Source of the DNA: Salpingoeca rosetta
Taxonomy: Eukaryota > Protista > Choanoflagellata
Assembly (NCBI GenBank): GCA_033442325.1
Contig: JAWQFM010000010.1
Location: 1,484,019 to 1,548,018 of the forward strand
Direction of reading: 5' to 3'
DNA length: 64,000 nucleotides
The notes below the pieces were generated by a model. That model was not told where the DNA came from. It was given only the letters and a program-made list of their open reading frames with translations, and searched no databases. A program made the translations under genes and the position numbers. Below, one piece after another: positions 1-64,000 of the stretch; position 1 is the stretch's first letter, and every line of letters starts with the position of its first letter.

Positions 1-63
1 TGCACTTGCCTCCTTCCCCCGTCTCCCACCCCCAAACAATCTCCATCGCTTTGCTTCTTGCAG

Positions 64-201
64 CTGCTTAACAATTCGGACCGCGTGTGCCTGATTCACT
101 GGCGTGTCGACGCACCTACGCTGCATGCTGCCGTTCGCACCAAGTCCATGCCATTTACGGAGGCTGTGCTGCAAGTGGTTGTGTCATCCTTCCGGTCGTG
201 A
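64..201 (+). CDS. Terminal exon of an upstream gene; resembles the C-terminus of AP-4 adaptor epsilon subunit
   Basis: Pyrimidine tract plus cag acceptor (61-63), then LLNNSDRVCLIHWRVDAPTLHAAVRTKSMPFTEAVLQVVVSSFRS* (TGA 199-201). CLIHWRV recalls the CLLHCRV segment of the AP4E1 appendage C-terminus. Only 45 aa are visible. Confidence 0.4.
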   Translation: MLNNSDRVCLIHWRVDAPTLHAAVRTKSMPFTEAVLQVVVSSFRS

Positions 202-889
202 TACCGGTGTTGGGTGGTCATTGACTGCGTCGTCGGACTCGCTCGACTGCAAGCGTCTCGCTGGCCCCATCATGGCTGTGTCAGTGTCAAGTTAGGAAAG
301 ATGATGTGCTGTTTGTCGGCTTACATGTGACGCGTGGTGTCTCCTCTCCTTCCCCCCCCCTTCCTCCTTTCCTCCTTTCCCCCCTCGTTATTCTCCTTGT
401 TCTTTTCTGTTCCCTTGCCCCTGTCCTGCGTTCCTTAGTGTCGCCATGTTCATACCCCCCCCCCCTCTCTCTCTCTCCCTCCTCGCTCAGCACACGCGCG
501 TGCTGTGAGTGGTTCGTCTCAAACCACCTTCCTCCCTCTACCTTCCAATGGCCGTTGCTTGTTTCTTTGCAACAACGACAAGCAACCTGGTCGTTCTTAT
601 TTGCCTGTGTTGTTTACTCGTGTATCTGGGCTGTTGGCTGCAGCCGTTAGTTACCCCCTCTCGCCCTTGCAACGCGTGCTGGCTGATGAAAGAACCAAAC
701 GACAAAAACACCAATGCAGCAATAGGTGACGCCAGCGCAGTGCAATAACGGTCACGGCAACCGGCAGCTTGCAGCTGAGCAAAGTGTTCAACAGCAACCC
801 CAGCACAGGCAAAGAGCAGCGGGTGAAGTCTGGGGCACACAAAACAACACGACGCACATGGCGATGAACAAGCCATGCGTCGTGTCTTG

Positions 890-1717
890 CTAATGATCTG
901 GGGCCGATGAAGAGGGTATGTGTTGCTTGCGACCAGCGGACGATGCAGAAGTACGTTTGTGGCCGCTGCGAAGTTGGCGCGAGCTTGTGGCGCTGCTGTG
1001 GGCGTCCGTGGCTCGCGCAGCGGACCGTGTGCTCCTCCTTGGTCGGCCTCTTCCAGTTGAAGAAGATGACGAAGAAGAAGAAGAACAAGTCTTGGGGTTC
1101 TTTCTGGACGGGCTGCGCCTCCCGCCTTCATCCCCGTCACGCACGCCAGCGTCTTGTCCCTGCTCTCGTTCTTTTTCCTTGCCTGCCTTCTCCCCTTTCC
1201 CTTTTCCTTTCCCTTCTTCGTGTTGTCTGCCCTCTGCTGGTTGTTGGGCGTGTCCTCTACGAGCGCGTGTGCCGCTGGCGTTTTGTTTCGGTTGCAGTGC
1301 ATCCTCTTGTTTGTGCTGGTTGCGCTCCTCCTTCTTTTGTCTGCGCTGGATGCGTTTGAAGGCGCGGATGAGATGTTCTTCTTCCCGAAGAGCCTGAGCA
1401 CGCTGGGCCAGGAGCTCGGTGTATCTTGCCTGCAGGTTGTCCAGCAGCTCTTGCTGCACACTGCACAGTGACTGTGCGTTCTCAATCACCCCCGTGTAAA
1501 ACCGCTTGAGCGCCTCTGTCTCATGCTCCAACAGCACACTGTGGTCACCGATGTGGCTGTTGCTGTTGCTGCTGCTCTTGGTGTTACTACTTCTGTCGCT
1601 GCCATTGCCGTTCACTGTGGCTGCAGCCGCGGTGCTCTCGCTCGCTTGCTTGGTGCTCGCACGCGCCACACTGCGCGCGCTCACCCGCGCCTTTGTGTTT
1701 CTTGGCCGCCCGCTCAT
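890..1717 (-). CDS. Hypothetical single-exon protein (~275 aa), central coiled coil flanked by basic, Ser-rich disordered regions
   Basis: Microsatellite-free open frame MSGRPRNTKARV...HSVLLEHETEALKRFYTGVIENAQSLCSVQQELLDNLQARYTELLAQRAQALREEEHLIRAFKRIQRR...APDH*. The longer ORF 890..2422 only extends through upstream repeats. Confidence 0.55.
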   Translation of the reverse strand: MSGRPRNTKARVSARSVARASTKQASESTAAAATVNGNGSDRSSNTKSSSNSNSHIGDHSVLLEHETEALKRFYTGVIENAQSLCSVQQELLDNLQARYTELLAQRAQALREEEHLIRAFKRIQRRQKKEERNQHKQEDALQPKQNASGTRARRGHAQQPAEGRQHEEGKGKGKGEKAGKEKEREQGQDAGVRDGDEGGRRSPSRKNPKTCSSSSSSSSSTGRGRPRRSTRSAARATDAHSSATSSRQLRSGHKRTSASSAGRKQHIPSSSAPDH

Positions 1718-1861
1718 CCGCGGCTTTGATGATGGTGGCGGGTTTGGAATAATGGTACAAGACATACATAAAACCGCCGCCACCCCAACGACCACAACAA
1801 CAACAAGCACCAAACATCGAAGAAGGTGAAGGGAGACGGGGAACAAGAACAAGGCAGACAG

Positions 1862-1892
<31 letters not shown>

Positions 1893-2056
1893 CTGGGTAG
1901 GCAGTGGTGGCAGCTGAGCGGCCTGTCAAAAAGCAAGCAGCCTGTCCCAAGCAAGCGACTTGTCACAAGCAAGTGGCCTGACAATAGCGGCGGCGTGGTA
2001 GCACACAACAAGGAGAAACAAAGACCAACAAGACAGCAGCAACAACACCACATGGG

Positions 2057-5608
<3,552 letters not shown>

Positions 5609-6213
5609 GGCAGCGCTTTTGTTGTTCATGGCAACGTGTCCATTTCTCCACACACTGTCGCTGTGCGTGTGCGTGTGCTTCCGCGTGTGCATATGTGAAG
5701 TTGTTACATTTTGTCTCGCTGCAATTGTAACCGACCTGACACCCTTTGACACATTCGCCCACCCACGCATTCCACTGCAACGGTGCCGAAAACATCCAAA
5801 CATGTGTCAATTATTACAGCGTCAGAACAAGTTCGAAAAACAGGAAGAGAGGAGAGGGGAAGTGAAAGTGGGTGGTGGGGTCAGACAACCATTGGCTGCT
5901 GTGCTTGCAAGTGCGTGCGCACATCAACAACTCAACCACACACGCGCACACACCACGCGCAAGACGAACAAATGCTAGGCTAGGGATAGCTTATCCACAG
6001 CAAAGTCCTACGAACAACAGCAACAGCAGCAATGAAGACGGAATGTGGAGGCACACTGCTTCTCATGTCAATTGCGAGCTCGTACCAGTGCATGTATCTG
6101 TGTGTGTGTGTGTGTATGTGTATGTGTGTGTACCAGTGTGGATATGTGCGTGTGTGTGTGTGTGTCTGTGTGTGTACACGTTGCAGGCGGCGTGTTTCGT
6201 GGAGTGCACTGGG

Positions 6214-10593
<4,380 letters not shown>

Positions 10594-10733
10594 GGTCGTG
10601 GTGGTTGCTGAAGATTTGATAAAGTTTTCAGTCACTTTTCTACACTGCGGAGCAAAGGACAGCAAAAGCAACCACAACAAGCCAACAGCAAGCAAGCAAG
10701 TAAGCAAGCAAGGAACAGGCAATCAGCATTGTC
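10594..10733. promoter_or_regulatory. Putative bidirectional promoter (140 bp) between the MYST HAT and SNX4-like genes
   Basis: Divergent start codons at 10593 (-) and 10734 (+); CAA/AAGC-rich spacer without GT microsatellite. Inferred from geometry only. Confidence 0.5.
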
Positions 10734-10958
10734 ATGGAAGGTGGAGGCGAGGATGTGGTGACGGCTCAGCCAACAGCGGGGACGTCGGGGGAACCCTTGC
10801 CACCAGAAGGGTTCTTAGTCACCATTCCAAAGTTTCAAGAGAAGATTGACACCTCCGGTAAGCCACAACGCCACTGTCAAGCAAAGTCTGTGTCGTGTTT
10901 GTTGCGGAAGAGTTTGTTTGGGTTTTGGCTTGTCAGAACAACATCAGCTTGCTGCAGC

Positions 10959-10989
<31 letters not shown>

Positions 10990-11616
10990 TTGTGTCTGTG
11001 TGTGTGTGTGTCTGTCTGTCTGTCTGTGTGTGTGCCTATGTCTGTGTGTGTGTGTATGTGTGTGTGTTTGTGTGTCTGTCTATCTTTCCCTTTTTTTTCT
11101 CTCTCTCTCTCTCTGTGCCTGCCTCTGTGTCTGCCTGTCTTTCTTCCTTTCTGCCTGTCTGTCTGTGCCTTTCAGCTTGTGGATTTCGCCTCACACAACC
11201 CCATTGGTTCGGGTGCATGGTGCAGGGTCATACATGACATATGTCATCACAAGCGAGTTTGGGCCCGACAATGTCTTGAACATCACATCTGGTGAATATG
11301 CCGTGCATCGAAGGTGAGCACACCCTTCGTGAAATGGGTGTGTGCTGCTCGTCTCTGCGAATCCATGCGTGCTGTGCTTTGGTGACGGTTGTCACAAGGT
11401 TGTTCGCTTCCCCCGTCATCGTAGGTACAATGAGTTCTCCCACCTGGTATCATATCTGCGAGCGGCCCTGCCGTACGTGATTGTACCGCCAATCCCGGAG
11501 AAGAAGCTCAACTTCAAGGTTCGGTCCTGCCCTGTTCAGCTGCAGCTGGCAGTGTACACTAACAAACGCATACACACACATGTACACACGCGCTCTGTGA
11601 TTGCTTCCAGCTCATC

Positions 11617-11686
<70 letters not shown>

Positions 11687-12925
11687 ACTGCAGTGGAAGC
11701 AGATGGCCGTGGACGTCACGGATGAGGTGTTTGTGGGCAAGCGACGCATTGTGCTGGAGGATTTTCTTCGCCGCTGCCTCGACCACCCGCTCATCCGCAT
11801 GGACAAAGGTACACAAACGTGTCCTGCAGCTGTGTATGTGTATGTGTGGGTGTATGTGTATGTGTATGTGTGTGTATATGTGTGTGCATGTGTGTTTCTG
11901 AGTGTGTGGTTACATGTGTTCACATGTGGTTACATGTGTTTCCATGCATGTCTATTCTTTCTCTCTCCCTTGTTAGTTTGTGTGGTGGGCTCGTGCTACT
12001 GTCAGCCCCATGCACGTGTCCCTCGCTATATGCACTTATTTTACACCACTGACTGCACATACACGTGTGCGTGTGCTTTTGCTTTTGCTATGTTTCCATC
12101 GTTAGGCTTCCAGGCGTTTCTGCTGGAGCAGGACTGGATGGAGGATCTGATGGTGGAAGGATTTGATGGCGAAATGCACCCGTTCACGGGCGCCGAGTGG
12201 CTCTCATCTCTTCGCGCAATGACCGCCAGCCGCGCAACGGAACCGCAGCTGCTGTGCGCTGAGTTGCCGGTGTCTGCTTTGGCGTAGTTCTGTGCTTTGT
12301 GTTATTGACGTGGTTCGACTGCATGTTGCGTGCCCATGGCATGAATGCACAAGCACATTCCTTCCACGCGCACACACTCGCTCTCTTGCTCACACACACT
12401 CGCTTTCTCACGCTCTCACATTCACATGCACTCGCACACGCCATCACCTACAACGGCCGCCAGGGAGGTGAAACACTTCAAAGCACTCGGCGCCTCCACG
12501 TCCCAGCACGTCGGTGTTCTCCTCAACGCACACGCAGGGTGGGGCCTACTTTGCCTGCTTGTTTGCTCGTTCGTTTGTTCGTAATTTGTTTGCTCGTTTG
12601 TTTTGTTCGCATTTGTTTTGTTTGTTTTGTTTTGTTGTGTTTGTTTTGTTTTGTTGATGTGTCACCACTCATCTCCACCGCGTTTCGGTGCGGAACCAGT
12701 CTCGCGTACAAGGCACAGGCCCTCTCGGCCTTCTTCAAGGACTTTGCCGACGTGCTCACGTGAGGATGTGCTGGTTGTGACGATGGGATAGATGTGATTG
12801 TGCTGATGGCGATGGAACTGATGAGATGGCGCCAATCACGAATCCAACGTTTCATGTTTTTCTCTTCCACTCACAAAACAACAATGTGTTTGTCTGCCTC
12901 TACTGCCCCATGTCCGACAATCACC

Positions 12926-12982
<57 letters not shown>

Positions 12983-12992
12983 CTGATGATGC

Positions 12993-13073
<81 letters not shown>

Positions 13074-13797
13074 CCAGGGAGCTGTGTGAACTGATGCCCA
13101 AGCTCGCCGCGCCCTTCAAGTCGGCCTCAGCCCGCATCTCAAGGTGTGTGTGTATGTGTGTGTATGTGTGTGTGTCTGTCTGTGTCTGTCTGTCTGTCTG
13201 CGGTTTGCTGTTGCAGACCTGAACGTGACCGTGCACCTGAATCGCTCACTCACGACTCCACACCATTAACACAAACATTCGCACGTACACACATGCACAT
13301 ACCAATGCGCGCGACCGCTGCGGTGGCAGGATGGGCGATGCCACGGTGTGGCGGCTGCAGCAGGAGGAGCGCGCGTTTGTCGACACGCTCGTCGCGTTCA
13401 TGGGATACACAGACAGCATCAGGTAGCCGACCACCACCACCACTACCACCACCAGCACCGCCACCGTCATCATGACTGCGCTCGCTTACACTCAGCCACG
13501 GGCATGTGCGTCTTGCGTGTTGTTGGTGCTGCCTTTTCTCGCCCAAGCAGCCGCCCAGACACACACACACATTTACACATATTTACACACATTTACACAC
13601 ATTTACACACATTTACACACATTTACACACATTTACACACATTTACACACACACACACACAACCCAATTCCCCCATCCCCTTCAGTGCGTTTGTGAAGAA
13701 TGAGGAGATTGCATTTGCAGCGAAAGTGCGAGCGCGAGATGCACACGCGTCCAAAGTCGCCACGATCACCGCCCTGGAGCGGCCAGACGAGGACAAG

Positions 13798-13828
<31 letters not shown>

Positions 13829-14778
13829 TGTGTCTGTGTGTCTGTGTGTCTGTCTGTGTGCCTGTGTGTGTCTGTGTGTGTGTCTGTGTGTACCTGTGCT
13901 TGAACAATGTGTTGCTTCTGTTTTGTGTTCTTCCTGTGAACCTTTTGTGCGCTCAATCACTCGCACATGCACTCCATTTTGCATCCACACTATACATTTC
14001 ACCACATCTCTCATCACACCGTCTCCTCCTCCCGGACCCAGTCGCTGTCGGGGTTCTTCACGCGGCTGGCGACGACGGAGGCGTCCAAGGCGTCGAAGAT
14101 CGAGGCGCTGAAATCAGAGGCCGAGCACCTCAAGCTCGTCGCAGAGACAGCAGAGCAGCAGCACAAGTGCGTACGGACGAAGAGAAGGGCGGTGACGGTG
14201 GATGGTGGATGGTAGATGGCGGATGATGGATGATGGATGGTGGAGCCATAGTGAGGTTGTGGTGGATGGTGAAATGGTGGAAGAGATGATGGTGAGGTTG
14301 TGTGTGCCGGTGGCGGGAGGATGTTGGGGTTTGCTGAACGGGAGGTGTGTAAGCTATTCAATGAACATATGTGTGTGGTTACATTACATCACTGAATGTG
14401 CTTGCTGCTTGTTTGTGTGTCAGGGATTTCCTGCAAGAAGCGCTGAAGGAGATGAAGCGGTTCAGTGCAACGAAACGCCATGAGCTACTGTCCATCTTCA
14501 AGGACTACGCACGCCTGCAAAAGGTGCCAGCTAAATGTTGATGTGTGCGTCTTGTGTGCTGTGGTTTGGGCAAGGTTGCGTGCACACCTTGCTCTGCTTG
14601 ACCCAAGTGCACACTCGTAGTCCACTCTCACCACCCTCACCACCCTCACCACCCCTTCCTTTATTTCTTCCTCAACATGCGCCTTTTGTTGCTGCTGTTT
14701 GCTGTACAGGAGCACGCGCACCACATTGCCAAGATGTGGACGGACATCAAGCAGGCCGTCTCCGCCCCACAACCATGA
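10734..14778 (+). CDS. SNX4: PX-BAR sorting nexin (SNX4-like), multi-exon
   Basis: PX motifs YMTYVI...[67 protein letters not shown], then helical BAR exons. Last exon [22 protein letters not shown] (TGA 14776-14778). Confidence 0.88.
12926..13073 (+). repeat. Intronic (GAT)n microsatellite
   Basis: Lies just before the ccag acceptor of an SNX4 exon; produces spurious poly-M/D/I ORFs. Confidence 0.95.
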
Positions 14779-15009
14779 CACTTCTTTGCTTGTGTCTGTG
14801 TGTGTCTGTGTCTGTGTCTGTGTCTTTGTGTCTGTGTCTTTGTGTCTGTGTGTGTCGGTGTGTGTCGGTGTGTGTCTGTGTGTCTGTGTCTGTGTGTGTC
14901 ATTCCACGACCACCGCCCCATCCCGCTGTTACTTGTGTGGATAGTTTGCAACAGTTTCAATAAATTTCCGGAAGCAAGAGGAGGAGGACAACAACCAACA
15001 ACAGCAGCG

Positions 15010-15455
15010 ATGGCGACAAAGGATGAAGAGGTGGACGTGTTGCTGACTGGGTTTGAGGTGTTTGGACGCCACACCATCAACCCTTCCTGGGAGGTGCGTC
15101 TGAACTCACACAGAGTTGGTTGGGCCTTGGCTTGGTGTGTGATGCACGTGCACGTGCACGTGCAGTTCTCGCCTCAGCTCGCGTTTGCTGGTGCGTCTTG
15201 ATGTGGCTCATGACACAACTCATGCAACACATCATGACACCACATGTCTCCTCCGTGTCTACCCACACCACCTGCGCCGCCCGTCATGTTGACAGATTGT
15301 CAAGACGCTCAACGATATGCCCTTGCATGGGCTGAAGGTGCGAGCGCACCTACTCCCCGTCGACTATGGTCAGTGCGTTGAAATGACATGATTTGACGCA
15401 GCTGTCACAGAGCGTGTTCCATCCCAGAGCGTGTGCCGTCCCCAATTTCACCTCC

Positions 15456-15526
<71 letters not shown>

Positions 15527-16009
15527 ACAACCACAGCTGGCGTGGACGAGAGCTACCCGAAAATCCTGGCGCAGTATCCAAACTTGAAGCTGATCATCAA
15601 CTGTGGCGTGGGGTCAGCGGGCTCCCTGCAGCTCGAGCAGATTGCACGCAATGGGCCATACACCCGCCTGGACAACAGCAACTCGGCCCCTGCTACTGAA
15701 CTCTGCAGAGCAGAGGACGACCCCTCCTTTGTCCGCAAAACCACGCTGCCACTGGAAGACCTTGTTGCGGACTTGACGCGGGCCGCACCCGACTTGCAGC
15801 TCAAGACCTCCACTGACGCCGGCCTCTTCCTGTGTGAATACACGTTCTACAACAGCTTGAGGGCGCAGCGCTGCCCTGCCGTTTTCTTCCACGTGCCTCC
15901 GTATGGAAGCCCGTACTCGGAGTCTGTGCTGAGACTGCACGCGTTCAACGTTTTATCCCGCCTCGTGCGCCACATCGCCTCTGCATCACCAAAGGCCCTG
16001 CGCCCAAAG
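15010..16009 (+). CDS. PGPEP1: Pyroglutamyl-peptidase I (peptidase C15) domain; probably the N-terminal half of a fusion with the downstream Nudix domain
   Basis: Three exons: VLLTGFEVFGRHTINPSWE / LLPVDY / IINCGV..LQLEQIARN (catalytic Glu), STDAGLFLCEY (catalytic Cys), FFHVP (catalytic His). Confidence 0.9.
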
Positions 16010-16203
16010 GTTTAATGCCTGTGTATGTGTGTGTATGTGTATGTGTGTGTATGTGCATGCATGTGTATGCATGAATGAAAGTATTTGAGCGCGTGTGTGC
16101 TGTTTGCTTGTTCCCCTGCTCTGGCGTTTGTGTTACTACCCCATGTCACTTCCTTGCACCTTTTTATCCCTGACACACACACACACACACGTCTGCAATA
16201 CAG

Positions 16204-16948
16204 GTAGGCCTGGCAGTCCTGGTGACGAGCAAGGCGTACCCTGGATGCGTCATCGTTGGCCGGCGCAAGTCCGCACACAGCGATGGCAACCCGACCGGCA
16301 AGGGCTCATGGGCTCTCCCGGTACGCCCCAGCCAGCACCTCTGGCATGACTTGTGTGCGCATGTTGGATGGTGGAAGGGCGCGCGTGCTTGCATGCATGA
16401 TGTGGCCACAACTGCTTCTTTGCTTTGCTTCTTGCGCGACTTTGCGTGCTGTGCTTGCTTCATTCCTCTCACTGCCGTGCTGCCACGGCCCACACCCTCT
16501 GGTGCTCACCCCCACAACTATCACCAACAACCCCATCGCCGTCATCAACACCAACATCATCACAACCACCAACAAGGGCGGCCATCTTGAGTTTGGAGAG
16601 TCGTTTGAAGCGTGTGCAGCGCGCGAGGTGGCAGAAGAGTGCGGCCTGAACGATCTGACGCGCGTGCGCCACGTCGCCACCGTCAACAGCATCGACAAGA
16701 CGTCCAACTACCACTACGTCGTGCCGTTCGTTGCAGCGGAGACGAGCGGTGAGCCCGTGGCCATGGAGAAGGACAAGTGCGACGCGTGGGAGTGGCGGCG
16801 GTGGTCCGATCTTCCGCAACCACTCTTTGCGCCCCTCGCACAGCTCAAGGCAACGGCCTTTGACCCGTTTGCAAGCAGCAGCAGCAATGGCATAGGCAAC
16901 GGCCTGCAAGACGACAAGCACGACACCAACAGCACGCAACCCGCATAG
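16204..16948 (+). CDS. NUDT15: Nudix hydrolase domain, NUDT15/MTH2-like (exons 16204-16320, 16577-16948)
   Basis: VGLAVLVTSKAYPGCVIVGRRK...GSWALP|GGHLEFGESFEACAAREVAEECG (Nudix box), HYV, MEKDKCDAWEW..W..LP..LF.PL. No in-frame ATG of its own; the exon begins at an acceptor (caatacag). Confidence 0.88.
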
Positions 16949-17373
16949 CTTGTGTGTCTGTCTGTCTGTCTGCATTTCTGTGTGCATGTCTGTGTGTGTG
17001 TGTGCGCGCGTACATTTTAATGGGCATGTCCAGGCATTGATGAAGTGTGCGTTTAATGACGTGAGTCCACGCGGGCGCAGCAGAGGAGCAAGTTCAGACA
17101 TGGGAGCATGAATGCATGAACAAAAAAAAAAGGCACGCACGTGCGTATGTTGTAAAAACACAAAACGCGTGGTGCGTGTGAAGAAAGCACACAAAGAATA
17201 AATGCCATGATGGGATGACGCAGTGAAAACAAGGAAATGGGTTGCACGATGGCGTGGGCAGGAAAGTGTGATGTGCACGTGGGTTCGTCGTGAGCGAACC
17301 AAATGCTGCCATGGCTGGCTGCAAACGAAGAGAAGGTCCGTTCCGCAGTTGGCTGTGCGGTCGGCCCTCATGA

Positions 17374-17483
17374 TCAGAGGCGGTACACGCGGAAGTCGTA
17401 CCACGCACCGCCACCTGCAGGCAGTGAACACACGAACGAAGCAGTTGATGAACCAAGAGAATGTGTGTGTGTGTGTGTGTGTG

Positions 17484-17538
<55 letters not shown>

Positions 17539-18505
17539 GTGGGGGAGGGGGGGCAGTGCGCACTTACAATGCAAGCAAATGTGTCGTGGGACCACAGCAC
17601 AAGTTGAGGGTTGATGAGCTGACACAGTGTGGTCCCACTTTCTTTCACGCTCAATGAACTCAAGCTCATGTGCACATGAGCACGCACGAACGGCCACGCT
17701 TACTGAATTCGTGCATGTAGTATTCCACGGTGTACACGCCCGCGGGGATGTCGTGGTCGTGCGTGTGCCCGTTGCACGACGTACAGCCTCCACATCCATG
17801 CTGCACACAACGCGTGTCATGACGGTTCTTACATGTCAATACTGGGGCAAAACAAGGAGTCACACACTCGATTGTACCAGCACGCGCACACACATACATG
17901 CCGACACGCACACGCACACACATGCACACAAGCACACATGCACACATGCACACAAGCTTACGTCGATGGCGTAGAATGTCCTTGGGCCACTGAGGTGAAT
18001 CCTGCAGCAATCATCCGCAGCGCCTAAACAGGAACGACACTAACGTGAGACTGTCATGACGGCATGTTCTCGGTGGAACGAAAATGAGCAGAACTATGAA
18101 ACGGAACGCCTGAACGCAAGCAAGCCGGTAAGGCATGCATGTGCCAGGCGCAACGCGCCATTGCATCACATCCGCCATAATCCCCCAGAAAACGCCATAT
18201 TGCATTACGCACAGTAGAAGCGGTATCTTCCGGCTGCAAACTTGACGGTGGATGTGGCGCGCACATCGTAGTTGCTTCCGTGATCACCGCCAGTGAGCTG
18301 CGTGTTCTGGTACGCACCACCACCGCGGCAACCTGCAATTCAAACATGTGTGACATCCGTGCAAGGCGTCATGAGCGTTGACCATCAGTACATTGCTTGC
18401 AAGCACCATGTAGTATGGCAAGATAGGTATGTGCGTGTGTGTGTGTGCGTGTGTGTGTGTGTGTGTGTGTGCGTGTGTGTGTGTGTGTGTGCGTGTGTGT
18501 GTGTG

Positions 18506-18580
<75 letters not shown>

Positions 18581-21500
18581 TGGCACGGCACAGCAGAAAA
18601 GCATCAGCAATGGCCGCACCTCCTTCAGCGCCCGTCATTTTCCATTGGCCAGCCGAGCAGGAGCTGTAGCCCACCTGCAGACAGATAGTATGACAGAACA
18701 GAGAACAACAGCAGTCTGTGTTTAAGGACGCGGCAGACTCGATGTGTTTGACGATCGTTCGGCATCATGCATGTGCATGTGCATGTGTGCGTGCATATGC
18801 ACGCGCAATTATGGCACCCACCACTTTGATGCCTCCAGGTAAGCATTCGAAGTTGGAGGTGCCGGGGCAGGTGGGTGTCAGGGGGTATGTGCCCCCAGGG
18901 CAACCACATGTCTTACACGACGACTCTGTTCACAGCCATGATGACACAGCACGCAAGGAGCACACAACAGGTGGAGGCATGAGTGCTGTCTCATGAACGC
19001 TCTGGCATGTAATCTGCTCGCTTGCTTCCTTCGTACGACAAGCGCAGTCAGCAGCGAATGGTTGCAGTATCATACAGCAACATCAACGTAGCACGTACAG
19101 CAGCATCAGCAGCACCAGCAGCACCAGCAGCATCAACAGCGCCAACAGCGCAAACAGCGCCAACATTATGGCAATGGGTCGCCTCCAAGCAAAAGAGTGA
19201 CGCCAACACACCACAGTGAGACAAACCACAAGCAAATCACGGCAGGCTGTCAGCGCACCTCTGTGCTGCGATGCGTCCTGGTACTTGCCGCTCGGGCAGG
19301 TGACGCACGAGCTGTCGCCGACGGTGCGGTCGCAGGGCACCATGTACGAGCCGGCATTGCAATGCGTGGGTGTGCAGTCCTGGCATTTACGCTCCATGTT
19401 TGGGGTTGCGCTGTAGGTGAACGCAGGGCACTGCTGGCACTGGTTGGCTTCCGTGGGCGTGCACGCCCTGTTCATAAACTCGCCTGAAGGCAACGTGTGG
19501 AAGGAGGTTGATGAGTGAGTGCAGGGATGAGTGAGTGGAGTGAGTGGAGTGAGTGAAGGGGAAAAAAGGGAGTGAGTTGAGTGGAGTGAGGGACTGTAAC
19601 ACTTGCTTGTGTGACTGGAGTCGGTGCTTGCAGGCAATGGTACAATGAATGAATGCCACGAGCACACGTGCATGTCAATGCAACATGCAATGCGTATCAG
19701 CTCCAGTGTCCCCGACCTGCAGGGCAAAACTTGAGACAGCGCTCTGCTGCGGCGATGGCTGGTGCCATGCGGTCAATGGCGCTGGTGACACCGTCCAGTT
19801 CAGCAGAGAGCGCATCGCTCGCCGCCGACACCGTGCTCGCAAGCTCATCCCGCAGCGTCGACAGCACGCCGTCGTCTTGCTCATCCACCTGATGCGCACG
19901 TGTGAGTGTGTGTGTGTGAGAGAGTGAGTGTGTGTATGTGTGGGGGGGGGGAGGGGAAGAGAAGCAACCATGGAGGTGTGAGCGTTGCATGCTTCAGCGA
20001 TGTTATGAAGTGACAGGATTGAAGAAGAGAGAGCATGCCATTTGCTGCCAGAGCATGCGTAGTGAGGAAGCAAGCAACCATAGTGTACATGTGATATTGT
20101 GCACGTGTGTGGACTCACGTAAGTTTGAAGGCTGTCGATGCGGCCATCCACACGATCAAACTGCAGCGTTGATGATGAAGGGAGAGAGAGAGAATGTGTG
20201 TGTGTGTGTGTGTGTGTGTGCGTCATGTGGTTAAGCAAGGGGAACGTGGCGAGCGAGGAGTGTGATCGCATGGTGATTGACTGCACGGGCGTGGACGAGC
20301 GCAGCCAGTCAAACACATGCGCACTGCGAGCAGACGACGAGAAACACAACAGACACATACCTCTTCACCCAGATACTCTGTCAGAGTCGAACCTATTGTC
20401 ACAAGCAGAAGTCATAAGGAAATAAATGACACAATGATGAGTGCGCATATGGTGACTGGTGAGCTAACTGTGCGCTAGTGCGCACACCGAAAACACCACA
20501 TCAACGAGGAGACAAGCCAAGCTCATACGATTCCTGCATTGGCATTCACGCCAGCTCATGCACAAACAAATATCGCGTATGCACGCAAAAGTCGTGCGCA
20601 ACTATCACGCAGATGCATATGTGCGGACGCTCCTGTGTGCCGTGTTCACATACCCTGTGGTGCGTTTGCGTCAATGGCATCTTGGACAGCTGCGCGCACG
20701 ACGCCCTGGCTGTCGAGCACATTGGCGGCCACAATCTGCGCCACCTTCGCCTCTGTGCGCACACGCGCGCTGCCATCCTCCATGATGGTGGACAGCGTGG
20801 AGGTGATGGACGCCTCAATCTCAACGTCGCTCAGGATCCGCCCAGACCTGCGCGCATGTGGTTGGGGAGAAGGGGGTGAAGGGAGAGGGTGGTGGCGAGA
20901 GTTGTGGGGGAGGTGGTGAGGATTGTGGAAGTGGGGGGTGTTCACGCGTTGGGCAACACCGGATTCAGCACCCCTCCATGTGCAACATGCACGTGCAGGT
21001 CTTCTCGTGATTGCACGCATGTGTGTGGTGGTGGTGTGGCATTGTGACATGGCTGTGGACCCACCAAGCGTTTGGTTGGAGGTTTTGGGTCATGTAAGCA
21101 AGGTCCATGCGCTTGTCATCAAAGACCTCCACGCGAAGTGTGCCGCCCTCGGTCACCAGCTTGGGCTGTTTAGCTGAAGGGCGGGGTGTGAGTAAGTGTG
21201 TGTGTGTGTGTGTGAGTAAGTGTGTGTGTGTGACTGGGTGGGTGAGTGTATGGAAAGTAGAACCACGCGTGCACATGTACACACACACATGCACATACAC
21301 ATACGCACATACACACACACGCCAACAGCACTATCTGTGTACGTACGAGTGCACATGGGAAGGGTGCCGATGAACTGGCCGTTGTCGCAGGTGAGGGCAG
21401 CGGTGGCGCCAGCGTAGCCCACGGCACACGGAATGACGCAGCTGTTGGTGTGCACGGCACCAAAGCAGTCGCTCAAGTCCATGGCCTGCGGGTCGGCTTC

Positions 21501-22475
21501 CGCAGGCAAGCTGCAAGGCACAGCTATCCAACCCAACAGTAACAACAACAGCAACAACCAAAACAACGGCATGACGTGACAGAGGGTGAGACGGTAATGG
21601 TGGTGGTGACGAGGAAGTTGACACATGGATTGGACAATGTTCGATGGAAAGAAGGGGCAGACAATGTGTCTGTGTAAGGTGCACTGGCTTCTCACAGCCA
21701 AACTGAAAGAGAACGACGGGGCAGGTGGGAGCTGCACGTCAATGACTCAATCACTCACGTGTGCACGAGGGAGGTGGTGCATCAAACGCGGTTGTGTTGG
21801 CGTTTAGGGCTGTGCAGGTGCGGGTGACATCTGCGCCCGCGTAGCCACGTGCACACTCCCAGGTACACGCGTCACCAACAGGCACAAGCGAGCGGCAACC
21901 ATGGCTCACAATAGCGCTCTCATCCTCCGCAGGGTTGCACGGTGCTGTGCAAGAAAGTGACAAGGTGGTGGTGATGGCGGTGACGGTGGTGTAACGTGAG
22001 TTGTGTGGGGGAGAGGGAATCTACGCAGCCATACGCACGCATACACAACCCAAGCAAACACAAACACAAACACAAACACAAACACATACACAACACAAAC
22101 CAACATAACAACACAAACACAAACTTAAACACATACACATACATACAATGCACAACACAAACATGCACAAACACACGCACCAAAACATGTTGGAAGGGAC
22201 CCTTGGAACGTGGAGTTGGAGCCGCACACGAGCGTCTGGGGCGTGCCGGTGTACGAGCCAGAGACGTCGCACGAGGCAATGCAGGTGGCGCCGAGCGCAA
22301 CATTGTTGCAGTTGTGCACGACATGGCTTGGCACTGCTCCAAAGGAAGCTACGAGCGAGGCAGCGTCGCACGCCCCGCCATCCTGCACAGCACACCCCAT
22401 CTGCGCCACCGCCAACAGCTGCGCGCACACCACGAGCGCCAGCCACGGGCCACACACACGGTGCTTTGATGCCAT
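17374..22475 (-). CDS. Secreted modular protein: signal peptide, 3 sushi/CCP-like modules, coiled coil, TNFR/furin-like Cys repeats, C-terminal PA14-like domain
   Basis: [24 protein letters not shown] signal; [13 protein letters not shown]...[11 protein letters not shown]-type modules x3; [13 protein letters not shown]; heptad region ([28 protein letters not shown]); [30 protein letters not shown]; terminal [15 protein letters not shown]...[24 protein letters not shown]. Confidence 0.75.
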
Positions 22476-22765
22476 GGTTCTCCAGCACACACCACGGGTA
22501 TGTTGTTGCTGTTCCCACGCGTTTTGCTTTGAAGCGCTGAGCAGAACAACGGCAGCGTTGTGAGTTTGTATTGGAGCAAATGGGAACAACAACAAGCAAA
22601 ACCAAAACAAACAACAACACAAATTAAATGGATGGACAGGCAGGTTTTGCTTTTTGACGTTTCGCGCGTCCATTGACATTCATTTACTGTCGAGGCTGTC
22701 ACACGTCATACAACACACGTCACAACACACGTCACAGCACATCACAGTCACAGCATATGTGTTCC

Positions 22766-23152
22766 TCATGTGACTGTTGCTGCTGAAGGGTAAGCCACAC
22801 GTTGGTCCTGCAAGAACGCGGCCCACACCTTTGGAAACAACGACCCAACAGCCTCGGGCGTGAACGAAGGAGCAGCAGATACAGATGCATCATCATCACC
22901 ATTATCACCATCACCATCATCGCCATCATCATCGCCATTGTCAGCATGTGCTTGTTGTTGTTGCTGCTGCTGCTGCCTCTCACGGCGGGCACGAGGGCGG
23001 TACTGGTCTCGATGCGCGGTTGCATCAAAGGCCAAGTGCTCCTCGCTAATCACCCACTCAATGAACCTCTGTTGTTTGGTGTGCGTTTGTGTTTGGTGCG
23101 TGTGTGGTATGTAATGTGAAGAACAGCGACGGGGTGCATCCAACAGTCACTG

Positions 23153-23226
<74 letters not shown>

Positions 23227-23397
23227 GCATGCACGCACACACACACACGATCAAACACACCTTTGCCAAAGCCTGCCACTGCATCAGTTCGTCCTTGCTA
23301 AAGCCGAGCCAGTCGCGGATATCGCGCAGGCGCGCGTTGGTCTTTGTCACGCACGATGATCGAATCGACGCATACGGCGTGTCTGGCGACTTCACCT

Positions 23398-23475
<78 letters not shown>

Positions 23476-24915
23476 CGTGCATGTGTGTGTGTGTGTGCGT
23501 GCGTGAGAACGAACACTGAAGATTGCTGACACACAATATTCGTTGTGACGCAGCGTTGTGACGTTGAAACGCAGCAACTCAGGCACCCATCACCTCCCTC
23601 AAGTTGTTATCACTGCTGGGCGTGAGTGCACGTACCACGCGGGAGACGGCCGCCTTGACCTTTTCGCGGATGGCGCGAAGAACAACATACCAGATTGTCT
23701 TCTTCTTGAACAGCCCAATCACCTTGGGAGAGGCAGTGTGGCGGTGCAATGAGTGGTGATGGTGAGGTGCGCTGTCAAGAACGGCAAACGCAAGCAGACA
23801 CATGCACACGCGTACATCAACATGCACATATGCACATATGAGCAGAGGAGATTGGTCACTCACGTTTCCGGTTGTTGTGTCTGAATCAAGGATGTACAGC
23901 ACCCGTCCCTCCTGAAGAGAAAAAAAAACATGGTGGCATGCCGCGAATGAGCTACATGTGCGTGCGTACACATGCGCGCGCACATACGCCACACGCGTGT
24001 ACATATATACACACGCACGCACATACACATACATGTGCACACACATGCACACACGCACACACCTTGCCAAAGGTACGGCGCACGTCTGCTGTGTGCTCGT
24101 TGAAGCGAATAAACGGAATAACCTGCGGTACGCGCAATGTAAAAAGGTGTGAAACAACAACATGTTGGCGGAGCAATCGATCGTATGCACACAGGAGCGT
24201 GCGCGCACGCAAAATTCGCACACACACACACACGCACACACTTGCAGACAGACAGACACACACACACACACGCACACACTTACAGACACACACACGCACG
24301 CACGCACACACTTACATACACACGCGCGCGCACAACACACACGCACACATGCACACGCGCACACACGCACGTCGTAGTTGACCGTCTCCATGCCAAGCCG
24401 CCGCATAATCTCAATGCCAACAAGTGGATGCACATCACACAACGACGACCTGCAAACACAGCCAGGAAACACGTGAGATGCGTGAAGGCGCAGTGCTGTA
24501 CGTGCACATGCACATGTGATTTTCCCTTCAGAAGAAACATGTGGCAGCGACAACCATACCGCTGTCCGTCAAAGTGCTGCGCTGTGAATGCAAAGAAGAG
24601 CAGTCGCGGTGTGTCCCCCAGCAGCTCCACATGCTGGTATGACGGCTGCACGTGTTCACCGCATTGCGTGGACCAGCATTTCACAACCGTGAATAAGCGA
24701 AACGTGTCAGATTGAAGTGACAACACAACACAACGCTCGCACATGTAAGCGCACTCCACGACACACACACACACACACACACCTGCAAGAGCTCAAAGTT
24801 TGCTGTGAAGCCCGTGCAAGCGAGGAAGGACAGCAGTGCGGCGCCTTTGTCCTCAAGCTTCTCCAGACACTCGAAGATGACACGTGCAATCACGGCAGCA
24901 ATCCTATCCCAAGAT

Positions 24916-25007
<92 letters not shown>

Positions 25008-26308
25008 GCACGTGGTCAAAGGATGAGACATCGACGTGCTGTGCGCGTACGGGTACAACTCATGCATGTAATCTCCCCAACCGCCCTGCAAGCAAGTGTG
25101 CACTCACCGAAACTTGCTATCCGTGTACAACTCAATATCGCTGCGCTTGGTGACGCACATGTGTACGTTCTTTGAGCCGCACACCAACACATACTTGTTC
25201 TGTAACCAGCAAGCATGCGTATGTCAGAATGGCGCGAGCACATACAAGGGCATTCACACACGCACAAACACACACGCACAAACACACACGCACAAACACA
25301 CGCGCATTCACACACACACACGCACACACACACACACGCACACACACACACACGCACACACACACACACACACGCACACAACACGCACACACACACACAC
25401 ACACGCACACACACAAACACACAAACACCCAAAGCACACAAAGCACACACCTGAATCCAACGGCAGGCGAGATGAGCGGCTTCACCGTTGGCCTTCTCCA
25501 TGGAGAAGATGGTGTGCGCCTGCTCGATGGGAGCCAAGAAGTAGGACGTCCACGCAGCTTCCTGACCCGGTCCAGCAGGCATGTCATCATCATCTCCCAA
25601 ACCACCCGTGAACTTGCGCAGCCCTTGCAGCACGGGAATCTGCAATGCCTTGCCCTTGTACTGCAGCTGCAAGATCGAATTGCCCCTGGCGATGCGATCC
25701 CGGATCTGCAAAACCACCAGCCAGAGTGAGATGCACGCGACCATGGAATGCACATTCACAACCACACACACACACACATACACACACACACACACACTGG
25801 CACTCACACTCACACTCACACTCACACTCACACACTCACACTCACACACGCACACCCACACTCACACACACACACTCTCTCACACACTGGCACTCACACT
25901 CACACACTCACACTCACACGCACACCCACACTCACTCACTCACACTTACACACTCACACACACACACGCACACACACACACTCACACTCACACACGCACA
26001 TCTTTGTTGTGGAGAAAGACGAGGTCATCTGGGCCCCGGGACTTGACGCGAATGTCAACGACTGCCATGCTGGTGCAGTTCTTGGGCAGCAGTGAGCGGT
26101 GAACAGGGATCTCCTGAGCGCGCAAATCGCGATGTTGGCGGACGAACGCAAGCACGTCCTTGCACGTGGCAGTGTCTGCGAGCTCCTCGACGCCTGCGTC
26201 CTTGCAATGCATCTTGCAGTGCTCAATCAGCGCGTCCACAGCATCGGCCACGCGACCTGTGTCGTGCAGTGGCACATCGCCAACCATCTTCTTCACCAGC
26301 GCCGCCAT
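22766..26308 (-). CDS. Putative ATP-dependent RNA ligase, T4 Rnl1 / fungal Trl1-ligase-like, stand-alone
   Basis: Spliced exons carry covalent nucleotidyltransferase motifs in order: IARG, GLRKFTG, motif I MEKANGE (25481-25501), motif Ia CGSKN, motif III ANFE, IIIa LLFFA, motif IV EGRVLY, motif V FKKKTIWY, then a helical C-terminal domain ending FPKVWAAFL...*. Confidence 0.72.
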
Positions 26309-26683
26309 TTTCTCAGACAGAAAGAAGCCGAATGCTTTCCAAACGCAAGCAAGCAACCAGGGAATCGGGCAATGCAGTACCCCACGCAGCAGGTGCCGGT
26401 GTGTGTCCTCTCTTCGGTCCAACACGAAGGTAAATAAATGAATGAGAGTGCCTCGCGGCTGGAGCTGGAGAACAGCCACAGATCAGTTGGTCAGCCGTGT
26501 AACAACAAACAACCAAGCAGCCATAACTGCGCGTTCGGTCATCTTGGGTGTGCTGACGTCAGCAGTTTGCTTGCTGGCTTTGTTTGTGTGGATTTCCGCC
26601 ACTGCGCAATCCCCCTCCCCGCCAAGTCCTTCCAACCTTACGATTGCGATCACTCGATCACCCACCAACGAGAACGAAGAACA

Positions 26684-27308
26684 ATGAGTGCCGAGAACCC
26701 AACAGAGCCGCTTGTCTTTGTGGCAAGGTTAGGCTGTGTGTACGTGTGTGTATGTGTGTGCGTTGTGTATATGTATGTGTATGTGTTTGAACCGCAACAG
26801 GGTACGTTAACGATCGCGTCCACGATCTAGTCGCGCACAGACAGACAGACAGACACACACACACACAGACACACACAGACAGACAGACAGACACACACAC
26901 ACACACACACACACGCTCACATGCTCACGCTCACATGCTCACACGCCCACACACACACACACACGTTGACATCATCTGTTTCCCCGTCAACATGGGTGTT
27001 GTGCACAGCTACAACAAGTTTGAGAACCTGGCACACACGCCGGACGGCACGGTGTCGGCGCATTCGCTCTACGTCTACCGGCTCGACACGCAAACAGGCC
27101 AGCTCGTGTTACTCACCGTCCTGGACGGTTTCGAGAATCCAGCCTTCCTGCGCTATCACCCCCAGGTGCGTCAACTGCCACAACACAGACCGCTACATTC
27201 GTATGACATTGAATGGGGTCATCCTGTGCCCTTTGGCGGTCTCTGTTGTGTCCAACATGAGCGTTCATTGGTTGCACTTTGCAACTGCCGCACACCCGGT
27301 TCTCACAC

Positions 27309-27345
<37 letters not shown>

Positions 27346-27715
27346 CGCACGCAGCTGAATGTGCTGTACTTCTGCACGGAAAGCATCGCGGACGATGGCG
27401 ACATTGTGGCGTGCAAGGTGAACGCACGCACGGGTGCACTCAGCGTCTTGGGCAAGTGGTCCGCGCATGGCAAATCCACCTGCTACCTCACCATCGACAC
27501 AGACCTCAAGCACATGCTCGGTTCGTTGTCTGCGTGCGTGCGTGCGTGCGTGCGTGTGTGTATCGATGGGCACTCTTCCTTCTCTTGCAAGGCGTCTTGA
27601 ATCGTGTCATTCCGTTTAGCACCCTCTGTCCCCGTCTCTGCCCCAAACACACACACACACACACGCACACACACGCACACACACACGCACACACACACAC
27701 ACACACACTCACTCA

Positions 27716-27804
<89 letters not shown>

Positions 27805-28157
27805 CACACACATGCACGTGTGGCGCTGCGATAGCGGTCAACTACTGGGACTCGACGCTGTCTGTGCTTCCGATGGAGACAAGCGGGGCCCTGTCTCCCG
27901 TCTCCTTCAAGCTTGTGCCGGACCGGAAGGTGGTTGCGAGCTCTCGAAGTGACCACCTCACCAACCGGCAGCTGGAGCCCCACAACCACGCCATTGTGCT
28001 TGATCCATACAACGGTACGGTGGCATATGTGCCAGACCTCGGCACGGATGTCATCAAGCAGTTTGTCTTTGATAAAGGCACAGGCAGTCTCATCCATGCG
28101 GGGCAGTTTCAGTCAGGATCCGGTTCGTCCCATGTGTGTGTGTGTGTGTGTGTGCTC

Positions 28158-28188
<31 letters not shown>

Positions 28189-28665
28189 TCTTTGTGTGTG
28201 TGTGTGTGTGTCTGCCAGTGTCTAAAGGTGTTTGTGCGTGTGTGTGTGTGTCTGTGTATGTGTTTTTGAATGCGCGCGTGTGTGTGTCTGTGTAGATACT
28301 GATGTGTATAGTTGTGTGGTCGTACAGTACACATGGGCATATCGTTATGCGCGCCTCGTCACATCCCTCACACCACCTCTTACCGCCTCTGCATCTCTCG
28401 TCATTTCTCCCAACACCCCTTCCCCTCCACATATCTTACTCATACCTGTGCACATGCACAACAGACGAGCTGAAGCCCCATGGTCCCCGCTACTTGCAGT
28501 TCCACCCAAAGCTGCCTGTTGCGTACGTTGTGAACGAGCTGTCGTCAACCGTTGCGGTGTTCTCCTTCAACATCGAGCAAGCCGCACGCATCGCCGAGGA
28601 GCCAGAGAAGCCGACTCTCACCCTGCTCCAAACCATCAGCACCATCCCTTCAGGTACGTTGGGCG

Positions 28666-28762
<97 letters not shown>

Positions 28763-29250
28763 TACTGTGCGCAGGTCTGCACACAGTTCTGTGCAGCTCT
28801 ATTTGCCTGCCTACATGCATGCACACCTTCATGCATGGATGCCATCTCGTTACTCAGCACACTCGCCCGTGCGCTCTGCAATACATGTGCACTTTGTCTG
28901 TTCCAGCGTTTCCGCGCCATCTCAACACGTGCGGGCGCATCACAGTCACCAACGCGGGCACCTTTGTTGTCGTGTCCAACCGCGGCCACAACTCCATCAG
29001 CACATATCGCGTCAACGATGACGGGACGCTCTGCTCAGCCGACTACTTTCACACGCGCGGGAGAACGCCGCGCCACTTCCAGTTTGACTCCACCGGAAAC
29101 TGGCTCCTTGTCGCCAATCAGGACACGGATTCTGTGTCCGTGTTTTCGTTTGATCGCAAGCACGGCACGCTCAACTTTGCAGGACACACGTACGACGTGC
29201 CGTCTCCCAACTTTGTCTGCGTGCAAATGCCATACCACGAGGCTCAATGA
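26684..29250 (+). CDS. Seven-bladed beta-propeller lactonase (bacterial Pgl/YbhE 6-phosphogluconolactonase / cycloisomerase family), multi-exon
   Basis: ENPAFLRYHP, STCYL, AVNYWDS, RQLEPHNHAIVLDP..AYVPDLGTD, HGPRYLQFHP..AYVVNELSSTV, VVSNRGHNSI, GRTPRHFQFD..WLLVANQDTDSV..PSPNFV. Confidence 0.9.
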
Positions 29251-29516
29251 AGCAATTTGCGCGGTGCCCGTGCTTCTCTTGCAAACGTATGCGTGCGTGC
29301 GTGCGTGTGTGTGTGTGTTTGTGTGCGTGTGTATGTGTGTTGTGTGCGTGTGGTTGCTGTGCGAGTGCCGTGGAAGCTTCGACAGATGTGTTGTACATTG
29401 TGGTTTTATTAAAAGGCAAGGAATTCACAGCGCAGAGGCAAGGCAGACATGCAAACATTGTTCGTTTAAGGGGGCAGATAGGCGAAAGTGTGTGTGTGTG
29501 TGTGTGCGTGTGGTGC

Positions 29517-29632
29517 GCATTCATGTGTGTGGTGCGCGCATTCATGTGTGTGGTGTGCGCATTCATGTGTGTGGTGTGCGCATTCATGTGTGTGGTGCGC
29601 GCATTCATGTGTGTGGTGCGCGCATTCATGTG
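29517..29632 (+). repeat. 21-bp minisatellite (gcattcatgtgtgtggtg(c/t)gc) x ~5.5
   Basis: Direct tandem copies between the convergent 3' ends of the lactonase and RNF14-like genes; no unique spacers. Confidence 0.9.
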
Positions 29633-29680
29633 TGTGCATGTATGCGCGCAAACACGCACGCCAGCGTATGTGGTTCAAGG

Positions 29681-33793
<4,113 letters not shown>

Positions 33794-33943
33794 TGTCGAT
33801 GGTTGTTGTGCGTTGTTGGCGAAGATGACATGACACGAATGAATGCAACATCATCAGTCGTGTGACACAACAAGATTTTAATTGACAGCTTGACGGCCAC
33901 GCAACTGCCATGCCATGTCACCCACGCACGCTCACACCTCATC

Positions 33944-36073
33944 TCACTCGCTCACCACCGCTGCCTTCTCCTTCTTGACCTTCTTGTCCTTCTTCTTCTT
34001 GTCCTTCTTGTCCTTCCTCGCCTTGCCTTCGATCTTCCCCTCCTTCGGCCCATCGTCCATCGTCATCTTTGCCTTCTTGGCCGCGTGCTCGCCAGCATCT
34101 CCAGTACCGCCAGCATCTGCTGCCTCCACCTCTCTCTTTTCACCATGCCCCCTACCCCTACCTCTGCCCCTACCTCTGCCCCTACCTCTGCCACCACGGC
34201 CACCACGGCCACCACGGCCACGACCACGCTTTGCTGCCTCTGTTCGTTCTGCAACAATCTCCTCCGCTTCCATCAGCACATCCGTGCTTGGCTGCACGCG
34301 CATCTTGTACTGCGCAGGCTTCATAAACACCAGCGTCTGTGTGTGTGTGTGTGTGCGTGTGTGTGGTAAGCGTGTGTGAATGAGTGTGTGTCGTTGGTGT
34401 GTGTGTGTGTGTTGTTGTTGTTGTTGTTGGTGTGTGTCGTTGGTGTGTGTGTATAGTGTACGTGAAGGTGTGAATGAGTGAGAAAGTGCAGGTGTGTGAA
34501 CGAGATTGTGTAGATAGTCTGTAGATCGTGTAAGAGCCAGTTTATCAAACAGAGACTCGAATCCTGGGATGCTCCCCATCACCTCACGTCCATCAGCAAG
34601 CACAAGCCCTTCCCTCCCCCAACACACGCACACACACACACACACACCTTGCATCTGGCTGCCGCCTTGTCGGACTCTGCGTCAAACTCCTTTGCCTCTG
34701 CCAGCGTCGTCTTGTGGCGGTACCCTGGGAAGAGCTGGGCGTTGAAGTCGAGCATGCCTGCCAGCACCAGGCCGGCCTCTTTCCCAAGCGCAGGAATGTC
34801 CCAGCCGCTGTAGGGGAGGCTGCATACGAAGGACGCAAGGGGCACGCGCGGGGAGAGATGAGGCTGAGATGTCCACGCGTCTGAAAAGCACAAAGCCTAC
34901 GGTTTCTCTCTCACACACGTACACACTCACACACACGCATGCACAGTGCATGCGAACGAACCCTGACCCTCACAATCGCGCGCACACACACACACACACA
35001 CACACGCACACACACATCTTCACGCACACACACACGCACACACACACACACGCACACGCACACACACACGCACACACACACACACATCTTCACGCACGCA
35101 CGCACCTCATTTTGATGGTGATGTGAACTTGGCCGTTGGGATGGAGGACAAACGGGGATGAGAAGAGGAAGCGACGAACCAGCTCTTTGTTCAGATGCAC
35201 ACGCTGCTCCCCCGTGTGCGGGAAGTTGAACACAACGCGATGGAAGTACTCGCGCTGCTTTGGAAAGTGGTTGTGCAAGTTGCCGGCATCGATGTCGTGT
35301 ACGACCTGCGCTCCGCCGCGCTTGATCGCGCCAATGTTGCGCTTGCTGGCCTTGTACTTCTTCTCCACCTCCTCCAGGCTGTCATAGGAGGTGGCGACGA
35401 GGCGATCGGCGTGGCCGCCAACATGCTCCACCAAGCCCGCAGAGAAGCTGAAATCGCCATCGCCCACAACCAGGATGCGGTGCGTGCTCTTGTACTTGAC
35501 ATCCGCCGTTGCCCTCTCCCGATCCTCCCCGGCTGTGGGCTTGGGCGATTTCTCGGGCCGCTTTCCTTCGCGGGTCTGCTTTGTTCTCCCAGCCGGTGGT
35601 GCATATTCCACTTGATGGTCTGCGCGTCCTCCGCGTCCTCCGCGTCCTCCGCGTCCTCCGCGTCCTGGCCCACGACCACGGCCACGACCACGGCCACGAC
35701 CACGGCCACGGCCACCCCTGTCACCACCTCGACCTCCCCTGAATCCACTTCCTCGATCACCGCCTTCTTCTCTACCACCCCTGAACCCTCCTCCCCTGCC
35801 ACCACCACCACCACCACGACCACCCGTGAATCCTCCTCTGCCACCACCACGACCACCACGACCACCCCTGAATCCTCCTCGGCCACCACCACCACGACCG
35901 CCACCTCTGCCACCACCACCACGACCACCCCTGAATCCACCCCGGCCACGACCACCACCCCGGCCACGACCACCACCACGACCACCACGACCTCCTCTGC
36001 CACCGCGCACCAACATCATGTCTCGTGTGTTCGGCCACGAGGGTTGCGGAAAATTTGCAATGATTCCCGACAT
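33944..36073 (-). CDS. BMT5: BMT5-like (DUF2431) 25S rRNA uridine-N3 methyltransferase with long RGG N-terminus and Lys-rich tail
   Basis: [41 protein letters not shown]...FL.S..VL...[29 protein letters not shown]; GAR domain N-terminal. Confidence 0.85.
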
Positions 36074-36267
36074 ATCACCGAATTACATCATGGCAGTGGC
36101 GTTGGGCCAAGAAGGACAAGCAACTCACATCGAAGAGAGAACACAAACCAAGCTAACGTTGTTGCTTGCTTGCTTCATCATCATTCACACCTCCTTGACT
36201 TGCTTCACCGACTGAGCGGTGCCTGCGAACGACAGACGATCAAGGTAGAAGACGGCAGCGAGAACAC
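36074..36267. promoter_or_regulatory. Putative bidirectional promoter (~195 bp) between the BMT5-like and hydrogenase genes
   Basis: Divergent ATGs at 36073 (-) and 36268 (+). Inferred from geometry. Confidence 0.5.
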
Positions 36268-38594
36268 ATGATGGTGGTGGCTGCTACGGTGCGAGGCGTG
36301 TTGCGCCGCGCCGCTGCAACGCGACAAACAGCAGCGATCCCTCCACAGCCATCGATCGTGGCCACTGGCATGCTTCAGGCACAGCGACATGGATTCGCAA
36401 CATCATCGTCCACCGCATCGAAAGACAACAGTACCACCACAACTACTGCAACTGCTACAACCAGTGCTGCTGCTGCGACAGCTGCTGCCGCTGCTGCGAC
36501 AGCTGAGAAACCAGTGTCTGTCACCATCAACGGCAAGCCGTGCCAGGCATCGCTGGGCCAAACGATCCTTGAGGTTGCTCGCGACAACAACCTGTTCATC
36601 CCCACCCTGTGCTACCACCCCTCCCTCAAGCCCGTCGGGACGTGCCGCCTCTGCCTTGTGGACGTCGGCGGCAAGAAGACGGTAGGTTCGGAGGAAGATG
36701 AGAAGGGTCACGCACGTGTGCCAACAAGCGCCGCTGTGCGATGGCGTCCCCTGCCGCTGTTGGATGTTAGTTGGGTTGGTGCTGCTGCTGCTGCTGTTGC
36801 TGCTGCTGCGATCTCTGCCTCATATGTCGTTGTGACAATGGCGATGCATGCATGCTTGCACAGGTTCCCGCGTGCGTGACTGGTGTTCAGGACGGGATGA
36901 ATGTGCTCACGCACACAAAGGAGATTGAGGACGAGGTGCAGACCCTGCTTGCTCTTCTGCGTGCCAGGCACCCCATGAAGTGTGCAACTTGCCCCGTCAA
37001 CGGCCAATGCGAATTCCAGGTATGGTGTGTATGTGTGTGTATGTGTGTGTATGTGTGTGTATGTGTGTGTATGTGTGTATGTGTGTGTATGTGTGTATGT
37101 GTGTATGTGCGTGTGTGTGCACGATGTGTGTGTATGTGCGTGTGTGTACACGATGTGTGTGTGCACGATGTGTGTGTGTGTACGCGATATGTGCTTACAT
37201 GTTTGTGTACATACATGCGTGCGTCTGCGTTCTGCCAGGATCTGCTGATGCGGTATCAGGTGGAGGAGCCCGCTTTCTTTGGCCATGAGGACCGCAAGTC
37301 CGCTGTTGGCCGCACGCACGATCACTCCTCCCCCGCCATCCAACTCGACCTTGACAAGTGCGTGCTGTGCACACGCTGCGTGCGCGCTTGCCAGGAGATT
37401 CAGGGCATGAGCATTCTTGGCATTGCGTCGCGTGGGCCATACGAGTCCGTGTCACCTATCATGGGCAAGGAAATTGCAGACACGCCCTGCATCAGCTGCG
37501 GTGCGTGCACGGCCGTGTGTCCCGTCGGCGCCATCACAGAGGTGCCGCACCTCTTCAAGGTACTCCATCTGCTGGAGGGCGACTTCACACACGAGGACCT
37601 GACACGCGACGAGATCACGCGGCTTGGCGGCATGCCCACCGTGCGCCACCACCTCACGCGTGCGCGCCAGGTCAAGACCATGGGGGACGTGTGCGGTGCA
37701 CAGCAGGCCAAGGCCGGCATCAAGGTGGAGGAACAGTCACCATCGTCACCACAATCCACGTCAGCAGCACCATCAACAAAGCAGCCATCAGCAAGCAACA
37801 CCACGTCCGCAGCTCCAGAGACGAGCAAGAGCCGACTGCGCCGACCCATCACTATTGTGCACACTGCGCCTGCTGTGCGCGTGACCCTTGGTGAAGCCTT
37901 TGGCATGGAGCCTGGCAGCATCTCCACGGGCAAGCTGGTCAGCGCCCTTCGCGCCGTGGGCTTTGACTACGTCTTTGACACTAACGTGAGTCGTCGGTGT
38001 ACGTGTATGCTTGTATGTATGCATGCTTGTTTGTGAATGTGTAGGTGAATGTGTGTGTGTGTGTGTGGATGTGTAGGTGAATGTATGTGTGTAGGTGAAT
38101 GTGTGTATGCGTGTGTGTGGATGTGTAGGTGTCTGTGTGGTGATGGTTTTCATGTTTGGCGTGTGATTTTGAGCACGCTTGCGTGTGTATGTGTGTGTGT
38201 GTATCTGTTGTGACATACGTTGGTTGGGGCATCGATTGGGTGTGTGTGGTTGGGCAACTTCAACACGTTTCAACACACGTTACGTTTGGGCCCAATTTTG
38301 AAAACGGTTCCAAACGGTTGGGGATCGACCCCGCGGTGTTGCTTCTGACGCACCCAAATCAAGTGACACGTCATCGCTGATGCTCATGTGTGTCCTCGTC
38401 CGTGCTTGTTGTCGTCGTTCTTGTTGGTTATGGCGTTGTTGTTATGTTGTTGTTGGTGGTGCTGGATGGTGCGTGATGTCTCGGACAGTTTACGGCAGAT
38501 TTGACGATTATGGAGGAAGGCACCGAGCTGCTTGAACGCGTGCGCACGGGAGGCGTCTTCCCCATGATGACCAGCTGCTGCCCAGGATGGATCA
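36268..38594 (+). CDS. hydA: [FeFe]-hydrogenase (long CpI-like type with 2Fe-2S, His-ligated 4Fe-4S and 2x4Fe-4S F-domain); 5' four exons, 3' part lost in gap
   Basis: Exons 36268-36681, 36864-37019, 37239-37985, 38489-38594. IPTLCYHP...[11 protein letters not shown] (2Fe-2S); [14 protein letters not shown] (His/Cys3); [11 protein letters not shown] and [12 protein letters not shown]; [42 protein letters not shown]; H-cluster L1 motif TSCCPGW (38570-38590). Confidence 0.95.
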
Positions 38595-38726
38595 GTGAGT
38601 GCCAACACCTTAGCGTTGTGTGATGAGATTTCTGTCCTTTGTAGCTTTCGCTCCTACTTTCTGTTGCCTCTCGCTTCGTGTGTGAGCACCCTTACTCACA
38701 CACACACACTCTCTCTCTCTCACAAC

Positions 38727-38910
38727 CACTCACTCACTCACTCACTCACTCACTCACTCACTCACTCACTCACTCACTCACTCACTCACTCACTCACTCA
38801 CTCACTCACTCACTCATTCACTCACTCACTCACTCACTCACTCACTCACTCACTCACTCACTCACTCACTCACTCACTCACTCATTCACTCACTCACTCA
38901 CTCACTCACC
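38727..38910 (+). repeat. (CACT)n microsatellite running into an assembly gap
   Basis: Direct inspection; intron 4 of the hydrogenase. Confidence 0.95.
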
Positions 38911-39587
38911 NNNNNNNNNNNNNNNNNNNNNNNNNNNNNNNNNNNNNNNNNNNNNNNNNNNNNNNNNNNNNNNNNNNNNNNNNNNNNNNNNNNNNNNNNN
39001 NNNNNNNNNNNNNNNNNNNNNNNNNNNNNNNNNNNNNNNNNNNNNNNNNNNNNNNNNNNNNNNNNNNNNNNNNNNNNNNNNNNNNNNNNNNNNNNNNNNN
39101 NNNNNNNNNNNNNNNNNNNNNNNNNNNNNNNNNNNNNNNNNNNNNNNNNNNNNNNNNNNNNNNNNNNNNNNNNNNNNNNNNNNNNNNNNNNNNNNNNNNN
39201 NNNNNNNNNNNNNNNNNNNNNNNNNNNNNNNNNNNNNNNNNNNNNNNNNNNNNNNNNNNNNNNNNNNNNNNNNNNNNNNNNNNNNNNNNNNNNNNNNNNN
39301 NNNNNNNNNNNNNNNNNNNNNNNNNNNNNNNNNNNNNNNNNNNNNNNNNNNNNNNNNNNNNNNNNNNNNNNNNNNNNNNNNNNNNNNNNNNNNNNNNNNN
39401 NNNNNNNNNNNNNNNNNNNNNNNNNNNNNNNNNNNNNNNNNNNNNNNNNNNNNNNNNNNNNNNNNNNNNNNNNNNNNNNNNNNNNNNNNNNNNNNNNNNN
39501 NNNNNNNNNNNNNNNNNNNNNNNNNNNNNNNNNNNNNNNNNNNNNNNNNNNNNNNNNNNNNNNNNNNNNNNNNNNNNNNNNNNNNNN
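38911..39587. other. Assembly gap (677 N)
   Basis: Run of n. Confidence 1.
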
Positions 39588-39853
39588 CCCGTGTAGGTTG
39601 TGCCGTCGGGGATGTCGCCAAAGACATCGCCGGCAATGAGGAGCTCGTTCCACGCAGCAAACTAGCAGCAGTGGTGGTTGTGGTTGTGGTTGTGGTTGGA
39701 GGGTGATTTAAGAGGGGGAAGGGGGAAGGGCGAAATAAGGGAGTGAGGGTCGACGAGGCAAAAAGAGGATTAAAGCTGTCGAGACGAAGCGGCGAGTCGC
39801 ACACACGACACACATGTACAGCCTCAAAAGTGTATACTCGCAACCCTTCCTCC

Positions 39854-39855
<2 letters not shown>
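39588..39855. repeat. Apparently identical direct duplicate of 40319-40586 (last exon plus part of last intron of the PIN-like gene)
   Basis: Same sequence at 731-bp offset, each copy followed by (CA)n; starts exactly at the gap edge. Confidence 0.9.
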
Positions 39856-39927
<72 letters not shown>

Positions 39928-40314
39928 CACACACACGCACACACGCACACACACACACACACTGCATGCACACGCGTGCACTAACTGTCTGTCTCCATTG
40001 ATGCTGATGAGGGGTTTATTGGGTCGTCAGAATGTAAAGTGCTGATGCTGGAGTGTGGGGAGAGGAGAGGAAGGATAGAAAGAAAGAGGATAGAGCGGTA
40101 ACACACCACATATGTGTGCCATGTCGAAAGCAATGCGACCACTCCGCGCCATTATTCATGCACGCAATGTATACTTAGAGCAAGCAAGCAGAGCAAACAG
40201 GAAAAAGATAAGGGAGAGCCCGCTCTCAGGGATACACACCACATTCGACACAACGGACACGCCCACACAAGATGGATAAGTGTTATGCACATGTGTGCGT
40301 GTGTGTGCGACGCG

Positions 40315-40584
40315 TTAACCCGTGTAGGTTGTGCCGTCGGGGATGTCGCCAAAGACATCGCCGGCAATGAGGAGCTCGTTCCACGCAGCAAACTAGCAGC
40401 AGTGGTGGTTGTGGTTGTGGTTGTGGTTGGAGGGTGATTTAAGAGGGGGAAGGGGGAAGGGCGAAATAAGGGAGTGAGGGTCGACGAGGCAAAAAGAGGA
40501 TTAAAGCTGTCGAGACGAAGCGGCGAGTCGCACACACGACACACATGTACAGCCTCAAAAGTGTATACTCGCAACCCTTCCTCC

Positions 40585-40669
<85 letters not shown>

Positions 40670-41212
40670 ACGCACACACTTACAACGAAGGGCATGAGGA
40701 TGGAGCCGACGATGATGAGACTGGAGGTGAGGGCCATGGCAGAGGGGCGTTCCTTCATGTACGTCGTGATGAGGGTGAATGACGCAAGCGCAACAGGGAG
40801 TGACGCAAGCAGCACGGCGCTGCGGGCCTCAATGCCATCCAGATCCACGATGACACACACGAGCATGGCCAGCGCCGGCATGGCAATCATCTTGGCCAGG
40901 AGGAAGACGAGCAGCGGCTTCCACATGCGAATGACATCGCGCTCGTGGCCGCACATGAACATGCCCGTGCAGAACGAGGCAACCGGGGTGACGCAGTCCG
41001 CAAAGTACTGCACAAACGTGTCAATGACCTGGAAGACGATGAAGACGATGAAGAAGACGATGAAGAAGAAGACGGAGGAGGAGGAGGAGGTGGTGGTGGT
41101 GGTGGAGGAGGTAAGAAGTGGCAAACAGGAAGGAAATATGGCAAGCACAAGAGTGAGATGGATGAAGGTGAGATGGCGACAATATGTGACCGAGCAACAG
41201 GTGATGCACCGG

Positions 41213-41303
<91 letters not shown>

Positions 41304-42289
41304 CCACCGCACAGCGAATGCACCTTGGGGAAGTTGTTTTCGTCTGCGGCCATTCGCAGGATGAGGGACCAGAGAAGACCGAGGCAGATGCCAACAAAGG
41401 GGTGGTTGCGAAGGAGTTTGGGAATGACACGCTTGATTACAATCCACAGGACACCGAAGAAAGTGCGGGGCATGGTGTCGTCCTCTGCCTCGTTCCCGTC
41501 AACAGGCGCGATGGTGGCCGCTGCCACGAGTGCACCACGGCTGTTGTTGCTGTTACTACTGCTGCTGCTGTTGTTGCTGTCATCGCTGCTGTTGCGGCCG
41601 CTGTTGGTGTTGCTGATGGCAGCGGTGTAGGAGGACGTGTGCGGGAGGTTGGCTGCCGTGTACATGGTCACCTCTTCATCTGCGGATGCCGGCTGCTGTT
41701 GCTGATGATGCTGCTGATGCTGATGATGTTGCTGGTGCTGCTGGTACTGCAGTGCCTCATGTACTACGTGTGCATCGCGCGTGTCTGGTGGCACGACCTG
41801 CTGCGGCACTTCCTGCCGGTTGAGCGAGCTGATGGATACCTGGTTCATGGCGAGTGCCTCATCCTGCGTCTTGGCTGCAGATGCGCGCACAGACCGCAGC
41901 TCAGCCGCGCCGCCGCTACGGCTGCCGTTGCCGCTGCCGTTTTTGAGCACTTCGCGGTACTCGAAGAACATGAGCATGATGGGCAGCTGGTAGATGACGG
42001 AGGAGATGGCGGCAAGCACGTTCAGGATCTTCACGCGCGGGCCGTACAGCGACTCGAGCATGGGGATGCCGAAAATGACCTGTCGACAGCAACGGGGGAG
42101 GTGGTGTGGTGCATGTAAATGGTGGGGAACGATCTGTGAGCGTGGTCTGTAGTTGACAGGAAGCGGCTGTGATCAGAAGCTGGCGTGACGTACACAAACA
42201 CCCCTCCCCCCACACACACACTCACACACACGCACACACACACACACTCACACACACACACACACCTAGGCACACACACGCACACACGC

Positions 42290-42384
<95 letters not shown>

Positions 42385-42672
42385 GTGTTGATCCATGTGC
42401 TTGAGATGAGGTTGATGAGAAAGTCGCCGATCTTGTCGTTTGTCTTCTGCCAGAGAAGCGGGACTGCGGAGAGGAGGCCGAAGACGGTGCGCAACAGCAT
42501 GTACCCAAGGATGAAGCGCCATGACAGCTTGTCCAAATCCTTGGTTGCAAGTGCCTTGAACACCAGGCTTGGAATGCCTGCATGCGCATGTGCGGTGTGA
42601 TTGCAGTGATTGCAGTGGTGCAAAGGCACGCCAGCAAGCGGTGCATGTGGGATGGATCGTGTTAGCAGGTGC

Positions 42673-42711
<39 letters not shown>

Positions 42712-43016
42712 GCTGTGCACTTGTGACGCTGCATCGCAACCAAGTCAGAACGTGTGGGGCGCACATGAAGCACATGAAGCACAGCAAGCCCATTAAGTAG
42801 ATCGAGCGGATCAAGAACATGAAGCACAGCACGCACATGAAGCGCAACAAGCAGCCTTAGCTGGCTCAACGCACCGAGAAGAAACACGAAGCTGTTCAGC
42901 AGAAAGACGGACTGAGGAGGAAAGGCCTTGCGGCGGAAGCGGGCGAAGCAGTATCCCGTCAACATCAAGCCGAGCAGCGGCACTGCCGCCTCTACTACAT
43001 CCACCACCTGTGTCAT
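40315..43016 (-). CDS. PIN-FORMED-like / auxin efflux carrier (Mem_trans, AEC) family transporter with long central hydrophilic loop; 5 exons
   Basis: MTQVVDVVEAAVPL..MLTGY; LNSFVFLLG|IPSLVF; SSTWINT|VIFGIPMLESLYG; VIYQLPIMLMFFEYR; Q/H/S-rich loop; KLLRNHPFVGICLGLLWSL; ASFCTGMFM; AKMIAMPA; AVLLASLPVALASF; last exon FAAWNELL...TYTG* (TAA at 40317-40315). Confidence 0.85.
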
Positions 43017-43412
43017 CGTAGATGGTGTATTCTCCGCGGTGCGCACCCTGCTCCTGCTGCTGCTGTGATGTGATGATGGCGATCAAACAAAGGCAGGGAA
43101 GAATTAATGACAGACAGACAGCTACGAGTGATTTTGACAACGTTTGTCGACAAGCAACAACAAGCAACACAAGTCCGCGAGATGTGGGAGTGAGCGTCTC
43201 CTTTTCAAGGTTGGCAAGACCCATGTCTTGCTTCACCAACCCCCATGTCGATACGCGCACCAACCACAGCCAACACGTTTCGTCATCGCAGCCATCGCAG
43301 CCTCGCGTTTTGCGGTCCTGACGCAACTCACCGGTGGCGTTTGTAGTTGGAACTGAATTAAGGCTTCCACATTCATCGACTGACTTCAGGTTTTGGAGGA
43401 CAACCAGCCACG

Positions 43413-44554
43413 ATGATGCTCGCTGCCAACCTTGTTGTTGTTGTTGTTTTGGCTGCAGCCTTGTGCTGTTGCTGCACTGCTACTGCTACAACTGCTCTCG
43501 TTGCTGATGTTGCTGTGCCGGCGAGGAGCAGCAACAACAACAACAACAGCAACCACAACATCACGTTTGATGTCAAGTTCCACCAGCGCATGATGAACTA
43601 CACGTGGTCCAGTTTCTGTGATCCCGCAGTGATCATGAACAACACCTGCGCCTTCTGCAGCGACCCAGACTTTCAGTGCGTGGTTGTGTTTGTGTGTTTG
43701 CTTGTTTGTTTGTTGTTGTGGCGGTTCTTCGCTGTCATATGATCCGGGCAGTGTTTCATGGTTTACTTGCGTGTCACCGTTGTGAACGCTGTCTTGTTTG
43801 GTTTGACCACCTTGCTTGCGTTTCTTGTCCTTGTTGGTTGGCCGCTGCGTTTTGAGTTTGTTGATGGCGAGCTTGTCCAGCCGCGCTCGTATCTATCGAC
43901 TCATCTCCAACCAACCGATCGACCTTTGGTTTTTGTTTTGTTGTTGGGCAGTGCCGTTGGAACGCTGCATGACAGCGTGACTGAGGCTTACGGCTATGTT
44001 GGATACAATGCAAAGCAAGGCTGGATCATCTTGGGCTTTCGGGGCTCGTCAAACCTCGACAACTGGCTGGCAGACTTTGATTTCATCAAGGTGTGCTTTT
44101 TTTTTGTGTGTGTATGTTTGTGAGTACACGTGTTTGCGTGTTTGTTCATGTGTGTGTGTGTGTCATGGATGAGTTGTCATGCACTGAACCTACCCACTCT
44201 TGCAAGCTTCAACGCTTGCTAGCAATTCATGTTCACTGTTTCCACTGTTTCCACTGTTTCCACTGTTTCCACTGTTGCCACTGACCAATGGTCATGGCGG
44301 GGACAGGTAAAGTACAATGACACGGATGCCAAGGTGCACGCTGGTTTCTTTGCAGCGTGGTCGGGGGTGCGCGCTGCGGCTACAGGCCATGTCGCCAACA
44401 TCCTCGCCAGCAAGTGCCCGCACTGCTCCAGGATCATCACTACTGGCCATTCCCTTGGTTCAGCCATCTCAGGTGTGTGTGTGTGTGTGTGTGTGAGTGA
44501 GTGAGTGTGTGTGTGTGAGTGAGTGAGTGAGTGTGTGTGTGTGTGAGTGAGTGA

Positions 44555-44597
<43 letters not shown>

Positions 44598-45478
44598 CGT
44601 GTGGTTGCCTCTTGTCCGCTTTATGCTCGTTTTGTTTCCACCTGTTGGCTGTACCTCACCCCTGTATGCTACACCCCTGTATGCTACACCCCTGTATGCT
44701 ACACTCATGGCTCACTCACCCACTCACCCACACGCTTTCTCGCTCACTCACACGCGTATTCAGGCCTGGCGAGCCTTGACCTTGCGCTTGAGTACGGAAA
44801 CAACAGCAAGGTTGCCGTGGAGATGCACAACTTTGGCATGCCGCGCGTGGGGGACGCCGCCTTTGCGTCCATCTTCAAGCGCGCGGTGCCATACTCCACA
44901 CGCGTCGTGCACCGCAACGACATTGTGCCACACCTGCCGCTGCAGGGCATGGGGTTCCACCACGTGGCCACGGAGGTGTGGGACCAAAGCCCACAGACAG
45001 AGTCGCCGCCAAATGCACAGACGTACAAGGTGTGCGATGGCAGCGGGGAGGATCCCACCTGCAGCGACAGTGTGCCCATCTTGGAGTGGCACCCCAAGGA
45101 CCACGACTACTACATGGGCACAACGGTACGGTTGGGAATGGGAGAGAGAGTGTGTGGGAGAGGGTCGGGAGAGAGGATGGGGGAAAGAGAACGTTGGAGG
45201 GCGCGCGCGTGTGTGTGTATGTGTGTATGTGTATGTGTGTGTGTGTATGTGTGTGTGTGTATGTGTGTGTGTGTGCGAGTGACAGCGCAACACACGCAAA
45301 AGCATACGCACAAACTCCACCCACACCCACCCACACGCATCTCAGAGGAGGGGAAATTCTCTGACTGCATCTGCCAGCGAACCTCACGACTGCCTGCCCT
45401 TGACGCCGTTACTTGCACGTGTGCTTGGATGGGCAAATACTTTGCTTGCAGAACCACTACTGTCACTACGATCACTGA
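43413..45478 (+). CDS. Secreted class-3 triacylglycerol lipase
   Basis: Signal peptide; GYVGY..WIILGFRGSSNLDNWLADF; KVHAGF; TGHSLG (Ser); NFGMPRVGD; RVVHRNDIVPHLP (Asp); DHDYY (His). Last exon probably 45452-45478 NHYCHYDH*. Confidence 0.9.
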
Positions 45479-45937
45479 GCGTGCACTACCATACCCACAG
45501 GCAACGGGAACTTTTGTCAGCTTTGGGCCCCCACCCTGCTGCGTTCATCACCCTGTCACAAAACACCTGTCATGTTCTGTTACGTCACATCCATGTTGTC
45601 ACTTGACCTGCTTGGCTTTGTCACCAGCATTACTCAGTCCAGTTACGCTCAGTTCAGCTCGCTTTCGCCTCGTTCATCCATCCCTTCGCTTTCCGTGCTC
45701 TGTGATGTGGTTGTGTTACATTACATTACATTACAACAGTCATTTCAGTGTCACAGTCAAACGTGTGCTCAACAAAACAGACGCACCACCATCACATCAC
45801 CAACACACTACCGCTGCTTGTTGAGACTTCGTGGGCATCGTTCACATTTTTCGGCAATTCAAGGCACAAGAGCGGACAAAGCAAGCCAAGCAAGCAAGCA
45901 AGCCAAGCAAGCAAGCAACCCTTGTTGCATCATCATC

Positions 45938-47947
<2,010 letters not shown>

Positions 47948-48107
47948 GGCAGCTGTCGCCCCTCTCTTCCCACCCTCTCCACACGCACACACTCCTGTCT
48001 CTCTCTCCCCGTGTATCTGTCGACCTTCTAAGGGTCATGTTACTGTGATAAACGAGTTCGAATGAGTTGACATGAAATGAACGAGTTCACCTTCACACCA
48101 CACCACC

Positions 48108-48204
<97 letters not shown>

Positions 48205-48826
48205 TTCAGCACCACCACCAGCACCACGTTTCTTCAAAACATCTGCCCAAAAAAAAGAGAGACAAAACGCAACATTTTCCACGCACATTCGCAAAGACGA
48301 CGGAAGTGCAGAACAGATACGACAAAGCCGCAAAGCCACGCTTTCTCCCCAGCTTTGCTCTCTCACTCTCACACACTCACACACACACTCTCTCTCTATC
48401 TGCTTCTGGCTTGTTTGCTTTTGTGTCGAGTGGAGCACGGCTGGTCTGTGTGACCTCTCTTGCTTGCCTGGCTACGCTTCGTTGCACCTGCCCGCCACAA
48501 AGGCTGGCAGTTCATCTGTGTGGCCGTCGACGCACCACGTTGAAGAATTGGTGCTCCAGGTGCGGACATGTGCTGTGTCGATGATGTACTTGGGTTGATA
48601 TCACAGCCACTGCTTGTGCGCCTTGCTTCTATGCTCTCACACCAACACGCACACACACGCACGCACACACAGACACACATTCACACAGCCTCCTTTTGTT
48701 GCATGTTGACGTTCATACTCACCATCGACACACAAACACACGCATACACACATCCACACGAACACACATACACACGCACATCTACACACACGTCTGTGTA
48801 TTTGTGTGTGTAGTTGACGCACAGGC

Positions 48827-54251
<5,425 letters not shown>

Positions 54252-54266
54252 GCATGGTAGTGGTGG

Positions 54267-54306
<40 letters not shown>

Positions 54307-54674
54307 TGATGCTTGACGCATGTGCTTCGTGTATTTTTTGATTGGAACGGTTTGATTGCTCAGCATGTAGCGAGGGTTTTTATCGAGCCACATACAGTTA
54401 GGGCCTCATAGTGCGCTTCCTCTCTGGACATAGTCAATCGTGTTGCCCCAGGTTTATCTCTGCACCCCTCCCCCTACTCCTATTCGACACCATGCATATG
54501 CATCCAAATTCACTGCCTGGGCTATGTTGTGCCTCGGCCCACCTACCCGCCAATATTAAATACGTGTAGCAAGCAAGCATGTGTGCGTGTGTGTGTGTGT
54601 GAGAGAGAGAGAGTGATTGAGTGTGTGTGTGTGTGTGTGTGTACGGGTGTTTGAGAGAGAGAGAGAGAAGGAGA

Positions 54675-54756
<82 letters not shown>

Positions 54757-55181
54757 TCGAATGCTGCTGTTGGGACGAAGATAATGTAACACGTTTTACT
54801 CAGCCATCTCAGCGACATGGAAGGAAGCGGCAAACAGACACATGAAGCGCATAGGCAGCAACAACTTCAACAGGTTCAACACGGCAACAAGCAGGCAAAC
54901 AGACAAGCAAGCAAAGCAAACGCAAGGAAGGGAGTCAACTAATCTCAAGAAGAGGAATGTGCATGGTGGTAGGGTGTGGGTGCATCTTGGAATAGCACGG
55001 AAGGGCAGGGAAAAGAAGCCCGATGTGACGATGTACAAGATGAGTGCGGGCTCGTGTGCAGCACGGGGTGGTGGAGCAGAAGCGAAGGGCGGGCACACAG
55101 AGCGCGGGATGGGGAAGGGGGTGCAACTTGCAGAGGGGAATGAGTGGGCGGTGAGTCATGGTGCGATGACGGGTGCGGACA

Positions 55182-55528
55182 TCAGAATGGTATTGCCGCC
55201 ACGAGCACAATGGCGACAACAAGGAGGAAGATGGTGCAGCAGAGGCCTGTGGCAACAGATGGAAAAACAACAGAGAACGCAGCAAACGGCAAAGATGGGT
55301 GAGCCATGACGGGTTGGTGCATTGATGAACGGATGTCAATGACGTGATGTGACATGCACATGACAATGTCTGAAACTTCACGTGTCACGCAACATCAAGA
55401 ACAAGCAACACGTGCAATTTGCTTACCGCCTGCTTTTGCCTTCTCACTGACATATGCAATGTGTTCATTCTCACGGCGCAGCCGGCTGTGTGTGTGCGCC
55501 ATACCGTCATCCAGATCATCGAGCATTT
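55182..55528 (-). CDS. Qc-SNARE, syntaxin-8-like (last two exons; 5' part not visible, probably in the gap)
   Basis: EMLDDLDDGMAHTHSRLRRENEHIAYVSEKAKAG|GLCCTIFLLVVAIVLVAAIPF*: C-terminal half of a SNARE motif followed by a tail anchor; clean ag/gtaagc junctions. Confidence 0.75.
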
Positions 55529-55650
55529 CTGTCATGATCAGGATTGCAGGCAGCAGACACGACATGGTGAGCACGAAGCGGTGCGTGCGTGTGTGTGTGT
55601 GTGTGTGCGTGCGTGCGTGCGTGTGTGTGTGTGTGTGTGTGCGTGCGTGC

Positions 55651-55684
<34 letters not shown>

Positions 55685-56370
55685 NNNNNNNNNNNNNNNN
55701 NNNNNNNNNNNNNNNNNNNNNNNNNNNNNNNNNNNNNNNNNNNNNNNNNNNNNNNNNNNNNNNNNNNNNNNNNNNNNNNNNNNNNNNNNNNNNNNNNNNN
55801 NNNNNNNNNNNNNNNNNNNNNNNNNNNNNNNNNNNNNNNNNNNNNNNNNNNNNNNNNNNNNNNNNNNNNNNNNNNNNNNNNNNNNNNNNNNNNNNNNNNN
55901 NNNNNNNNNNNNNNNNNNNNNNNNNNNNNNNNNNNNNNNNNNNNNNNNNNNNNNNNNNNNNNNNNNNNNNNNNNNNNNNNNNNNNNNNNNNNNNNNNNNN
56001 NNNNNNNNNNNNNNNNNNNNNNNNNNNNNNNNNNNNNNNNNNNNNNNNNNNNNNNNNNNNNNNNNNNNNNNNNNNNNNNNNNNNNNNNNNNNNNNNNNNN
56101 NNNNNNNNNNNNNNNNNNNNNNNNNNNNNNNNNNNNNNNNNNNNNNNNNNNNNNNNNNNNNNNNNNNNNNNNNNNNNNNNNNNNNNNNNNNNNNNNNNNN
56201 NNNNNNNNNNNNNNNNNNNNNNNNNNNNNNNNNNNNNNNNNNNNNNNNNNNNNNNNNNNNNNNNNNNNNNNNNNNNNNNNNNNNNNNNNNNNNNNNNNNN
56301 NNNNNNNNNNNNNNNNNNNNNNNNNNNNNNNNNNNNNNNNNNNNNNNNNNNNNNNNNNNNNNNNNNNNNN
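55685..56370. other. Assembly gap (686 N)
   Basis: Run of n. Confidence 1.
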
Positions 56371-56564
56371 GATAGGTGGAAGGCTGCACGCTACTCGGCA
56401 AACGCATAACACTCAAACAACGGAAAACGGAGGCACGCATTATGCATGTAGTCTCTGCACACGTGGAAAGCAGGGTATATGAGGTCCATCTGGGTGTGCT
56501 GTGTATTTCAAGTGAGCGACAAACAAAAACAATGATGACTCGCCCTATCACGGACTCAGTCTGT

Positions 56565-56830
<266 letters not shown>

Positions 56831-57014
56831 TGGCTCACTTCTCGAGAATGGCACAATGCAGCCGAAGAGGAATTGTGTACAGACAAGACAAAGCTTAAGG
56901 CCATTTAACTTACATTAGACTTATCGCACACTCACACATACTCACACACACACTCTCTCTCTCACATGACTCGGCTATGCAAAACAAACAAGATGCTTGT
57001 TGGGTCTTCATTTG

Positions 57015-58071
57015 TCACGACAACGCCAGTGACGACGGTGCAGGGGCCACATACTGCAGTGGCTGCGCGAGGCGAAGATTGCGTGCCCGACACGGCGCAC
57101 CACACAACTTGCACGTGATATCCCCTTCGCTCTGTGTATGTGTGCGCGCACGTTTTTGGGGGTCGTGGAAGCTTGTGTGAGTTGCATGATCATGAGCAAT
57201 CGCTCATACACACACGGAGACATGCACACATACACACACACACATACACGCACATACACGCACACACATACCTCACACTCACACACACATACACACACAT
57301 AAGCATACCGTGAAAGCGATGACGGCACATGAGAAGCAGATGGGGTGGCCACAGGCGCCACTGCAGGGGAGCTGAATGCAGCGGCCAAGGCAACGCATAC
57401 ACCTCAACGACGACGATGACGACGATGATGATGGGGATACCTCGGAAGCGTGGGGGTCGACAGGCCTCGCTGAACAACGCACACATGATTGCGAGAGTGA
57501 GAGGAGGATAGCAAGCAGGGAGGAAAGGGAGGGGGCAAGCAAGGGCAGGACCAAGCAAGGTGGTGCAGAACAGGCGAGGTGGTGTCACAGTGCAGCGGGA
57601 TGGCACGAGGTTTCACCACCTGTGAGCCACGCGGGCAAGGACGCGGGAATGTGCGCAACGCGCCGCAGTGCAACAAGAAGCACTGCACGGCGGGTTGGTG
57701 TGACAAAGGATGCAAATGCATGCGAGGTGAGTGGTGGAAAGTAAAGCGTGTGTAGCAGTGACACGTTACGTGGGACATTGGTGCCAAGGGGAAAGGTGGA
57801 GATACAGAGATGAGCACACGGCAGCGCAGCCCAAACCTTGAATGAGCATTTCCTGTTGCAAGTAACCGAGCCTAACAAGAAGGAGGAAGAGGAGGTGGAG
57901 GTGGTGGTTTGGTGAAGGAAGATGGGAATAGGACATGAGCATGAGCATGTCGGGTACAGACAGGAAGTTGAACCGCAAGTGCAGCCAGCGATTGAACGCG
58001 ACAAATACGCGCACGCAAACAGGCAAGTGGACATGCTGGCAGACAAGAGGGCAGGGCAGCGCACATTGTCA

Positions 58072-58144
<73 letters not shown>

Positions 58145-59261
58145 GCACGCAAGGAGCAAGGCGAGCGCATGCCACAGGTGCCTGTGCTGCGTACATTGTG
58201 GTGGCTGATGCGGCGGTGCGTGTATACGAGAGGCGGAGCAGGCGGTCAGGCAGCGTGGGGAAATCAGCAGAGTACAGAAACACAAAGTGGTTCAGTGTCG
58301 ACAGCACTTCCACCACCTGCACACGTTGAGATGGGGGCCAAGGTGTTGAGGTTGCGATTGGTGAAGCGGGCACAAGGTGGGCAAGGCGTGAGCTGCCGTC
58401 TGTTTGCAGCGGTTGGAATCGTTCACACAAGCACGCATGTACAGATTCACGTTTGCGTACATGCACACACATACACAAAGGCACGCATGCACACAGAAGA
58501 GAGCATACTCGTTGCGCATTTGTGAGGAGGCGAAGCAAGCGCCGCTTCCAGGTGTGTTCGCCTTGCACGAAGGGGATGTTTAAGCACGGATGAGTTGGGG
58601 GGGGGGGAAACACAGCCCAAACCACGCGCAACCACAACACAACTGCGAAACATGCACAAGCACATCTGTGCACACATTGCTCAGCAAATACGCATTCAAG
58701 GCACACCTGCTCGATGAAACCTATGGCCAAGCATGAACTGAAGGCCGCGCTTGGATATGTACACAGCTATTGCCGTTCTGAGGCACATGGTGGAAGAAGA
58801 TCAAATGTGACATGTCATGGAACAACACGGCGCAAGGTGTGTGCGCAAGAATGCCGTTGACGTGTGAGCAAGCGCGTTACATCCCATGTGAAACCATTTC
58901 CAATCGAATACACGCAAGTGTCAGTGCCAGTGACATCGGCAACGTACAAGATGGGCCTGAGCAGCAGCCGCCGCAATGAGGTGCCCTTTAAATGTGTTGG
59001 AGACGGAGCAGCCCGGCAGGAATGCAAGCAAGCAAGCACGCGAGCAGGCAAGGAGAGGTTCATGTGAGACACGCACAGCGCTCGCAACGGCGATACGACA
59101 AACCAGTGAATCGCAAACACACGCATGCATAACGCACACACACACACACGCACACACATACGCACAACAAGGATGGCATGCAAGCTTGTTGAGCATACCT
59201 TGGCTGGACGAATCCCAGCGAGTGTCTGCCCGTATGTGCGCTTCCACACGAGAAGGGAGCC
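57015..59261 (-). CDS. PEX2: RING peroxin, PEX2-like; N-terminal exon(s) not found
   Basis: Spliced: [16 protein letters not shown]..; [37 protein letters not shown] (cf. PEX2 INFLIFL.G.F.TL.ERLL..EYMNRELLW); [17 protein letters not shown]...TCKLC; stop 57017-57015. Confidence 0.7.
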
Positions 59262-59368
59262 CTGATTGGGAGGAAACATACGATGTTGAGCTGCACACAC
59301 ACACACACATGTACACACACACAGACACAGACACACGCACACGCATGTACACACACACAGACACAGAC

Positions 59369-59410
<42 letters not shown>

Positions 59411-59496
59411 GCACGCACAGACACACAAAAAGAGCTGCGATCACTTCTCAAAAAAAAACAAAGCGCGCATTTCACACACACAAAACGACCACAACG

Positions 59497-60462
59497 ATGA
59501 TGATGACAATGTTCTTGGTCGTGGGTGCTGTTCGGGTGGTGGTGGTGGTCCTTGCCGTCGTTGTAGCCACGGCAATGGCGTTGGGGGACCAGGAAGGCGT
59601 CGACAGGCTGGGGTCCCTGGGCTGGGAGTCGCTTGCGCCAAGTCTGCACACGCACCTGGCCCACCGCGCCGTGGCCGGCGCCTTCTGGAGTAGCGAGGAC
59701 GTGTGCCTGCACTCGCACAAGGCGTTTCCCTTCTGCGAGGCCAGCCAGGTGCTGCCGCTGCTGGTCACCGGTGTGGGCCGCAGCGGGACGCACCACATCT
59801 CAAACGTGCTGCAGCTGAAGGGCCTCGACGTCTGCCACGAGCACATCTGCTCGGACGGCTCCGTTGCCTGGACATATGCGGCGGTGGACCCCGACAACAA
59901 GTACCCCTGGCAAGGGACCGGGCACGAGATGAAACACCACCGCTTCCGCCACGTGTTCCACCTGGTGCGCCACCCCTTGCGCAGCATCGCCAGCCTCACA
60001 ACGTACCTGGACGACTCGTGGGAGTTCATCGGCAGGCACACGCCCGAGGTGCCCGGGCTGGCCACCATGGAGCCCATCCTGCGCCGCGCCCTCGTGCACT
60101 GGGTCACGTGGAACCGCATGATCCAGATCTACGCCGACCAGCGCTTCCGCACAGAGGACACCCCGCCATCGGTCATCTGCCTTGCTGCCGGGTTCAACGA
60201 GACGATATGCGACGTGCACTCGGACCACCACGCGCCACGCGCCCCACGGGAGCACCCCACCATCAGCTGGAGCGACCTGGCGGCGGTGGACGCGGAGTTC
60301 ACCAAGGCGGCGATGATCCTGGCGCGAGAGTATGGGTACGAGGTGGAGCCGGGCCACGATGGGGGGCCTCACTCAAACCACCACCACCACCACGACCATC
60401 ACCAACAGGACCCCAATGAGCACAGCCAAAGTAGCAACAGCACCGCCAAGGAGGATGGCTGA
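59497..60462 (+). CDS. Intronless P-loop sulfotransferase-like protein with N-terminal signal/anchor
   Basis: Hydrophobic N-terminus; [14 protein letters not shown] (5'-PSB-like), [18 protein letters not shown] (3'-PB-like), WVTWN, RFRTED. Clean 321-aa ORF with strongly C/G-ending codons. Confidence 0.8.
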
Positions 60463-60803
60463 GGGACGCTGCGAATGCTTGCTGTGTGGCTCACTGCGCC
60501 ATCGCAAACGTGGTGTTTTGGAGACCACGACGCCACGCCTCGACTCCCTTTTGTCTTCCCCTCCCCCCTTCCTTCTTCGCGTTGATAACCCACGGCTGGC
60601 TGACTTGCTCGCACACTCGCACATCACCATGCGTTGCGGATGTTGTATTAATATGTATCGCTGGGCAGTTACACAGTCCCCATAAACAAACACACGAACA
60701 TGCAGCTGAACAATGCAGATGACACGCAAGCTTGCTGGCACACAAGACAAGCAAAATGGGAGGAAGGGTGGACAAAAGAGGAGGGTGGGGAGAGCACGTG
60801 CAA

Positions 60804-60883
<80 letters not shown>

Positions 60884-60884
60884 A

Positions 60885-61640
60885 CTAGATGATGTGTTCG
60901 GCTGCGGAGATGATGGTGTCGAGCTTGTCTGCCCACTCCACCAGCGACGCATATCTGCCCACGCGCTCCTGCTGCTGCAGCACAACCAGCCGCTCCACGT
61001 GGTCAATCTGTCCTTGCACAGCCCTGCCGACGCGAAAACAAGATGCGGGGAGGGTCGAGGCAATAAGGGGGGAAAAGGAGGGAGGGACAAGGAATTGCGG
61101 ATTGTTGTGAGAACATGTCAAGGTGATTGAGGTTTCGTTTTTGTTGCGAGAACATGCACCAACAACGCGCCGTGTGACGCACCACCACCACCACCACCAC
61201 AACAACAACAACAACAAGTCACCTCCTCCACCACAAACACAACCACAACCACCACCACTTCACCGCAGCAAAACACAGTGGACTGACTTGTCGAGGATGG
61301 CGGCGACGAGCAGATCCACCACCTCCTCCTCCGTGATGCCCAGGCGGTCACTGATGAACGAAATGCGCACGCGCGTGTACGGCCTGATGAGCTTCACCAT
61401 CGCCTCTGTGCGGATGTTTCGCAGAAGGTCCTCAATGTACGAGCGCACAAACGGATCGCCCATGATGGCCGCCTCGTGCACGCGCAGAATGCGCTCAAAC
61501 GCCTTGACGTCGTTCGCTTGGTACGCCCTGGAGTAAGTGAAGCAGATGGGAGGAAGGATTAGTAAGTGGGGCGAGAGCAGGAGAAAGGGGAATAGGGGAG
61601 ATGGTACTGGTGTGGCAGAGGCCAAACAAACAAACACACA

Positions 61641-61675
<35 letters not shown>

Positions 61676-62146
61676 ATCACTCACACACACACACTCATCA
61701 CTCACTCGTACAGAACAGCACACGCACACACGCAAGCTCCCACGTGACAAAACGACCCACCCGACGAGATCTGTCATGGCGACAATCTGAGGGTCGTTCT
61801 TGTACGGTTTGGACTGATGCGAGTGGTTTTGGTTGCGCAGTACAAAGAGGGGGGGGGGGCAACGTGGTGTGGATTGAGCGCGACGATGCACATGTGGGTG
61901 AGAATAATCAACATTCATGCAACAGCACGCTCGCGAGACACACACACACAAGAGAGCGTTCTACAGCTGAAGGTTCATGTGTGTGTGTGTGTCACCTCTT
62001 GGGCATCAAAGGGGTCGACGTTTGACTTCATGAGCATGTTTGCCAGCACAAGATACTTCAGGCACGAAATCTTCTTGTCGCTCCCGCTCTCATCGTAGCT
62101 CTTGAACGCCTGGTGAATGGTGAATGGTGAATGTGAGTGAATGTGA

Positions 62147-62239
<93 letters not shown>

Positions 62240-62481
62240 GGAGGTGGCTGCTGTTGAGTCAGTCACCTCCACCTCCTCCACTAATGGCAAACCTCAAAGA
62301 AGTCCTCGTAGGCCTGCGACCACTGCTGTTCATCAAGATGCATCTTCCCGCCGCACTCTGTTGTCACATCACGGCGATGGGAGCAGATGAGGGCATCGCA
62401 TGATGGAAGCACAAACACATGGCTGCAACTCCAAATACACACACAAGCACAGAGACAGAGAGAGAGAGAGAAACACACACA

Positions 62482-62524
<43 letters not shown>

Positions 62525-62774
62525 GCCACCTCCCTCTCCCCTAACCTCTGACGATGCCGAGGATGTACGGGTGCGGAATTGCGGACCGGATGCGCAGTGC
62601 CCGCTTGTACAGGTCCTGACAACAGCACAGCGGTCATGACGGGGACAGAGCAGTTGAGGTGGTGGCGATGCAAAGGAGGAGTCAGCACATGCACAGCGCT
62701 GCATGCATTCGAGTACGCATGTACAGCAACGACAAAGCACACGCACGCGACGGGACACAAAAGTACCCACTCCG

Positions 62775-62822
<48 letters not shown>

Positions 62823-63223
62823 TGAGCTTCTTCGTCTCCTTCTGAGCGGTGTACATCTGAATCTCCAGCGCGTAAATCTCCATCAGCTGCGTGCCGTTGC
62901 GCGAATCCGCGTCGTCGTCGTCGCCGGCATCACCCTCCCCCTCCGCGGGCTCGAGCGAGCTGTGCAGCTCCTGCACCACCTCCCGCAGCCGCACAAAGTC
63001 GCCCTTGTCAAGCAAAACCTTGCCAAACTGGCTCGGGTGGTGGTGGTGGTGGTGGTGGTGGTGGTGGTGCGTGCGTGCGTGCGTGCATGCGTGTGTGTGT
63101 GTGTTGGGTGTGAGACGATGTTGAAGAGCTCTCGCACGATGTCAGTCATGGGCCGATAGAGCGAATATTCGCATTAACTCGTACATGCACACACACGCGC
63201 ACACGCGCACACACACACACACA

Positions 63224-63297
<74 letters not shown>

Positions 63298-64000
63298 CGA
63301 CCATGCATGCATTTAATATACACATACCTTGAGATTTGTCTTGAACCAGAGGCGCTGGTTTCTGCTCTCCCGAAGTGCGTCCAGCGTCACGCGGAAAATC
63401 TGCTCCAGCTGTTCAGGCTGCACACCACACCACACCACAAAGGCAACAGCAACGGCAACGGCAATGACATTCACACATACACACATGTGTGCACAGCACG
63501 TTGTTGTGTCATGGCAAAGATGGTGGTGTGAGCATGCGGCAAAGCGTGAAAACCTTTGTACAACCTCAAATGGATACATGTCTCTTGAGAGTATGCAAGA
63601 AGCGCAAGGACACGCGCACACGCATTTACATTCACAGACACTCACGTTGAACCCGGTTGAGACGTACTCCAAGATGGAGTTGATGGAACGGCTGCTGTAG
63701 TTTTGTGTCACAGCAGACTGTTGGCAGACGCACGCGCGCGAAAACAAGCAAGGGGCGCCCAGCATTGCAAGGTGCGTGAGACAAGGTCGGTGCCGTGTTC
63801 ATGGCGTGAAGGTCGGCGTTCACACTAGTACAAACCAAATGCAATCTACGTGTGTGTGTGTGTGTGTGTGTGGTGGTAGCGCGCCAGTGTACCTTAATGT
63901 ATGTGAGGAGAGACTTGTACGTGTCGAAGAACTCGTCGTATCGTTTCTGCGTGTCGGCATGCAACGGTGCAAGAACGGCGGATGAGACGCCAAATCTGTA
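60885..64000 (-). CDS. COPS2: COP9 signalosome subunit 2 (PCI domain); 5' end lies beyond the window
   Basis: [27 protein letters not shown]; RLWFKTNLK; [16 protein letters not shown]; [19 protein letters not shown]; [13 protein letters not shown]; [11 protein letters not shown]; [15 protein letters not shown]; [17 protein letters not shown]. Confidence 0.96.

What the first reader, a model, noticed from the sequence alone, without database searches (positions are those of the whole stretch)
36268..38594. Intron-containing [FeFe]-hydrogenase with a mitochondrial-type presequence
Seen: the complete clostridial CpI-type F-domain (2Fe-2S, His-ligated 4Fe-4S, two 4Fe-4S) and the L1 motif TSCCPGW. 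The double Cys includes the proton-transfer Cys and separates it from Nar1/NARF (SxCPGW) and from complex I NDUFS1, which has no H-domain. The N-terminus [20 protein letters not shown]...[10 protein letters not shown] is Arg/Ala/Ser-rich, has no acidic residue for ~50 aa and has an R-x-x-F-A-T cleavage-like site. Microsatellite introns show it is a genuine nuclear gene, not contamination. Inference: hydrogen-producing, facultatively anaerobic mitochondria in an organism whose neighbouring genes are ordinary aerobic-eukaryote genes. Hydrogenases have been reported in some aerobic protists, so presence alone may not be new.
Basis: partly seen in the sequence, partly recalled or inferred. Interest (0 to 1): 0.75.

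Follow-up and report, generated by a model that had tools for sequence, protein, structure and literature searches.

The report
Choanoflagellate [FeFe]-hydrogenase gene cut by gap
A real, transcribed gene of the choanoflagellate Salpingoeca rosetta, a close unicellular relative of animals, encodes a clostridial-type hydrogen-making enzyme with a mitochondrial-looking address tag; its last exon is lost in an assembly gap, and the helper genes that normally activate such enzymes were not found.

Summary
Window 36268-38594 carries exons 1-4 of a nuclear hydA gene of Salpingoeca rosetta. It is deposited as XP_004994885.1, mis-named "Ferredoxin:4Fe-4S ferredoxin" and truncated. All 16 F-cluster ligands, the TSCCPGW motif and the Glu/Glu/Arg proton path are present.

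Contigs of two runs that are probably RNA show the four exons spliced. They also show the transcript running about 980 nt past 38594, starting ...GWI|NMVEKTYPEL. That sequence occurs nowhere in the assembly, so the last exon lies in the N gap at 38910-39587.

Full-length orthologues exist in Microstomoeca roanoka, Barroeca monosierra, Salpingoeca infusionum and an uncultured marine relative. All keep L2 (MPCTAKKDE) and L3 (ELMACxGGCIGGxGNP). dN/dS against the marine relative is about 0.11. The choanoflagellate sequences form one clade inside the eukaryotic HydA group.

Three orthologues share an acid-free N-terminal extension with net charge +4 (M. roanoka +2), which fits a presequence. No predictor was run, and Naegleria shows that such predictions can fail.

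Against "hydrogen-producing mitochondria": no HydE, HydF or HydG, no canonical PFO and no extra NuoE/F copy was found in the assembly, while a LipA control search worked.

Verdict: a new member of a known kind. The hydrogenase is genuine. Its localisation, activation and electron donor remain open. The scan's other note on this stretch is the same first reading.

The parts
36161..36267 (+). 5' untranslated region. The first AUG of the transcript is at 36268.
   Evidence: Spliced RNA-like contigs begin at 36161 (X17) and 36198 (X18). No ATG lies between 36161 and 36268 in the sequence.
36268..36681 (+). Exon 1: an 80-aa N-terminal extension, then the first part of the 2Fe-2S (Fer2) domain with C115, C126 and C129.
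   Evidence: Translation; Pfam Fer2_4 at 4.6e-13; spliced contig joint 36680>36863, GT..AG.
36268..36507 (+). Presequence-like extension (aa 1-80). Aa 1-52 are basic and free of acidic residues (5 Arg + 1 Lys; net +4 over the first 25 aa). A Thr/Ala-rich spacer follows.
   Evidence: Bacterial HydA starts directly at the Fer2 domain. Comparable extensions occur in Barroeca, S. infusionum and M. roanoka.
36682..36863 (+). Intron 1 (GT..AG), containing a (TGC)n run.
36864..37019 (+). Exon 2: the last 2Fe-2S ligand (C142) and the His-ligated 4Fe-4S cluster (H174, C178, C181, C187).
   Evidence: Pfam NADH-G_4Fe-4S_3 at 4e-8.
37020..37238 (+). Intron 2, a GT-rich microsatellite.
   Evidence: In contig record 16, exon 2 and exon 3 are contiguous (record positions 781/782).
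37239..37985 (+). Exon 3: the two ferredoxin-type 4Fe-4S clusters, a lineage-specific insert, and the start of the H-domain (TAPAVRV ... FDTN).
   Evidence: Pfam Fer4_Nqo3 and Fe_hyd_lg_C positions 3-46.
37569..37844 (+). Insert between the F-domain and the H-domain (aa 301-392), specific to the S. rosetta / Barroeca / Microstomoeca / marine-relative group. It has a conserved 42-aa part (37569-37694) and a variable low-complexity linker.
   Evidence: Alignments; coordinates. In the AF2 model of the Barroeca orthologue the conserved part forms helices at moderate confidence and the linker is disordered.
37986..38488 (+). Intron 3 (GT..AG), GT-rich repeats.
   Evidence: Joint 37985>38489 in X17 and X18.
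38489..38594 (+). Exon 4 (phase 1 at its end): proton-path residues E449/E452/R456 and the L1 motif TSCCPGW (C469 is the proton-transfer Cys; C470 is the [4Fe-4S]H ligand).
   Evidence: Pfam Fe_hyd_lg_C positions 47-81 at 4e-11; near-invariant columns.
38595..38909 (+). 5' part of intron 4, ending in an (ACTC)54 microsatellite that runs into the gap.
   Evidence: The RNA contigs leave the reference exactly at 38594.
38910..39587 (.). Assembly gap (678 N). It must hold the rest of intron 4 and the last exon, which is about 960 nt in the marine relative.
   Evidence: The RNA contig continues 980 nt beyond 38594. Its first 30 nt are absent from the whole assembly at up to 3 mismatches. They match the start of exon 5 in the marine relative at 28/30, directly after an AG acceptor.
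39588..39887 (.). Exact copy of 40319-40618 (the 3' flank of the convergent PIN-like gene), directly after the gap. It is a sign of mis-assembly or local duplication and is not part of hydA.

Best explanation
Window 36268-38594 is the 5' two-thirds (exons 1-4) of the single hydA gene of Salpingoeca rosetta.

Shown:
- The gene is nuclear, spliced and transcribed.
- It encodes the complete accessory-cluster domain of an M3 (CpI-type) group A [FeFe]-hydrogenase and the start of the catalytic H-domain.
- The mRNA continues into more H-domain sequence that the assembly has lost in the gap at 38910-39587. This is why the deposited protein is a 483-aa 'ferredoxin'.

Inferred, with high confidence: the full protein is about 790 aa and has an intact H-cluster site, as in its four choanoflagellate orthologues.

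Inferred, with moderate confidence: the basic, acid-free N-terminal extension imports the protein into the mitochondrion. There, at low oxygen, electrons from a low-potential donor pass along the 2Fe-2S and three 4Fe-4S clusters to the H-cluster. Protons arrive through R456/E452/(Ser)/E449/C469 and are reduced to H2, disposing of excess reducing power.

The donor and the H-cluster maturation route are unknown, because neither PFO nor HydE/F/G could be found.

My odds: genuine full-length hydrogenase gene 0.9; catalytically active in vivo about 0.6; mitochondrial given active about 0.7.
For: Identity:
- Pfam exon by exon; all cluster ligands and L1 present.
- PDB sequence matches at 4e-70 to the HydA of A. 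woodii HydABC and 7e-56 to CpI.
- The AF2 model of the Barroeca orthologue (pLDDT 83) superposes on T. kivui HydA and on CpI with target-normalised TM 0.90-0.92.

Nuclear and expressed:
- GT..AG introns and spliced contigs exon 1-2-3-4 in two runs from different studies.
- Synteny hydA -> PIN-like gene is shared with the marine relative.

Continuation of the transcript:
- 1086/1087-nt contigs extend 980 nt beyond 38594 and start ACATGG..., which reads GWI|NMVEKTYPEL.
- That 30-mer is absent from the assembly.
- H-domain models and the S. infusionum C-terminal half find only this locus and the Nar1 gene.

Intact catalytic half in relatives:
- L2 MPCTAKKDE, L3 E(L/M)MACxGGCIGG(A/G)GNP and the proton-path serine are present in S. 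infusionum, Barroeca, M. roanoka and the marine relative.

Selection and origin:
- dN/dS is 0.11 against the marine relative over 231 codons.
- Choanoflagellates are monophyletic (SH-aLRT 98) and sit inside the eukaryotic HydA clade. The gene is therefore an old resident and was not recently captured from bacteria.

Targeting:
- Extensions of 26-90 aa relative to bacterial HydA. They are acid-free, with net +4 over the first 25 aa in three species and +2 in M. roanoka. Canonical R-3 motifs occur in Barroeca (RYLS) and S. infusionum (RVFA).
- The N-terminus is disordered in the AF2 model.
Against: - No HydE, HydG, HydF-specific domain or BATS domain in the 55.4-Mb assembly. The best 'HydF' hit is a Lipase_3+GTPase ORF. 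A LipA control was detected over four exons.
- No canonical PFO/PNO. The only hit is POR_N + flavodoxin + NIR_SIR.
- Only one NDUFV1 locus and one NDUFV2 locus, so there is no dedicated HydB/C-like partner.
- S. rosetta's own L2 and L3 were not seen. Only 10 codons beyond exon 4 are documented.
- No targeting predictor was run. S. rosetta has no canonical R-3 site.
- A predicted mitochondrial hydrogenase in Naegleria was cytosolic (PMC4007538).
- The RNA label of runs X17 and X18 is a guess by the tool, although spliced contigs can only come from RNA or cDNA.
Confidence: 0.55

Rival explanations
1. An orphan HydA without the [2Fe] subcluster. The protein is made and kept under selection. Because the lineage has no HydE/F/G, it carries only its 4Fe-4S and 2Fe-2S clusters and acts as an electron-transfer, redox-sensing or other non-H2 iron-sulfur protein. 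In that case it would be a mitochondrial counterpart of what Nar1 became in the cytosol.
For: Maturase models find nothing, although the LipA control works. No PFO. The gene appears well covered in ordinary culture RNA, which is unusual for an anaerobic enzyme, though contig depth is a poor measure of expression.
Against: Every residue specific to holding and serving the [2Fe] subcluster is conserved in all orthologues: the proton-transfer Cys, the L2 Lys, both Met, the APAVR loop and the Glu/Ser/Glu/Arg path. Nar1 proteins lose these residues, and the S. rosetta Nar1 has SSCPGW. Part of hydA itself is missing from this assembly, so a gene's absence from the assembly does not prove its absence from the genome.
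Confidence: 0.22
2. An active but cytosolic hydrogenase, as in Naegleria gruberi. The N-terminal extension would not be a working mitochondrial signal.
For: In Naegleria, in-silico mitochondrial predictions were contradicted by fractionation and immunolocalisation (PMC4007538). The S. rosetta extension lacks a canonical R-3 or R-10 site and is followed by a long Thr/Ala spacer.
Against: Four choanoflagellate orthologues independently keep an acid-free, Arg-rich extension despite having almost no sequence similarity in it. That pattern is typical of presequences. Two of them carry canonical R-3 motifs.
Confidence: 0.15
3. A decaying relic, or a truly truncated 'ferredoxin' as annotated. On this reading the gene ends after exon 4 or is a pseudogene.
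For: The deposited model is 483 aa and the assembly holds no further H-domain exon.
Against: The RNA contigs splice out of exon 4 exactly at the donor and continue in frame with H-domain sequence for about 980 nt. dN/dS is 0.11. Orthologues are full length.
Confidence: 0.03
4. Bacterial contamination, or a very recent bacterial transfer.
For: The best named bacterial hits are Thermotogae HydA at about 48% identity.
Against: Four spliceosomal introns that are spliced in RNA. Eukaryotic flanking genes and synteny conserved with a relative. The intron-4 position is shared with the marine relative. Placement is inside a eukaryotic clade.
Confidence: 0.01

Closest known systems
Clostridium pasteurianum CpI (M3-type group A [FeFe]-hydrogenase; PDB 1FEH, 4XDC)
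   Same: Same domain order: 2Fe-2S, His-ligated 4Fe-4S, two 4Fe-4S, then the H-domain with a fused small-subunit-like tail. All cluster ligands, L1, and the residues equivalent to E279/E282/R286 are present. Sequence E-value 7e-56. The orthologue model superposes with TM 0.90-0.92.
   Different: Eukaryotic and intron-split. It has an N-terminal extension of 26-90 aa, an insert of about 90 aa between the F- and H-domains, and a C-terminal tail of about 40 aa in relatives. L3 ends GGAGNP in three orthologues. Activity is untested.
HydA of the electron-bifurcating HydABC complexes (A. woodii 7Q4V/7Q4W, T. kivui 8A6T) and the Thermotogae 'NADH-dependent group A6' HydA
   Same: These are the best solved-structure matches and the best named bacterial matches. 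The Thermotogae clade is next to the eukaryotic clade in the tree.
   Different: No dedicated HydB/HydC genes were found. The genome has only the single complex I NDUFV1 and NDUFV2 loci. Whether NADH can feed this enzyme is unknown.
HydA of 'aerobic' protists (Naegleria gruberi, Acanthamoeba castellanii)
   Same: A long-form HydA with an N-terminal extension, in an organism that has ordinary aerobic mitochondria. Acanthamoeba is predicted to target its HydA to mitochondria (PMC3785491). The same paper lists Salpingoeca in a eukaryotic ASCT clade.
   Different: Naegleria and Acanthamoeba encode HydE, HydF and HydG, and Acanthamoeba also encodes PFO (PMC3785491, PMC4007538). S. rosetta shows none of these in its assembly. 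The Naegleria enzyme is cytosolic (PMC4007538).
Nar1 / NARFL (CIAO3), the hydrogenase-like cytosolic Fe-S assembly factor
   Same: Homologous H-domain fold.
   Different: S. rosetta has a separate Nar1-type gene at contig 11, about 279.5-283.6 kb, with SSCPGW, MPCFDKKLE and MACPKGCVNGGGQ and without the F-domain. The window gene has the CC pair and the full F-domain.
NDUFS1 / Nqo3 (75-kDa subunit of complex I)
   Same: The N-terminal Fer2 + His-4Fe-4S + Fer4 module is homologous (PDB hits at about 1e-30).
   Different: NDUFS1 has a molybdopterin-like C-terminal domain and no H-domain. Here exons 3-4 match Fe_hyd_lg_C.

Membership tests
Group A, M3-type [FeFe]-hydrogenase (HydA, CpI-like) | N-terminal 2Fe-2S plant-ferredoxin-like domain with four Cys ligands | tested here: met
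   Fer2_4 at 4.6e-13; C115, C126, C129, C142.
Group A, M3-type [FeFe]-hydrogenase (HydA, CpI-like) | His-ligated 4Fe-4S cluster (H-x3-C-x2-C-x5-C) | tested here: met
   NADH-G_4Fe-4S_3 at 4e-8; H174, C178, C181, C187, invariant in 60 sequences.
Group A, M3-type [FeFe]-hydrogenase (HydA, CpI-like) | Two ferredoxin-type 4Fe-4S clusters (2 x CxxCxxCxxxC) | tested here: met
   C231/234/237/241 and C274/277/280/284.
Group A, M3-type [FeFe]-hydrogenase (HydA, CpI-like) | L1 motif TSCCPxW, with the proton-transfer Cys and the first [4Fe-4S]H ligand | tested here: met
   TSCCPGW at aa 467-473, nt 38570-38590.
Group A, M3-type [FeFe]-hydrogenase (HydA, CpI-like) | Proton-transfer residues equivalent to CpI E279, E282 and R286 (and S319) | tested here: met
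   E449, E452 and R456 in S. rosetta. The S319 equivalent lies in the missing exon and is present in all four orthologues.
Group A, M3-type [FeFe]-hydrogenase (HydA, CpI-like) | L2 motif MPCxxKxxE | tested here: inconclusive
   Not in the assembly. The S. rosetta mRNA continues into the H-domain. MPCTAKKDE is present in S. infusionum, Barroeca, M. roanoka and the marine relative.
Group A, M3-type [FeFe]-hydrogenase (HydA, CpI-like) | L3 motif ExMACxxGCxxGxG | tested here: inconclusive
   The situation is as for L2. E(L/M)MAC(K/R/E)GGCIGG(A/G)GNP is present in the four orthologues.
Group A, M3-type [FeFe]-hydrogenase (HydA, CpI-like) | H2 evolution or uptake activity | not testable with these tools
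   Needs an enzyme assay or gas measurement.
Complete eukaryotic hydrogenase system (HydA + HydE/F/G, with PFO and ferredoxin as donor) | Maturases HydE, HydF and HydG encoded in the genome | tested here: not met
   TIGR03956 and TIGR03955 give no candidates. TIGR03918 gives only generic GTPase hits. PF18133 and PF06968 give none. The LipA control was found. Caveat: the assembly has gaps, and one of them swallows part of hydA itself.
Complete eukaryotic hydrogenase system (HydA + HydE/F/G, with PFO and ferredoxin as donor) | Pyruvate:ferredoxin oxidoreductase, or PNO | tested here: not met
   The only TIGR02176 hit is a 1947-aa ORF with POR_N + flavodoxin + NIR_SIR, i.e. a sulfite-reductase fusion.
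Mitochondrial matrix protein with a cleavable presequence | N-terminal extension relative to prokaryotic homologues; positively charged, acid-free, rich in hydroxylated residues | tested here: met
   An 80-aa extension with the first acidic residue at 53 and net +4 over the first 25 aa. The same pattern holds in three orthologues.
Mitochondrial matrix protein with a cleavable presequence | Amphipathic helix and an MPP cleavage motif (R-2, R-3 or R-10), scored by a trained predictor | tested here: inconclusive
   Maximum hydrophobic moment 0.60 over an 11-aa window. S. rosetta has only R-2-like sites. R-3 motifs occur in Barroeca and S. infusionum. TargetP and MitoFates were not available.
Mitochondrial matrix protein with a cleavable presequence | Experimental localisation in mitochondria | not testable with these tools
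   Naegleria shows that prediction and experiment can disagree (PMC4007538).
Nar1 / NARFL | A single Cys in L1 (SxCPGW), no CpI-type F-domain, and loss of the proton-path and [2Fe]-contact residues | tested here: not met
   The window gene has CC and the full F-domain. The true Nar1 gene is on contig 11.

The most novel reading that the evidence does not exclude
The choanoflagellate clade containing S. rosetta keeps a fully competent, mitochondrion-targeted [FeFe]-hydrogenase that makes H2 although the lineage has no HydE/F/G. That would mean either an unknown, maturase-independent route to the [2Fe] subcluster, or a new physiological role for a conserved H-cluster pocket. The organism is genetically tractable and belongs to the sister group of animals.
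Probability: 0.1. Interest if true: 0.85.

Novelty: new member of a known kind. Interest (0 to 1): 0.5.

Why it matters
Choanoflagellates are the closest living relatives of animals, and S. rosetta is their main laboratory model, with transfection and genome editing available. A conserved, expressed HydA in at least five choanoflagellate lineages extends hydrogenase-type anaerobic biochemistry to the animal stem neighbourhood. It bears on two debates: whether early holozoans were facultative anaerobes, and how patchily HydA is inherited among eukaryotes. Here the choanoflagellate clade is sister to red-algal HydA.

The apparent lack of maturases and of PFO makes it a clean test case for what a 'maturase-less' eukaryotic HydA does.

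Practically, the public protein record is truncated and mis-named because of an assembly gap. Surveys based on annotation or on full-length matches will therefore miss it.

Tried and rejected
1. Missing H-domain exons elsewhere in the assembly. PF02906 and the S. infusionum C-terminal half found only this locus and the Nar1 gene. The 30-mer that follows exon 4 in RNA is absent at up to 3 mismatches.

2. S. rosetta's own C-terminal half in the protein collection. The word search with the S. infusionum H-domain found only the marine relative and Barroeca. An exact 30-mer scan of JGI metagenomes found nothing. S. rosetta's own L2 and L3 therefore stay unseen.

3. The Tara contigs as a gap filler. 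Rejected: they are only 88% identical in the PIN-like gene and differ at 3 of 35 residues in exon 4, so they come from a different species.

4. The HydF hit on contig 25 as a possible HydEF fusion. Rejected: it is Lipase_3 + MMR_HSR1.

5. The PFO hit on contig 1 as PFO or PNO. Rejected: it is a sulfite-reductase fusion.

6. A second NuoF/NuoE pair as a HydB/C-like partner. None found.

7. Literature. Five searches that paired choanoflagellate, Salpingoeca or Monosiga with hydrogenase terms, plus a sixth with choanoflagellate and hydrogenase alone, found no paper describing a choanoflagellate HydA. The library lacks most subscription journals.

8. Not done:
Exons were searched by reference, and the joined sequence used is the deposited record P0001. 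In one search, aligned codon blocks of exons 3 and 4 were pooled only to sum substitution counts.
- The large representative-protein search was not needed.
- Maturases in the other choanoflagellates could not be checked, because no query or genome was reachable.
Full report
**What is in the window**

The stretch 36268-38594 reads as four exons on the + strand: 36268-36681, 36864-37019, 37239-37985 and 38489-38594. All are bounded by GT..AG.

Pfam was searched exon by exon, by reference:
- Exon 1: Fer2_4.
- Exon 2: NADH-G_4Fe-4S_3, the His-ligated cluster.
- Exon 3: ferredoxin-type 4Fe-4S domains, plus Fe_hyd_lg_C positions 3-46.
- Exon 4: Fe_hyd_lg_C positions 47-81.

All ligands are present:
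- 2Fe-2S: C115/C126/C129/C142.
- His-ligated cluster: H174/C178/C181/C187.
- The two ferredoxin-type clusters: C231/234/237/241 and C274/277/280/284.
- H-domain start: the APAVR loop, E449/E452/R456 (equivalent to CpI E279/E282/R286, by my knowledge of CpI numbering) and TSCCPGW at residues 467-473.

Introns 2, 3 and 4 are microsatellite-rich.

**Organism and existing record**

A word search scored on exon 3, using an open frame given by reference, returned a 100% match. It is a 483-aa protein named 'Ferredoxin:4Fe-4S ferredoxin [Salpingoeca rosetta]', XP_004994885.1 / EGD83381.1 / UniRef F2U7G4.

That record equals my four exons plus nine residues read from intron 4. The sequence is thus public, but truncated and mis-named. 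Wherever a joined sequence was needed I used this deposited record.

**The gene is transcribed, spliced and longer than the assembly shows**

Logan contigs of two runs from different studies (X17, X18; labelled 'RNA?') contain one contig joining exons 1-2-3-4 exactly at my boundaries. A second contig of 1086/1087 nt covers exon 4 and then runs 980 nt further. It leaves the reference precisely at the donor (38594) with ACATGGTTGAGAAGACGTATCCTGAGCTGA. DNA-type runs show the unspliced locus.

In frame, the continuation reads ...CCPGWI|NMVEKTYPEL, which is genuine H-domain sequence. This 30-mer occurs nowhere in the 55.4-Mb assembly at up to 3 mismatches. H-domain profiles and the S. infusionum C-terminal half find no further exon.

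The intron after exon 4 ends in an (ACTC)54 array that runs into 678 N (38910-39587). The first 300 nt after the gap are an exact copy of 40319-40618. The last exon is therefore lost in a badly assembled gap.

**Relatives**

Full-length orthologues exist in three cultured species:
- Salpingoeca infusionum, 692 aa.
- Barroeca monosierra, 744 aa, 72% identical to S. rosetta residues 1-474.
- Microstomoeca roanoka, 775 aa.

An uncultured marine relative also has one. Its terminal exon of 319 codons is identical on at least 15 Tara and other marine metagenome contigs.

In that relative, hydA is followed by a convergent PIN-like (Mem_trans) gene, as in the window. The PIN-like gene is 88% identical in DNA. 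Exon 5 there starts directly after an AG, with 28/30 identity to the S. rosetta RNA continuation; both differences are synonymous.

All four orthologues carry L2 MPCTAKKDE, L3 E(L/M)MACxGGCIGG(A/G)GNP and the proton-path serine.

Over 231 alignable codons of exons 3-4, S. rosetta against the marine relative gives dN 0.145, dS about 1.3 (near saturation) and dN/dS about 0.11.

A quick IQ-TREE (PMSF) tree of 53 sequences gave these results:
- The choanoflagellates form one clade (SH-aLRT 98).
- That clade is sister to the red algae Timspurckia and Porphyridium (99).
- Both sit inside a group of eukaryotic HydAs (Corallochytrium, Nutomonas, Anaeramoeba, Hyaloraphidium and unnamed metagenomic sequences).
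- That group lies next to a Thermotogae clade.

The tree lacks classical taxa such as Trichomonas, Chlamydomonas and Naegleria, is unrooted and comes from a short search. I use it only to exclude a recent bacterial origin.

**Structure**

By sequence, the closest solved chains are HydA of the bifurcating HydABC complexes (A. woodii 7Q4V, 4e-70; T. kivui 8A6T) and CpI (7e-56).

An AlphaFold2 model of the complete Barroeca orthologue has mean pLDDT 83 and pTM 0.82. It superposes on 8A6T and on CpI with target-normalised TM 0.90-0.92. Three regions have low confidence: the N-terminal 20 residues, the low-complexity linker and the C-terminal tail.

It lies between the last F-cluster and the H-domain at S. 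rosetta aa 301-392 (nt 37569-37844). Its first 42 residues are [42 protein letters not shown]. They are conserved in Barroeca, M. roanoka and the marine relative and are modelled as helices. The rest is variable, and is poly-Gln in the marine relative. Its role is unknown.

**Presequence**

Bacterial HydA begins at the Fer2 domain. The choanoflagellate proteins have the following extensions:

| Species | Extension | First acidic residue | Net charge, first 25 aa |
|---|---|---|---|
| S. rosetta | 80 aa | 53 | +4 |
| Barroeca | 26 aa | 37 | +4 |
| S. infusionum | 26 aa | 36 | +4 |
| M. roanoka | about 90 aa | 86 | +2 |

The extensions share almost no sequence with one another. That pattern is typical of targeting peptides.

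Canonical R-3 motifs occur in Barroeca (RYLS) and S. infusionum (RVFA).

These are heuristics from my own script. No trained predictor was available. The Naegleria gruberi case shows that a hydrogenase predicted to be mitochondrial can be cytosolic (PMC4007538).

**The missing partners**

Six-frame profile searches of the whole assembly gave the following:
- No candidate for HydE (TIGR03956), HydG (TIGR03955), the HydF tetramer domain (PF18133) or the BATS domain (PF06968).
- Only generic GTPase hits for HydF (TIGR03918). The best of these is a 1116-aa Lipase_3+GTPase ORF.
- The same procedure found the radical-SAM enzyme LipA over four exons, so sensitivity in this intron-rich genome is adequate.
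- The only PFO-profile hit is an intronless 1947-aa ORF with POR_N, flavodoxin and NIR_SIR domains. It is a sulfite-reductase fusion and not a PFO or PNO.
- NDUFV1 and NDUFV2 are each at a single locus.

The caveat is that this same assembly has lost a third of hydA, so absence from the assembly is not absence from the genome.

**Interpretation**

Shown:
- A genuine, expressed, selectively maintained nuclear hydA of the CpI (M3) type.
- It is a gene separate from Nar1, which lies on contig 11 with SSCPGW.

Inferred with high confidence: the full protein has an intact H-cluster pocket.

Inferred with moderate confidence: import into mitochondria and H2 evolution at low oxygen.

Unknown: the electron donor and how the [2Fe] subcluster would be made.

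The main rival is an orphan HydA that never receives the [2Fe] subcluster and serves another redox role. Against it stands the complete conservation of residues that matter only for that subcluster and for proton delivery. A cytosolic active enzyme is the second rival. Pseudogene and contamination are excluded.

**Known or new**

Long-form HydA with N-terminal extensions in otherwise aerobic protists is established for Naegleria and Acanthamoeba (PMC3785491, PMC4007538). The kind is therefore known.

Six full-text searches found no paper that describes a hydrogenase in any choanoflagellate (contexts checked). The one Salpingoeca mention in a hydrogenase paper concerns the ASCT tree. The library omits most subscription journals, so I cannot exclude a mention elsewhere.

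I class it as a new member of a known kind with two unusual traits: the apparent lack of maturases and PFO, and the conserved insert.

Noticed in passing
G000 contig 1, about 96.9-102.7 kb, minus strand (L023:406-6246): An intronless 1947-aa open frame combines a PFO-like N-terminal TPP domain (POR_N), a flavodoxin domain and sulfite/nitrite-reductase hemoprotein domains (NIR_SIR_ferr + NIR_SIR). It looks like a single-chain assimilatory sulfite reductase with a PFO-derived module. An ORF this long without introns is unusual for this genome.
   Followed up: partly
window 39588-39887 and 40319-40618: A 300-nt exact direct repeat, 731 nt apart, begins immediately after the N gap. It duplicates the 3' flank of the PIN-like gene and is probably an assembly artefact around the missing hydA exon.
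   Followed up: partly
G000 contig 11, about 279.5-283.6 kb, minus strand (L006): The Nar1/NARFL (CIAO3) orthologue of S. rosetta, with SSCPGW, MPCFDKKLE and MACPKGCVNGGGQ. It is the only other Fe_hyd_lg_C locus in the assembly.
   Followed up: partly
window 37569-37694 (aa 301-342 of the hydrogenase): A 42-residue segment is conserved in S. rosetta, Barroeca, Microstomoeca and the marine relative. It is absent from S. infusionum, other eukaryotic HydAs and bacterial HydAs. It is followed by a hypervariable low-complexity linker. It is modelled as helices and its function is unknown.
   Followed up: partly
G000 contig 25, about 214.2-217.5 kb, minus strand (L024:3198-6545): A 1116-aa open frame joins a class-3 lipase domain (residues 110-240) to an MMR_HSR1-type GTPase domain (residues 901-1005). 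It surfaced as a false HydF hit.
   Followed up: no
L012-L022 (Tara Oceans and other marine metagenome contigs): An uncultured marine choanoflagellate close to S. rosetta occurs in many ocean metagenomes. Its hydA terminal exon is identical in protein sequence on at least 15 contigs. The gene order hydA, PIN-like carrier, lipase-3 and aconitase is conserved there.
   Followed up: partly
window 35093-36073, minus strand: The divergent upstream neighbour encodes a BMT5-like rRNA (uridine-N3)-methyltransferase domain behind about 150 residues of RGG/GRG repeats.
   Followed up: no
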